Of a stretch of 64,000 nucleotides of DNA, positions 1 to 64,000 are shown in pieces. Position 1 is the stretch's first letter; each line of letters starts with the position of its first letter. Both the position numbers and the translations under genes were made by a program. The notes below the pieces were generated by a model, which searched no databases, was not told the DNA's origin, and worked only from the letters and a program-made list of their open reading frames with translations. The stretch comes from an uncultured Alphaproteobacteria bacterium (GTDB lineage Bacteria; Pseudomonadota; Alphaproteobacteria; HIMB59; GCA-002718135), in the NCBI GenBank assembly GCA_902524385.1, contig CABZCZ010000002.1, forward strand, positions 38,596 through 102,595, given 5' to 3'.

Positions 1-2
1 TT

Positions 3-104
3 GGTTATATGATTGATTGGGGTTACGGAATATCAGTTATATTTCTAATCAGCTCCATTATGATTGTTGTATCATCAATTTTACCTATAATTTATAAAAC
101 ATGA
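3..104 (+). CDS. 3' end of a CDS entering from upstream (partial, hydrophobic C-terminus)
   Basis: Frame 3 is open from the window edge to TGA at 102-104. The tail GYMIDWGYGISVIFLISSIMIVVSSILPIIYKT looks like a TM segment. The stop overlaps the next ATG (ATGA). Confidence 0.4.
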   Translation, partial: GYMIDWGYGISVIFLISSIMIVVSSILPIIYKT

Positions 105-241
105 ATAAACAAATAATGGAGAGTCTTAATTTTTTAATAAAGGAATATAAACGATTAAAAAAGAAAAAAGAAAATAAAAGCATCAGCAGTGGTGAACTAC
201 AAACTTTAAAACAACTTGAACGGTACTTAGGTAAAAAATAA
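101..241 (+). CDS. small 46-aa basic protein, translationally coupled on both sides
   Basis: ATG at 101 overlaps the upstream TGA (ATGA). TAA at 239-241 overlaps the zapE-like ATG (TAATG). Product is MNKQIMESLNFLIKEYKRLKKKKENKSISSGELQTLKQLERYLGKK. It is below the ORF-track size cut-off and no family was recognised. Confidence 0.4.
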   Translation: MNKQIMESLNFLIKEYKRLKKKKENKSISSGELQTLKQLERYLGKK

Positions 242-1275
242 TGTTTAATGTTATCGATCAATACAATAGTTTTGTTGAAAATAATTTTATTAAAAAAAAT
301 AAAGATCAAATTGAATTCTTGAAACAAGCTGACAATGTATGGTCATCATTTAGTAAAACAAAGTTATTTTTTAAGGATAAAATTTTTGAAGGAATTTATC
401 TTTACGGTCAAGTTGGAACAGGAAAAACATTCTTATTAAATTTATTTTATCAAAATACCAAGATTGGAAAAAAAATTCATTTTAATAACTTAATGAATGA
501 AATCCATGAACAAGTTAAAAAATCAGAAAATAAAGAACTTGCAATCGAAAACTATGTAAAAAATTTAAGTAGAGATTTCAAAATAATATTTATTGATGAA
601 TTACATATTTTTAATATTGTTGACGCACTAATAATAAAAAAAATATTTAATTATTTTTCTAAATATAAAATATTTATATTACTGTCGTCAAATTTTCATC
701 CAGATAATTTATATAAAGATGGTTTGCAGAGAAATGACTTTCTGCCATTTATTGATTTAATTAAAAAAAATTTTTTTCTCTATGATATTTGTATTAAAAC
801 TGATTTTCGGCGACAAACATTAAATCAATCAAAGACATATTTCACACCTATAACAACTGACACAACAAATGAATTTGAAAAACTATTTAATCGCTTTGTT
901 GATCCCTTCCATTTAACAACTGTAAAAATTAAATCTAAAAGTCGTGAATTAGAGTTTGATAAATGTACATCAAATCTCATGATGATAGATTTTGAAAATC
1001 TTTGTGAAGTAAATTTTGGGAATGAAGATTATAAAAATATTGCAGATAAATTTAAGTTGGTATTTTTAAAAAATGTTCCTGAATTTAATAATCAGAAAAA
1101 AGATTCGTGTAGAAGATTTATTGGATTAATTGATATGTTATATGAGAATAATTGTTCAATTGTAATTTTAGCGTCAAAACCTATAAATTCATTAAATAAT
1201 ATAAATACTCTAGCAGAAGAATTTAAAAGAACTGCTAGCAGATTATATGAAATGACTATAGTAAAACCAGATTAA
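241..1275 (+). CDS. zapE: AFG1/ZapE-family ATPase
   Basis: Walker A motif LYGQVGTGKTFLLN, Walker B-like IIFIDELH, and the length and layout typical of AFG1-like ATPases. Confidence 0.8.
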   Translation: MFNVIDQYNSFVENNFIKKNKDQIEFLKQADNVWSSFSKTKLFFKDKIFEGIYLYGQVGTGKTFLLNLFYQNTKIGKKIHFNNLMNEIHEQVKKSENKELAIENYVKNLSRDFKIIFIDELHIFNIVDALIIKKIFNYFSKYKIFILLSSNFHPDNLYKDGLQRNDFLPFIDLIKKNFFLYDICIKTDFRRQTLNQSKTYFTPITTDTTNEFEKLFNRFVDPFHLTTVKIKSKSRELEFDKCTSNLMMIDFENLCEVNFGNEDYKNIADKFKLVFLKNVPEFNNQKKDSCRRFIGLIDMLYENNCSIVILASKPINSLNNINTLAEEFKRTASRLYEMTIVKPD

Positions 1276-2261
1276 TGAAATACGTAGTAAGATTTTTAAT
1301 AAGTACAGTAGTTTTATTAATAGTAGTTTATTTTACTGCAGGTTTTTATGTTGCCCATCAAATTTTAAAAATAGATCCAACTTGTGGTTTGCACGAAGGA
1401 TCTCTTCCTAATTCATGGAGTACATTAGTTGATTTACATGAATACACAATTCTTGCACGACAAAAAGTAAGAGAAAATTTTAACTTTAAGGACTATTATT
1501 TAAATGAATGGCAAGATGTATATTTTCAATCTCGTGACTCTGACATCAAGATTAATGGATGGTTGTTTAATTATTTTCCAAATAGACCAATTATAATTGT
1601 TACTCATGGTATAAGTCCTAACGGTAAATGTAAGTCTGAACCCAATCTCATTGCAAGTTTTCTAGTTAACAAAAAGTTTAATGTTCTTACTATAGATTTA
1701 AGAAACTACGGCCAAAGTGATACTGTGAGTAGTTACGATGATTTAGGATTAAAGTCCTATAATGATATTCTCGGTGCATTTGACTTTTTAAAAGAGATTG
1801 GTTTTAAGTCTGATAGTATAGGTTTACATGGTATCTCTCTTGGAGCAAGCACATCTATTTTTGCAGCAAATGCAGAACCAGAAATACTTGCAGTATGGGC
1901 TGATAGTTCATTTGCTGAATTTAATATGGCGTTAAAAGATGAAATAGCAAGATACGGTCTTGAGATAGAATTTGGACCAGCAGTTAGTTTAGCAAGCAGA
2001 ATTTTAACTGGAATAGATCCAAGGGAATTATCTCCATCCAAAAAATTATCAGATAAACAATTCTATTTCTTTATTCACGGAGATTCTGATACAAGAATTT
2101 TAACAAGACATTTTTATTATTTTAAAGAATACACAAAAAAAAATAAAATTAATGCAGATTTTTGGTTAGTAGAAAATGCATATCATGTAGATGCTATGTT
2201 TAAATATCCGGAAATATATTCTAAAAAGATGGAAAATTTTTTTAATAAAAATTTAAAGTAG
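1275..2261 (+). CDS. membrane-anchored alpha/beta hydrolase
   Basis: N-terminal TM helix, nucleophile elbow GISLGAS (GxSxG), and late HGDSD and H residues consistent with a Ser-Asp-His triad. TAATG overlap with zapE. Confidence 0.75.
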   Translation: MKYVVRFLISTVVLLIVVYFTAGFYVAHQILKIDPTCGLHEGSLPNSWSTLVDLHEYTILARQKVRENFNFKDYYLNEWQDVYFQSRDSDIKINGWLFNYFPNRPIIIVTHGISPNGKCKSEPNLIASFLVNKKFNVLTIDLRNYGQSDTVSSYDDLGLKSYNDILGAFDFLKEIGFKSDSIGLHGISLGASTSIFAANAEPEILAVWADSSFAEFNMALKDEIARYGLEIEFGPAVSLASRILTGIDPRELSPSKKLSDKQFYFFIHGDSDTRILTRHFYYFKEYTKKNKINADFWLVENAYHVDAMFKYPEIYSKKMENFFNKNLK

Positions 2262-2397
2262 GCCGGACTCTAAAACTAGTTTGTACCTTGGCAGACACCT
2301 CTCTAGAATAAGAAACTCAACTAATTATCAAACGGCGGGTAAGATAACTAAAATTCTTGGCGTTCCTCCGAAGCTAAGAAACGAGTATTATCCGGCT
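2261..2397 (+). ncRNA. candidate structured RNA element of unknown class
   Basis: GCCGGA (2262-2267) pairs with UCCGGC (2391-2396), extended by CUC/GAG (2268-70 / 2383-85). Inside are two related units, CTTGGC-N(11-16)-TAAGAAAC, at 2287-2316 and 2356-2382. The second folds as a 6-bp hairpin (CUUGGC/GCUAAG) with loop GUUCCUCCGAA. This is the most G+C-rich non-coding patch in a 330-nt intergenic gap. Strand is uncertain. Confidence 0.3.
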
Positions 2398-2592
2398 AAT
2401 CAAAATTAATATTTATCTTTAAAAAATTCAAGATATTTAGTAAAATTAACCGTTAAATTTTAAGGAATTTAATAAAATTTGACACTTTTTATCAACATTT
2501 TAGTGAACATACGTGGTAGTAGGTAGAAAGCTCTCAAATTTTGAAATTTACTACAGAAAATATAAATATAATAAATATAAATATTAATAAAA

Positions 2593-2964
2593 ATGATTGA
2601 TAACAGGCCATTATCCCCACACTTGTCTATCCACAAAAAGGTTCTTACTGCAGTTTTTTCGATAACTCACAGAATGACTGGGATTGGACTTAGCATTGGA
2701 TCTATACTTATTTCTGTCTGGTTCTTACTAATTAGTTTAGGACCAGAATATTTTTTTTATTTTGAAATGATATCTCAAAATATAATTTTTAAACTTGTTC
2801 TTCTAATTTGGACAATAGGTATTTTTTATCATTTATTTAATGGTTGTAGAAAATTGTATTGGTCATTTGGAATAGGAATGGATCTTAAAACTGTTTACAC
2901 CTCAGGTTATATTGTAATTGTTTTAACTGTACTATCTACTTTAGTAGTTTGGTTGATATTATGA
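2593..2964 (+). CDS. sdhC: succinate dehydrogenase cytochrome b556 subunit
   Basis: N-terminal RPLSPHLSIHK signature, three TM helices, first gene of the sdhCDAB order. Confidence 0.9.
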   Translation: MIDNRPLSPHLSIHKKVLTAVFSITHRMTGIGLSIGSILISVWFLLISLGPEYFFYFEMISQNIIFKLVLLIWTIGIFYHLFNGCRKLYWSFGIGMDLKTVYTSGYIVIVLTVLSTLVVWLIL

Positions 2965-3290
2965 AAAACTATGCGTTAAAATGGGTTTTGCAAAGGATCA
3001 CAGCTACAATAATGATACCTTTAACTTTTTGGTTTATTTATTCTGCAATTTCACTATCCAAAATGAGTTATGATGAAATTAATATATTCTTCAACTCATA
3101 TGTTAATTCTCTACTTTTCTATGTAATGATGATTTCCATGCTTCTTCATTCCAAATTAGGCCTACAAACAATAATAGATGATTATGTCACATCGAAAAAA
3201 ATTTCAAAAAATATTAAAGGCGCCCTAAATATAAACGCTTATATGTTGATGATCTTAATAACTGTATTTATAGTAAGAAATATACTCTAA
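2961..3290 (+). CDS. sdhD: succinate dehydrogenase hydrophobic membrane anchor
   Basis: WVLQRITA motif and three TM segments. ATG at 2961 forms an ATGA overlap with the sdhC stop. The ORF track starts at an upstream TTG (2949). Confidence 0.85.
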
Positions 3291-5086
3291 TGTCCAGAAA
3301 TTCTTATAATATAATTGATCACCACTACGATGTTATAGTAGTAGGTGCAGGAGGTTCAGGTTTAAGAGCTACACTGGGATGCGCTGAATCTGGGTTGAAA
3401 ACAGCATGTATCTCAAAAGTATTTCCAACAAGAAGTCACACTGTAGCAGCTCAAGGCGGTATTGGAGCAGCATTAGGAAATATGGGAGAAGATAATTGGA
3501 AGTGGCATATGTATGATACTGTAAAAGGCTCCGATTGGTTAGGAGATCAAGATGCTATAGAGTATCTCTGCTCAAAAGCCCCCGAAGCAGTTATAGAGTT
3601 AGAAGAATATGGAATGCCATTTAGTAGAACCGATGATGGCAAAATTTATCAAAGACCTTTTGGAGGACATTTAACAGATAATGGTGAAGGCGCTCCTGCA
3701 ATGAGAGCATGTGCAGCAGCAGATAGAACAGGTCACGCTCTTTTACACACGTTGTATCAACAATCACTAAAGAACAACGTTGAATTTTTTATCGAATACT
3801 TTGTTTTAGATTTGATTACAGATGATAATGGTAATTGTATTGGGGCAGTAGCATGGTGTCTGGAAGATGGTTCGATACACCGTTTTTTATCCCACCAAAC
3901 CATTCTAGCCACTGGAGGATATGGAAGAGCATATTTTTCTTCAACTAGTGCCCATATTTGTACAGGTGATGGAAGTGCTATGGCATTGAGACAAGATCTG
4001 CCACTTTCAGATATGGAATTTATTCAGTTCCATCCAACAGGAGTTTATGGAGCCGGAGTTTTAATTACCGAAGGTGCAAGAGGTGAGGGGGGTTACTTAA
4101 CTAACAGTGATGGAGATAGATTTATGGAAAGATATGCTCCTAATGCAAAAGATCTTGCTTCCAGAGATGTTGTTAGTAGAGCTATGACAATAGAAATTAA
4201 TGAAAAGAGAGGTTGTGGTGAAAATGCAGATCACGTTCTACTCCATCTTGAGCATATAGATGCAGACACTATACACAAAAGACTACCTGGTATTTCTGAG
4301 ACTGCAAAAATTTTTGCAGGTGTAGATTTAACAAAAAAACCAATACCAGTTCTACCAACAGTACATTATAATATGGGTGGTATTCCCACAAATTATAGAA
4401 CAGAAGTTCTCAGACCAACGAATGACAATCCTGACAATGTATGTGAAGGTCTTATGGCAGTCGGAGAAGCAGCATGTGTTTCTGTTCATGGCGCTAATAG
4501 ACTAGGAACAAATTCACTAATTGATCTTGTTGTTTTTGGAAAAGCATCAAGTGAAACATGTAAAGAAAAAGTAAAACCTAATTCAAAAAAAATTGAAATT
4601 AGTAAATCTATAACCGAAGGAATTATTGATAGATTTGATAAGATTAGGCATAGCAAAGGAGATTCAACAACTGGGGAATTAAGAACTTCAATGCAACATA
4701 TTATGCAAAAAAAATGTGCTGTATTTAGAACTCATGAATTAATTTCTGATGGTATAAATGAATTCCAAAAAGTTGAAAACTCAATGGACTCAATAGATAT
4801 AAAAGACAGATCACTAATATTTAATACAGATCTTGTAGAGTCTTTAGAATTACATAACTTAATGGCTCAATCAAAAGTTACACTTCATTCTGCTTTAAAC
4901 AGAACTGAGAGTAGAGGAGCACATGCCCGTGAGGATTATCAAGAAAGAGATGATAATAATTGGCTTGTTCACTCATTAGCTTGGCTTAAAGATAATGGGG
5001 ATGTTAATATGGGAAAAAGAGCAGTGCATACAAATACATTAACAAATCATGTACAACCTATTCCGCCAAAAAAACGTGTATATTGA
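3290..5086 (+). CDS. sdhA: succinate dehydrogenase flavoprotein subunit
   Basis: FAD fold [20 protein letters not shown] (covalent FAD His), HPTG and RLGTNSL motifs. Confidence 0.97.
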
Positions 5087-5880
5087 TGGTACAATTTACT
5101 TTACCCTCTAATTCTAAAATTACAGAGGGAATAAATCATAAAATTAAAGAGCCTAATGAGTCACCAAGAAAATTAGTAATTTATAGATGGGATCCAGAAG
5201 ATAATAAAAATCCTAGGCTTGACACTTATGAAATTGATCAATCAAAATGTGGTCCAATGGTCTTAGACGCATTAATGAAAATTAAAAATGAAATTGATCC
5301 ATCATTAACATTTAGAAGATCTTGTCGTGAGGGAGTTTGCGGCTCGTGTGCAATGAATATTGATGGTATAAATACACTTGCATGTTTGAAAAGTATGTCG
5401 GATGTAAAAAAAGATATACGTATATATCCATTACCGCATATGAAAGTTGTCAAAGATTTAGTCCCTGATTTGAGTAAAGCATATGAGCAGTTGGCTTCAA
5501 TTAAACCATGGCTTGAAAGAAAAAATACAACCAATGGTGTTGCTAAGAGTAATGGTGAAGAAAAAAAACAATCACCAAAAGATAGAGAGAAACTAGATGG
5601 TAAATGGGAGTGTGTATTATGCTTTTGCTGCACTACTTCATGCCCAAGTTATTGGTGGAATGGAGATGAATATTTAGGACCTGCAGTTCTTTTACAAGCA
5701 GCAAGATGGGTAAGTGACTCTAGAGACTCAGAGAGAAAAGAGAGATTAAAAGCAATAAATGATTCATTGAAACTTTATAGATGTCATTCAATAATGAATT
5801 GTACTAGGTCTTGTCCTAAAGGTCTAAATCCAGCTAAAGAAATTGCTGGACTTAAAAAGGCTATTGTTACAGAATTGTAA
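5083..5880 (+). CDS. sdhB: succinate dehydrogenase iron-sulfur subunit
   Basis: Cys clusters [23 protein letters not shown] and [21 protein letters not shown] overlap with sdhA. Confidence 0.97.
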
Positions 5881-5898
5881 TTAAAGTATAAAACTTAA

Positions 5899-6861
<963 letters not shown>

Positions 6862-6902
6862 TTGTATTTTGCATCTAATCTAACTATTACCCTTTTATCA
6901 AA

Positions 6903-8087
6903 ATGAATTTGCATGAATATCAAGCTAAAGATCTACTAAGAAAGTACAACCTACCTATACTTGAGGGTAAAAGTTACATAGAAAATGTTGACGATTTAGA
7001 AAAAGATTTACAAAATATAAAAGGACCACCCTGGGTTATCAAATCACAGATACATGCTGGAGGAAGAGGAGCAGGTAAATTTTTAAAACCATTTAATACA
7101 AAAGGTGGAGTACAAATTACAGAATCAATTGATGATGCACAAAAAATTGCAAAAGGAATGATGGGCAACATATTGTTTACAAAACAAACAGGTAATGAAG
7201 GAAAGTTAGTAAACAGGATCTACTTAGAAGCTGGATGTGAAATTGATAGAGAATATTATTTAAGTATTCTTCTTGATAGGAATCAATCACAATTAATGAT
7301 GATGGTATCTGATGCTGGTGGTGTAGACATAGAAGATGTAGCTGAGAAAACACCAGAAAGAATTCAATATGTTTATTTTGATAACTTAGAAGATTTTACA
7401 ATTAGTGACAGTCTTCAAAATAAATTAAATTTTTCTATTAATGAGTTTAACCAATTTAAAGAAATTGTTTCAAATTTATGTAAGGCCTATGTCGAAATAG
7501 ATGCTTCGTTAATTGAAATTAATCCTCTTGTTGTGACAAAAGATGAAAAACTAATTCTTTTAGATGCTAAAATTAATATTGATGATAATGCTCTGTATAG
7601 ACAGGCTGACATTGAAAAATTAAAAGATACTTCAGAAGAAAATGATTTGGAACTTGAAGCTTCTGAAAACGATATGGTTTACATTAAGCTGGATGGAAAA
7701 ATAGGTTGTATGGTTAATGGAGCTGGACTAGCTATGGCAACCATGGATATTATTAAACAATTTGGAATGGAACCAGCCAATTTTTTAGATTTAGGTGGCA
7801 CAGCAAATAAAGAAAGAGCCATTAAAGCTTTCAAGATTATCCAATCAGATAAAAACGTGAAATCAGTATTTATAAATATTTTTGGAGGAATTATCCATTG
7901 TGACATGATTGCCAATGGTATCATTGATGCAATTAAAGAATTAGAATTTAAACTTCCTGTTGTTGTACGTTTTCAAGGAACAAATTCTAAAGAAGGAAGA
8001 AATATTATAAATAGTTCATCGTTAGGATTAATTTCAATTGATGATTTTTCAAATGCAGCTCAGAAAGCTGTGCAGTTATCAGAATAG
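6903..8087 (+). CDS. sucC: succinyl-CoA synthetase beta subunit
   Basis: [12 protein letters not shown] start, ATP-grasp domain, [15 protein letters not shown] motif. Confidence 0.97.
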
Positions 8088-8971
8088 TGTCAATTTTAGT
8101 AAATAAAAGTACAAGACTGATTTGCCAAGGCTTTACTGGTTCACAAGGAACATATCATTCTGAACAAGCTATAGCATATGGTACAAACCTTGTTGGTGGT
8201 GTCACACCAGGTAAAGGAGGGCAAACCCATTTAAATTTACCAGTGTTCAATACCGTTGCCGATGCAGTCAAACAAACTGAAGCCAACGCAACAGTTATTT
8301 ACGTTCCTGCTAAGTTTGCTGCAAAAGCAATTCACGAAGCCTTAGATGCAAATATTGAATTAATTGTCTGTATTACAGAGGGTATTCCGGTCTTAGATAT
8401 GATTGATATAAAAAAACGAATTATTAAAAATAAAACATATTTGATTGGACCTAACTGTCCAGGATTAATCACACCTTCTGAATGTAAGATTGGAATCATG
8501 CCTGGCTTCATCCATAAAAAAGGTAAAATAGGAATAGTGAGTAGATCAGGAACATTAACCTACGAAGCTGTGGCACAGACAACAGAGGTAGGATTAGGTC
8601 AATCAACATGTGTCGGTATTGGTGGAGATCCAATACATGGGATGGATTTTGTAGATTGTATAAAGTTATTTTTAGAAGATGATGAGACCGAGGGAATTTT
8701 AATGATTGGCGAAATTGGTGGCGAGGAAGAAGAAAATGCGGCAGTATTTATTTCAAATTCAAAAATAAAAAAACCAGTTTCAGCATTTATAGCTGGACAA
8801 TCTGCCCCAAAAGGAAAGCGTATGGGTCATGCAGGTGCTATCGTTTCGGGCTTAAAAGGTACAGCACAATCTAAAATTAAATCTTTAGAAAATGCTGGAG
8901 TTTTGGTATCAAAATCACCAGCATCATTGGGAAATACAATGAAATTAGCAATGCAAAATGGTAATAATTAG
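8087..8971 (+). CDS. sucD: succinyl-CoA synthetase alpha subunit
   Basis: SRSGTLTYE and the phosphohistidine motif GHAGAIV. GTG start overlaps the sucC stop by 1 nt. Confidence 0.97.
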
Positions 8972-9022
8972 TTTCCATTTGTATGATTGTTATGCGAAAT
9001 AGTTTTAGTTTAATAGAAATCT

Positions 9023-11926
9023 ATGAATAATACTTTCTTAAATAGTGCTAATGCGCCATATGTGGCCGAACTGTATTCTAAATTTCGAAATGATCCTGAA
9101 AGTGTGGACACTACTTGGAAAGATTTTTTTAATAATTTAAATGAAGATGAGTACTCAGTTCTTAAAGATTTTGGAGGACCAGAATGGAAAGAACGTCCAT
9201 CAAATATAATAGATAAAAATTACATAACTAAAGTTATAAAATCAAATGTGAATTACAATTCTGAAGAATTTAGAATTTCAACCTTAGATTCAATTAGAGT
9301 ATTAAGATTAATTAGAGCTTTTAGAATTAATGGACATTTAATTGCAGATCTCGACCCTTTAGGAATATCTGAAAGAGAGTATCCCCAAGAATTAGATTAT
9401 AGAAGTTATGGTTTTAATGAATCAGATTTAGAAAAAGAAATATTTATTGATGGAAGTTTGGGTTTAGAGAAAGGTAAATTAAAAACTATTATAAAAATCC
9501 TAAAAGAAACATATTCTGCTTCTATTGGTGTTGAATTTTTACATATACAACAAGCCAATCAAAAACAATGGGTGCAGGAAAGAATTGAAGAAGTTAGAAA
9601 TAAAACAAATTTTACAAATGAAGGAAAAAAAGCAATCTATAAAAGATTAGTTGAATCAGAACTGTTCGAACAGTTTTTAGATAAAAAGTTTTTAGGCACA
9701 AAGAGATATGGTATCGAAGGTGGTGAAGCTATGATACCAGGGATAGAGCAAATTGTTAAACAGGCATGTTTGTCTGGAATAGAAGATATAATTATTGGAA
9801 CGGCTCATAGAGGAAGACTAACACTTTTATCAAGTATTTTAGAGATGCCTTACAAAAAAATTTTAGCAAAATTTCAAGGCACTTTAAATGACCCAAATGA
9901 AGTACTTGGTTCGGGGGATGTTAAATATCATTTAGGTGTTTCTACTGATCGTGAATTCGAAAAAAAGAAAATTCATTTATCACTCACTCCTAATCCATCA
10001 CATTTAGAAGCAGTTAACCCTGTCGTGGCAGGAAAAGTAAGAGCTAAACAAACTTTAGCCAAAGATAAAACAACAGATAAAGTTATTGGTTTATTAATCC
10101 ATGGAGATGCAGCAATAGCTGGACAAGGAGTAGTAGCTGAAACATTTGCTATGTCACAATTAAGAGGTTTTAAAACAGGTGGTACAATTCACTTTGTAAT
10201 AAACAATCAGATAGGTTTTACAACGATGCCTCAATATGGACGATCAGCACCTTACTGTACTGAAATTGCAAAAATGGTTCAGGCTCCAATATTTCATGTT
10301 AATGGCGATGATCCAGAAGCTGTAGTTCATGTTTGTAGACTTGCAACAGAGTTTAGAAATAAATTCAAAGTCGATGTTGTTATTGATATGTTTTGTTACA
10401 GAAGATCAGGTCATAACGAAGCTGATGAACCTTCTTTTACTCAGCCACTTATGTATAAGGCTATCAAAAAACAAATCACAACAAGAAAAAAATATGAAAA
10501 TAAATTGATTGAAAATAGAACTTTTTCAGAGGGAGAAACTAAAGAAATTGTAGATTCTTTTAAAAACTTTTTAGATAAAGAATTTGAATCAACAAAAAAT
10601 TATAAGCCAAATAAAGTAGATTGGTTAGAGGGAACTTGGACAGGTTTATCTACTGCAACATTTGATGCTAGAAAGGGCAAAACTTCTGTAACAGAAAAAA
10701 CATTAGTTAGTGTAGCTAAAAAAATCCATAATATACCTGCAGATTTCAATGTCCATAGACGAATTAAAAAAATTTATGGAGATAGATTAACAAGTGTAAC
10801 TAAAGGAAAGGGTATCGATTGGGCAACCTCTGAAAGCTTAGCTTTGGCAACACTTTTAGACGAGGGATACGGTGTTCGTATATCTGGTCAAGATGTTGGA
10901 AGAGGCACATTTAGCCATAGACACGGTGTTCTATATGATCAAGTAAACGAAAATCGCTTTGTTCCATTAAGACACTTTCAAAGTAAACAAGGTTACTTTG
11001 AAATTGTAGATAGTTTTTTATCTGAATTTGGTGTTCTAGGTTTTGAATATGGATACTCACAAGTTGATCCTAAAACACTTGTTATTTGGGAAGCGCAGTT
11101 TGGTGATTTTGCAAATGGTGCTCAAATTATGATTGATCAATTTATCAGTTCTGGAGAAAGAAAATGGTTGAGAATGTCTGGTTTAACGATGCTTCTTCCC
11201 CACGGTCATGAGGGACAAGGCCCTGAGCATACAAGTGGAAGATTAGAGAGATTTTTACAAATGTGTGCAGAAGATAATATGCAAATTGTTAATTGCACTA
11301 GTCCCGCAAATTATTTTCATGTTTTAAGAAGGCAACTACATAGAAACTTTAGGAAACCCTTAATTATATTTACACCAAAATCCACACTTAGACATAAATC
11401 TAATGTTTCAAATATTGAGGATTATATTAATGGGTCAACCTTTCATAGAATTCTTACTGATAAATTATTAGTTAAAGACAAAAAGAAAAATAAAAGATTA
11501 ATAATTTGTTCTGGTAAAATATATTTTGAATTAGCAGATTATATTGCAAATAATAAAGTTAAAAATCTTTCAATAGTTAGATTGGAGCAGATTTATCCAT
11601 TTCCTTATGAAAACTTCAGAGATGAATTAAAATATTATACGGATGCTGAAATTATCTGGGTACAAGAGGAACCAAAAAATATGGGTGCTTGGGGATTTGT
11701 GAAAGGTAGATTGGAAAGTGTTATGCAGGAAGTTAATGTTAAACAAGAGAAAATATACTACGTTGGTAGAAGTCCGGCTGCTTCTCCAGCCGCTGGTTCT
11801 TTAGAAAGACACTTAAGTAACCAAGAAACTATTATAAAAATGGCAACTGAAGATTCAATTAGCAAAATTATCAAATCTTGGGCAGGTATTTCAACAAAAT
11901 TAAAGACTAATCTGCCAATTGAATAA
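9023..11926 (+). CDS. sucA: 2-oxoglutarate dehydrogenase E1 component
   Basis: 967 aa with HRGRLTLL, GDVKYHLG, and the ThDP-binding and transketolase-like regions typical of SucA. Confidence 0.97.
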   Translation: MNNTFLNSANAPYVAELYSKFRNDPESVDTTWKDFFNNLNEDEYSVLKDFGGPEWKERPSNIIDKNYITKVIKSNVNYNSEEFRISTLDSIRVLRLIRAFRINGHLIADLDPLGISEREYPQELDYRSYGFNESDLEKEIFIDGSLGLEKGKLKTIIKILKETYSASIGVEFLHIQQANQKQWVQERIEEVRNKTNFTNEGKKAIYKRLVESELFEQFLDKKFLGTKRYGIEGGEAMIPGIEQIVKQACLSGIEDIIIGTAHRGRLTLLSSILEMPYKKILAKFQGTLNDPNEVLGSGDVKYHLGVSTDREFEKKKIHLSLTPNPSHLEAVNPVVAGKVRAKQTLAKDKTTDKVIGLLIHGDAAIAGQGVVAETFAMSQLRGFKTGGTIHFVINNQIGFTTMPQYGRSAPYCTEIAKMVQAPIFHVNGDDPEAVVHVCRLATEFRNKFKVDVVIDMFCYRRSGHNEADEPSFTQPLMYKAIKKQITTRKKYENKLIENRTFSEGETKEIVDSFKNFLDKEFESTKNYKPNKVDWLEGTWTGLSTATFDARKGKTSVTEKTLVSVAKKIHNIPADFNVHRRIKKIYGDRLTSVTKGKGIDWATSESLALATLLDEGYGVRISGQDVGRGTFSHRHGVLYDQVNENRFVPLRHFQSKQGYFEIVDSFLSEFGVLGFEYGYSQVDPKTLVIWEAQFGDFANGAQIMIDQFISSGERKWLRMSGLTMLLPHGHEGQGPEHTSGRLERFLQMCAEDNMQIVNCTSPANYFHVLRRQLHRNFRKPLIIFTPKSTLRHKSNVSNIEDYINGSTFHRILTDKLLVKDKKKNKRLIICSGKIYFELADYIANNKVKNLSIVRLEQIYPFPYENFRDELKYYTDAEIIWVQEEPKNMGAWGFVKGRLESVMQEVNVKQEKIYYVGRSPAASPAAGSLERHLSNQETIIKMATEDSISKIIKSWAGISTKLKTNLPIE

Positions 11927-11957
11927 ATTGACGTAAATGTTATTAAGCATTTAATTA

Positions 11958-13139
11958 ATGAGCACTGAATTAATAGTTCCAACACTTGGCGAGTCAATTA
12001 CGGAAGCAACTGTTTCAAAATGGCTTAAGAATATAGGCGATAATTTTGAAGCAGATGAACCTTTAGTTGAAATTGAAACTGATAAAATTACAGTTGAAGT
12101 ACCGGCGCCTCATGCAGGATCTCTAAAAGAAATAAAAGTCTCTGAAGGAATTGATGTTGAAATTGGTGGTATTTTAGGAATATTAGATGAATCAAAAGGT
12201 AAAAAACCAACCTCTAAAAAAACTGAAACCAAAGAAGATAAAGTAAAAGAAGAAATAAAAGAAGTTATGGTTGAAACAAAATCTTCACCTGCAAAATCTT
12301 CACCATCTGCAAGAAAAATTGCTGAGGAAAATAATATTAACATAGAAGATGTCACTTCTTCACGTTCTGATGGAAGAATTAATAAAGAAGACGTAGTCTC
12401 TCATCTCTCTTCTCTAAATAATAAAACCATCAACAAAGGTGAAAGAGAAGAAGTTGTTAAAATGTCTAAAATTAGACAGACAATATCTAAACGTTTAAAG
12501 GAAGCTCAAAATACAGCAGCCATACTTACAACTTTCAATGAAATTGATATGTTCAAAGTTATGGAAATTAGAAAATCAAAAAACCAAGAATTTCAAAGCA
12601 GGTATGATGTGAAATTAGGTTTCATGTCATTTTTTGTAAAAGCTGTAGTAAAAAGTTTGCAAGAATATCCAGCTGTAAATGCAGAAATTAAAGATGAAAA
12701 TATAATTTATAAAAACCATTTTGATGTAGGTATAGCTGTTGGAACTGAAAAAGGATTAGTCGTACCAATACTTAAAGACGCCGATAAATTGAGTTTTGGA
12801 GAAATAGAAACTAAAATTATCGATCTCAGTACAAAAGCCAAAGATGGAACTTTGACAATCGACGATTTGACTGGAGGAACTTTTACAATTTCAAATGGTG
12901 GCGTTTATGGATCAATGCTCAGTACTCCAATAATCAATAGACCTCAATCTGGTATTTTAGGGATGCATAATATTCAAAAAAGAGCAGTAGTTGTAAATGA
13001 TGAAATAGTAATTAGGCCAATGATGTATGTTGCATTAAGTTATGATCACAGAATTATTGATGGAAAAGAAAGTGTTGGATTTTTGGTGAAGGTGAAAGAA
13101 CTTTTAGAAGATCCATCTGAATTAGTATTAGGAATATAA
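11958..13139 (+). CDS. sucB: dihydrolipoyllysine succinyltransferase E2
   Basis: Lipoyl motif [15 protein letters not shown], a flexible K/E/S-rich linker, and catalytic DHRIIDG. Confidence 0.95.
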
Positions 13140-13140
13140 A

Positions 13141-14538
13141 ATGGAAGATTTTGATTTAATAGTAATTGGTGCAGGACCTGGCGGATATGTAGCTGCAATT
13201 AGAGCAGCTCAACTTGGAATGAAGGTTGCTTGTATAGAAAAAGAACCATCACTTGGTGGAACTTGTTTGAACATTGGATGTATACCTTCTAAAGCATTAT
13301 TAAATTCATCTGAAAAATTTGTTGAAATTTCAAATCATGCTGCAGAGCATGGAATTAAAACATCAAAGATAGATTTAGATTTAAATGTTTTGATGGATCG
13401 AAAAACAAAGATTGTAAAAAAACTTACAACAGGGATTGGTTTTTTATTTAAGAAAAATAAAATAACGCATATTCCTGGTATAGCTTCATTTGTAGATAAA
13501 AAAACTATTTCTATTACAAATGATAAAAATGAAATAACCGCTAGTGCAAAAAATTTTATCATCGCAACAGGCTCATCTTCGGTTGAGATATCAAATATTC
13601 CTGTTGATGAAAAACAAATAGTATCTTCCACAGGTGCTCTGTCTCTATCTAAAATACCAGAATCACTCCTAGTTATTGGTGGTGGATATATTGGGTTGGA
13701 GATGGGGTCAGTATGGAGTAGATTAGGTTCAAAGGTAACAGTTGTTGAAGCTCTGGACAGAATTGTTCCAACTATGGACGGTGAAATTGCAAAAGAGTTT
13801 ATGAAAATGTTAACTAAACAAGGATTAGAATTTAAATTATCTCATAAAGTGAGTTCTGCAAAATCTAGTAAGTCTGGTGTAGATGTTGAAATGGAAACAC
13901 CAGATAAAAAAAAAATAAAAGAAAACTATGATATAGTTTTAATGTCTGTAGGAAGAAAACCAAACACAGAGGGACTTGGTCTTGAAAAAATTGGTATTAA
14001 ATTAACCGAAAAAAGATCCATCGAAATTAGAGATAACTTTCAAACTTCTGTTGAGGGAATCTATGCAATTGGTGATGTAGCACCTGGACCAATGCTGGCA
14101 CACAAAGCCGAAGAAGAAGGAGTGGCTTGTGTTGAATTTATCAACGGTCAAAAACCTCACATAAACTATGATGCTATACCAGCCATTGTTTATACTAATC
14201 CTGAGATTGCATCAGTTGGCAAAACAGAAGAACAACTCAAGCAAGAAAAGAAAGACTTTAAGGTTGGAAAATTTCCTTTTACGGCAAATGGTCGAGCCTT
14301 AACTACCTCTGCATCAGAAGGATTTGTTAAAATTTTAGTTGATAAAAAAACAGATGAAATTTTAGGCGCTCATATAATTGGTCATGATGCTGGACAACTG
14401 ATTGCAGAAATTGTTACTACAATCGAATTTGGTGGAAGTGCGGAGGACATTGCTAGAGTTTGTCATGCTCATCCAACAACCAGTGAAGCGGTAAAAGAAG
14501 CAGCTCTGAGCGTTGATGGTAAAGCAATACATATTTAA
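13141..14538 (+). CDS. lpdA: dihydrolipoyl dehydrogenase E3
   Basis: GAGPGGY FAD motif, redox-active GGTCLNIGCIPSK, C-terminal HAHPT. Confidence 0.95.
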   Translation: MEDFDLIVIGAGPGGYVAAIRAAQLGMKVACIEKEPSLGGTCLNIGCIPSKALLNSSEKFVEISNHAAEHGIKTSKIDLDLNVLMDRKTKIVKKLTTGIGFLFKKNKITHIPGIASFVDKKTISITNDKNEITASAKNFIIATGSSSVEISNIPVDEKQIVSSTGALSLSKIPESLLVIGGGYIGLEMGSVWSRLGSKVTVVEALDRIVPTMDGEIAKEFMKMLTKQGLEFKLSHKVSSAKSSKSGVDVEMETPDKKKIKENYDIVLMSVGRKPNTEGLGLEKIGIKLTEKRSIEIRDNFQTSVEGIYAIGDVAPGPMLAHKAEEEGVACVEFINGQKPHINYDAIPAIVYTNPEIASVGKTEEQLKQEKKDFKVGKFPFTANGRALTTSASEGFVKILVDKKTDEILGAHIIGHDAGQLIAEIVTTIEFGGSAEDIARVCHAHPTTSEAVKEAALSVDGKAIHI

Positions 14539-14738
14539 ATTTTAGCTAGATCCATTCCTTTTTTATATTTTTTTGATGATTGTTTTATAACTGCTTGACC
14601 ACACCTCATAACTTTTCTTTTATGATCAAATGTCATTTTTGGCTCTCCATGTAATTTCCAACCATTAGATAATGCCTCTGTTACTCTTTGACAAAAATCA
14701 ACAGTATCATCATCAGTAATAAATCTATAACCTTTCAT
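14535..14738 (-). CDS. DUF1737-like small protein
   Basis: The 67-aa product MKGYRFITDDDTVDFCQRVTEALSNGWKLHGEP..GQAV matches my recollection of the DUF1737 pattern. The stop overlaps the lpdA stop (TTAA). Confidence 0.55.
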   Translation of the reverse strand: MKGYRFITDDDTVDFCQRVTEALSNGWKLHGEPKMTFDHKRKVMRCGQAVIKQSSKKYKKGMDLAKI

Positions 14739-14756
14739 GTATGCTCCTTTTTTGTA

Positions 14757-16079
14757 TTAATTTATTTGATCTAGAATTTTTAATTGTTCCTTTGATTTTA
14801 AATCAATAAATGTTTCAAACTCTATGAGAAAATCTTCATAACTCATATTAAAATTTTTTCTAAATGACTCTCTCCATCCCTGGTGTATTTTTCCTTCCTC
14901 CCTTTTTTCTAATTCAAGTTCAGCAATATCTTCATAAAAATCAAAGAATACTTTTTGATTAGATCCACTTAAAGAAGCAAGATATGCTGTTGCCCACATT
15001 CCACCATCATACTCAAAACCCTGATCACATTTACTGCGAAGTTTGATAGCATCTTGTTCTTTTTCTACATCTTCGAGCTTAATTCCTTTTTTTGCACATT
15101 TACGAAAGGACTTTAGTGTTTGTTTCATAATTTTTTTATAATCAGCTAAATTATTTTTTCCAATAATATAATAACCAAAATATTCTGCTCCACCTTCTTC
15201 AATCCACATTGGCATACCATCATTAAATTTATACTGGGCAACACCAAAACGTTTTTTATCTTCAAAAAAAATTTTTTTCATATTTTGATGAACATGAAAA
15301 TATTCATGTGCTACTATTTTTGCAACATTCCACGCTTCATTTTTATATTCCCTCCACCAACATTTATTACCTTCAATACTTCCTTTTAATGTTTCAGGTG
15401 AAAAATAGGCAGACGCTACACATTCTTTGAACCATTTTTTGTTATCACCACCACCTACTTTTAAACATTCTTCATTGAAATTTTCTCCACGATTTACTTC
15501 ACACCAATTTTGAGCAACTTTTTTTAGATTAGATTTTTTTTCATTCCAGATAATAACATGAGTTTCCGCAATAGGTTTTTCACCAAGTTCAAGGTAGGAA
15601 TGTTCAAGGGTTTCCATGAATAAACTGTGAAGATCATCAGGGACTCCTTTATATTTTGGAAATATGATTGTTTCCTGACCAAACCAGCCAGGTATTCTAT
15701 ATTCATATTCAAGCATATTGGCTGTGTCGTCATACTCTCTTTCTCCCTCTTCATTTGTGATAAAGGCAACATTTTCCCAAATAACTATGTCGTTAACAGC
15801 AAAGGGTTCACACTTACCTGAAATATTATTTTTTTTTCTATGTTTCTCACAATCTTTAAATGCTGCTTTTTTTGCTTCCTCTTCTGACTTTTTACCAATA
15901 GTCATTCCGTATTCACACTCACTATCGCTGATTACAACATAAAATGCAGAATGTTCATCTTTTGCCTCTTCTTGGTATTCTTTAAATGGTTCGTCCATTA
16001 TCCAACCACATATTTGAGGATTGGCAAATAAATTCTGAGAATTAACTAATAAAAATAAAATTATAAGTAAGATTTTCAT
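14757..16079 (-). CDS. secreted HExxH (gluzincin-like) metallopeptidase-domain protein
   Basis: Signal peptide MKILLIILFLLVNSQNLFA, Cys-rich N-terminal module, VAHEYFHVHQ (HExxH) followed by WIEEGGAEYFGY (candidate third ligand Glu). Confidence 0.7.
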   Translation of the reverse strand: MKILLIILFLLVNSQNLFANPQICGWIMDEPFKEYQEEAKDEHSAFYVVISDSECEYGMTIGKKSEEEAKKAAFKDCEKHRKKNNISGKCEPFAVNDIVIWENVAFITNEEGEREYDDTANMLEYEYRIPGWFGQETIIFPKYKGVPDDLHSLFMETLEHSYLELGEKPIAETHVIIWNEKKSNLKKVAQNWCEVNRGENFNEECLKVGGGDNKKWFKECVASAYFSPETLKGSIEGNKCWWREYKNEAWNVAKIVAHEYFHVHQNMKKIFFEDKKRFGVAQYKFNDGMPMWIEEGGAEYFGYYIIGKNNLADYKKIMKQTLKSFRKCAKKGIKLEDVEKEQDAIKLRSKCDQGFEYDGGMWATAYLASLSGSNQKVFFDFYEDIAELELEKREEGKIHQGWRESFRKNFNMSYEDFLIEFETFIDLKSKEQLKILDQIN

Positions 16080-16738
16080 TTTATATTTAATAAATTAATT
16101 TCAATGATTTTTATTAAGTACTCCACAAGATCAGTTTGCATATCAACTGTGAATTTATATTTATCTTTTGATCCCATAGCCAAAATAATACTATCTTCAC
16201 GAAATTTAACTTTTAATAAAATATATGATTTTATCGTAGCTGATTTATTAGGAAAAAATAAAAGTAAACCTTTGGGATTTTGATTTAGATTTGTAACCAT
16301 TTTATTTTTAAAATAACTGTGTGCAATTTTAGTATCAAGTTGTGATAAGTTTTCTGCTCTAATATTTACATTTGTAACAAAACAATTCATTTCATCACAA
16401 CCTAAAATTGTTTTAAGATCATTTTTGATTAAGCTTATTAATTTTGGTAAACTTTTTATATTTAAAATTCTAATTGTAGACTTAAGAATTCTTTTCTGTG
16501 CGTTTAAATGACTTTTGCCTGCAAGTAGTACTTTCGTCATTTGATTTTGTAGATCTATATTTTGTTGAGTTATTCTTTTATATCTATAAGCTTCTAAATC
16601 AATAACCTTATCTGAACTATTATCTTGAGAAGGAAAATTTAGATCATTAACTAATTCTGAATTTTTAATAAAAAAATTTTTATTTTTTTTTAAAAAATTT
16701 ATTATTTCTTTTTCTCTAATTTCATCTTCATTTGCCAT
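16076..16738 (-). CDS. DUF484 (GAF-like) family protein
   Basis: The N-terminal ..IINFLKKNKNFFIKNSELVNDLNFP.. pattern is typical of DUF484. I start it at ATG 16738 (MANEDE), because the longer ORF-track start would overlap tal. Confidence 0.65.
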   Translation of the reverse strand: MANEDEIREKEIINFLKKNKNFFIKNSELVNDLNFPSQDNSSDKVIDLEAYRYKRITQQNIDLQNQMTKVLLAGKSHLNAQKRILKSTIRILNIKSLPKLISLIKNDLKTILGCDEMNCFVTNVNIRAENLSQLDTKIAHSYFKNKMVTNLNQNPKGLLLFFPNKSATIKSYILLKVKFREDSIILAMGSKDKYKFTVDMQTDLVEYLIKIIEINLLNIK

Positions 16739-16743
16739 GACGA

Positions 16744-17403
16744 TTATTTTGGCAAAATTTGTTGTCCTGTTTTTGCCCAATCTTCAAGAAATGCTTTGAG
16801 TCCTTTATCTGTGAGAGGATGTTTATACAATTCATGTATGACTTTAGGTGGTAGTGTTGAAACATGTGCACCAACCACAGCAGCATCAATCAAATGTTGC
16901 GAGTTTCTTACTGAAGCAACTAATACCTCAGTATCAAATCCATAATTTTCATACATTATTACTATATCTGAAATCAGATCCATTCCTTTTTCGCCAATAT
17001 CATCTAGTCTTCCCACAAAAGGAGAAATAAATGTTGCACCAACCTTAGCGGCTAGTAATGCTTGAGCAGCACTAAAACATAATGTTACATTTACCATGAT
17101 ATCTTTTTTCCTAAGAGCTTTGCATGTTTGAAGACCAGCAGGTGTAAGAGGAACTTTTACAGCAACATTTTTAGCCAATGATGCTAAGTAATTACCTTCT
17201 TCAAGCATTTTTTCGTACTCGGTTGCTGTCACTTCTGCACTTACTGGACCGGATACTATAGAGCAAATCGTTTTAATTGTTTCTCCCATATCTTTACCAC
17301 TTTTTGCAATTAGAGATGGGTTTGTCGTAACACCGTCTATTAATCCACTAGGCATTAACTCTTCAATCTGAGGTATATCGGCAGTGTCTATAAAAAATTT
17401 CAT
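16744..17403 (-). CDS. tal: transaldolase / fructose-6-phosphate aldolase family (short type)
   Basis: [18 protein letters not shown], Schiff-base Lys context VAVKVP, 219 aa. Confidence 0.9.
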
Positions 17404-17466
17404 TGTTGGTTGTATACCATATACAAGTTATTTAGAAAGTTAACATATAAAAAATACATAAATATA

Positions 17467-19422
17467 ATGTTGTACGATGTAGTAGTAACAAGACCTTTCA
17501 ACAAAGTTTTCACTTATTCTTCAACAAATGAGCAACTTGAAATTGGTCAAATAGTATTAATTCCATTTGGAAAAAAAATAGAAGTTGGAATTATTTGGAA
17601 GAAAAATGTTAAAAATCCTGGATACGAAATTAAAGAGGTTATAAAAATTTGTAATGATCTTATCCTTCAGAATTCTTCAATCGAATTTATAAATTGGATC
17701 GCGAGTTATACATTAGCCCCATTAGGATCAGTCTTAAAATTATTTCTTATTAACAATGATATAGTTGAATTTGATAAAGAAAAATTAGATAGTTTCAATT
17801 ATACTGAACCTTCTTTTGTATCTTTAAATGAAGAGCAAGAAAATTCATTCAAAGAAATAACCCAATCATTTAATAAATCGAACAAACCTGTTTTATTAGA
17901 AGGTGTAACAGGCTCTGGTAAAACTGAAGTATATTTTGAATTAATAGATAAATTTTTAAAAGAAAAAAAACAAATATTAATAATGGTTCCAGAAATTAGC
18001 TTAACACCGCAATTAGAGACAAGAGTAAAGAAGCGTTTTGGAGTGGAAGTATGTTTGTGGCATTCTAAAATTACAAAAAAAATTAGGCAAAAAATTTGGC
18101 ATAAATGTTTCGCAGGGGATCAGGTCATTATTATTGGTGCTCGATCAAGTTTGTTTCTTCCTTTTACAAACTTAGGATTAATTGTTGTCGACGAAGAACA
18201 TGACTCCAGTTATAAGCAAGAGGACAATATACGTTACCAAGCAAGAGATCTTGCAGTTGTAAGAGCTAAAATTGAAAAAAATTTTATATTATTAGCTTCG
18301 GCAACCCCGTCTTTAGAAACAATAAATAATGTTAAAATTAAAAAATATGACCAAGTCTATTTATCCAAACAATTTTCTGGAACACCATTACCTGAAATTT
18401 CTATAATTGATTTAAATAAAGATAAACTTGATAAAGATAAATGGATATCACAATCAATTATAGATGCTATTTCTCAGTGCTTAGACAATAAGGAACAAAC
18501 TCTTATTTTTTTAAATCGTAGAGGATACTCACCATTAACCCTGTGTAATAGTTGTGGATTCAGATATGAATGTAATCAATGCTCATCATGGATGGTTATG
18601 CATCAACACAAAAAAGTTTTCTTGTGTCATCAATGTGGAACAATTAAAAAATTAAATTTAGATTGTCCTCAATGTAATGAAAAAGATAGTATAAAATTTG
18701 TTGGCCCAGGTATCGAAAGAGTTGCAGAAGAGATAAAAGAATTTTTTCCTGGCAAAAACATTTCCATAATGTCTAGTGACAACGTTAATACACCAAACAA
18801 AATTAAAAAATTTATTACTGATATAAATAACAAAGATATAGATATAATTGTAGCTACTCAAATTATGGCGAAAGGATATGATTTTCCAAATTTGTCGTTA
18901 GTAGGAATAGTTGATGCAGATGCAGGTTTATTTGGTGGCGACCCAAGAGCAATAGAAAAAACTTTTAACCTACTTCAGCAAGTTGGAGGTAGAGCTGGTA
19001 GAGGAAAAAAAATTGGTAAAGTTTTTCTACAAACATATTTTCCAGACCAAGAAATTATTAAATCAATTCAACTTCGAGAAAGAGAAGCTTTTATTGAAAA
19101 AGCTTTGCAAGAGAGAAAGAATTTTAATATTCCTCCTTTTGGTTTTATGACTTCCATAATCATTTCTAGTCATACAAAGGCTTTAGTCCTTAAACATGCT
19201 TCAAGACTGGTTCAACAAGATCAAAATAGTGAAAATATTAAAATTCTAGGTCCAGTTGAAGCTCCAATTTCTTTGCTTAGAGGACAATATCGATACAGAA
19301 TATTATTGAAAAGCAATAGTAGAAAAAATCTTAATAAATTCACAAAAAAAATTGTCGAAAAGACTAAATTACCCTCTTCTGTAAAGTTAATTATTGATGT
19401 CGACCCCTATTCATTTATGTAA
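17467..19422 (+). CDS. priA: primosomal replication protein N' (helicase PriA)
   Basis: Walker A GVTGSGKTEVY, DEEHD box, Cys-rich zinc region CNSCG..CNQC..CHQCG..CPQC. ATG 17467 (MLYDVVV) is preferred over the upstream TTG. Confidence 0.9.
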   Translation: MLYDVVVTRPFNKVFTYSSTNEQLEIGQIVLIPFGKKIEVGIIWKKNVKNPGYEIKEVIKICNDLILQNSSIEFINWIASYTLAPLGSVLKLFLINNDIVEFDKEKLDSFNYTEPSFVSLNEEQENSFKEITQSFNKSNKPVLLEGVTGSGKTEVYFELIDKFLKEKKQILIMVPEISLTPQLETRVKKRFGVEVCLWHSKITKKIRQKIWHKCFAGDQVIIIGARSSLFLPFTNLGLIVVDEEHDSSYKQEDNIRYQARDLAVVRAKIEKNFILLASATPSLETINNVKIKKYDQVYLSKQFSGTPLPEISIIDLNKDKLDKDKWISQSIIDAISQCLDNKEQTLIFLNRRGYSPLTLCNSCGFRYECNQCSSWMVMHQHKKVFLCHQCGTIKKLNLDCPQCNEKDSIKFVGPGIERVAEEIKEFFPGKNISIMSSDNVNTPNKIKKFITDINNKDIDIIVATQIMAKGYDFPNLSLVGIVDADAGLFGGDPRAIEKTFNLLQQVGGRAGRGKKIGKVFLQTYFPDQEIIKSIQLREREAFIEKALQERKNFNIPPFGFMTSIIISSHTKALVLKHASRLVQQDQNSENIKILGPVEAPISLLRGQYRYRILLKSNSRKNLNKFTKKIVEKTKLPSSVKLIIDVDPYSFM

Positions 19423-19540
19423 TTTACCCACAATTTTAAAAATATCTTTGATTTAACTCATTTGACGCACAAACTGACAGTTTACCTACTTTTTCTGATG
19501 TGTTAATAGCCTATCTCTAAACTTCTTATGAACTTAATTA

Positions 19541-20098
19541 ATGGCATCTAATACATTATCTGGGGACCTTATATCTGAAAGGTACGGAGCAGCTCTCTAT
19601 GATCATGCTTCTGAAAAAAAATGTATTGATGATATTCTAAATGATTTTGAATTAGTGCAAAAAGCATTGAAGGAAAGTTCAGAATTAAGACAGGTTATTA
19701 AAAGTCCATTAGTAAATTCAGATGAGAAACTTAATATTTTATTAATAATATTCTCTGAAGCAAATTTACATGATCTTACGACAACTTTTTTAAAAGTTCT
19801 TGATAATAATAAAAGAATTTCAAATATCGATACTATAATTTTACAATTTAAAAAAATAAACTCTGAAAAAAGAGGTGATATTTCTGCTGACATAACGTCA
19901 GCAAACATATTATCTGATGATGAAAAAAATAATATTACAAATCAACTTAAAAAATCTTTAGGCGAAAAATTATCCTTAAATTTTGATGTTGATGAAGACA
20001 TTATTGGTGGTTTAATTGTTAAGGTTGGTTCTAAAATGATTGATACATCTATAGTTAATAAAATTAATAAACTTAAAATTGCAATGAAGGGGGCATAA
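19541..20098 (+). CDS. atpH: F1 ATP synthase delta (OSCP) subunit
   Basis: 185 aa and first gene of the atpHAGDC order. C-terminal [15 protein letters not shown] motif. Confidence 0.9.
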
Positions 20099-21633
20099 TG
20101 GAAATTAAAGCTGCAGAGATCTCGTCTGTAATTAAAGATCAAATAGCTAATTTTGAAACTAAAGCGGATGTTGCTGAGGTTGGAACAGTACTAAGTGTTG
20201 GAGATGGTATTGCACGTGTATATGGTCTTGATCAAGTACAAGCTGGAGAGATGGTAGAATTCCCAGGCGGCATTAAAGGTATGGCCCTCAACCTTGAAAT
20301 GGATAACGTTGGTGTTTCAATCTTTGGTGATGATACTGGGATTAAAGAAGGTGACACAGTTAAACGTACAGGAGAAATTGTTGACGTTCCTGTTGGAAAG
20401 GATTTGTTAGGTCGCGTTGTTGATGGTTTAGGAAATCCTATTGATGGTAAAGGTCCTATTCAATCTTCTGAAAAAAGAAGAATTGAATTGAAAGCGCCAG
20501 GTATTATTCCACGTCAAAGTGTATCTGAACCTATGCAGACAGGTATTAAAGCACTTGATGCTCTTGTTCCAGTTGGGAGGGGGCAACGTGAATTAATAAT
20601 TGGTGATAGACAAACTGGTAAAACTGCTGTTGCTATTGATACAATCTTAAATCAAAAATCTGTAAATCAATCAGACAATGAAAAACAAAAGTTATACTGT
20701 ATCTATGTTGCGATTGGTCAGAAAAGATCAACAGTTGCTCAAATTGTAAAAACGCTAGAAGATAATGGTGCTATGGAATATACAATTGTTGTATCTGCAA
20801 CTGCATCAGAGCCTGCTCCGTTGCAATTTTTATCTGCTTATACTGGTTGTACAATGGGCGAGTATTTTAGAGATAATGGTATGCATGCATTAATAGTTTA
20901 TGATGATTTATCAAAGCAAGCAGTTGCTTACAGACAGATGTCCCTTTTATTAAGAAGACCCCCTGGACGTGAAGCATATCCAGGAGATGTATTTTATATT
21001 CATAGTCGTCTTTTAGAAAGAGCTGCCAAAATGAGTGATGAGCATGGAGGTGGAAGTTTAACTGCTCTTCCAATTATTGAAACTCAAGCCGGTGACTTAT
21101 CTGCTTACATACCAACAAATGTTATTTCCATTACGGATGGTCAAATATTTTTAGAAACAAACTTATTTTTCGCTGGTATTCGTCCTGCGATTAACGTAGG
21201 TCTTTCAGTAAGCCGTGTTGGTTCTGCAGCTCAAACAAAAGCAATGAAAAAAATCGCTGGTCCTGTAAAACTAGAATTAGCTCAATATCGGGAGATGGCT
21301 GCTTTTGCACAATTTGCATCTGACTTAGATGCTTCAACGAAACAATTACTTGATCGCGGTGCAAGACTAGTTGAAATCTTAAAACAAGGTCAATATTCAC
21401 CATTAACGGTTTCAGAGCAAGTTGTATCTATTTATGCTGGTGTACGTGGATATCTTGATAAAGTTGCTGTAGGCGATGTAGTCAAGTTTGAAGCAGAAGT
21501 TTTAAATGAAATTAGAACTAAGTATAGTGATTTATTAGATGCCATTACTAATGAAAAGGAATTATCTAAAGAAATTGATGATAAATTAAAATCTATTTTA
21601 GATGATTTGGTTGCAAAGTTTGCAAGTAACTAA
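20098..21633 (+). CDS. atpA: F1 ATP synthase alpha subunit
   Basis: [10 protein letters not shown]-loop and other conserved alpha-subunit motifs. TAATG overlap with atpH. Confidence 0.98.
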
Positions 21634-21636
21634 TTT

Positions 21637-23961
<2,325 letters not shown>

Positions 23962-23962
<1 letters not shown>

Positions 23963-24363
23963 TGGCAACAATTTCATTTGATTTAGTTTCCCCAGAAAAC
24001 CTTGTCTTTAATGATAATGTTGGTTCCATAATTGTCCCTGGTAAAGATGGTGATATAGGTGTTTTACCAGGACATAGTAAAGTAATGTCGTCTCTCAGAC
24101 CAGGAAGAGTAATGGTTTACAGTGAAGACAATAATCTAGTTAAATCCTTTTTTGTTTCTGCTGGTTTTGTCGAAATAAATCCAGAAAAATGTATATTGTT
24201 AGCTGAAAGTGTGAATGAAATGAATGATCTTGATAAAACTACAATCGAGAATGAGATTAGAAATCTAGAATCAGAAAATTCAGATAGCGTTAATTATAAA
24301 CTCTATGTTGCAAGAAAAAAAATTGAAGCTTTAGAATCAACTTTTTATAAAAAATTTACTTAA
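23962..24363 (+). CDS. atpC: F1 ATP synthase epsilon subunit
   Basis: 133 aa and last gene of the operon. GVLPGH motif. TAATG overlap with atpD. Confidence 0.93.
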
Positions 24364-26963
24364 TTTTCTTGTCTCAACAAATAGTAGGGTTGATTTGATA
24401 AGAATTTGTTAAAACCTGGTGCAAAAGATGAAAATTTTTTATTTTCAAATTCAAAATAGTATTGAATAGGATAATCAGTATCAGTAAAATTTGCAGGAAT
24501 TGTAACATTATAAACATTTTTTATTTTGACTAATTTTCTTTTTATCCATTTCTTTGACTGGTTTACTTCTCTATAATGTAGATATCCTAAAAGATTTTTA
24601 TTAGAATTAATTTTACAAAATAAAAAAATCTTTTTTCTTTTTATAAAATTTTTAGGATTTGAATGATTGATTAAAATATTCTGCTTATTATTCCAATTTT
24701 TAATATAATTTATAAAAAGTAAGTCTTTTTTTCTTTTTGTATTAATTTTTGTATTTTTATACAAAATTTTATTCATATCTAGAATATCTTGCTCAATTGC
24801 TGGTAATCTATCATCCCATCTGCCTCTTAACCAACTTTGAGGACCATAACTAAGATCGGGTAAATAATATTTTTTTGAAATTTCTGCTGAAATTTTCCAT
24901 GCATTTCTTGCTTTTATATAATTTTTATGTGCCTCCTCACCTACATTCTTATTAAGCGTTAATAGGTAATATTCCCAAAGTATAGAAGCTTTAAATTTAT
25001 AAGTAAAAAAATTTCCAACTGATGATTGTATTATAACATCAATATATATTCTTAAAAAATCATAATTATTTTCTTTATTGATTTTTTTTGCTGCTTTAAA
25101 AATATAATACTTTGCATTTTGTGAAAATTTATCTAACCAAAGTATCATTGTTAATGGTGAATATTTGTTAATGGTTTTACTATTAAAAATTCTATCTACC
25201 ATTTCTTTTGGAGACATTATGAGCTGGGGATCACAACTTGTGGCCATTCCAAATCTACTATTTTTGTGTAAATCATAGCTATATGGCAACCAAGGACCTT
25301 TACTGACTATACTCATATTTTCATACATCTCAGGCCAATATGAATTATTAGAAGCCGATACGCCATGAACTAGTGTAACGAATGGCAAAATTCTACTAGC
25401 ATTTGCAAGAGCATTTGAAATATCTTTATGGCAGGACCCAAAATAAAAATTCAAATAACGAAGATAATTATCTTTATTTGTAATTGGATTATAATTCAAC
25501 CTTCCCCAGATTTTATAGTTGTAAATATACTTTTCCCAATCATATTTAGTTCTTAATTCTTTAATTTTATAGTTATATCTCCCGCCACTTTTACCTGTGC
25601 CCATTCTTCCTTTAAAAGATAATGGTTCACAAAGCTCAGTTCCAAGAGAGTTACAAAAAGTAGATAAGTTTCCATATCCAGACGCTAATTCATGATCAGC
25701 CCAAAGAAGGATTCTTTGTGTCCCTGGCCAAATTCGAAATAAAATATTATATTTTCTGTTTTCTTTTAACAAATCACCATAACTATATCTTAGAAATTTT
25801 CTTGTACCTTCACTGAATGTCCATTTTTTACCCACTTTTTTTCTTGGAGGCATTTCCTGTTTTCTTATAGAAGCTTGGTGATAAGGTAGACCCATATGTT
25901 CTGATATATATTTTGGAGATATTGAAACACTTTTTGAATATTTTAAAGCAATGTTTATTAAACTTTCATCTATACCTTTAGCATGAAGATCTAAATTTAT
26001 TTTACGACCACATTTTTTAATTGCTTGAAAATAAGTTTTCCAAAAAGAATAGTTTTTTTCTGGAATACCGCATTCTACATGTACTCTTAAAGTTATTCCT
26101 GTTATTTCTGGACATTCTTTTAAAATTAAACTTAAAGAATCTCTACAATACTTTGCATAATTAAGGCCTGATGGATATTTTTTTATTTGATAGTTTGCAT
26201 TTGGAACATCATCAAAATCATACTTTTGTGTCCAGATTGCTAATTGAAATTCTAAACCTCTTCTGTTAGTCTCTTTAGCTATATATTTAAGCATATTTAG
26301 ATTTCTTACTCTTTCTTTTTTAGAAAAATTACTTAGCTTTAATTTGCAATCTTTTGGAGAAACTAAAAAAGGATAGGGTAAATACAAATACACATCCTTA
26401 ATAAATTCATTACCGTATGGATAATTATATTGCATTCCTAATGTGAGTGTAAATCTATTAAAACGCTCTGAAATTAGTAGTGTTAAGTATTCATCCCATG
26501 CTTTTTGATCATAAAACCATTCTTTATCTTCATCAACACTTTCAAAACATTTAGAAATACTTCTAATTTTAGTAACTGAGCTTTCAATAATGTTTTTTTT
26601 AATATCCAGTTTATTTTTTTTTGAATATTTTAAAATGTCAGCAATTTCAGTAATTGCATAAATTAAACCTCTATAATCATTAGCAAATATTATTATATTA
26701 TTTTTGAAAGGTATAATTGCAAAAGATTCTTTATCAAAAGACAACTTAGTTTTTATATCAAAATTTTGTTTTAAAATGTTGATATCATCAAATAAAAAAA
26801 TATAACTTTTATTAAAGTTTATATTCGCTTTACTAAAAGATATTTTAAATTTTTTTTTATTACTTATTTTTTTAAGATAATTAAAAGACCAAACTATCTG
26901 TTCACTTACAATAATTTTATTAAGATATTTATAATTTACTATAAATTTTTTAGTTATCATCAA
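24360..26963 (-). CDS. large orphan protein, possibly glycoside-hydrolase-like (function unassigned)
   Basis: Uninterrupted 867-aa ORF. The N-terminal segment (..FANDYRGLIYAITEIADIL..) followed by ..ERFNRFTLTLG.. resembles the alpha/beta N-domain plus TIM-barrel layout of some GH families. No signal peptide is obvious. The assignment rests on pattern memory only. Confidence 0.8.
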   Translation of the reverse strand: MMITKKFIVNYKYLNKIIVSEQIVWSFNYLKKISNKKKFKISFSKANINFNKSYIFLFDDINILKQNFDIKTKLSFDKESFAIIPFKNNIIIFANDYRGLIYAITEIADILKYSKKNKLDIKKNIIESSVTKIRSISKCFESVDEDKEWFYDQKAWDEYLTLLISERFNRFTLTLGMQYNYPYGNEFIKDVYLYLPYPFLVSPKDCKLKLSNFSKKERVRNLNMLKYIAKETNRRGLEFQLAIWTQKYDFDDVPNANYQIKKYPSGLNYAKYCRDSLSLILKECPEITGITLRVHVECGIPEKNYSFWKTYFQAIKKCGRKINLDLHAKGIDESLINIALKYSKSVSISPKYISEHMGLPYHQASIRKQEMPPRKKVGKKWTFSEGTRKFLRYSYGDLLKENRKYNILFRIWPGTQRILLWADHELASGYGNLSTFCNSLGTELCEPLSFKGRMGTGKSGGRYNYKIKELRTKYDWEKYIYNYKIWGRLNYNPITNKDNYLRYLNFYFGSCHKDISNALANASRILPFVTLVHGVSASNNSYWPEMYENMSIVSKGPWLPYSYDLHKNSRFGMATSCDPQLIMSPKEMVDRIFNSKTINKYSPLTMILWLDKFSQNAKYYIFKAAKKINKENNYDFLRIYIDVIIQSSVGNFFTYKFKASILWEYYLLTLNKNVGEEAHKNYIKARNAWKISAEISKKYYLPDLSYGPQSWLRGRWDDRLPAIEQDILDMNKILYKNTKINTKRKKDLLFINYIKNWNNKQNILINHSNPKNFIKRKKIFLFCKINSNKNLLGYLHYREVNQSKKWIKRKLVKIKNVYNVTIPANFTDTDYPIQYYFEFENKKFSSFAPGFNKFLSNQPYYLLRQEN

Positions 26964-27426
26964 GTCTAAAAAACTCTTTAAACTCTTCTAATATTATTTG
27001 ATATGTATTTTTTTTGAATGGAACAATATTTTTAACTAAAAGATTATGATCTGACCATTTCCATTCGCTAAACTCTGGATTTACAGTATCAATATTAATT
27101 TGAGTTTCATCTCCATTAAATCTGAAGACAAACCATTTTTGTGTTTGACCAATATATTTTTTACCCCATGGTAATCTTGCTAATGTTTCTCTAGGAATAT
27201 CGTAATTTATCCATTTTTTTGACTCTTTGATCATAATTGCATTCTTAGTACCTATTTCTTCTAACATTTCTCTCCATACTGCTTCTTCAGGATTTTCATT
27301 TTCATCAATTCCACCTTGAGGCATTTGCCAATATCCACTTGGATGATCTAATCTTCGACCAACCAAAATTTGATTTTTTTTATTGAGAATCATCATTCCC
27401 ACGCATTTTCTATATTTTTTTTGCAT
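26950..27426 (-). CDS. rppH: RNA pyrophosphohydrolase (Nudix)
   Basis: Nudix box GGIDENENPEEAVWREMLEEIG and the YRKCVG..WQMPQGG context typical of RppH/NudH. Confidence 0.9.
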   Translation of the reverse strand: MQKKYRKCVGMMILNKKNQILVGRRLDHPSGYWQMPQGGIDENENPEEAVWREMLEEIGTKNAIMIKESKKWINYDIPRETLARLPWGKKYIGQTQKWFVFRFNGDETQINIDTVNPEFSEWKWSDHNLLVKNIVPFKKNTYQIILEEFKEFFRLDDN

Positions 27427-27428
27427 TA

Positions 27429-28724
27429 CTATTCTTGAATTTCATCAAAGAGACTTACACCTAACACAAGATCAAAAGCTCTGCGAAGCTGATAATCAAC
27501 TTCTAATCGTTTTTCAAATTCACTTAACTCATTAGCTTCATTTTCTTCTACATCTTCTTCATTATTTTTATCAAGGGAATCTTTTAAATCTGATTCAGAA
27601 AATCTCTTGTAATTAAAAGATTCAAATTCTCCTTGTTCAATGATTATATCTGGTACAATACCCTTACCTTGGATTGACTCACCTGAGGGAGTATAATATC
27701 TAGCGGTGGTTAGTCTTATACCAGTTAAATTATCACTATTTGAAACTTGAAAGGGAATTATTGTTTGTACTGATCCTTTACCAAAAGATTGAGTGCCTAT
27801 AATGATTGCTCTTTTATGATCCTGAAGTGCGCCTGCAACAATTTCAGAAGCAGACGCAGAACCACTATCAATAATTACCACCAGTGGTTTTCCATTAATT
27901 CTGTCAGACTTTTTTGCACGATATCTTCTAATATCTTTTTTATCTCTACCTCTTGTTGAAACAATTTCTCCTCTTTCCAAAAATATATCCGTTACCTTAA
28001 CTGCTTGAGTAAGAAGACCCCCTGGGTTAGACCGTATATCTAAAACGTAACCTTTTATTTTATTTTCTTTTTCAATTTTCTTTATAGCATCTAGAAGACC
28101 ACTTTCTGTTTGTTCATTAAAAGATGTTATTCTTAAATATCCAATATTGTTAAGCACTTCACTTTTAACTGATCTAATTTTGATATAATCTCTAACAATT
28201 TCAATCTCAAAAGGTTCAGTATTTACTCTAGAAATAGTGATTACTATCGGCTCACCTTTTTCCCCCCTCATTAATTCGACAGCTTCATTTAGCGTTAGTC
28301 CAAAAACAGGTGTTTCATTTATTTGAATAATGTAATCACCAGCAAGAACTCCAGCATCATATGCCGGTGTATCTTCTATCGGTGCTATAACTTTTACAAA
28401 ACCTTCTTCCATGGTAATTTCAATACCTAATCCACCAAATTTTCCCGCTGTATCCATCTGCATTTCTTGAAATACTTCTTCGTTCATAAAACCTGAATGA
28501 GGATCTAAGCCTGACAACATTCCATCAATTGCTTTTTCAATTAATTCTTGATCTGTAACTTCTTCCACGTAGGTAGATCTTACCCTATCAAATACTTGTC
28601 CAAATAAATCTAAATATTTATATTTTTCTTCATCTGTAGAAGATCCATAGGTTTTAGGTGCCAGAAGTGTAATGAGGATGAACAGTAATATAACTTTTGA
28701 AAATATATTTTTTGAAACTCTCAT
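27429..28724 (-). CDS. ctpA: carboxy-terminal processing protease (S41)
   Basis: Signal/TM N-terminus, PDZ region (GGLGIE), DIRSNPGGLL, SGSASASEI. Confidence 0.92.
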   Translation of the reverse strand: MRVSKNIFSKVILLFILITLLAPKTYGSSTDEEKYKYLDLFGQVFDRVRSTYVEEVTDQELIEKAIDGMLSGLDPHSGFMNEEVFQEMQMDTAGKFGGLGIEITMEEGFVKVIAPIEDTPAYDAGVLAGDYIIQINETPVFGLTLNEAVELMRGEKGEPIVITISRVNTEPFEIEIVRDYIKIRSVKSEVLNNIGYLRITSFNEQTESGLLDAIKKIEKENKIKGYVLDIRSNPGGLLTQAVKVTDIFLERGEIVSTRGRDKKDIRRYRAKKSDRINGKPLVVIIDSGSASASEIVAGALQDHKRAIIIGTQSFGKGSVQTIIPFQVSNSDNLTGIRLTTARYYTPSGESIQGKGIVPDIIIEQGEFESFNYKRFSESDLKDSLDKNNEEDVEENEANELSEFEKRLEVDYQLRRAFDLVLGVSLFDEIQE

Positions 28725-28729
28725 ATATT

Positions 28730-29083
28730 TTAAGCTAGTTTAGTTTGTGAAGAATCAAAGCTTACTTCCCATAATTTTTCTAATGCATATAATTCTCTAA
28801 TTTCTTGTCGAAATAAATGAACAATGATTTCACCTGCATCAACAATTATCCAGTCACATTGAGGTCTTCCTTCAGGATTTGGACATTTTATCCCTACGTT
28901 TTTTAATTTTTTGACCATTTCGTCTGCTGTCGCATCTGAATGTCTAGTTGATCTACAAGTAGCAATAACAAAAGTATCAGCAACAGATGATTTATTTGAT
29001 AAATCAATAACTTTTATATCTTCAGCTTTTGCATCACTTAGTATTGATACAATATTTTCTGTTAATGAAGTAATGTTATTAAT
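28730..29083 (-). CDS. rsfS: ribosomal silencing factor RsfS (start codon non-canonical or unresolved)
   Basis: The canonical-start ORF (28730-28918, 62 aa) holds only the C-terminal half (DWIIVDAGEIIVHLFRQEIRELYALEKLW). The same frame stays open to 29092 and encodes the conserved N-terminal half (..DAKAEDIKVIDLSNKSSVADTFVIATCRSTRH..). That stretch contains no ATG, GTG or TTG. The 5' end is placed at the ATT overlapping the nadD stop and is provisional. Confidence 0.7.
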   Translation of the reverse strand: MNNITSLTENIVSILSDAKAEDIKVIDLSNKSSVADTFVIATCRSTRHSDATADEMVKKLKNVGIKCPNPEGRPQCDWIIVDAGEIIVHLFRQEIRELYALEKLWEVSFDSSQTKLA

Positions 29084-29657
29084 ATTTGCCTCTTAATCTA
29101 TTTCTTTGATTTCTAATTTCAGATGAAGAGATTTTGATTTCCTTATTTTGTATCAAAGTCCATGCAGGAATTTTATTTGATAGGCGTTCTATATTTTGAG
29201 TCGTATATTTATTATTGATAAATTTTTTTGCTGCAACACTCTTCAAAGCATTTGTATTATATCCATGTCTTCTAAAAATAACAATAGAGATAATATGAAA
29301 AATTGATTGCCATTTTTCCCACTCATGAAAATTAACTAAATTGTCTGCTCCTATTAACCAAAAAAATTTAATATTTTTATAATATTGAATAAGATATTTA
29401 ATTGTTTGATAAGAATACTGAGATTTAATTTTTTTTTCTACCTCTAATATTTTTATGGGAAAATTTCTTGTAATTTGTTTACAATTTTGTAATCTTTCTT
29501 CGTATGTTGCAGGTTTTGAAATCTTCAGAGGGTTCTGAGGTGTAACTAACCACCAAATTTCATCAAGTTGTAATACTTTTTTTGCTTCATTGGAAATAAA
29601 TAGATGCCCTCGATGTGGTGGATCAAAAGATCCTCCAAGAAGTCCGATCTTTTTCAA
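29079..29657 (-). CDS. nadD: nicotinate-nucleotide adenylyltransferase
   Basis: GLLGGSFDPPHRGH motif and the C-terminal SSSEIR motif. Confidence 0.92.
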   Translation of the reverse strand: MKKIGLLGGSFDPPHRGHLFISNEAKKVLQLDEIWWLVTPQNPLKISKPATYEERLQNCKQITRNFPIKILEVEKKIKSQYSYQTIKYLIQYYKNIKFFWLIGADNLVNFHEWEKWQSIFHIISIVIFRRHGYNTNALKSVAAKKFINNKYTTQNIERLSNKIPAWTLIQNKEIKISSSEIRNQRNRLRGKY

Positions 29658-30907
29658 TTAGGGTCTTTCCTGGCCACTGCCATTAACAACGTATTTAAAT
29701 GTAGTTAAGTGTTTTGTTCCTACTGGTCCTCTTACATGTATTTTATCAGTTGAGATTCCTATCTCAGCACCAAAACCAAATTCACCACCATCTGCAAATT
29801 GAGTAGATGCATTTTTAAGTATTATTGCACTATCTATTTTATTGTAAAACTTTTCAAAAGTTTCTTCGCTTTCTGTGATTATACTTTCCGTATGTCCAGA
29901 AGAATAATAATTTATATGCCTAGCCGCTTCGTCAACACCAGAAACAATTTTTACTGATAAAATTTTATCTAAATATTCTGATGACCAATCTTCTTCACTT
30001 GCAGTTTTAAAATCGCTATCTAAAGACTGAATATATTCATCACCTCGAATTTCACAATTTACTTGCATTAAAGGTTTTAATATTTTCATTGCTTTATTTT
30101 TAATTTTTTCATCAATTAAAAGTGTTTCTGCTGCGCCACAAATTTCAGGACGCCTCATTTTACTATTAAAAACTACTTTTTCTGCGATATTCAAATCAGC
30201 ATCTTTGTCTACGTACACATGACATATACCGTCTAAGTGTTTGATAACAGGAATCTTACTTACTGAATTGATTTTTTCAATCAACCCTTTACCACCTCTA
30301 GGAATAATTACATCAACATAATCTCTCATACCAAGTAAATGATCCACTGCTTCTCTTTCAGGTGTATTGATCATCTGAACACAATGTTCAGGAAGACCAG
30401 CTTCCGTGAAAGCATCTGTAATATTATTTACCAATTCCATGGAGGAATGAAAACTATCACTTCCACCTCTTAAAATTATGCAATTACCCGATTTAATTGA
30501 AAGACAAGACGCATCAACAGTGACGTTAGGTCTTGATTCATAAATCACGCCTAATACACCAAGTGGTGTTGAAATTTTACGAAACTGCAATCCATTAGGT
30601 CTTTGCCATTTTTCTAAAGTAATGCCAATTGGATCTGGTATTTCAATTATATCCTCAATTGATGTAATTAATCCATCAATAGATTTTTCTGATAATGTAA
30701 GTCTATTTATTATAGGCTTAGTTAAAGATTTTTTTTCTCCATTTTCTAAATCTATCTTATTAGCTTCAAGAATTTTATTTCTGTTTTTATCTAAATTTTT
30801 TGTGAGTTTAGATAAAGCTAGATTTTTTTGATCACTGCTACAAACCTTCATATTTAGAGAGGCAGTTTTTGCTCTTTTGCCCAATTCAATAATATGATTT
30901 TCAATAC

Positions 30908-30911
<4 letters not shown>
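29658..30911 (-). CDS. proA: gamma-glutamyl phosphate reductase
   Basis: 417-aa aldehyde dehydrogenase fold, NASTQFADGGEFGFGAEIGIST motif, adjacent to proB. Confidence 0.95.
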
Positions 30912-33005
<2,094 letters not shown>

Positions 33006-33019
33006 TTAATTAACTGGGA

Positions 33020-33277
33020 TTATTGTTCTGTGGGAACAACTGATACAAAAGTTCTTACTCTTGTTTTTTTAAAAGCTACTTTTCCGTTTATTGTAGCAAA
33101 TATAGTGTGATCTTTACCTATGCCAACATTATCACCCGGATGAAACTTTGTGCCTCGTTGCCTAATAATAATGTTTCCTGCTATTACGTTTTCACCGCCA
33201 AATTTCTTAACCCCAAGTCTACGACCCGCCGAGTCTCTTCCATTCCTAGAACTACCACCTGCTTTTTTTGTTGCCAT
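33020..33277 (-). CDS. rpmA: 50S ribosomal protein L27
   Basis: [16 protein letters not shown]..GxKxxGG...AG.IIxRQRGT signature. Confidence 0.97.
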
Positions 33278-33798
33278 TAATTATCTTCTTTTTTAGTTTT
33301 AACTGTTTTTTTAACAGCTTTCTTTAATGATTTTTTCTTAGTAGGTGAAGCTTTATTTGCTGCTTTTTTTGAAACTGTTTTCTTTTTTGCAACTTTTACC
33401 TCTTTAGACTCACCTTTTTCTTTAGTAGCTATAGTTTCAGTTTTTTTAACTTTTTTTATTAGAGGTTCAGCAGTGGACTTTTTTCCACCATAAGAAATTG
33501 ATTCTATTCTTAATACAGTTAGATATTGCCTATGACCTTGTGTTAATCTGTAATTTTGTCTTTTTCTTTTTTTAAAAACTATTATTTTTTTATCTCTGAT
33601 TTGATCAACAATTTTTGCTTCAATTGAAGCATCTTTTAGTAATGGCTCGCCCAAGCTATTTGTGTTTTGATCACTGATCGCTAATACATCAGTAATTGAC
33701 ACTTTATCACCTTTGGATCCCTCAAGTTTTTCTACTTTAAGTATCTGACCAGCTCTTGCTGAGTATTGCTTTCCACCAGTTTTGAAAATTGCTAACAT
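33277..33798 (-). CDS. rplU: 50S ribosomal protein L21 with Lys-rich C-terminal extension
   Basis: [12 protein letters not shown] start and an L21 core of about 100 aa, then about 70 aa of K/A/T-rich tail. ATGA-type coupling to rpmA. Confidence 0.93.
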
Positions 33799-33877
33799 AT
33801 CTTTTGATGGCGGGGTTTATAGTGAACTATGTGAATAGTCAAATAAAAATATGGCGTAAATACTGGAAATATAGACC

Positions 33878-34630
33878 TTAAAAGCTATCCTTTGCTTTTC
33901 GCAAATAAGCAAACAATTCAAAGTCTGTAAAACCTAGCTCTTTCTTAATCATACAACCTAATTTTGAATTTTGATTCAGGTACAAGTTATAGTTTTTTTC
34001 ATCCTCTAACAAAAAAGGTACTGATTTTCCTTTATTATTTAAATCATCATTAATTTTATTTCTAACTGTCAAATAAACATCTTCTTTTTTAAGCATTTTT
34101 TCAAGAAAATTTAAATTGTTTAAAGTATATTCATGACCACAATAAATAATTGTATTTTCATCTAATTCATTAATTTTTTGTAAACTGTTAAACATTTCAT
34201 TTAATGTTCCTTCAAACACACGACCACAACCAAGTCTGAACAGTGTATCCCCACAAAATAAAACACCATTGTTTTTATCATAGTAAATTATATGATCTAA
34301 TGTATGCCCGGGTGTTTTTATTATTCTAAATGTATTTAAGCAGGAGTTGACTTCATCTCCATCACCTAAAATAAATCTTGTATTTTCAATCTGAGCACTT
34401 GGAGAGTGTATATTAACTTCTGGAAAAGCATTAAGTATTCCTTTTACACCTGATGTGTGATCTTTATGATGATGTGTAATAAATATATCTTCTATGGTTA
34501 AATTGTTTTCAAGAGCAAAATTTAAAATAGTATTACTATCAGCAGGATCTATAACACAGCTCTTAAGTGTGTCATTATATAAAACAAAAGAGTAGTTATC
34601 TTTTAATTGATTTATAATTTCAACATTCAT
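33878..34630 (-). CDS. gloB: hydroxyacylglutathione hydrolase (glyoxalase II)
   Basis: Metallo-beta-lactamase motif THHHKDHTSG, 250 aa, C-terminal substrate-binding region. Confidence 0.88.
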   Translation of the reverse strand: MNVEIINQLKDNYSFVLYNDTLKSCVIDPADSNTILNFALENNLTIEDIFITHHHKDHTSGVKGILNAFPEVNIHSPSAQIENTRFILGDGDEVNSCLNTFRIIKTPGHTLDHIIYYDKNNGVLFCGDTLFRLGCGRVFEGTLNEMFNSLQKINELDENTIIYCGHEYTLNNLNFLEKMLKKEDVYLTVRNKINDDLNNKGKSVPFLLEDEKNYNLYLNQNSKLGCMIKKELGFTDFELFAYLRKAKDSF

Positions 34631-34637
34631 CTAATAA

Positions 34638-35321
34638 CTAATTTGCAATAACAGAATTTTTTGCAAAAACTTTTTTTGACGATTTAATTTTTATTGGTTC
34701 AAAATTTTTATAACTTAATAAAAAGATAGCTTCGTGAGTGAAAAAATTAACCCCAGAAATTGATTCACTTATATCAAATTGCCTACCTTTTGATGTTAAT
34801 CCAATACTTTTTTCAATCACAATATTCATTTCATTACACAAATTCAAAAAATCCTTAATTGTAAAAAAATGAATGTTAGGTGTGTCATACCATGTATAAG
34901 GTAAACTTTCTGTTACTGGCATTTTTCCAGATATTAAAAGCTGTAATCTTATTTTCCAATGTCCAAAGTTAGGAAAAGAAACTATTGCTTTTGATCCTAT
35001 TCTTAATAATTCAGACAGAATATCTTTGGGTTTCATCATTGCTTGTAAAGTTTGACTTAAAATTACATAATCAAAACTATTATTTGAATATTGGGACAAA
35101 TCTAATTCGGCATTTCCATGTACAACATTGAAACCTCTTGCGATAGCATTTGCAGCTAGATCTCTATTTAATTCAATGCCATGAGTTATTGCATTACGAT
35201 TATTTTCTAATTGTTCCATAAGACCACCATCACCACATCCAATATCTAGGATTTTTCTATCTGGTGCGATAAGTGTTTCAATAAGAGACCAATCTTTTCT
35301 TATGCTATTAATTTTATTCAT
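34638..35321 (-). CDS. metW: methionine biosynthesis protein MetW
   Basis: SAM-MTase-like ILDIGCGDGGL motif and MetW-type length. It overlaps and follows metX, as in the metXW pairs of proteobacteria. Confidence 0.88.
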   Translation of the reverse strand: MNKINSIRKDWSLIETLIAPDRKILDIGCGDGGLMEQLENNRNAITHGIELNRDLAANAIARGFNVVHGNAELDLSQYSNNSFDYVILSQTLQAMMKPKDILSELLRIGSKAIVSFPNFGHWKIRLQLLISGKMPVTESLPYTWYDTPNIHFFTIKDFLNLCNEMNIVIEKSIGLTSKGRQFDISESISGVNFFTHEAIFLLSYKNFEPIKIKSSKKVFAKNSVIAN

Positions 35322-36480
35322 CTATCTTCGCAAAGTTGTTTGTCAGAAAGCCTTTTATTACATCATCTAACTGTGGTTCCTCTAATAAAAAACTATCATG
35401 TCCTTTATCAGTATCAATTTCTAGAAAGCTTACTTCTCTTGATAGAGAATTTAGTTGATTTACAATCATTTTACTTTCTATTGTAGGGAATAACCAATCC
35501 GAGGTAAATGAGACAATTAAATATTTTAAATGGTTATTTGGATTATGACTAAACTCAATATTTTTTCTAAATGTTTCATCATGATCAAAATAATCCATAG
35601 CCCTTGTTAAATAAAGATATGAATTTGCATCAAATCTTTCAACAAATGATTTACCTTGATATCTTAGATAACTCTCAACTTGAAAATCAGCATCAAATCC
35701 AAAAGAAATAATATCTCTTGATTGAAGTTTTCTTCCAAATTTTCTATGCATCGCATTTTCGGATAAATATGTGATATGTGCAATCATTCTTGCTACTGAT
35801 AAACCTCTTTCTGGCACTTCATTATTTTCAAAATACTTTCCATTTTTCCAAATAGGATCACTCATTATTGCCTGTCGCCCAACTTCATGAAATGCAATAT
35901 TTTGAGCTGAATGTTTTAAAGCGCCCGCAATATGTATTATATTTAAAATTTTATCTGGAAAATCGATTGCCCATTGAAGTGCTTGCATTGCTCCCATCGA
36001 ACCACCAATGACAGAAAATAACTTCTCTATATTTAAACTTTCAATCAATAAAGATTGAGCCTTCACCATATCTTTAATTGTTACGGAAGGAAAATCACCT
36101 CCATATGCAACATCACTTCCATTTTGTAATTCTTTAGGACCTGTTGAACCAGAACAACCGCCAAGTACATTTGAACAAATTACAAAAAATTTGTTTGTAT
36201 CAACTGGTTTATTTGGTCCAACCATTCTAGACCACCAACCTTCTCTCCCAGTAATGGGATTGTTCCCAGCAACATATTGATCTCCAGTTAAAGCATGGCA
36301 AACAAGAATAGCATTAGATTTATCAGTATTTAATTTACCAAAAGTTTTGAATGCTAGTTTAAAACTAGCTATTATATCTCCTGATTCTAGTTTTAAATTA
36401 ATATTCTCGAAATAAGCTATTTCGCTTTCAAGTTTTGTGTCGGTACTAAATTTTGTATTCATATCTTTTAAATCTAACAC
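35314..36480 (-). CDS. metX: homoserine O-acetyltransferase
   Basis: Alpha/beta fold with the GGSMGAMQALQWA nucleophile elbow. CHALTGD motif. The start is either GTG 36480 or ATG 36462. Confidence 0.93.
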   Translation of the reverse strand: MLDLKDMNTKFSTDTKLESEIAYFENINLKLESGDIIASFKLAFKTFGKLNTDKSNAILVCHALTGDQYVAGNNPITGREGWWSRMVGPNKPVDTNKFFVICSNVLGGCSGSTGPKELQNGSDVAYGGDFPSVTIKDMVKAQSLLIESLNIEKLFSVIGGSMGAMQALQWAIDFPDKILNIIHIAGALKHSAQNIAFHEVGRQAIMSDPIWKNGKYFENNEVPERGLSVARMIAHITYLSENAMHRKFGRKLQSRDIISFGFDADFQVESYLRYQGKSFVERFDANSYLYLTRAMDYFDHDETFRKNIEFSHNPNNHLKYLIVSFTSDWLFPTIESKMIVNQLNSLSREVSFLEIDTDKGHDSFLLEEPQLDDVIKGFLTNNFAKIDE

Positions 36481-36504
36481 TATTTGAAAGAATGAAGGGG
36501 GAGT

Positions 36505-36560
36505 ATAAACGCTTTAGCTGATTATTGCTCCACCCGCAAGCTGTCTCAAATCGGTGATAG
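36505..36560 (-). promoter_or_regulatory. SAM-II/SAM-V-type riboswitch candidate in the metX leader
   Basis: The minus-strand RNA reads CACCGAUUUGAGACAGCUUGCGGGUGGAGCAAUAAUCAGCUAAAGCG. A CACC/GGUG stem encloses a loop carrying GAUUU and GCUU. A downstream AAAGC can pair with GCUU to form an H-type pseudoknot. This is the layout I recall for SAM-II, which sits upstream of metX/metA in alphaproteobacteria. Confidence 0.5.
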
Positions 36561-36671
36561 TAGGTCTTATATTTATATATCTTTCTAAGTCAATAAATCG
36601 TCATTTTTTAAAATAAATACTACTTTATTTTGATTTATCGTAAGATAGTTTGTAAAGAAACGTCCAAAATT

Positions 36672-38021
36672 ATGAAAAATAAAGAATTAGACAATTTAAG
36701 AAGTAAAATTAATAAAATTGATGATGAAATTTTATCTTTATTATCTAATCGATCTAAAATTGTTTTAGAAATAGGAAAACACAAAAAAGATAATTCAGTT
36801 GTTGATCTAGATAGAGAACAAAAAATTCTCGAAAGATTAAGCTCTAAATTTACAGGATCTTATCCAAAAGATACTATCGTTAGACTTTGGAGAGAAATTT
36901 TTCAATCTTCTGAAAAGCTTCAAAAATTAACCAAGGATAATATTCAATCAAAAAGATCTATAGAAAACATTAATGTTTATAAAGGTGGTAAGGCAAAATT
37001 AAATAACAATAAAAGAGTTATCAAACTTTCTTCAAATGAAAATCCATATGGTGCTTCACCAAAAGCAATTGAATTGCTAGAAACAAAAAATATTAATCAT
37101 GATTTACACAGATACCCAGAAATTGATGGATCATCATTAAGAGAAGCAATAGCTAAAAATTTTTCTATTGATAGTAATAGAATCATTCTTGGCTCAGGTT
37201 CAGATGAAGTTTTATTATTTGCAGCTTTGGCATTTTGTCAAGATGGCGATGAAATTCTCCACGCTAACCATGGCTTTGAGATGTATTCAATAGTCAGTAA
37301 AGTAGTTGGTGCAGTTCCAAAAAAAATTGAGGAAGATAGCAATTTTAATTTAAAGATTGAAAATCTCATAACTCAAATAAATGACGCTACTAAAGTAATT
37401 TATATTGCTTCACCTAATAATCCTACGGGAACTTATTTGTCTAGAGATCAACTTGTTAAATTAATGAATAGTATTTCTAAAAATATTATAGTTGTTATAG
37501 ACGGGGCATATGTCGAATATGTGCAAAAAGATGACTATGATAAAGGATTTAGTCTAACGGATGAATATGAGAATATTATTTTAACAAGAACATTTTCAAA
37601 AACATATGGACTAGCAGCTTTAAGAGTAGGCTGGTGTTATACCAGTCAAAAAATAGCTAACATTATTAATAAAATAAAACCTCCTTTTAATACGACAACT
37701 ATTTCACAGTCCCTAGCAATTAAAGCTTTGGAGGATAAAGAACATATTGAAAACTCCGTTAAATTAAATTCAGAAATTAAAAATAGGTTTGAAAAAGAGC
37801 TCAAGCTTCTAAATATTAAAACTAGAAAAACCGAAGGAAATTTTACTTTAATCGAAACTTCATTAGAAGAAGCTGAGAAAATTAGTAATCACCTTATGAA
37901 TGATGGCATTATAATAAGGCGTTTAAATAGTTATAATCTGCCTAATTTTCTAAGAATTAGTATTGGTACGAAAGAAGAAATGGATTTAACGATTGAAAGT
38001 TTGAAGAAACTCAATGTCTAA
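36672..38021 (+). CDS. fusion of chorismate mutase (AroQ) and a HisC-family aminotransferase
   Basis: The N-terminal ~90 aa (LDNLRSKINKIDDEILSLLSNRSKIVLEIGKHKK...REQKILERL) is AroQ-type CM. The remainder is a class-II aminotransferase (KLSSNENPYG, SPNNPTG, FSKTYGLAALRVG). ATG 36672 is preferred; an upstream TTG at 36630 is possible. Confidence 0.85.
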   Translation: MKNKELDNLRSKINKIDDEILSLLSNRSKIVLEIGKHKKDNSVVDLDREQKILERLSSKFTGSYPKDTIVRLWREIFQSSEKLQKLTKDNIQSKRSIENINVYKGGKAKLNNNKRVIKLSSNENPYGASPKAIELLETKNINHDLHRYPEIDGSSLREAIAKNFSIDSNRIILGSGSDEVLLFAALAFCQDGDEILHANHGFEMYSIVSKVVGAVPKKIEEDSNFNLKIENLITQINDATKVIYIASPNNPTGTYLSRDQLVKLMNSISKNIIVVIDGAYVEYVQKDDYDKGFSLTDEYENIILTRTFSKTYGLAALRVGWCYTSQKIANIINKIKPPFNTTTISQSLAIKALEDKEHIENSVKLNSEIKNRFEKELKLLNIKTRKTEGNFTLIETSLEEAEKISNHLMNDGIIIRRLNSYNLPNFLRISIGTKEEMDLTIESLKKLNV

Positions 38022-38925
38022 AATAACTTATGATTCGGCCCTGGTCATTGGCATGGGATTAATTGGATCATCCATAGCGAGGGCGCTGAAGGAAAAACAA
38101 TTATCAAAAAAAATTTTTGCTATTGACAGAGATAGTGAGGTAATAAGTATTTCAAAAAATTTAAATCTTGTGGATGCAATAGAGAGAGATCTAAATAAAT
38201 ATAATCAACAATTTGATATTATTTTTATTTGTACGCCTTTGAGTTCCTATAGGGATATATTTAATCAATTAAATAGTTATGTTAATGAAACAACACTAGT
38301 AACAGATGTTGGTTCAACAAAAGTAAGTGTTATAGAAGACTTTAACGAAACAACTAATAATAAAAAAATTTTATTTGTTCCTGCTCACCCTATTGCAGGA
38401 TTAGAGAAAAGTGGACCAGAATTTGGTTTCGCAAAGCTTTTTGAGAATAGGTATTGTATTTTGACCCCAATAGAAACTCAGAATGAGATAACAAGATCAA
38501 TTTCAAATATTTGGGAGTCATTTGGAATGAACATAGAAATCATGGAACCCAAACGTCATGACAGAGTATTAGCAATGACATCTCATATCCCACAACTCAT
38601 TGCTTATTCTGTAGTAGGCACTGCAACAGAGCTTGAATCTCAAATGAAAGATGAAGTAATTAAGTATTCAGCTGCAGGTTTTAGAGATTTCACAAGATTG
38701 GCAGGTAGTGATCCAGTAATGTGGCGTGATGTTTATGAAAAAAATAAAGAAGCCGTTTTAGAAATGCTTGGTCGTTTCAGTGAAGATCTACTTACTTATC
38801 AAAAAGCAATAAGGAATAATGATTTAAAATATTTGGAAGAAAAATTTATAAAATCAAAAGAAATTAGAAAAATTATTGAAGAGATTGGTCAAGCAGGAAC
38901 TTTTGATCCCACAGAAAAGAATTAG
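38014..38925 (+). CDS. tyrC: prephenate/arogenate (cyclohexadienyl) dehydrogenase
   Basis: Rossmann motif VIGMGLIGSSIA, HPIAG catalytic His context, and the usual pairing with a HisC-like gene. Confidence 0.88.
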   Translation: MSKITYDSALVIGMGLIGSSIARALKEKQLSKKIFAIDRDSEVISISKNLNLVDAIERDLNKYNQQFDIIFICTPLSSYRDIFNQLNSYVNETTLVTDVGSTKVSVIEDFNETTNNKKILFVPAHPIAGLEKSGPEFGFAKLFENRYCILTPIETQNEITRSISNIWESFGMNIEIMEPKRHDRVLAMTSHIPQLIAYSVVGTATELESQMKDEVIKYSAAGFRDFTRLAGSDPVMWRDVYEKNKEAVLEMLGRFSEDLLTYQKAIRNNDLKYLEEKFIKSKEIRKIIEEIGQAGTFDPTEKN

Positions 38926-39629
38926 TTATCCAATAATAAATTTGAAGCAGTTTCTATTCTATTTTGAACTTCGTTTAATAAAATCTTTTTATCTAATCCT
39001 TCATCAATTGTTGGTAAAAATTTTATAGTAATTAATCCTTTTTTTAATACCCATGATTGTTTTGGCCAACATAAACCTGAATTTAAAGCCACAGGAAGGA
39101 TTTTTCTTTTTGTATGATTATAAATTCCAATAAAACCTGTCTTATAATCAGGTTTACTACCAGGTAACTTTCTTGTTCCTTCGGGAAAAATAATAATTGA
39201 CGATCCAAAAGATAATTTTGATTGAACTTTTTGTAACATATCTCTCATAGCTTTTGTTCCCCCATCTCTATTAATCGCAACCATATTAGACTTGAATAAA
39301 TATTGGCCAAAAATTGGTATAAAGAAAAGTTCTCTTTTATGGATAAAGAAACAATCTTTTAAATAGTAATAGAGTGCGAGTGTCTCAAATGCGGACTGAT
39401 GTTTAGACGCAATTAAGACACTTTCATTTGTAATATTTTCTAAACCCTCAATTTTATGTTTAATATTACATATAAGATTAAGAAAAACAAAAATAATACG
39501 TATCCAAAGTTTCGTTGGATATTTAAGTAAATAACTTGGTAAAAATAGGAAAGGTAAACATACAATACCCATCAACACAGTCCATATAACTAAGGAAATA
39601 TAAAATATTATACTTTTTAAAATTAACAT
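38922..39629 (-). CDS. plsC: 1-acyl-sn-glycerol-3-phosphate acyltransferase
   Basis: N-terminal TM helix, acyltransferase block I variant SKHQSAFET, block III FPEGTR. Confidence 0.85.
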   Translation of the reverse strand: MLILKSIIFYISLVIWTVLMGIVCLPFLFLPSYLLKYPTKLWIRIIFVFLNLICNIKHKIEGLENITNESVLIASKHQSAFETLALYYYLKDCFFIHKRELFFIPIFGQYLFKSNMVAINRDGGTKAMRDMLQKVQSKLSFGSSIIIFPEGTRKLPGSKPDYKTGFIGIYNHTKRKILPVALNSGLCWPKQSWVLKKGLITIKFLPTIDEGLDKKILLNEVQNRIETASNLLLDN

Positions 39630-39679
39630 ACTTTATGATTTTGTTTTATATACTAGCCTGACTGATCTATATATAATTT

Positions 39680-40123
39680 ATGTTCATTGTTTGCTCTAAT
39701 TGTGAATTCAAGTATTTAGTAAATTCTGCAGATCTTAAACCAAATGGTAGAATGGTTGAATGTGCAAATTGTAATCATCAATGGTTTCAAGAATTAGATG
39801 ATACTGACATTACATCATCAGTCCCGTCTACAAAAAAAGAAGAATTAGATCAAAATTTAAATAATAATAAACAAAAAGAAAAATTAGAAAAAGGTCCAGT
39901 CAGAAATTTACCAAGTACAGTTGTAAGACAAGAAAAACCAAGTGTTATTAATTCAACTATAGTAATTATTCTAGCTATAGTTATAATTTTAGCAATATGG
40001 ATTTATCGATCCTACGGTGTAAATACTTTTATTATTATTGATTTCTATATTAGGGAATTCTTCTTTAATTTAAATTTGATAATTTCAGACTTAGCTAAAA
40101 TTATACATAATACTTTAAATTAG
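39680..40123 (+). CDS. MJ0042-type zinc-ribbon membrane protein
   Basis: N-terminal CxxC..CxxC ribbon (MFIVCSNCEFKYLV...VECANCNHQWF), a charged linker, then one TM helix. Confidence 0.7.
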   Translation: MFIVCSNCEFKYLVNSADLKPNGRMVECANCNHQWFQELDDTDITSSVPSTKKEELDQNLNNNKQKEKLEKGPVRNLPSTVVRQEKPSVINSTIVIILAIVIILAIWIYRSYGVNTFIIIDFYIREFFFNLNLIISDLAKIIHNTLN

Positions 40124-41365
40124 TTACAACCAGCTAGGAATAATATCAGCTTCAATTGTTTTCTCAATTTTCTCTGGAGAATAAATAATTGCATAATTAT
40201 CATTGTGTACTAAAATTTCAGAGGGCAGTGGTCTAGAGTTATAATTTGAAGACATTACTTTTCCATAGGCTCCTGTATTTTTTATAACTAGTAGATTACC
40301 AATTTTTTGTTTAGCCAATTTAATATTTTTTAAAAAAACATCTGAACTTTCACAAATAGGACCAGCAATAGCATAATCCATAAATTCCTCTGAGTTTACA
40401 TTTATCGCTGATATTTCATGATGTGCACCGTACATCGCTGGACGTATCAATGTATTCATACCAGCATCAACAATTAAATAATTTATACCTCCATTATTCT
40501 TAATTGTAAGAATAGAGGTAACTGTAACTCCAGCCTCAGCAATTAAATATCGACCAGGCTCAAACGATAATTCATAGTTTGTTTGCGTAAAACAATTATC
40601 AAGCTCTTCTTTTACCTTCTTGATATTAAAGTCAGGATCAGAATCTTCATATTTAACATGAAAACCTCCTCCCAAATCTACATGTTTAATATTAATGCCT
40701 GATTCAATAAATTTATCTGCAGCCATTTTCATTTGAGAAAATGTATTTTTATATGCCTCATTTTTACTAATTTGACTTCCAATATGACAACTAATACCAA
40801 TTAAATTTAAACTTTTGCAACTTTTAACTAATTTGATAATTTTATCTATGTTATCGAATTCTATACCAAACTTATCAGTTTTTTTTCCTGTTGAAATTTT
40901 ACTTAAAGTTTCACCATCAACATCTGGATTAAGTCTAACACCAATATTAACGATTTTATTTTTTTCATTTGCTAAATTATCGAGAAGTTTTATTTCTTCT
41001 AAAGATTCAGTATTAATTAAACGTATATTTTTATGTATAGCATAGAGTAAGTCTTGATCAGATTTTCCAACACCTTCAAAAATTATTTTATTTGGATCGA
41101 AACCAGCTTCCAAAGCTCTTTTTAATTCACCAACTGACACTACATCTGCTCCAATATCTAACGAGTTCATTAATTTCAAAATAGCTTGATTTGAATTAGA
41201 CTTAATTGAATAAAAAATATTGTTACCTAAAATTTCTTTAGTTTTATTAACTTGATTAATAATTTTTTGTTGTGAATACACATAAAAAGGTGTCGGACAA
41301 ACTTTAACTAAGTCATATAAAGAAGTACCCTCAATATACGGGTCATTATTTTTATAAGTGAGCAT
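40124..41365 (-). CDS. lysA: diaminopimelate decarboxylase
   Basis: Orn/DAP/Arg decarboxylase fold with a YSIKSN PLP-Lys context, GGGF, and a CESSD-type motif (ICESSDVF). Confidence 0.94.
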   Translation of the reverse strand: MLTYKNNDPYIEGTSLYDLVKVCPTPFYVYSQQKIINQVNKTKEILGNNIFYSIKSNSNQAILKLMNSLDIGADVVSVGELKRALEAGFDPNKIIFEGVGKSDQDLLYAIHKNIRLINTESLEEIKLLDNLANEKNKIVNIGVRLNPDVDGETLSKISTGKKTDKFGIEFDNIDKIIKLVKSCKSLNLIGISCHIGSQISKNEAYKNTFSQMKMAADKFIESGINIKHVDLGGGFHVKYEDSDPDFNIKKVKEELDNCFTQTNYELSFEPGRYLIAEAGVTVTSILTIKNNGGINYLIVDAGMNTLIRPAMYGAHHEISAINVNSEEFMDYAIAGPICESSDVFLKNIKLAKQKIGNLLVIKNTGAYGKVMSSNYNSRPLPSEILVHNDNYAIIYSPEKIEKTIEADIIPSWL

Positions 41366-41551
41366 TTATTCAGTGTTTATAATAACGGATTGTTGACGTT
41401 TTTTCTCTTCTTCTAATTTCTCTAAACAGGCTTTATCACATGGATATGTAATTACCGATTTGTCTACTTGATCTTCTGGTAAACTTAAAGGACCAACTTT
41501 ACCACAGCTAAAAGTAAACAACAAAAATGATAATAATATTAATCTGATCAT
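41366..41551 (-). CDS. small lipoprotein (LptM/YifL-like)
   Basis: Lipobox LFTFSC followed by GKVGPLSLP, matching the CG.KGPL..P pattern of small lipoproteins commonly found between argH and lysA. Confidence 0.6.
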   Translation of the reverse strand: MIRLILLSFLLFTFSCGKVGPLSLPEDQVDKSVITYPCDKACLEKLEEEKKRQQSVIINTE

Positions 41552-42933
41552 TATAAGTATTTTTTTATAACAAGTTTTATCATTTTTTTAGTAATTTCAG
41601 GAGCCGTACCCCCAAAACTTGATTTTGATTTAACACTGTTAGTAGTTGATAGCACTTTTTTTGCGTCAGCTGTTATATTTTTGTCAAATTTTTTTAATTC
41701 TCCAAGAGACAATGAATCTATGTTTCTATCTTGTTTTGAACAATAAGAAACAATCTTTCCTGTAACAACATAAGCATCTCTAAATGAATATCTAAGATTT
41801 TGAACCAACCAATTAGCCAAATCGGTAGCGGTTGCATTTGAATTATCAATCAACTCTTTCATTCTAGTTTTGTTGAATGTAGATTTTGATAAAATTTCAT
41901 TCATAACTTTTATACACAAAGAAACATTGTCGTATGAATTAAATGTTATTTGTTTATCGTCTTGTAAGTCTTTACTATAAGAAAGTGGTAACCCTTTAAT
42001 AATATTAAGCATTGAACTTAAATTACTAATGATGATACTTGTTTTTCCTCTAACAAGCTCTGCACCATCTGGATTTTTTTTCTGAGGCATAATTGAACTA
42101 CCAGTTGAAAGATCATCTGGTAAATTGATAAAATTAAATTGTTGATTTGACCAAAGTACTATTTCCTCTGCTATTTTTGATAAATGAACAGCAATTAGTG
42201 ATAGAACAAATAAAAATTCTATTACAAAGTCTCTGTCTGAGACAGTGTCCATAGCATTTTTTGTTGGCTCTCTAAATCCCAACTCTTTAGTTGTATATTT
42301 TCTATCAATAGGAAAAGAAGTCCCTGCAAGTGCAGCTGCACCTAATGGGTTTTCATTAAGACGATATAAACAATCTTCAAGTCTTGTTCTGTCTCTACCA
42401 ATCATTTCAACGTAAGCTAAAACATGATGAGCCAATGTTATTGGTTGAGCAATCTGTAAATGAGTGTAACCTGGCATAATTGTTTCAGTATTTTTTGTTG
42501 CAATATTAATTAAAGTTCTCTGAAATTTTTTTAGTTCACTATCTAAAATTTTAGATTCTTTTTTAACCCATAATTTTAAATCAGTTACTACCTGATCATT
42601 TCTAGATCTTGCAGTATGAAGCTTTCCTGCAATTTTTCCAATTTTCTTAAATAATAAACTTTCAATGTTCATATGAATATCTTCAAGTTTTTTTGAAAAT
42701 ACGACCTTGTTTTTTTCAATATCTCTTTCAATTGCTTTAAGTCCAGAGACTATAGCACTTTGTTCTTTTTTATTTATTATTTTTTGTTTACCGAGCATTC
42801 TAGTATGCGCTATTGACCCAGTTATATCTTCTTTATACAGACGTTGATCGATATCTATAGACGTATTAATTGTATCTAAAATCTCACTAGGTCCTTTTGA
42901 AAAATGGACATTTCTTGAAGGATTTTTTTTCAT
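41551..42933 (-). CDS. argH: argininosuccinate lyase
   Basis: Fumarate-lyase signature GSSIMPQKKNPD, 460 aa. Confidence 0.96.
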   Translation of the reverse strand: MKKNPSRNVHFSKGPSEILDTINTSIDIDQRLYKEDITGSIAHTRMLGKQKIINKKEQSAIVSGLKAIERDIEKNKVVFSKKLEDIHMNIESLLFKKIGKIAGKLHTARSRNDQVVTDLKLWVKKESKILDSELKKFQRTLINIATKNTETIMPGYTHLQIAQPITLAHHVLAYVEMIGRDRTRLEDCLYRLNENPLGAAALAGTSFPIDRKYTTKELGFREPTKNAMDTVSDRDFVIEFLFVLSLIAVHLSKIAEEIVLWSNQQFNFINLPDDLSTGSSIMPQKKNPDGAELVRGKTSIIISNLSSMLNIIKGLPLSYSKDLQDDKQITFNSYDNVSLCIKVMNEILSKSTFNKTRMKELIDNSNATATDLANWLVQNLRYSFRDAYVVTGKIVSYCSKQDRNIDSLSLGELKKFDKNITADAKKVLSTTNSVKSKSSFGGTAPEITKKMIKLVIKKYL

Positions 42934-43037
42934 TTTGCGCGCCTATAAGAGATATTTATATTAATTTCCACCCTTATGCTTAAATTATTTTCATACGGCA
43001 AATTTTTCTTATATAAGCTCACCTTTATAGAACTCAC

Positions 43038-45272
43038 ATGAATATTAAAAAAGTAGTAGTAATAGGATCTGGCACTATGGGCAGTGGAATCGCAGCCCAA
43101 ATAGCAAATGCTAATATTGATGTTACACTTCTAGACTTACCTTCAAAAGAAGGATCTAGAAACCAAATTACAGAAAACGCTAAAGAAAGAATTAAAAAAT
43201 CACGACCTCCGCTTTTAGTAGAAAAAAACAAAGCAGAATTAATTAAGGTTGGAAATATCGAGGATGACTTTAATGAAGTTGCGGAAGCTGATTGGGTTGT
43301 GGAGGCTGTTGTTGAGAGAATAGATATTAAACATAACATTTATAATAAAATTCAGACTACAAGAAAGAACAATTCTATAATTTCATCTAATACATCTACA
43401 ATTCCATTGAAAATCTTATCTGCAAATATGTCAGATGAAATGAAAAAAAATTTTTGCATTACCCATTTTTTTAACCCAGTTCGATATATGGCATTGCTCG
43501 AGATAGTAACTGAAGAAGTTAATGACATTGAAAAAATAAATTTATTAAAACAATTTTGTGATGAAAAACTTGGTAAAGGTGTAATTATTTGTAACGACAC
43601 TCCAGGATTTATTGGAAACAGAATTGGAGTTTATGCAATGCAAGTTGCTATGACTGAAGCTTTTAAGATGAAGATATCAATTGAAGAAGCTGATGTGGTA
43701 TTTGGAAGACCAATGGGTATCCCGAAGACTGGAATCTTTGGGCTATACGATTTAATTGGTATCGATTTGATGGCTGATGTTTTAAAAAGTTTTATCAAAG
43801 AACTCCCAAAAGAAGATCCTTTCCACGAGGTTGCACAAGAAATTGCATTGGTCACAAAACTTATTGAAACTGGGTATACAGGAAGAAAAGGTAAGGGTGG
43901 TTTTTATAGAATGAATAAATCTGATGGTAAAAAAATTCTTGAAGCTATTAATTTAGAAACTGGCGAATATCACCCAAGTCAGAAAATTAATTTAGGTATG
44001 GGAGATAAAATTGACATAAATAAACTCATTCAAAGAAAAGACAAATACGGTAAATATGCAAAATCAATTCTGACAAAAGTTATTAGGTATGCTGCATATT
44101 TAATCCCTGATGTATCATCAAAATATATAGACATAGATGATGCACTAAGATTAGGTTTTAATTGGACTGTTGGCCCTTTTGAAATGCTTTCAAATATTGA
44201 TACAAAAAATTTTATTGATCAAAATACTGATATTAACTTCTTTAAAAATCTAAAGGGAGTTTTTGAATTTAATAAAAGACCTGGATATTTAGATTCAAGT
44301 ATTGATAATTTAAGATCTTTAAATTTACAAAAAACTTTTGAGAACCCTTCTGCTAATATCAAAAATGCTTTATCATATCAGGTTGTTGAATTTACTACTA
44401 AGGCAAACGCTTTAGATACTGACTCTATGTTAGCTTTAAAAGAAGCTGCTCAAAATAATAAAAGCACAATTGTGATTAATGATGCAATGCAATTTTCTGC
44501 TGGTGTAAATTTAAATTATGTCATGGAATTTGCTAAAAATAATGAATGGTCTAAAATTGAAAAATTTATAATTGATTTCCAACAAACGTGTAAAACAATA
44601 AAATATGCAGATAAGCCTTTTATTGCTGCGCCATCAGGACTTGCTATTGGCGGTGGTTTTGAAGTGGTATTGCATTGTGATTATAACGTTGCTCATACAA
44701 ATGTTGTTCTTGGACTAGTTGAATCTTTAGTTGGACTCATTCCTGCTGGTGGGGGTTGTAAGGAAATGCTGTGGCGTTGGTTACAAACTCCAGAAGGTAA
44801 AGAAAATTCTGAACATGCGTCTATGAAAGTTTTTGATCTTATTGGTTATGCTATTACTGCTACCTCACCAAATGAAGCGCTGCCAAATCAATTCTTTTTA
44901 GAAAAGGATAAGGTTGTAATAAATAGAGACAGACAATTATCAACGGCTATCGATTTATTAAATAATATTGAGGGAGGTTATGAAAAACCATCTCAACCTA
45001 AATTCAATTTAGGCGGTAGTGCTGTCAGAGATAAAATGTTTGAAAAACTTGAAGCACTATATAATGAAAATAAAATTTTAGACCACGGATTAGAAGTAGG
45101 TAAGCAGATTGCTTTTGTACTTAGTGGTGGAAATACAAATATTGATAATGAATTAAGTGAAGATGATCTTTATAATCTTGAATTGGAAGCTTTCATGAGA
45201 CTTATCCAGATGCCTAAAACTCAAGAGCGAATAAAACATACACTTGAAACTGGAAAACCATTAGTAAATTAA
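43038..45272 (+). CDS. fused 3-hydroxyacyl-CoA dehydrogenase (N-terminal) / enoyl-CoA hydratase (C-terminal)
   Basis: VVVIGSGTMGSGIAAQIA Rossmann motif and a 3HCDH C-domain, then a crotonase fold (FSAGVNL, GLAIGGGFEVVLHCD). Confidence 0.88.
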   Translation: MNIKKVVVIGSGTMGSGIAAQIANANIDVTLLDLPSKEGSRNQITENAKERIKKSRPPLLVEKNKAELIKVGNIEDDFNEVAEADWVVEAVVERIDIKHNIYNKIQTTRKNNSIISSNTSTIPLKILSANMSDEMKKNFCITHFFNPVRYMALLEIVTEEVNDIEKINLLKQFCDEKLGKGVIICNDTPGFIGNRIGVYAMQVAMTEAFKMKISIEEADVVFGRPMGIPKTGIFGLYDLIGIDLMADVLKSFIKELPKEDPFHEVAQEIALVTKLIETGYTGRKGKGGFYRMNKSDGKKILEAINLETGEYHPSQKINLGMGDKIDINKLIQRKDKYGKYAKSILTKVIRYAAYLIPDVSSKYIDIDDALRLGFNWTVGPFEMLSNIDTKNFIDQNTDINFFKNLKGVFEFNKRPGYLDSSIDNLRSLNLQKTFENPSANIKNALSYQVVEFTTKANALDTDSMLALKEAAQNNKSTIVINDAMQFSAGVNLNYVMEFAKNNEWSKIEKFIIDFQQTCKTIKYADKPFIAAPSGLAIGGGFEVVLHCDYNVAHTNVVLGLVESLVGLIPAGGGCKEMLWRWLQTPEGKENSEHASMKVFDLIGYAITATSPNEALPNQFFLEKDKVVINRDRQLSTAIDLLNNIEGGYEKPSQPKFNLGGSAVRDKMFEKLEALYNENKILDHGLEVGKQIAFVLSGGNTNIDNELSEDDLYNLELEAFMRLIQMPKTQERIKHTLETGKPLVN

Positions 45273-45310
45273 ATTAATTTCTTGTAGTATTTGATCCTTT
45301 TAGGAAACAG

Positions 45311-46942
45311 ATGAGTAATTTTGATACAAACCTAGATAAAAATTCAGCCAATTTTGTTCCACTATCACCATTAAGTTTTATAACTCGCGTGAAAGATATT
45401 TATCCAAACTATGACTCTTTAGTTTATGGAAAAAGAAGTTACACTTGGCTTGAAACCTATAAACGATGTACCAAGTTTGCTAGTGCATTAGCAAAAAAAG
45501 GAATTACAAAAGGAAGTACTGTTTCAATCATAGCGGCAAATACTCCAGAATTATTCGAAGCACATTATTCTATCCCAATGACTGGAGGCGTTATTAATAC
45601 GATCAATACTAGACTTGATGCAAATACAATTGCGTATATTCTGGATCATAGTGATGCAAAACTTCTTATAACTGATACTCAATTTTCACCTACAATGAAA
45701 AAAGCTTTAAAAATATATGGGAAGAATATTCCTATTATTGACATTCATGATGATCAGGCAATTTTTAAAGATGGTGAGGGTGAACAAATTGGAGAAATGA
45801 CATATGAAGAATTTTTACAAACAGGTGATGACAATTATAATTGGTTTTTACCTGAAGATGAATGGCAAGCAATCTCACTAAGCTATACATCAGGCACAAC
45901 TGGTAAACCAAAAGGTGTTGTGTATCACCACCGTGGATCATATTTAATGTCTACAGGAAGTGTTACGGCATGGAACATGCCTAATAAATTAACATTTCTT
46001 TATACTGTTCCAATGTTCCACTGTAACGGATGGGGCTACCCTTGGACAGCCGCTTTAATACATGCAAAGATTATTTGCTGCAGGTACATTGTTGCAAAAG
46101 ATATTTATAATTTAATAGATAAATACAAAGTAACTCATTTTGGAGGCGCTCCTATAGTTTTAAGTTTAATTGCTAATGCTGATGAAAAAGATAAAAAAGA
46201 AATAAATCATAAAGTATATGTATTAACTGCTGGTGCTCCACCAACGAGTGCAATTCTTGAAAAGATGGATAACTTAGGTTTTGAAGTTATGCATGTATAT
46301 GGATTAACTGAAACATACGGTCATATCCTTCAGTGTGCTTGGAATGAAGAATGGGAATTACAATCAAAATCTGAAAAAGCTGATATTAAAGCAAGACAAG
46401 GTGTTCGTTACCCAAATACTGAAGAAGTATGTGTTGCTGATCCAGAGACCTATGAAAAAGTTCCGATGGATGGAGAAACCATGGGAGAGATTTTAATTCG
46501 AGGTAATGTAGTAATGAAAGGATATTATAAAAATAAAGATGCGACTGAAACATCCATGAAAAAGGGATGGTTTCACTCTGGTGATTTGGCAGTTGTCTAT
46601 CCTGATGGATATATTCAAATAAAAGATAGATCGAAAGATATTATAATTTCTGGTGGAGAAAATATTTCATCTGTGGAAGTGGAGAATGTTGTTGCAAAAC
46701 ATCCAGCTGTTTCCTTGGTTGCAGTAGTAGCCAAACCAGATGAGAAATGGGGTGAAACACCTTGTGCTTTTGTAGAATTAGCACCTGGAAAAAATGCCAC
46801 AGAAGAGGATATAATTCAGTTTTGCAAAGAAAATATGGCTGGATTTAAAAGACCAAAGCATGTAATCTTTGGTGAATTACCAAAAACTTCAACAGGGAAG
46901 ATACAAAAGTTTGAATTAAGAACAAAAGCAAAGGAGTTATAA
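45311..46942 (+). CDS. AMP-forming acyl-CoA synthetase, DmdB-like (methylmercaptopropionate-CoA ligase family candidate)
   Basis: AMP-binding motif YTSGTTGKPKGV. The N-terminal NFVPLSPLSFI...ANTPE..EAHY.IPM.GGV.N.INTRLD pattern resembles DmdB-type medium-chain ligases as I recall them. Substrate is not provable from sequence. Confidence 0.85.
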   Translation: MSNFDTNLDKNSANFVPLSPLSFITRVKDIYPNYDSLVYGKRSYTWLETYKRCTKFASALAKKGITKGSTVSIIAANTPELFEAHYSIPMTGGVINTINTRLDANTIAYILDHSDAKLLITDTQFSPTMKKALKIYGKNIPIIDIHDDQAIFKDGEGEQIGEMTYEEFLQTGDDNYNWFLPEDEWQAISLSYTSGTTGKPKGVVYHHRGSYLMSTGSVTAWNMPNKLTFLYTVPMFHCNGWGYPWTAALIHAKIICCRYIVAKDIYNLIDKYKVTHFGGAPIVLSLIANADEKDKKEINHKVYVLTAGAPPTSAILEKMDNLGFEVMHVYGLTETYGHILQCAWNEEWELQSKSEKADIKARQGVRYPNTEEVCVADPETYEKVPMDGETMGEILIRGNVVMKGYYKNKDATETSMKKGWFHSGDLAVVYPDGYIQIKDRSKDIIISGGENISSVEVENVVAKHPAVSLVAVVAKPDEKWGETPCAFVELAPGKNATEEDIIQFCKENMAGFKRPKHVIFGELPKTSTGKIQKFELRTKAKEL

Positions 46943-48253
46943 ATGGATCCAAAAACTTATAAATTTGACACACTTAGTCTACATGCCGGTTATCAACCGA
47001 GCAAAAATGCTGGTTCAAGACAAGTACCAATTTATCAAACAACTTCATACATGTTTGATGATGTTGATCATGCGGCAGCACTTTTTAATCTAGAAAGAGG
47101 TGGTCATATTTATAGTCGTATGTCCAACCCAACAGTACAAGTTCTAGAAGAAAGAGTTTGTGCACTTGAAGGAGGAACAGCTGCTCTTGCAACTGCTTCA
47201 GGAATGAGTGCAATATTTTTAACTATTATGACTCTTTGTAACGCTGGTGATCACATGGTTGTTTCTTCTCAGCTTTACGGTGGAACAGTAAATTTATTTA
47301 GATTAACGCTTCCTAAGTTTGGTATTAAAACAACTTTTGTAAAACCAAGAGATACAGAAGGTTTTAAAAAAGCTATTCAACCAAATACTAAAGGAATTTT
47401 TGGTGAGCTTGTTGGTAATCCTGGTAATGAATTGATGAATATGCCTGAAGTTTCAAACATAGCAAAAGAAGCTGGCATTCCACTTATTATTGATAGCACG
47501 TATCAAACTCCATATTTATGCCGACCTTTTGAACACGGTGCTGACCTTGTAGTTCACTCATTAACTAAATGGATGAGTGGTAATGGATCTTCTATGGCTG
47601 GTATTTTAGTTGAAGGTGGAACATTTGATTGGATGCAAAATGATAAGTTTCCATCAATGACAGAACCTTATGAAGGCTATCATGGATTATCATTTGCAGA
47701 AGAATTTGGCCCAACAGCATTTACAATGATGGCAAGAGCCGAAGGAATGAGAGACATGGGTCCTTGTTTAGCTCCTCAAAATGCATGGAACATTTTACAC
47801 GGACTTGAAACTCTTTCTCTTCGTATGGAAAAACATTGTTCTAATGCTTTGAAGATGGTTGAGTATTTATCAAATCATGAAAGTGTTGCTTGGGTATCTC
47901 ATGCAAGTGCACCTGGTCATCCAGATAAGGAACTTGCAGAAAAAATTCTACCTAAGGGAACTGGATCAATGATCGCCTTTGGAATTAAAGGTGGGAAAGA
48001 AGCAGGTGCTGCATTTATTAATAATGTTAAGCTTGCATCTCATTTAGCAAATGTAGGTGATGCAAGAACATTAGTTATCCATCCGGCATCAGCAACTCAC
48101 TCACAAATGGATGAGGCTACTCTGAAATTTGCTGGATTATCTCATGATATGATTAGATTATCTGTTGGCTTAGAAGACTTTGAAGATATTGTAAACGATT
48201 TCGAAGATGGATTTAGAGCTGCTAAAAAACCTCGTTTAGTTGCAAACAAATAA
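46943..48253 (+). CDS. metY: O-acetylhomoserine sulfhydrylase / aminocarboxypropyltransferase
   Basis: Cys/Met-metabolism PLP family with HAGYQP, SRMSNPT and PLP-Lys context SLTKWMSG. The start immediately follows the upstream stop. Confidence 0.93.
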   Translation: MDPKTYKFDTLSLHAGYQPSKNAGSRQVPIYQTTSYMFDDVDHAAALFNLERGGHIYSRMSNPTVQVLEERVCALEGGTAALATASGMSAIFLTIMTLCNAGDHMVVSSQLYGGTVNLFRLTLPKFGIKTTFVKPRDTEGFKKAIQPNTKGIFGELVGNPGNELMNMPEVSNIAKEAGIPLIIDSTYQTPYLCRPFEHGADLVVHSLTKWMSGNGSSMAGILVEGGTFDWMQNDKFPSMTEPYEGYHGLSFAEEFGPTAFTMMARAEGMRDMGPCLAPQNAWNILHGLETLSLRMEKHCSNALKMVEYLSNHESVAWVSHASAPGHPDKELAEKILPKGTGSMIAFGIKGGKEAGAAFINNVKLASHLANVGDARTLVIHPASATHSQMDEATLKFAGLSHDMIRLSVGLEDFEDIVNDFEDGFRAAKKPRLVANK

Positions 48254-49069
48254 ATGAAGTTTAAAGTTCGTGGTATCGATACGTTTGCCTCCACTGGAGG
48301 CAGACCTTTTGATAAAAATAAACCTCTTATTATTTTTGTTCACGGTAGTGGACTAAGTCACATGGTTTGGGTTTTACAAACACGTTACTTTGCATTCCGT
48401 GGATACAGTGTTTTAGCAGTTGATTTACCAGGACACGGATTATCTTCTGGTGAAAGTATAAAAACTATTGAAGAAATGGGAAACTGGGTTGGTGATGTTA
48501 TTGGTGCAGTTGGATGTAAAGATGCTTCACTAGTTGGACATTCTCAAGGATGTCTTGTAACAATGGAATGTGTTGCTCAACACCCAGAAAAAATTAAAAC
48601 GTTAACTCTTATGGGGGGCGCATCTGCAATTCCAATGAACCCCGAACTATTAAGGCTTGCTGAAGAGAGCAATCCTAAGGCTGTTGATCTTATGATGGAT
48701 TTTGCGCATGGCCCTGCAGGACATTTTGGCGGTCATCCTGTTCCCGGTTTATATCACCTAAATGTTGGCTCTATGATTGTTCAAAATAAAGAGATTAAAA
48801 ATACCTTAGGTGTGGATTTTAGAGCATGCGATAATTATAAAAACGGACCTGAGATTGCTAAAAAATTAGATTTACCAACTCTTTCTATATTAGGTGCAGA
48901 AGATAGAATGTGCCGTTTAAAAGATGGAAAAATTCTTGCTGATTATATTAAAGGTTCGGAAGTAAAGATTATTGAAGATTGTGGCCATATGATGCTCCTA
49001 GAAGAAGCAGATCAAACATTAGAAATTCTAAAGAAATTTATAGCCGAACATTATCCTTTACCTAATTAG
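48254..49069 (+). CDS. alpha/beta hydrolase
   Basis: HGSG oxyanion region, GHSQGC nucleophile elbow, late GHMMLLE His. The start abuts the metY stop (TAAATG). Confidence 0.8.
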   Translation: MKFKVRGIDTFASTGGRPFDKNKPLIIFVHGSGLSHMVWVLQTRYFAFRGYSVLAVDLPGHGLSSGESIKTIEEMGNWVGDVIGAVGCKDASLVGHSQGCLVTMECVAQHPEKIKTLTLMGGASAIPMNPELLRLAEESNPKAVDLMMDFAHGPAGHFGGHPVPGLYHLNVGSMIVQNKEIKNTLGVDFRACDNYKNGPEIAKKLDLPTLSILGAEDRMCRLKDGKILADYIKGSEVKIIEDCGHMMLLEEADQTLEILKKFIAEHYPLPN

Positions 49070-49107
49070 TAAATTTTAAAAATTTTTAGTAATAAATATT
49101 TCTGCTT

Positions 49108-49290
49108 TTACTGATTTTCTTCTTTATCAGGCCTTGTAAGCTCTTCAAGTTTACGCATTTCCTCTTCCATTTTAAGCTTTTCTTGTTCTTCACGTTTCTT
49201 TTTGCGCTCTTCAGCTTTCATTTTTAGCTTAAGCTCTTTCTGCATTTTGCGGTCTCCCGCTTTAGATTTGTGATTGAAGTGAATGCCCAT
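49108..49290 (-). CDS. small K/E-rich hypothetical protein
   Basis: 60-aa ORF with a coiled-coil-like charged repeat (KLKMKAEERKKKREEQEKLKMEEEMRKLEE). No family was recognised, and low complexity leaves coding status uncertain. Confidence 0.4.
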   Translation of the reverse strand: MGIHFNHKSKAGDRKMQKELKLKMKAEERKKKREEQEKLKMEEEMRKLEELTRPDKEENQ

Positions 49291-49344
49291 ATAAACCTGT
49301 CGATTGTATACTAAATATTACAAAATTTTTCTAGAGTCTAAATG

Positions 49345-49539
49345 CTAATTTCTTGCCAGCCAGACAATTATCACAAAAACAAATATAGCTATTGCTTGAA
49401 AAAGTACCCTTAGACGCATTAGTTTGTTACTGTGATTTTTATTAAGTTTTCCATTTACTGCCATGGCTATAACCCCAATAACTACAACTGCGAGAGTTGC
49501 AGCCATAAATAAAACAAGTACTATCTGCATTGTGCTCAT
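49345..49539 (-). CDS. twin-transmembrane-helix small protein (HIG1-like)
   Basis: 64 aa from ATG 49539. Two TM helices are joined by ..NKLMRLRVLFQAIAI.., the pattern of alphaproteobacterial HIG1-domain proteins. The longer ORF-track start adds a non-conserved leader. Confidence 0.7.
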   Translation of the reverse strand: MSTMQIVLVLFMAATLAVVVIGVIAMAVNGKLNKNHSNKLMRLRVLFQAIAIFVFVIIVWLARN

Positions 49540-49597
49540 ATTTATATCTATATAAAACTTTTCTTGAACGAAGCAAGAATTCATACATAAGATCAAT

Positions 49598-50272
49598 ATG
49601 GATAATATATTAGTAGGCCCATCAATATCAAAACACGACAAACCTAAGAAATTAATGATAATGCTTCATGGATATGGTGATAATGCTGCTAATTTTATTC
49701 ATTTAGCAGAACCTCTAGATCAAGATGAATGGGCAATGCACTATGTTGCTTTAAATGCACCAAATATTATGCCTGGCAACCCAATGGGTTATCAATGGTT
49801 TGATTTATACCTGAATGGTGTTTATATTTCTGATATTGGTCCAAAAGAATTTGAAAATGTTAGAAATTTAATAAATGAAAATGTTAAAAAAATTTCTAAC
49901 ACAATATCTCTACTTACAAATGATTTAAATATTGAGATGAGTGATTGTTTTGTTATGGGCTTTTCCCAAGGAGGAATAATGGCATTTGAATTGGGTCAAT
50001 TTCTTAATAAAAAATTAGCTGGCATAGCAATTATTTCTTCAAGAATAATTTCAAGAGAATTTGTTCCTAAAAATTCATTTTTAGAAACCCCAATATTTAT
50101 TTCACATGGTGGATTAGATAATGTATTGCCTATTTCAAATTTCAATGAATCAGTTGAAATATTAAAAAAAAATAATTTCAAATTTGAATCTTACCTTTTA
50201 CCAAATGATGAGCATACTATGTCGCAAGAAACAATAACTTTATTCCAAAATTTTATAAAAAAAAATATTTAA
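49598..50272 (+). CDS. phospholipase/carboxylesterase-family hydrolase
   Basis: LMIMLHGYGDN, GFSQGG nucleophile elbow, late HG.LD and H residues. Confidence 0.82.
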   Translation: MDNILVGPSISKHDKPKKLMIMLHGYGDNAANFIHLAEPLDQDEWAMHYVALNAPNIMPGNPMGYQWFDLYLNGVYISDIGPKEFENVRNLINENVKKISNTISLLTNDLNIEMSDCFVMGFSQGGIMAFELGQFLNKKLAGIAIISSRIISREFVPKNSFLETPIFISHGGLDNVLPISNFNESVEILKKNNFKFESYLLPNDEHTMSQETITLFQNFIKKNI

Positions 50273-50336
50273 AGTAATCGAATCTTAATATTATATCACT
50301 ATTTGAATAATATGACTTGGGTGAGTAGAAACTAAA

Positions 50337-50891
50337 ATGAGTATCGCAGAAAATCCAGCTTTGGTACTTAATGCTGATTTTCGGCCGCTATCTTATTACC
50401 CACTTTCCCTATGTTCATGGCAAGATGCAATCAAAGCTGTTTTTCTAGAAAGAGTTTCAGTAATCGAAAATTACGAGCATGAAGTTCATTCTCCAAATCT
50501 TACTTTTAAGTTACCAAGTGTTATTGCTTTAAAAGATTATGTAACTCCACAGCGAAGACCTGCCTTCACTCGTTTTAATGTATTTTTAAGAGATAACTTT
50601 ACTTGTCAGTATTGTACTAATCGTTTTCCAGCAAACGAACTAACATTTGATCATTTAGTACCAAAATGTTTGAATGGAAAAACTACATGGGAGAATGTCG
50701 TTTCTGCATGCACATCTTGTAATTTAAAAAAAGGACGAAAATTAATCCACAATACAGATATGAAACTTTTTAAAAAACCTCTTCGACCATCATCAATTCA
50801 ACTACAAAATAATGGAAGAAATTTTCCTCCCAATTTTTTACATGAGACTTGGAGAGATTATTTGTATTGGGATACAGAATTAGAAAATTAA
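50337..50891 (+). CDS. HNH endonuclease-domain protein
   Basis: CQYC...FDHLVPKCLNGKTTWENVVSACTSCNLKKG (HNH with flanking Cys pairs). Confidence 0.85.
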   Translation: MSIAENPALVLNADFRPLSYYPLSLCSWQDAIKAVFLERVSVIENYEHEVHSPNLTFKLPSVIALKDYVTPQRRPAFTRFNVFLRDNFTCQYCTNRFPANELTFDHLVPKCLNGKTTWENVVSACTSCNLKKGRKLIHNTDMKLFKKPLRPSSIQLQNNGRNFPPNFLHETWRDYLYWDTELEN

Positions 50892-51457
50892 ATTTTTTTT
50901 GAAATTGCAATTGCAGTTTTACATCCAAGCTCAATTACTTTTGACATAATTTTATAACCCGGAGCGCTTTCTGCATCATGCTCTATTCCTATATCATGAT
51001 GTTCTAATTCATCATCTCGGAATTTAGAAATTGTTTTTTTTAAATCTTTATGATCATCACCTAAAAGATCCAATTGTTCTTGATAATGTTCACCAATAAC
51101 TTTTTCAACAGCAACTGTACAAGCCATTGCAGCTTTTTCACCCATTAAGGCAGTAGAGGCTCCAAGAGCAAAGCCAGCTACATTCCATAATGGTAGTAGA
51201 GCAGTTGGTCTAACACGATGTTCTAATATTAACTCATTAAACTTATCAATGTGTTCTTGCTCCTGATCAGCCATATGTTGAATTGTTTTTCCAAGTTTCG
51301 AGTTTTTCCCAAATATTGCTATTTGACCATCATAAATTTTAGTAGCTCCATATTCACCAGCATGATCAACTCTTATGATTTCTTCTAAAATTTCTCTATG
51401 GGTTATTTTACCTGGTGTAAATTTTTTTTTATATGTTTTTTTCTTTTTTAAAACCAT
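50888..51457 (-). CDS. coq7: demethoxyubiquinone hydroxylase (COQ7 family)
   Basis: Di-iron ExxH motifs (RVDHAGEYGA.., EQEH, DELEHH). Start taken at ATG 51457. The stop overlaps the HNH gene stop (TTAA). Confidence 0.88.
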   Translation of the reverse strand: MVLKKKKTYKKKFTPGKITHREILEEIIRVDHAGEYGATKIYDGQIAIFGKNSKLGKTIQHMADQEQEHIDKFNELILEHRVRPTALLPLWNVAGFALGASTALMGEKAAMACTVAVEKVIGEHYQEQLDLLGDDHKDLKKTISKFRDDELEHHDIGIEHDAESAPGYKIMSKVIELGCKTAIAISKKI

Positions 51458-51923
51458 TGTTTCTATACAAATAAATAGCATTAAAAATAAAAATAACTAG
51501 TAAAACAATTGTATTAATTGTAGCAGCAGAAATACCAAAAAAACTCCAAATAACTTCATCGCAACTGATCACTTGCTTTGATAATATCTGCGCTTTAAGG
51601 TCTGAAGCACTTTCACTGCTTGTCAGCATTACTGAACAACCTGCTGGTCCTTTAAGAATTTTATTTTCTACTCCTACGTGCCATATAGAATAAAAAAGTC
51701 CGTATACTAATGCAAATTGAATTATTATGTAAGGCCAGATTTTAATTAAATTTTTCAACAGAAATATGAAAACCAAACATATTAAAATTAAATAATATGG
51801 ATGTCTTTGCTTTAAACATAACTCACACGGTTGAAGATTAAAAAAATATTCAGCAACTAATGCTGATGATATTGAGATAAACGATATTACAAATAGAAGC
51901 GTAGTCCAATTACGAATTATCAT
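51429..51923 (-). CDS. disulfide bond formation protein (DsbB family)
   Basis: Four TM segments, PCELCLKQR first Cys pair and a second periplasmic Cys pair (GCS...SCD). Confidence 0.82.
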   Translation of the reverse strand: MIIRNWTTLLFVISFISISSALVAEYFFNLQPCELCLKQRHPYYLILICLVFIFLLKNLIKIWPYIIIQFALVYGLFYSIWHVGVENKILKGPAGCSVMLTSSESASDLKAQILSKQVISCDEVIWSFFGISAATINTIVLLVIFIFNAIYLYRNNGFKKEKNI

Positions 51924-52510
51924 ATAAATCTAATTATAAAAACACTTCCAATAAGTAAAATAAAAAATAAAATAGTTAAAATATTAAAATATTTATCGAT
52001 AATTAATTTAATTTTTTCGCTAAAAAAGTATAAAAGTATTGCTATCAAATAAAACCTTGATCCTCGACCAATAATAGAAATAATTATAAATAAAAAAATA
52101 TTTAGTCCAAATACACCACTTGCAATTGTAATAAACTTATATGGAAAGGGTGTTAAACCAGCACCTAAAACAATTAAAATACCAAATTCTTTGTAGTAAT
52201 TTTCAAAAACGCTAAAAGAATTTTCTAAATGATAAAACTCAACAATGTAAATACCTAATGAATTATAAAAAAAATATCCTATTGCATATCCTAATATTCC
52301 ACCAAGAACCGAAAAGATGGTGCAAATAAATGCATAAAATAAAGCCCTTGCTTTAGAAGCTAAAGCCATTGGTATTAGAATTATGTCAGGTGGGATTGGA
52401 AAAAATGAACTTTCTGCAAACGAAATTAGACTTAAATACCATTTTGCATTTTTATGCTCAGCTTTTTTTAATGTCCAATTATAGATATTTCTAAGAAAAT
52501 TCATTACCAT
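51920..52510 (-). CDS. DedA/SNARE-associated family membrane protein
   Basis: Polytopic membrane protein with F.ESSFFPIPPD and GRG.RFY motifs. Start trimmed to ATG 52510, because the longer ORF would run through the tRNA gene. Confidence 0.8.
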   Translation of the reverse strand: MVMNFLRNIYNWTLKKAEHKNAKWYLSLISFAESSFFPIPPDIILIPMALASKARALFYAFICTIFSVLGGILGYAIGYFFYNSLGIYIVEFYHLENSFSVFENYYKEFGILIVLGAGLTPFPYKFITIASGVFGLNIFLFIIISIIGRGSRFYLIAILLYFFSEKIKLIIDKYFNILTILFFILLIGSVFIIRFI

Positions 52511-52516
52511 TAATCT

Positions 52517-52601
52517 TGGTAGGAGTAGAGGGAATCGAACCCACACCACCGAAGTGACCGGATTTTGAATCCGGCGCGTCTACCAGTTCCGCCATACTCC
52601 C
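52517..52601 (-). tRNA. tRNA-Leu (anticodon CAA)
   Basis: The minus strand reads GGGAGTATGGCGGAACTGGTAGACGCGCCGGATTCAAAATCCGGTCACTTCGGTGGTGTGGGTTCGATTCCCTCTACTCCTACCA. It has a 7-bp acceptor stem (G1-U72 wobble), a D arm and a CCGGA/TCCGG anticodon stem with loop TTCAAAA. It also has a long variable arm with a UUCG loop, a TTCGATT T-loop and an encoded CCA. Confidence 0.93.
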
Positions 52602-52602
52602 A
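52540..52602. repeat. left copy of a perfect 63-bp direct repeat (tRNA-Leu positions 1-62 plus 1 upstream nt)
   Basis: Base-for-base identical to 55525-55587 by manual comparison. Confidence 0.95.
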
Positions 52603-52774
52603 AATTATTTTTCTAAGTATTACTTGGTTTTCAAAGTTAAGTCTATCAGCTTATTTGTATAAAATAGAAATATAGGACAACAAAAGGCCAACAAGAAAAA
52701 TTGAAATTATTTTAAGATAATTCCTATTATCAGAGCCCTTAACAATCTCATTGGTTGGTGGTAGGATAATCTTG

Positions 52775-53110
52775 ATGAAAGAAATACCTTATATAATTTT
52801 ATATATTGGTTCTCCAATAATATTAGGATCAATAGCTTTTATTTTTTTCCCTCAAATTAATGGGCATGTAATTAATTATATTTGTGAAGGAAATTTTAGA
52901 AACTGTCTTCCTGGACAAGATGACAATATAAGTTTTTTTCAAAAAATCCCTTTTTGGTTAGGTTTTGTTTGTCTATTTTGTTTTTACGTTTGTTATAAAA
53001 TTTTTAAGGAAAATAAAATTGTAGGTTTATTTATATATTGTACTTTAGGACTTGGTAGTTTTCTATTATTTGTATTTTATGCTTATAATGTCTTATCAAA
53101 TTATGTGTAA
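52775..53110 (+). CDS. hypothetical membrane protein
   Basis: ORF with 3 predicted TM segments. ATG 52775 is preferred over the TTG at 52751. No family recognised. Confidence 0.6.
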   Translation: MKEIPYIILYIGSPIILGSIAFIFFPQINGHVINYICEGNFRNCLPGQDDNISFFQKIPFWLGFVCLFCFYVCYKIFKENKIVGLFIYCTLGLGSFLLFVFYAYNVLSNYV

Positions 53111-53112
53111 TT

Positions 53113-53538
53113 ATGAACTTAGAAAAAATATTTAAAAATACAATATTACTTTATTTTTTATCAACTGTTGTCTTTCTGGTTATCAGTTTTACGTTAGAAA
53201 AAAACTTTCTAGGAGAAGAATTATACCTTATTGATTCAGAAATAGATCTTTTTATTATACCCGCTTTAGAAGAATCAATATTTATACTTATATGGTTTTT
53301 GGTAGCTTTAATTGCTTTTACTATAAATATTCTATCTCTTTATTTTTTATATTATTTCAAACCTATAGGAAAAAAACTATATATTTATAGCTTAATCGTA
53401 CTCTTCATATTATTTATTTTTGATAAGGGTGACGTTATAAGTGGCCCTCTTCAATTAATGGATTATTTTGGATCACTACTTGAAGGTATAATTATATGCT
53501 TTCTATACTTCACTCCAATTAAAGAAAAGTTTAATTAA
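53113..53538 (+). CDS. hypothetical membrane protein
   Basis: 141 aa and about 4 TM segments. It starts 2 nt after the upstream stop. No family recognised. Confidence 0.6.
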   Translation: MNLEKIFKNTILLYFLSTVVFLVISFTLEKNFLGEELYLIDSEIDLFIIPALEESIFILIWFLVALIAFTINILSLYFLYYFKPIGKKLYIYSLIVLFILFIFDKGDVISGPLQLMDYFGSLLEGIIICFLYFTPIKEKFN

Positions 53539-53691
53539 ATGGGTTTTTCAAAAGTCCCCGTACATATTTTTGAAATATTAAAAGGAGAAAAGGATGTATC
53601 TCTAATTGATTATCTTATAGCAGTTGTAATAGTCTTTATATTTTGTTGGGTAATATATGGAATACTTACTTTGTTTGATAAAAAAAAATAA
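53539..53691 (+). CDS. possible 50-aa single-pass membrane peptide
   Basis: The ATG directly abuts the upstream TAA (TAAATG). Product is MGFSKVPVHIFEILKGEKDVSLIDYLIAVVIVFIFCWVIYGILTLFDKKK. It is below the ORF-track cut-off. Confidence 0.35.
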   Translation: MGFSKVPVHIFEILKGEKDVSLIDYLIAVVIVFIFCWVIYGILTLFDKKK

Positions 53692-53706
53692 ATTTGTAAA
53701 TATTTT

Positions 53707-54978
53707 ATGAAAAGAGCTAAGAAAAATCAAAAGGACAAAGAAAAAATTTTAATAGTAGATTCTATTGTTGAAAATGGATCATATTTAGAAGAATCATTAA
53801 ATTTTAATAAATTTATTAAAAGAGAAAAATCTTCCCTTGGTTATAAAACAATAAAATCTGAAGATAAAATTAATGGATATGATAGGGCTTTTTTTGAAAC
53901 ATTAAAAAATGATAAGGCTAAATGTTTTTTTGCCAACAATTATAGATTTTTAGAAATAGGTGAATTTATCGATGGGAAGTTAGATGGCATAGGTGGAATT
54001 TATTTGTACGATTATGTTAATAAAGATGAGTACGAATTTGTTTTTTTATTTGGACGTTTTAAAAGCGGTTTACCCCATAAAACTCTTTATTTTTATTCAA
54101 GTTATGGAGATGAAAAAGATAGTCATATTAGAATGGACTGGGAAATGGGTGAACTTATTTCAATTAATAAAGATTCTAGGAATGCAAAGGAAGAATTGTG
54201 GAATAAAAGTTTTATGAAATCTAATTTATTTTATTATCCTGATAATAAAATATTATTAAATAAAAAAAATTTTAAGAACAAAGAATGGTGGGGAGAGTAT
54301 AAAAACTTATATTTAACAAATGTTAGACCTAAACATAATTATACTAAAGAAGATAAAATAAATCAGATAAATGAATTTATAAAAAACGGAAAAAATTTAG
54401 AGGAACAATTTATAGAAGCTCCTGTAAAAATTAATCCAACCTCTATTTTCGGACACAAAAATTTTTTTTTAGATAAAGTATTTGGGAAATTTATTGGTTA
54501 TGACAGAGGTTTCTATAAAACACTTAAAAATGACAAAGCTAAAGAACAATTTGCAAATTACTATAGAAAACTAGAGATCGGAGAATTTAAAAATCACAAA
54601 TTACATGGACTGGGTGGGAGATATTTATATGATTATCAAAATAGTCCAAGCTTAGTAATCTTATGGGGAAATTTTTTAAATGGTTATTTAGATGGTAGAG
54701 TTCAATATATAACTGAAAATGATAAAGAAGGTATAATTGTATATCTTTCATTTTGGTCAAAAGGTGAATTAATCAAGCTTGAAAAGAGAGACAAGGAACA
54801 CGCTATTGAAATAAGTAAAGACTATTATGTTAACCCCTGGGCATGTCTAAACATATATAAAGGTGTCGGAATAATTGAAGAAGATTACTATGAAGAGCTT
54901 TTAAAAGAAGATGAAATGGGTTTTTTAGATGCAGTGGATTGGTGGGACGAATACAAGGAAAATTATCAAAAATGGTAG
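53707..54978 (+). CDS. two-module repeat protein with MORN-like motifs
   Basis: Internal duplication: aa 55-152 (INGYDRAFFETLKNDKAK..LEIGEF.DGKLDGIGG.YLYDY) matches aa 262-358 (FIGYDRGFYKTLKNDKAK..LEIGEFKNHKLHGLGGRYLYDY). Each module ends in a WW(G/D)EYKxxY motif. Confidence 0.75.
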   Translation: MKRAKKNQKDKEKILIVDSIVENGSYLEESLNFNKFIKREKSSLGYKTIKSEDKINGYDRAFFETLKNDKAKCFFANNYRFLEIGEFIDGKLDGIGGIYLYDYVNKDEYEFVFLFGRFKSGLPHKTLYFYSSYGDEKDSHIRMDWEMGELISINKDSRNAKEELWNKSFMKSNLFYYPDNKILLNKKNFKNKEWWGEYKNLYLTNVRPKHNYTKEDKINQINEFIKNGKNLEEQFIEAPVKINPTSIFGHKNFFLDKVFGKFIGYDRGFYKTLKNDKAKEQFANYYRKLEIGEFKNHKLHGLGGRYLYDYQNSPSLVILWGNFLNGYLDGRVQYITENDKEGIIVYLSFWSKGELIKLEKRDKEHAIEISKDYYVNPWACLNIYKGVGIIEEDYYEELLKEDEMGFLDAVDWWDEYKENYQKW

Positions 54979-55023
54979 ATTAAATTATTTTTATATTTAA
55001 CATAAAAACTACAAAAAATTATT

Positions 55024-55404
55024 ATGAATTTATCTAAATTACTAAAAGAAAAAAAGGAAAATTACTATTCAGCAATACTTTCTTTAGTAGATAAACAGAT
55101 TTATCAAATCATGATGGATTTGGAAAATAAAAGAACAGAAAAATATAAAAGTCATGACTCTAATATTTTGAGTCATGAAATAATTGGTATTGGAGAAGTT
55201 TTAAAATTGCCTCACATTGAACATTTTGAAAAAATAATAGAAACTAGAGAGTCATATTTAGAACTACTAAAAATGTGTAATGAAAAAAATTTTAAATTAG
55301 AAATAAAAGAAACAAATGTAGGTTATGAAAATCCTGATAATTATCATATCTTAGAACCTACATTAGAAACTTTTAAAATTATTATGACTCCTTTTGAGGC
55401 ATAA
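55024..55404 (+). CDS. hypothetical protein
   Basis: 126-aa soluble, charged ORF. No family recognised. Confidence 0.55.
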   Translation: MNLSKLLKEKKENYYSAILSLVDKQIYQIMMDLENKRTEKYKSHDSNILSHEIIGIGEVLKLPHIEHFEKIIETRESYLELLKMCNEKNFKLEIKETNVGYENPDNYHILEPTLETFKIIMTPFEA

Positions 55405-55445
55405 TCATTAGCTAAATTTACAGTTACTTCATTACAAAAATAACA

Positions 55446-55467
55446 GGTCAACAAATGGTCAACAAAT
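55446..55467. repeat. perfect tandem 11-bp repeat GGTCAACAAAT x2
   Basis: Read directly. Related tandem pairs occur at 52675-52696 and 55661-55681. Confidence 0.9.
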
Positions 55468-55524
55468 TTTATATGAAAATTATTTTAGGAATATTTTTTG
55501 GCTGTACAGTTAGCATTAATAATG

Positions 55525-55587
55525 CCCACACCACCGAAGTGACCGGATTTTGAATCCGGCGCGTCTACCAGTTCCGCCATACTCCCA
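55525..55587 (-). pseudogene. 5' fragment of tRNA-Leu(CAA), positions 1-62, lacking the T-loop and 3' acceptor strand
   Basis: Identical to the 5' part of the intact tRNA at 52517-52601. The sequence diverges exactly after the 5' strand of the T stem. Confidence 0.9.
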
Positions 55588-55746
55588 TATTAATAATTTA
55601 AGTACTATAAGGTTTTAATAAATAAGTCTATTAGGTTATTTACGTATAATATTAATGTATGGCAACAAAAGGGAAACAAATTTTATTATAATTTAAAAAA
55701 ATTTTTAATTTATAGAAATCAGTAATTTTAAACTTTATTATTTATT

Positions 55747-56505
55747 ATGAAAAAAAATATTCTTTTCTTACATATTCCTAAAACAGCAGGTCAAACTATC
55801 AGATCTGCGTTTAATGACATGTTAAAAAAAAATACTGATATAGATCTTCATACTGGAGCAAGTGAAGGTTTGGTGGATCAATTTTCACTTAATTATTTTA
55901 ATAAAAAAAATCTAAATAAAGATATAAATATTTTTACAGGACATTTTGTTTTTAGTGAAGCTTGCAAAAATTTTGACCTATTTTCAATTGTTAGAAATCC
56001 TATAAACTTATTTATTTCTAGCTTATATTTTTTTTATCTTGAAAAATATAAAAGAGTTAATTTGAATTCAAAATCTATAAAAATGATTAAAAAAAAACTA
56101 AACTTTGACTTAGAATTATCTAATAATGATTTAAAAATTATGCCTAAATTAATAGAAAATAATTTTGTAAATTCAAATATAATAACTAAAACTATTGCTG
56201 GTATCCCTTATGAAAAATATTATCTTGTACATGAAGATTATAAACTAGAAGAAGAAGATTATCTTAAAGCTAAGGAAAATCTAAAATACTTTAAACACAT
56301 TGGTAATGTTGAAAATGTAGAAAATTTCTTAAAAATATTAATAAGTTATGTTCCACTTAATTCTATAAATTATAGATCTATGAATATCTTTAAGAAAGAT
56401 AAGATTTTAATTCAAAACATCAAAAACTCAATAGGAGACATGATTAAAGATTATAATTATTATGATACTAAGCTTCTTGAGATTATAAAAACTAAGTTTA
56501 ACTAA
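55747..56505 (+). CDS. sulfotransferase-family protein
   Basis: The N-terminal LFLHIPKTAGQTIRSAF matches the HIPKTGG-type 5'-phosphosulfate-binding motif of the carbohydrate sulfotransferase family. 252 aa. Confidence 0.65.
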   Translation: MKKNILFLHIPKTAGQTIRSAFNDMLKKNTDIDLHTGASEGLVDQFSLNYFNKKNLNKDINIFTGHFVFSEACKNFDLFSIVRNPINLFISSLYFFYLEKYKRVNLNSKSIKMIKKKLNFDLELSNNDLKIMPKLIENNFVNSNIITKTIAGIPYEKYYLVHEDYKLEEEDYLKAKENLKYFKHIGNVENVENFLKILISYVPLNSINYRSMNIFKKDKILIQNIKNSIGDMIKDYNYYDTKLLEIIKTKFN

Positions 56506-56529
56506 TTATAAATAAATTTAGTATCAAAC

Positions 56530-57003
56530 TTAAAAAAATTTAACTAATTTAAATATACTGAAGATGATTTTAATGAATATACTTTTATTTCCATATAAAT
56601 AAATTTTTGATGAGTCTATATAAATTTGATTAGAAGACTGGAAACGCAATAACCTATTATCTAATATTTTTTTTGTTGAGTAATCATTTGATATATATTT
56701 ATTAATATTTATATTTTTTAAATCATATATATCTAGAAGAATTTTTGTTCTTGGTGAAGTTTGTATCATATTTAAAGTATGATATATTATATAGAATAAA
56801 AGAGAATTTAATAATACAAAAACTAAAACTATATAAAAGCTAAATAAATAGAGAACTAATATATTAGTAATAATATTTATTATTATAAATGCATATATTT
56901 CTGCTTTTCTAAATGGATAATACATTTCCATTTTAAAAATTTTGTAACTTAATTTTAAAATTAAAAGATATATAAAAAAATTTATTACTAAGCAGTAAAA
57001 CAA
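56530..57003 (-). CDS. small membrane protein, paralog of the upstream gene
   Basis: About 3 TM helices, then a soluble tail ..TSPRTKILLDIY....KKILDNRLLRF..NQIYID..KIYL. The tail aligns with that of the 57004-57489 product. Confidence 0.6.
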   Translation of the reverse strand: MFYCLVINFFIYLLILKLSYKIFKMEMYYPFRKAEIYAFIIINIITNILVLYLFSFYIVLVFVLLNSLLFYIIYHTLNMIQTSPRTKILLDIYDLKNININKYISNDYSTKKILDNRLLRFQSSNQIYIDSSKIYLYGNKSIFIKIIFSIFKLVKFF

Positions 57004-57489
57004 TTATCCCTCACTTTTTAAATTAAAAAAATTTTTAACTTTTGAAAAAAATCTGCAAAAAGCTAAACCTTTTTGTGTTAAATAAATATTATAATCCTTT
57101 TCATAAATCATGTTTTCATTTTTTAAATTTACAATTCTTTTTTCTAAAATAGAATTTTCATTAAGAATTTTTAGTACATCTTTATAGTCTGCTCCTTTGT
57201 TTTTTTGCAAGTAATCAATTATAAAATAACTAGGGCTATTTACAAATTTAACACCGATTGTCAGTACATATGAAATAAAAAGTAAAAAATTAAATGTAAC
57301 ACATACTAATTTAAATTGAATTTCTTCTTTAAAATAATCTAGTTGGTAAAAAGCTAAAATAAATATTAATATAAACAAAAAATAAAATCTAAATACCAAT
57401 GTATAAGAAAATTCTCTTTTTTTTATAAAAAATAATTTACAAAAAATTACAAATAATAAGAAAAAAAAAATATTATAGACAAAGAACAT
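57004..57489 (-). CDS. small membrane protein, paralog of the downstream gene
   Basis: About 3 TM helices, then the tail ..NSPSYFIIDYL....NSILEKRIVNL..NMIYEK..NIYL. Start overlaps the stop of the upstream GT2 gene by 1 nt (TAATG). Confidence 0.6.
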   Translation of the reverse strand: MFFVYNIFFFLLFVIFCKLFFIKKREFSYTLVFRFYFLFILIFILAFYQLDYFKEEIQFKLVCVTFNFLLFISYVLTIGVKFVNSPSYFIIDYLQKNKGADYKDVLKILNENSILEKRIVNLKNENMIYEKDYNIYLTQKGLAFCRFFSKVKNFFNLKSEG

Positions 57490-58214
57490 TATTTCTTTGT
57501 TGATATAAAAAATTGATGAACAAATAGTTTAAAAATTGAATACACAACTAATAAACTATTTTTTAGATTAAAAGCTTTTGATTGACCTAAATTTCTATCA
57601 TCTAACTTTGTCGGAACCAATGTATATTTTATATTAGTTGATTTGAAAAGTTTTAGTAAAAGTTCAATTTGCCAAGTAAAGCTATTTGTCTCGATATTAA
57701 TATTTTTTATTAGAGAAGATTTATATAAACATAGACCATTATAGTATGGTAAATCAAGATTAAAAATAAAATTTAAAAAGGGTGTATAAAGTTTTGTAAA
57801 AAATTTTCTAAAGAATGTTCTAACCTGTGGGTTTGAATAATAAGTAAGAATTACATCGTATTTTCCAATCAATTCAATCATTTTTTTTATTTCACTTGAT
57901 TTATGACAATTATCTCCTGGAATATAAATCACATAATCTTTAGAACAAAGTTCAAATCCCTTTTTAATTGCACCGCCAAGGCCAATATTTATTTTGTTTT
58001 TATGCAATTTTATATTGAGATTATTTTTTTTTAAGTTTTTTACTAAATTATTTGATTTGTCGGTACTAGCATCATCTATAACTAAAATTTCATATTCTTT
58101 AATAATTGGTATATCAATCGATAAAGAAATTTCATTTAATGTTTCAATAATATTACTTTCTTCATTGTAACAAGGCACAATTACAGATAGTGAATAGTGT
58201 GTTTGAATTTTCAT
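57489..58214 (-). CDS. family-2 glycosyltransferase (polyprenyl-phosphate sugar synthase-like)
   Basis: SVIVPCYNEE and VIDDASTD motifs, with a DxD-like GDN. A short soluble GT-A domain of 241 aa. Confidence 0.85.
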   Translation of the reverse strand: MKIQTHYSLSVIVPCYNEESNIIETLNEISLSIDIPIIKEYEILVIDDASTDKSNNLVKNLKKNNLNIKLHKNKINIGLGGAIKKGFELCSKDYVIYIPGDNCHKSSEIKKMIELIGKYDVILTYYSNPQVRTFFRKFFTKLYTPFLNFIFNLDLPYYNGLCLYKSSLIKNINIETNSFTWQIELLLKLFKSTNIKYTLVPTKLDDRNLGQSKAFNLKNSLLVVYSIFKLFVHQFFISTKK

Positions 58215-58265
58215 ATTAAATAATCATAGCAATTAACAAATAGTATAGTAGATTAAAATAAATAT

Positions 58266-59255
58266 ATGAAAAAAAAGAAGATAATAATTACTGGAGGAGC
58301 TGGTTTTATAGGAAGCCATATCGCTGAGAGATATACTCAAAAAAATGTAGAAATTATAATATTAGATAATCTTAGTACGGGTAGATTAGATAATATTAAA
58401 AAATTTAAAGATAAAGTTACATTTATCAAATGTGATTTATCAAAAAATGGTGAATGGAAACAATATTTCAGAGAAGCACATTGTGTTTATCATTTGGCAT
58501 CGCTTGCCGATATAGTTCCTTCAATTGAAAAACCTATTGATTATTATAGTTCAAATGTAACATCAACAATTAATGTTTTAGAAGCTTGTAGAAAATATAA
58601 AAGTAAAAAAATTGTTTATGCTGCTTCTTCATCTTGTTACGGTATACCAGAGAACTACCCCACTAATGAAAAAGATAAAATATCACCGATGTATCCTTAT
58701 GCACTCACAAAATATTTATCTGAAGAAATATTATTCCATTGGAATAAAATATATAAAATTCCATCAGTCTCTCTTAGACTGTTTAATGTCTATGGAGTAA
58801 GATCAAGAACTAATAGTACATATGGTGCAGTGATGGGTGTTTTTTTTGCTCAAAAATTAGCAGATAAACCTCTTACCATTGTTGGTTCAGGGAATCAAAA
58901 AAGAGATTTTGTATTTATAGATGATGTTGTGAATGCCTTTGTACTCGCATCCAGAAAAAAAATTAATGGTGAGATATTTAACATAGGAAGTGGAAAGCCA
59001 AAAACAATTAATTATTTAGCAAATTTAATAAGTTCAAAAGATAAAATACATTTACCAAAAAGACCAGGTGAACCTGATTGTACATGGGCAGATATTACTA
59101 AAGCAAAAAAAATTCTTGGATGGAAGCCTAAAGTTAAATTAGAAGATGGAGTTAAAAAATTAATTGATAATATTTCATATTGGAAAAATGCTCCAATTTG
59201 GAATAAACAATCAATTAGAAAAGCTACAAAAAAATGGTTTGAGCATCTTAAATAA
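58266..59255 (+). CDS. NAD-dependent sugar-nucleotide epimerase/dehydratase (extended SDR)
   Basis: ITGGAGFIGSH Rossmann motif and the catalytic YALTK (YxxxK). Confidence 0.88.
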   Translation: MKKKKIIITGGAGFIGSHIAERYTQKNVEIIILDNLSTGRLDNIKKFKDKVTFIKCDLSKNGEWKQYFREAHCVYHLASLADIVPSIEKPIDYYSSNVTSTINVLEACRKYKSKKIVYAASSSCYGIPENYPTNEKDKISPMYPYALTKYLSEEILFHWNKIYKIPSVSLRLFNVYGVRSRTNSTYGAVMGVFFAQKLADKPLTIVGSGNQKRDFVFIDDVVNAFVLASRKKINGEIFNIGSGKPKTINYLANLISSKDKIHLPKRPGEPDCTWADITKAKKILGWKPKVKLEDGVKKLIDNISYWKNAPIWNKQSIRKATKKWFEHLK

Positions 59256-60778
59256 TGAAAAAAAAAATTTATTCACTTAATGAATTATCAAAAAAACTTA
59301 AATCTAAAAGATTTTATAAAAAGAAAATAACATTGTGTCATGGTGTTTTTGATTTACTTCACATTGGTCACATTAAACATTTTGAAGAAGCAAAAAAACT
59401 AGGAGACATTTTAGTAGTAACTATAACTCCAGACAAATATGTAAATAAAGGTCCTAGTAGACCTGTTTTCAATTCAAATTTAAGAGTTGAAGCTCTAGCA
59501 TCTTTAGAGTCAGTGGATTATCTCGCAGTAAATAAGTGGCAAAACGCAATAGAAACAATTAAATTAATCAAACCAGACATTTATTGTAAAGGTCCCGACT
59601 ATAAAAATAAAGAAGATGATTTAACAAAAAAAATTTATGAAGAAGAAAAAGCAGTAAAATCTTATGGCGGTAAAATTCATATAACTTCTGCACAAAAATT
59701 TAGTTCAGGAAATTTAATTAATAATCATCTCTCAAATTTAACAGATGAGCAAAAAAAATTTATTGCTGAAATCAGAAAAGAATTTACTTTTAATCAAATT
59801 GTTAAACACGTTAACGATTTATATGACAAAAAAACACTAATTATAGGTGAGGCAATAATTGATGAGTATGTATTTTGTGAAACATTAGGGAAATCTGGTA
59901 AGGAACCAATCTTATCATTAAAGAAACTAAATTCAGAAATATATTACGGAGGCGCAATTGCAGTAGCTAATCATATTTCTGGTTTTTGTAAAAAAGTAAC
60001 TTTATTTACTATGATAGGACAAAATGATAAATTTAAAAGTGATATTTTAAAAAATAGTGCCAAAAATATTAAAATTGATTTTTTTAAAAAAACAAATGCC
60101 CCTACAATTTTAAAAAGAAAATATGTAGATAATATTAATAAAAACAAAATTCTTGGTATTTATGAAATTAATGATGAATTGGTAAATTTAAATGATCAAT
60201 CAAAAATAGAAAAACAAATAAATAAATACAAAAATAAATTTGACCATATTGTTGTATTGGATTATGGCCATGGTTTCATCTCAGAAAAAATCGCTAATAA
60301 TATTACTAAAATTTCCAAATCAATGTCATTGAATGCACAATTAAATGCAGCAAATTTAGGTTTGCATACAATTAATAATTATAAAAATATAGAAACAGTT
60401 GTTATCAACGAAATGGAAATGAGATTAGAAATGAGAGATAGATATTCAAGTATAAATAATCTATTAAAAAAGTTATCCTCAAAACTAAATATTAAAAATC
60501 TCATAGTTACTAGAGGAAAAAACGGATCAACACTATATAATAAGCATACAGATCAATATATAGATTGTCCTGCTTTTGCAGTTAAGGTTGTAGACAAAAT
60601 AGGTGCTGGAGATGCAATGATATCAATGGTTTCTCTTGTATTATCATCAAAAATAAATAAAAAATTGTCATTATTCATTGGTTCATTAGCTGCTGCGCAA
60701 TCTGTAGAGAGTATTGGTAACAGTAAAGAAGTGAACAAAACATTAATGCTTAGAACAATTGAAAATTTATTGAAATAA
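59255..60778 (+). CDS. bifunctional cytidylyltransferase-like nucleotidyltransferase (N-terminal) / PfkB sugar kinase (C-terminal)
   Basis: The N-terminal HGVFDLLHIGHIKHF (HxGH) is of RfaE-II/TagD type. The C-terminal ribokinase-like domain carries GAGDA. The two domain types match those of HldE but in the opposite order. Confidence 0.82.
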   Translation: MKKKIYSLNELSKKLKSKRFYKKKITLCHGVFDLLHIGHIKHFEEAKKLGDILVVTITPDKYVNKGPSRPVFNSNLRVEALASLESVDYLAVNKWQNAIETIKLIKPDIYCKGPDYKNKEDDLTKKIYEEEKAVKSYGGKIHITSAQKFSSGNLINNHLSNLTDEQKKFIAEIRKEFTFNQIVKHVNDLYDKKTLIIGEAIIDEYVFCETLGKSGKEPILSLKKLNSEIYYGGAIAVANHISGFCKKVTLFTMIGQNDKFKSDILKNSAKNIKIDFFKKTNAPTILKRKYVDNINKNKILGIYEINDELVNLNDQSKIEKQINKYKNKFDHIVVLDYGHGFISEKIANNITKISKSMSLNAQLNAANLGLHTINNYKNIETVVINEMEMRLEMRDRYSSINNLLKKLSSKLNIKNLIVTRGKNGSTLYNKHTDQYIDCPAFAVKVVDKIGAGDAMISMVSLVLSSKINKKLSLFIGSLAAAQSVESIGNSKEVNKTLMLRTIENLLK

Positions 60779-61755
60779 TGAGAAAAATTTTAGTAACAGG
60801 TGGATTGGGATATGTTGGAACAGTGCTAGTTAATGAGCTCATAAAAAGAAATTATCATGTTAATGTTATTGATTTAGGGATATATGGTAATAATACCGAT
60901 AAAAATAATAATCTTAAGATTTTTATTGGCGATATTAGAGATCAAAAACTTTTTGAGGAAAGTGTTTTAGGATGTGACACTGTAATTCATCTAGCATGTA
61001 TATCAAATGATCCTAGTTTCGATCTTGATCCTCATTTAGGAAAATCAATTAACTTGGATGCCTTTAGACCAATGGTTGAGATTTCCCAAAAAAATGGAGT
61101 TGATAGATTTGTATATGCTTCATCATCAAGTGTTTACGGTATAAAAGATGAAAACAATGTTGATGAGACTTTTTCATTACAACCACTAACTGATTATTCT
61201 TTATATAAAGCGGAATGTGAAAAAATACTTCAAGAATATGAGTCTGATAGCTTTACTACTACTGTGCTTAGACCAGCAACAGTTTGTGGATACTCACCAA
61301 GGCAAAGATTTGATTTAGTGGTGAATATATTGACAAATTTAGCATTTAATAAAAATATAATTACAGTCTTTGGAGGAAAGCAGCTACGACCAAATATTCA
61401 TATTAATGACATGGTTAATGCCTATATACAAATTATAGGAACATCTAAAGAAAAAATAGCGGGTGAGATATTCAATGTTGGATTTCAAAATATGTCAGTG
61501 CTAGAGATTGCCAATATGGTAAAAAATAATATGAAAAAAAATATTGATTTAAAAATTGAAAATACTGATGATAATAGGTCTTATCATATTTCATCTAACA
61601 AAATTATAAATAAATTAAATTTTAAAACAAGTTTTACTGTAGAAAATGCTATACAAGATTTAATCAAATCTTTTGATAATAACTTATTTAAAAATAGTTT
61701 AGAAAATGAAAATTATTTTAATATTAAAAAAATGAATTCTATAAATTTGAAATAG
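60778..61755 (+). CDS. NAD-dependent sugar-nucleotide epimerase/dehydratase (extended SDR)
   Basis: VTGGLGYVGT Rossmann motif, SSSSVYG, YSLYK catalytic motif. Confidence 0.86.
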   Translation: MRKILVTGGLGYVGTVLVNELIKRNYHVNVIDLGIYGNNTDKNNNLKIFIGDIRDQKLFEESVLGCDTVIHLACISNDPSFDLDPHLGKSINLDAFRPMVEISQKNGVDRFVYASSSSVYGIKDENNVDETFSLQPLTDYSLYKAECEKILQEYESDSFTTTVLRPATVCGYSPRQRFDLVVNILTNLAFNKNIITVFGGKQLRPNIHINDMVNAYIQIIGTSKEKIAGEIFNVGFQNMSVLEIANMVKNNMKKNIDLKIENTDDNRSYHISSNKIINKLNFKTSFTVENAIQDLIKSFDNNLFKNSLENENYFNIKKMNSINLK

Positions 61756-61759
61756 CATC

Positions 61760-62857
61760 ATGAAAGTAAAATATTCATATTTAGAAAGACAGTTTAAGGA
61801 TGCAGATGATTTATGGGAAAATCTAAAAAATTTTGTAAAAACTGGTGATTTTACTTTAGGTAAGGAACTTGATAATTTTGAAAGAAACTTTGCCAACTTA
61901 ATTGGTACTAAATTTGCGGTTGGAGTTAATTCTGGAACTGATGCAATAAAATTACCTCTTAAGTATCTAAATTTAAAACCTGGGGATGAGGTAATAACCG
62001 CTGCAAATACTTTTGTTGCTACCGTAGGCGCAATTAATGAATTAGGTGTTAAAATTATTTTTGTAGATTGTGATGATACATTTTGTATGGATGTTAATCA
62101 AATTGAGTCTAAAATAAATAGTAAAACTAAAGCAATTGTCCCAGTACACTTCACTGGATATATGACAAACATGCCCCATTTAATGAAACTAAGTGAGAAA
62201 TATAATATTCCTATAATTGAAGATGCATGCCAGTCTATACTTGGTGCAATAGATAATAAAAATGCTGGTACATGGGGTTTAGCTGGTGCATTTTCTCTCC
62301 ATCCACTTAAAAATATAAATGTTTGGTCTGATGGAGGCGTTATAGTTACCAATGATGACAAGCTATATAATCAAATGAAACTATTAAGAAATCATGGCTT
62401 AAAGGATAGAGATACTGTTCAGCTTTTAGGTTACAATTCAAGACTAGATACTTTCCAGGCAGTAGTAGGTAACTGGTTATTACCTAAGGCTAAAGAAATT
62501 TCAGATAAAAGAATTGAAAACGCTAAATATATGGATAGGTCTTTTGATGAAATACCTGAGATAAAATTACCTCCACGACCTCAAAACTATAGAATGGTAT
62601 TTCATCTATACATTGTTTTTGCCGAAAATAGAGATGAATTACTTAAATATTGTATTGAAAAAGGTATTGAAGCAAAAGTTCACTACCCAATACCTATCTA
62701 TAGACAAGAAGCCCTTAAGCATTTGAAGCATAAACTTGGTGATTTTCCAGTATCAGATGAACACACAAAAAAAATAATTACATTTCCATGTGATCAACAC
62801 AGAACCAAAGAAGAATTAGATTATATTATTTCTACTGTTAAGAATTTTTATTCATGA
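61760..62857 (+). CDS. DegT/DnrJ/EryC1-family sugar aminotransferase
   Basis: GTDAI, EDACQS, and the PLP-Lys context SLHPLKN. Confidence 0.9.
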   Translation: MKVKYSYLERQFKDADDLWENLKNFVKTGDFTLGKELDNFERNFANLIGTKFAVGVNSGTDAIKLPLKYLNLKPGDEVITAANTFVATVGAINELGVKIIFVDCDDTFCMDVNQIESKINSKTKAIVPVHFTGYMTNMPHLMKLSEKYNIPIIEDACQSILGAIDNKNAGTWGLAGAFSLHPLKNINVWSDGGVIVTNDDKLYNQMKLLRNHGLKDRDTVQLLGYNSRLDTFQAVVGNWLLPKAKEISDKRIENAKYMDRSFDEIPEIKLPPRPQNYRMVFHLYIVFAENRDELLKYCIEKGIEAKVHYPIPIYRQEALKHLKHKLGDFPVSDEHTKKIITFPCDQHRTKEELDYIISTVKNFYS

Positions 62858-63960
62858 AAAGTGATTTTATCCCATATGTAAATTTATTCTCTCAATGGAA
62901 ACTGGAAAGAAAAACTCTTCTAAAAATTATAGATCAAGTAATTTCTAAGCAGGATTGGGTTGGTGGAAAAGAAATAGAAAAGTTCGAAAAAAAAATAATT
63001 AATCATACTAAAACTAAATATGCAGTAGCACTTAATAGTGGAACAGATGCCCTCACAATTGGTTTGTACTTGATCGGGGTCCGAAGAGGGGATGAGGTTA
63101 TTACTACTCCAAATTCATTTATAGCTTCTGTTGCCTCTATTGTACATATTGGAGCCAAACCAGTTTTTGTAGACGTGAAAGCAGATCAAAACATTGATAC
63201 AAAACTAATTGAAAACAAAATTTCAAATAAAACAAAAGCAATTATGCCAGTACATTTAACAGGCAGAATTTCTGATATGGATAAAATAATTAGTTTATCA
63301 AAAAAATATTCTATACCTATTATAGAAGATGCAGCACAATCAATAAATGCTAAATTTAATAATATGCCAGCAGGTAGTTTTGGTAAGGTAGGTTGTTTTT
63401 CTGCCCACCCTCTCAAAAATTTGAATGCCATTGGAGACTCTGGTTATTTAGTTACTAATGACAAAAGAATTTTTGATCAAGCTAAACAATTAAGAAGTCA
63501 TGGATTAAAAAATAGAAATTTTGTTGATAGATTTGGTTATGTGTCCAGGATGGATACAATTCAAGCAGCAATATTAAATTATAGAATTAAAAATTTAAAT
63601 AAAGTGATAAAAAAAAGAAGGGAAAATTTCAATACTTATAGCAAGCATTTAAACACAAAGTATATTTTTTTTCCAAATGAGGAAAATTATCAATTTAATA
63701 CTTATCATACGTTTGTGATACAGGTTGATAAAAGAGATAAATTAAGAGAATATTTAAATAAAAATGGCGTTGGAACTGCAATACATTATCCTATTCCTAT
63801 ACACCTACAAAAGGCTGCAAAACACTTAAATTATAAAAAAGGAGATTTTGTTAATACTGAAACTCAAGCTAAGAGAATACTGACGTTACCAATAAATGAA
63901 AGTCTGAATGGCAAACAGATAATTAAAATTTCAAACCTAGTAAATAATTTCTATAAATAG
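62854..63960 (+). CDS. DegT/DnrJ/EryC1-family sugar aminotransferase (second copy)
   Basis: GTDAL, EDAAQS, SAHPLKN. ATGA overlap with the preceding paralog. Confidence 0.9.
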   Translation: MKSDFIPYVNLFSQWKLERKTLLKIIDQVISKQDWVGGKEIEKFEKKIINHTKTKYAVALNSGTDALTIGLYLIGVRRGDEVITTPNSFIASVASIVHIGAKPVFVDVKADQNIDTKLIENKISNKTKAIMPVHLTGRISDMDKIISLSKKYSIPIIEDAAQSINAKFNNMPAGSFGKVGCFSAHPLKNLNAIGDSGYLVTNDKRIFDQAKQLRSHGLKNRNFVDRFGYVSRMDTIQAAILNYRIKNLNKVIKKRRENFNTYSKHLNTKYIFFPNEENYQFNTYHTFVIQVDKRDKLREYLNKNGVGTAIHYPIPIHLQKAAKHLNYKKGDFVNTETQAKRILTLPINESLNGKQIIKISNLVNNFYK

Positions 63961-63964
63961 GGTA

Positions 63965-64000
63965 ATGAATAAAAAAACTAAATTCAACTTACTTTATTCC
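63965..64000 (+). CDS. 5' end of a further CDS leaving the window (partial)
   Basis: ATG at 63965, 4 nt after the upstream stop. The frame is open to the window edge (MNKKTKFNLLYS..). Confidence 0.3.
   Translation, partial: MNKKTKFNLLYS

Follow-up and report, generated by a model that had tools for sequence, protein, structure and literature searches.

Structure of the tRNA-Leu(CAA) locus

The window, that is, the whole stretch of 64,000 nt that was analysed, contains one tRNA-Leu(CAA) call, at positions 52517–52601 of the minus strand (ARAGORN; Rfam RF00005, 56.8 bits), and dedA starts 8 nt downstream of it on the same strand. The first 62 positions of the tRNA and one base upstream of it (52540–52602) recur at 55525–55587, also on the minus strand, with 63 of 63 bases identical and at a spacing of 2,985 bp. 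The match is not extendable on either side. The pair is the only repeat of at least 25 nt in the window and the source of every repeated 25-mer, and therefore cannot be attributed to chance. ARAGORN does not call the second copy, which breaks off behind tRNA position 62, where the 5′ strand of the T stem has its last base. An earlier note on this DNA had claimed the perfect 63-bp repeat, the inability of the second copy to form a tRNA, and a diverged but homologous flank of about 90 nt beyond the tRNA 5′ end. All three are borne out, the last by 67 identities in 98 positions when 52603–52700 and 55588–55685 are compared ungapped. The two window copies of the 155-nt repeat family, which includes the upstream region, are 83% identical. 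An nhmmer profile of 53 units, applied to look for older relics deeper in the island, detected only the two known copies.

The upstream region of the intact tRNA (52602–52695, minus strand) has the same layout as the regions upstream of tRNA copies in dozens of relatives. It contains TAGACT (52640–52645) and, after 17–18 nt, TAATACT (52616–52622), the conservation of which suggests a promoter. A promoter scan, which returned 35 matches versus 23.5 expected and was uninformative because the DNA is AT-rich, did not flag this pair. The distal part of the upstream region contains the "P" doublet of repeats, CTTGTTGGCC/TTTTGTTGTCC, at 52675–52695. The upstream region of the truncated copy (55588–55680, minus strand) is built in the same way, with promoter-like TAGACT at 55625–55630, TAGTACT at 55601–55607, and a doublet of its own, TTTGTTTCCC/TTTTGTTGCC, at 55661–55680.

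On its other side, the truncated copy is followed by a spacer (55467–55524, minus strand) that is conserved in relatives, and by the "P-prime" doublet TTTGTTGACC/ATTTGTTGACC with an 11-nt period (55446–55466, minus strand), which in relatives closely precedes a hairpin and the start codon of the integrase. The segment of the spacer adjoining the truncated copy (55500–55524), here called the pseudo-3′ part, takes the place of tRNA positions 63–85. It matches them at 9 of 23 positions, which is no better than chance, and we therefore do not claim a tRNA origin for it. A small plus-strand open reading frame that starts at 55473 with a lipoprotein-like beginning and enters the tRNA fragment is best read as a chance occurrence in the conserved spacer.

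Cargo genes

The cassette contains five cargo genes on the plus strand. The first (52775–53110) encodes a predicted membrane protein of 111 residues. It is listed as a 119-residue open reading frame from a TTG at 52751, is called with 111 residues in the single-cell genome L089, and is 93% identical in L049. The second gene (53113–53538) encodes a predicted membrane protein of 141 residues, the exact sequence of which is present on six other contigs, including the single-cell genome CACBJI010000001 and TARA metagenomes. It is followed by a small hydrophobic open reading frame of 50 residues (53539–53691) that is also called in L089, L090, and L091. The fourth gene (53707–54978) encodes a 423-residue protein with an internal duplication; it belongs to an orphan family with only nine homologue clusters, and one distant homologue has a match to the MORN repeat (PF02493). 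The fifth gene (55024–55404) encodes a 126-residue protein, found in exact form on eight other contigs. The fourth and fifth genes together form a separate module in L096 and L102. None of the five cargo proteins has a usable Pfam family or a PHROG match. We found no intact element with this cargo, and no integrase in the contexts of the cargo proteins and their homologues.

The cargo is preceded by a conserved 32-nt block, CTTAACAATCTCATTGGTTGGTGGTAGGATAA, located at 52738–52769 of the plus strand, with 5 nt between it and the ATG of the first cargo gene. The block is unique in the window, where none is expected by chance, and precedes different cargo genes in L010 (twice), L046, L049, L082, L089, L096 (twice), and L102 (twice). 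The recurrent right-hand boundary of exchangeable cargo is marked by this block. It reads TTAACA-17-TGgTAGGAT, which is a promoter-like match in the promoter scan, and is possibly a promoter for a leaderless mRNA.

The integrase junction and intact relatives

The spacer and the P-prime doublet are part of an 85-nt junction block (55440–55524) that lies beyond the truncated tRNA copy and has conserved counterparts in nine further SAR11-type genomes or contigs (L023, L034, L050, L063, L075, L077, L086, L087, and L088). A metagenome scan for the junction returned only three contigs, of which L086 is decisive: its junction is 99.3% identical to that of the window, and its integrase is intact. In L077 and L086, the block runs directly into the gene for a 332-residue tyrosine integrase on the tRNA strand (PF00589, 1.4e-22; phrog_1, 1.4e-53), and an integrase is found likewise at the homologous junction of L010. 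Other relatives retain remnants of the gene, which comprise about 100 codons in L002 and L017, 10 codons in L023, and only the hairpin in L063 and L087. In L075, L034, L050, L088, and the window, the integrase is wholly gone after the junction. The window departs from its integrase-bearing relatives directly after the P-prime doublet, with a deletion breakpoint at approximately 55445/55446.

The intact element L086 additionally encodes a xis-like helix-turn-helix (HTH) protein, a CHC2 zinc finger, and a 712-residue DUF5906/primase protein. The set of integrase, replication, and regulatory genes is found in L086, L010, and L085, and the window has none of them. Intact relatives have a size of 7.5–11 kb and encode a primase/helicase, and they contain no structural, RNA polymerase, or lysis genes. 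A relative from tRNA-Phe, L085, was assembled as a concatemer contig of 2 × 11.3 kb, representing a free form. No free circular form of a tRNA-Leu element was recovered. The layout recurs with related integrases at tRNA-Gly, tRNA-Ser, and tRNA-Phe. The family, characterized by an integrase, a xis-like HTH protein, and a primase/helicase, resembles the marine phage satellites known as VEIMEs and the tycheposons.

Attachment-site architecture and variable cassettes

Doublets occur 55–75 nt after 11 of 20 truncated copies, versus 4.1% of random windows, and at −95 to −73 of 24 of 67 tRNA copies, versus 2.9% of random windows, which is a 12-fold enrichment. The doublet type agrees between the two ends of most cassettes, including that of the window, where the tRNA-side P doublet has diverged from the P-prime doublet. 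Window-type and full-length-type junctions alike have 79 nt between tRNA position 62 and the end of the P-prime doublet. The 11-nt-phased doublets are putative arm-type binding sites of the integrase. This reading is weakened by the free relative L085, in which the two arm repeats mismatch each other.

The 62-nt 5′ part of the tRNA was found in 77 tiles from about 75 SAR11-type genomes, and at least 20 of the tiles or genomes have extra copies of the upstream region and tRNA 5′ part in the same orientation, with cassettes of one to four genes between them; since the relatives were gathered by exact 62-nt matches in fixed 8-kb tiles, the set is biased and these frequencies are lower bounds. The tRNA is identical across many species, and among the approximately 75 genomes its site is occupied by different cassettes or by none. 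The alignment with related SAR11 genomes, suggested previously as a check, favours an insertion hotspot with variable cassettes. The locus has the features of an additive flexible genomic island, as it is adjacent to a tRNA and combines repeated partial tRNA copies with small cassettes that vary among strains. The cassettes are not those of an integron: they are divided by tRNA-derived units instead of attC hairpins, and the integrase is located inside the mobile unit. In many relatives, the tRNA and dedA are separated by a 1.2-kb gene; it was considered as a resident integron-like integrase but encodes an MFS transporter.

The extra tRNA copies fall into three classes, which are pseudo-3′ (as in the window), full-length, and pseudo-5′. 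Their blocks of identity to the tRNA overlap only at positions 31–44, which points to a crossover in the anticodon loop. The duplication of the 5′ part of the tRNA, which the earlier note had presented as unusual, is less odd than it seemed, as sister elements of the same family use full-length, 5′-type, and 3′-type sites, and pelagiphage attP sites with partial 5′ tRNA ends are known (10.1101/410191).

Origin of the cassette

The segment 52602–55587 is most probably what remains, after loss of the integrase, of a small integrative mobile element with tRNA-Leu(CAA) of SAR11-type bacteria as its target. A tblastn search with the cognate integrase and Pfam and PHROG searches of the cassette open reading frames identified no integrase in the window, where excisionase and replication genes are absent as well, and no recognisable fragment of any of these genes remains. 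Membership of the cassette in the family therefore rests on the 85-nt junction and the arm repeats. Because the tyrosine integrase next to the attachment site is absent from the window and present in relatives, we classify the cassette as a relic and not as an intact member. The earlier description of the cassette as integrase-less is accurate for the window; as a statement about the kind of element it fails, since the cassette would be the relic of an integrase-bearing one. Of the two origins that the earlier note had considered, an element carrying its own tRNA 5′ half and promoter is favoured by the conserved integrase upstream region beside the truncated copy, and by the proximal tRNA promoter region, which has arm repeats of the same type as those at the truncated-copy junction.

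The attachment site of the element would consist of a tRNA gene copy with its promoter, flanked on each side by a pair of direct repeats with 11-nt phasing, and the integrase gene would be positioned directly behind a small hairpin. In the window variant, the tRNA copy would be disabled after position 62. A crossover between this copy and the chromosomal tRNA, within or beside the anticodon loop, would generate two products. The product on the far side, attL (55440–55680), would join the old promoter and tRNA positions 1–62 to the integrase end of the element, so that the truncated copy would be an attL-side remnant. The product on the dedA side, attR (52517–52695), at the right end of the relic, would be the functional tRNA, with the promoter and 5′ part from the element and the 3′ part from the chromosome. 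The upstream region 52602–52695, which is part of attR, is probably element-derived. The upstream region of the truncated copy (55588–55680) probably represents the right arm of an older family member, the tRNA of which received the present element. L069 has a homologue of the neighbouring sulfotransferase gene that is itself a cassette, with a tRNA fragment on one side and the tRNA on the other. A later deletion, starting directly after the P-prime doublet, would have removed the integrase and replication genes and left the five cargo genes in place.

The independently assembled single-cell genome L089 contains the same cargo between two tRNA-Leu copies. The cargo (52725–55460) is about 99.6% identical in the two genomes, versus 91.3% for the core flank; the two loci have different att arms, different flanking genes, and opposite polarity, and they have the integrase-deletion breakpoint in common. 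Since they share the cargo and not the arms, site-specific integration alone is insufficient, and homologous recombination must have contributed as well. The locus could in principle be explained by homologous recombination only, with cassettes passing between SAR11 lineages by double crossovers at the conserved tRNA and neighbouring core genes, the tRNA fragment as a by-product of unequal or illegitimate exchange, and no site-specific recombinase. The tRNA, identical in many species, would provide the anchor, and cargo modules are indeed reshuffled at recurrent boundaries (L049, L096, and L102). We nevertheless consider this explanation improbable, as it does not account for the integrase upstream region beside the fragment, where relatives have the intact gene, for the retention of positions 31–44 by all extra copies, or for the phased doublets of matching type that flank the cassettes. 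Recombination between divergent lineages, the other origin proposed earlier, is therefore retained as a contributor and not as the primary origin.

Derivation from a prophage of the HTVC019P-type pelagiphages is less probable still. These 35–45-kb T7-like phages integrate in the same host group at tRNA-Cys, tRNA-Leu(TAG/TAA), and tRNA-Arg with 5′ tRNA parts, and their attP adjoins the integrase gene (Zhao et al., 10.1101/410191). The best phage matches of the integrase include those of Ralstonia phages; however, its identity to any phage is below 40%, and no Pelagibacter phage is among the matches listed. The elements of the window family differ from the pelagiphages in their small size, their lack of phage structural, RNA polymerase, and lysis genes, and their target, tRNA-Leu(CAA), and the cargo has no PHROG matches. 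The tRNA-Leu(CAA) segment was not detected in any phage record or viral contig searched: exact searches of IMG/VR with the 62-nt and 36-nt segments gave no match, and a blastn search of phage genomes with the tRNA unit gave only generic phage tRNA-Leu genes. A 22-nt search of IMG/VR matched two contigs, and the one inspected, L078, is unrelated, with 62% G+C.

Unitigs from four independent seawater metagenomes cover 52627–52858, 55477–55537, and 55563–55942; built with k = 31, they cannot span the 63-nt repeat, at which they break. The unitig depth in these metagenomes is about 10–50 for the cassette versus 100–900 for dedA, and thus the cassette is a minority allele. An exact 63-bp repeat can mislead short-read assemblers, but it is extremely improbable that the arrangement was produced by misassembly or solely by local tandem duplication around the tRNA in the sequenced genome, as both cassette junctions are covered in the independent metagenomes, words of the cassette turn up in at least 20 runs drawn from several studies, two further single-cell genomes have this cargo placed between tRNA copies, and the upstream regions, which are only about 68% identical, speak against a recent local duplication.

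Returning to the relic of an integrative element, we tentatively propose, as a possibility of rather low probability, that the integrase-less cassette is still cis-mobilisable and is moved in trans by the integrases of incoming sister elements. The family would then constitute a cassette platform of SAR11, in which a whole tRNA gene and its promoter act as the attachment site, disabling of either half of this gene determines the side on which a working tRNA is rebuilt, and the conserved promoter-like block at 52738–52769 expresses the cargo placed behind it. If true, this would explain how cargo of about 99.6% identity came to be in two species-level lineages with 91% core identity, with different arms and in opposite polarity.

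Relation to known elements

Marine phage satellites of the VEIME type carry an integrase, a primase/helicase, and an AlpA protein or excisionase on a monomer of 5–17 kb, and their concatemers are packaged in the virions of helper phages. Cis-mobilisable elements, or CIMEs, reportedly defined by Pavlovic et al. in 2004, are said to arise from integrative elements by loss of the integrase. The window cassette resembles them in its position between both att sites, the lack of a recombinase of its own, and its apparent derivation by deletion from an integrase-bearing element. It differs in the divergence of its tRNA-side P doublet from the P-prime doublet.

The intact relatives share with VEIMEs (2022, PMC9618062) their size of 7.5–11 kb, the tyrosine integrase, the excisionase/AlpA-like HTH protein, and the primase/helicase; they are integrated in Pelagibacter-type genomes, and one was assembled as a concatemer. 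In contrast, the window lacks the hallmark genes. The word "tRNA" does not occur in the VEIME study (PMC9618062), and attachment sites in tRNA genes, arm repeats, and cargo cassettes of the present kind are not described there. Tycheposons of Prochlorococcus are tyrosine-recombinase elements whose insertion at tRNA genes associated with islands leaves partial copies of the tRNA behind (Hackl et al., 10.1101/2020.12.28.424599). In the model of island growth proposed there, newer insertions push older ones deeper, and the island fills up with degenerated elements, integrase fragments, and orphan partial tRNAs while the cargo stays (10.1101/2020.12.28.424599). The window locus agrees with this model in each point, with its tRNA site, partial copies, and degenerated elements with cargo. 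The host and the tRNA are different, and the likeness is one of site and decay pattern; moreover, the window-type element would supply the tRNA promoter and 5′ part, and sister elements switch polarity. Four tRNA-linked islands with partial tRNA repeats, in which no canonical mobile elements were found, were described in SAR11 gMED (Molina-Pardines et al. 2025, PMC11796062). The pattern in the window is the same; the gMED study does not name a cognate integrase, an att architecture, or a polarity. Thus, 5′-type tRNA sites and integrase-less tRNA-repeat cassettes have already been reported in SAR11.

Implications for SAR11 genomic islands

SAR11 is the most abundant bacterial group of the ocean and was long held to be nearly free of mobile elements, and its islands turn over fast. 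The window cassette is a genuine and instructive example of gene-island growth in ocean bacteria, though a fairly ordinary one. SAR11 cassettes that had been described as partial tRNA repeats with no mobile element can now be tied to one particular integrase family, for which the architecture of the attachment site can be defined, and the unusual 5′ polarity is one state among three between which this site can switch. The arm doublets and the anticodon-loop core offer sites for biochemistry, and the junction block, the hairpin, and the promoter-like block offer markers for relics in metagenomes. The locus provides a concrete sequence-level account of SAR11 island growth, in which an element would insert, supply its own tRNA promoter and front half, decay, and leave its cargo behind.

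The tRNA-Leu(CAA) repeat and its setting

The gene for tRNA-Leu(CAA) (52517-52601, minus strand) is the sole tRNA gene detected in the window. The perfect 63-bp repeat described in the earlier note is present: positions 52540-52602 and 55525-55587 are identical in 63 of 63 nucleotides, the identity ends on either side, and the pair is the only repeat of at least 25 nt in the 64 kb. Followed along the tRNA strand, the truncated far copy has about 95 nt of upstream DNA (67 of 98 positions identical to the intact near copy) ahead of tRNA positions 1-62, and breaks off where the 5' strand of the T stem ends. The cassette between the two copies has five ORFs, all on the strand opposite to the tRNA, and no family was found for them in Pfam or PHROG. 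The core genome to the left of the tRNA contains dedA, dsbB, and a COQ7-like gene, and to the right is low-G+C DNA (16-30%) with sulfotransferase, GT2 glycosyltransferase, and epimerase genes.

A plus-strand ORF of 26 codons with a lipoprotein-like start (MKIILGIFFGC...; 55473-55553) begins in the conserved spacer and extends into the tRNA fragment. Conservation of its start is a consequence of spacer conservation, and the ORF is probably not a gene. Elsewhere in the window, positions 27736-28037 (plus strand) match Rickettsia sRNA47 in Rfam (RF02800; 70.2 bits, above the gathering score), opposite a 431-aa minus-strand ORF (27429-28724).

A recurrent insertion hotspot in relatives

Relatives were gathered by exact match to the 62-nt 5' part of the tRNA, with one genome per species. 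The search yielded 77 tiles from about 75 SAR11-type genomes, mostly tropical-ocean single-cell genomes, one of which is labelled Pelagibacteraceae. When the tiles were oriented by the tRNA, at least 20 genomes were seen to hold extra copies of the upstream region and tRNA 5' part; since the tiles are fixed 8-kb blocks and the collection is exact-match, hotspot frequencies are lower bounds. The extra copies always have the same orientation as the intact tRNA and are always upstream of it, with cassettes of one to four genes in between. The locus is a recurrent hotspot with variable small cassettes, a possibility that the earlier note proposed to check. The extra copies end at tRNA position 44, 47, 49-52, 58-59, 62-63, or 69, or are full length; two copies ending at position 18 have a window-type junction with an internal deletion.

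Among close relatives (core flank 88-92% identical), the DNA immediately upstream of the identical tRNA varies, and an MFS transporter gene (398 aa) separates the tRNA from dedA in some of them only. This gene follows the tRNA 3' end at L008:1803-2999 and at about 25 other loci, and the window has no such gene between 52509 and 52517. In the relative L074, it is positioned between a tRNA fragment and the intact tRNA, and comparison with the other relatives therefore indicates that either copy of a duplicated tRNA can be lost. The sulfotransferase gene beyond the truncated copy (55747-56505, plus strand) has a homologue with 71% nucleotide identity at L069:4575-5339 (tRNA-forward coordinates), which is itself a cassette flanked by a tRNA fragment and an intact tRNA. 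The edge of the glycosylation island in the window may therefore also have been deposited by the same element family.

Integrase remnants at the junction

An 85-nt block next to the truncated copy (55440-55524) recurs after truncated copies in the tiles L023, L034, L050, L063, L075, and L077; it has the same position in three contigs from metagenomes (L086-L088). In L077 and L086, the hairpin CACTTCTAGAAAGTG comes next after the block, and then the start codon of a tyrosine integrase gene on the tRNA strand, which encodes 332 aa (PF00589, 1.4e-22; phrog_1, 1.4e-53). Over 55447-55590, the window and L086 share 99.3% identity. Aligned with one another, the junctions represent successive stages of decay, in which the integrase is intact in L077 and L086, about 100 codons remain in L002/L017 and ten in L023, the hairpin alone is left in L063 and L087, and nothing remains past a doublet repeat in the window, L075, L088, L034, and L050. 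The integrase used as a query had no match in the 64-kb window. The description of the cassette as integrase-less is therefore correct, and the absence is due to deletion of the gene.

Integrase starts are preceded by a conserved short palindrome (CACTTTCTAGAAAGTG and variants) with AGAAA-ATG behind it (L077:2026-2047, L086, L010, L080, L082, L085). The integrases downstream are only 50-60% identical and have different tRNA targets; the palindrome probably acts as an operator or as a hairpin for translational control.

Intact relatives of the element

The element in L086 is about 7.5 kb long and encodes, behind the integrase, an excisionase-like HTH ORF, a CHC2 zinc-finger ORF, a 712-aa DUF5906/primase protein, and several small ORFs. 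In L010, the genes behind an integrase of 85% identity are cargo on the reverse strand and those for an HTH_17-like protein and a CHC2 zinc finger. The intact element matches the published descriptions of VEIMEs, which are marine phage satellites (PMC9618062), and likewise of tycheposon-like elements. At least 207 clusters at E<=1e-20 make this a large integrase family in marine metagenomes. Among phage integrases, identity to that of the element does not exceed 39%, and no Pelagibacter phage is among the phage matches listed.

The relative L085 lies on a contig that is a concatemer of two 11.3-kb units, a free form. In L085:1-12620 (contig ctg142248_1x_c, 22,974 nt) the genes recur with a period of about 11.3 kb, and the contig is therefore a concatemer or a doubly traversed circle; it carries a related integrase, a DUF5906 protein, and a tRNA-Phe 3'-type site. 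In L086:1-13485, two 7.5-kb elements stand in tandem; their 712-aa primase/helicase genes are nearly identical, but their integrases differ (49% identity), one element being at a tRNA-Leu(CAA) site and the other at a tRNA-Ser(GCT) 5'-type site. The tandem could be real, or an assembly chimera formed via the shared primase/helicase gene.

Attachment-site architecture

Two direct repeats spaced with an 11-nt period lie 55-75 nt past the truncated copy, just ahead of the hairpin and integrase (P-prime doublet; in the window 55446-55466, TTTGTTGACC/ATTTGTTGACC). A similar pair precedes the next tRNA copy, at positions -95 to -73 (P doublet; 52675-52695, CTTGTTGGCC/TTTTGTTGTCC). The half-sites vary by locus (GTTGACC, GACGCCC, GACGCTT, GACACT, GATTCCC), and both ends are of the same half-site type in most cassettes. 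Under a strict definition, doublets occur at 11 of 20 positions after truncated copies, compared with 4.1% of random windows, and at 24 of 67 positions upstream of tRNA copies, compared with 2.9%. The doublets, for example those of the TTGTTGACC type, are putative arm-type integrase sites. Between the upstream doublet and the tRNA is a conserved TAGACT-N17/18-TAATACT, whose conservation points to a tRNA promoter.

Related integrases at other tRNAs have the same layout. A tRNA-Gly(GCC) 5' fragment ending after the anticodon loop is present in L080, and a full tRNA-Gly with ribose-transporter cargo in L082. The second element of L086 has a tRNA-Ser(GCT) 5' fragment and GGAGTA doublets that match on both arms; L085 has a tRNA-Phe 3' part, and its arm doublets mismatch each other.

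Polarity classes and the probable crossover

Aligned on the tRNA, the extra copies fall into three classes. In the pseudo-3' class, which includes the window, identity reaches from the promoter as far as position 44-63, with unrelated sequence beyond it. The second class consists of full-length duplicates (L010, L049, L031, L070). In the pseudo-5' class (L052, L089, L096), identity extends from position 30/31 to 85 and the 5' part is diverged. The earlier note regarded duplication of the 5' instead of the 3' part as an oddity; the 5' duplication is confirmed, but given the three classes it is one state of a flexible site.

All extra copies have only positions 31-44 in common, which comprise the anticodon loop with the 3' strand of its stem. 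We therefore infer that strand exchange probably takes place within this segment. The placement resembles the anticodon-loop class of tRNA integration sites reportedly defined by Williams in 2002. Insertion of an element with a disabled 3' part would rebuild a working tRNA at the far end of the element, with the element's own promoter, and that of an element with a disabled 5' part would rebuild it at the integrase end. 5'-type tRNA sites have been demonstrated by experiment for SAR11 podophages (10.1101/410191).

Exchange of cargo between genomes

Other contigs encode the 141-aa and 126-aa cargo proteins without any sequence difference. The entire cargo (window 52725-55460) is about 99.6% identical in the single-cell genome L089, whereas the core flank is 91.3% identical. 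In L089, the far copy is a complete tRNA whose spacer is of the L010 type. The near copy belongs to the pseudo-5' class and has the MFS gene and dedA behind it; on the far side, the flank encodes a flavin reductase, in contrast to the sulfotransferase island of the window. The window and L089 have a common integrase-deletion breakpoint, GTTGACC|TGTTATTTTTG, and thus the cargo already lacked the integrase when it spread. Comparison of the two loci suggests that the cargo spread first and the arms were then exchanged, or that the cassette moved in trans. In L096, two pseudo-5' units enclose the 423+126-aa module alone, and L049 has only the 111+141-aa module.

The right-hand exchange boundary is a conserved 32-nt block, CTTAACAATCTCnTTGGTTGGTGGTAGGATAA (52738-52769, plus strand), which precedes the first cargo gene in many loci (L010, L046, L049, L082, L089, L096, L102). 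It reads TTAACA-17-TGgTAGGAT and lies 3-6 nt ahead of the ATG of unrelated cargo genes (5 nt in the window), including those of a tRNA-Gly element. Given this sequence, it may be a portable promoter for leaderless mRNAs or a strong ribosome-binding leader. The 423-aa cargo protein (53707-54978, plus strand) contains two halves that resemble each other, as in GYDRAFFETLKNDKAK... and GYDRGFYKTLKNDKAK...; its homologues form only nine clusters, each of marine origin, one of which has a MORN repeat match.

At least 20 runs of seawater metagenomes, belonging to several studies, contain words from 52300-55900. In four metagenomes, unitig depth is about 1,000-2,000 for the tRNA parts, 100-900 for dedA, and 10-50 for the cassette; the low depth relative to dedA indicates that the cassette is a minority allele. 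Both cassette junctions are covered by metagenome unitigs, which cannot bridge the 63-nt repeat.

Discussion

The feature in the window is real and explained. In SAR11 islands, partial tRNA repeats mark gene cassettes in which recognisable mobile elements are absent (PMC11796062), and in Pelagibacter, mobilised regions near tRNAs are associated with integrases (PMC11876622). Repeated integration and decay of tycheposons at a tRNA has been described as a mode of island growth in Prochlorococcus (10.1101/2020.12.28.424599). A 2026 preprint proposes phage insertion at the tRNA boundaries of the main SAR11 hypervariable region, for which it names Phe/His and Arg tRNAs, whereas the locus studied here is at tRNA-Leu(CAA). 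The locus is a well-resolved further case of the tRNA-repeat cassettes already reported, and not a new type of system. It is of moderate interest for specialists. Beyond the literature consulted, the analysis ties partial-tRNA-repeat cassettes to a specific integrase family, adds the attachment-site architecture with its three polarity states, and provides evidence for the recent exchange of integrase-less cargo.
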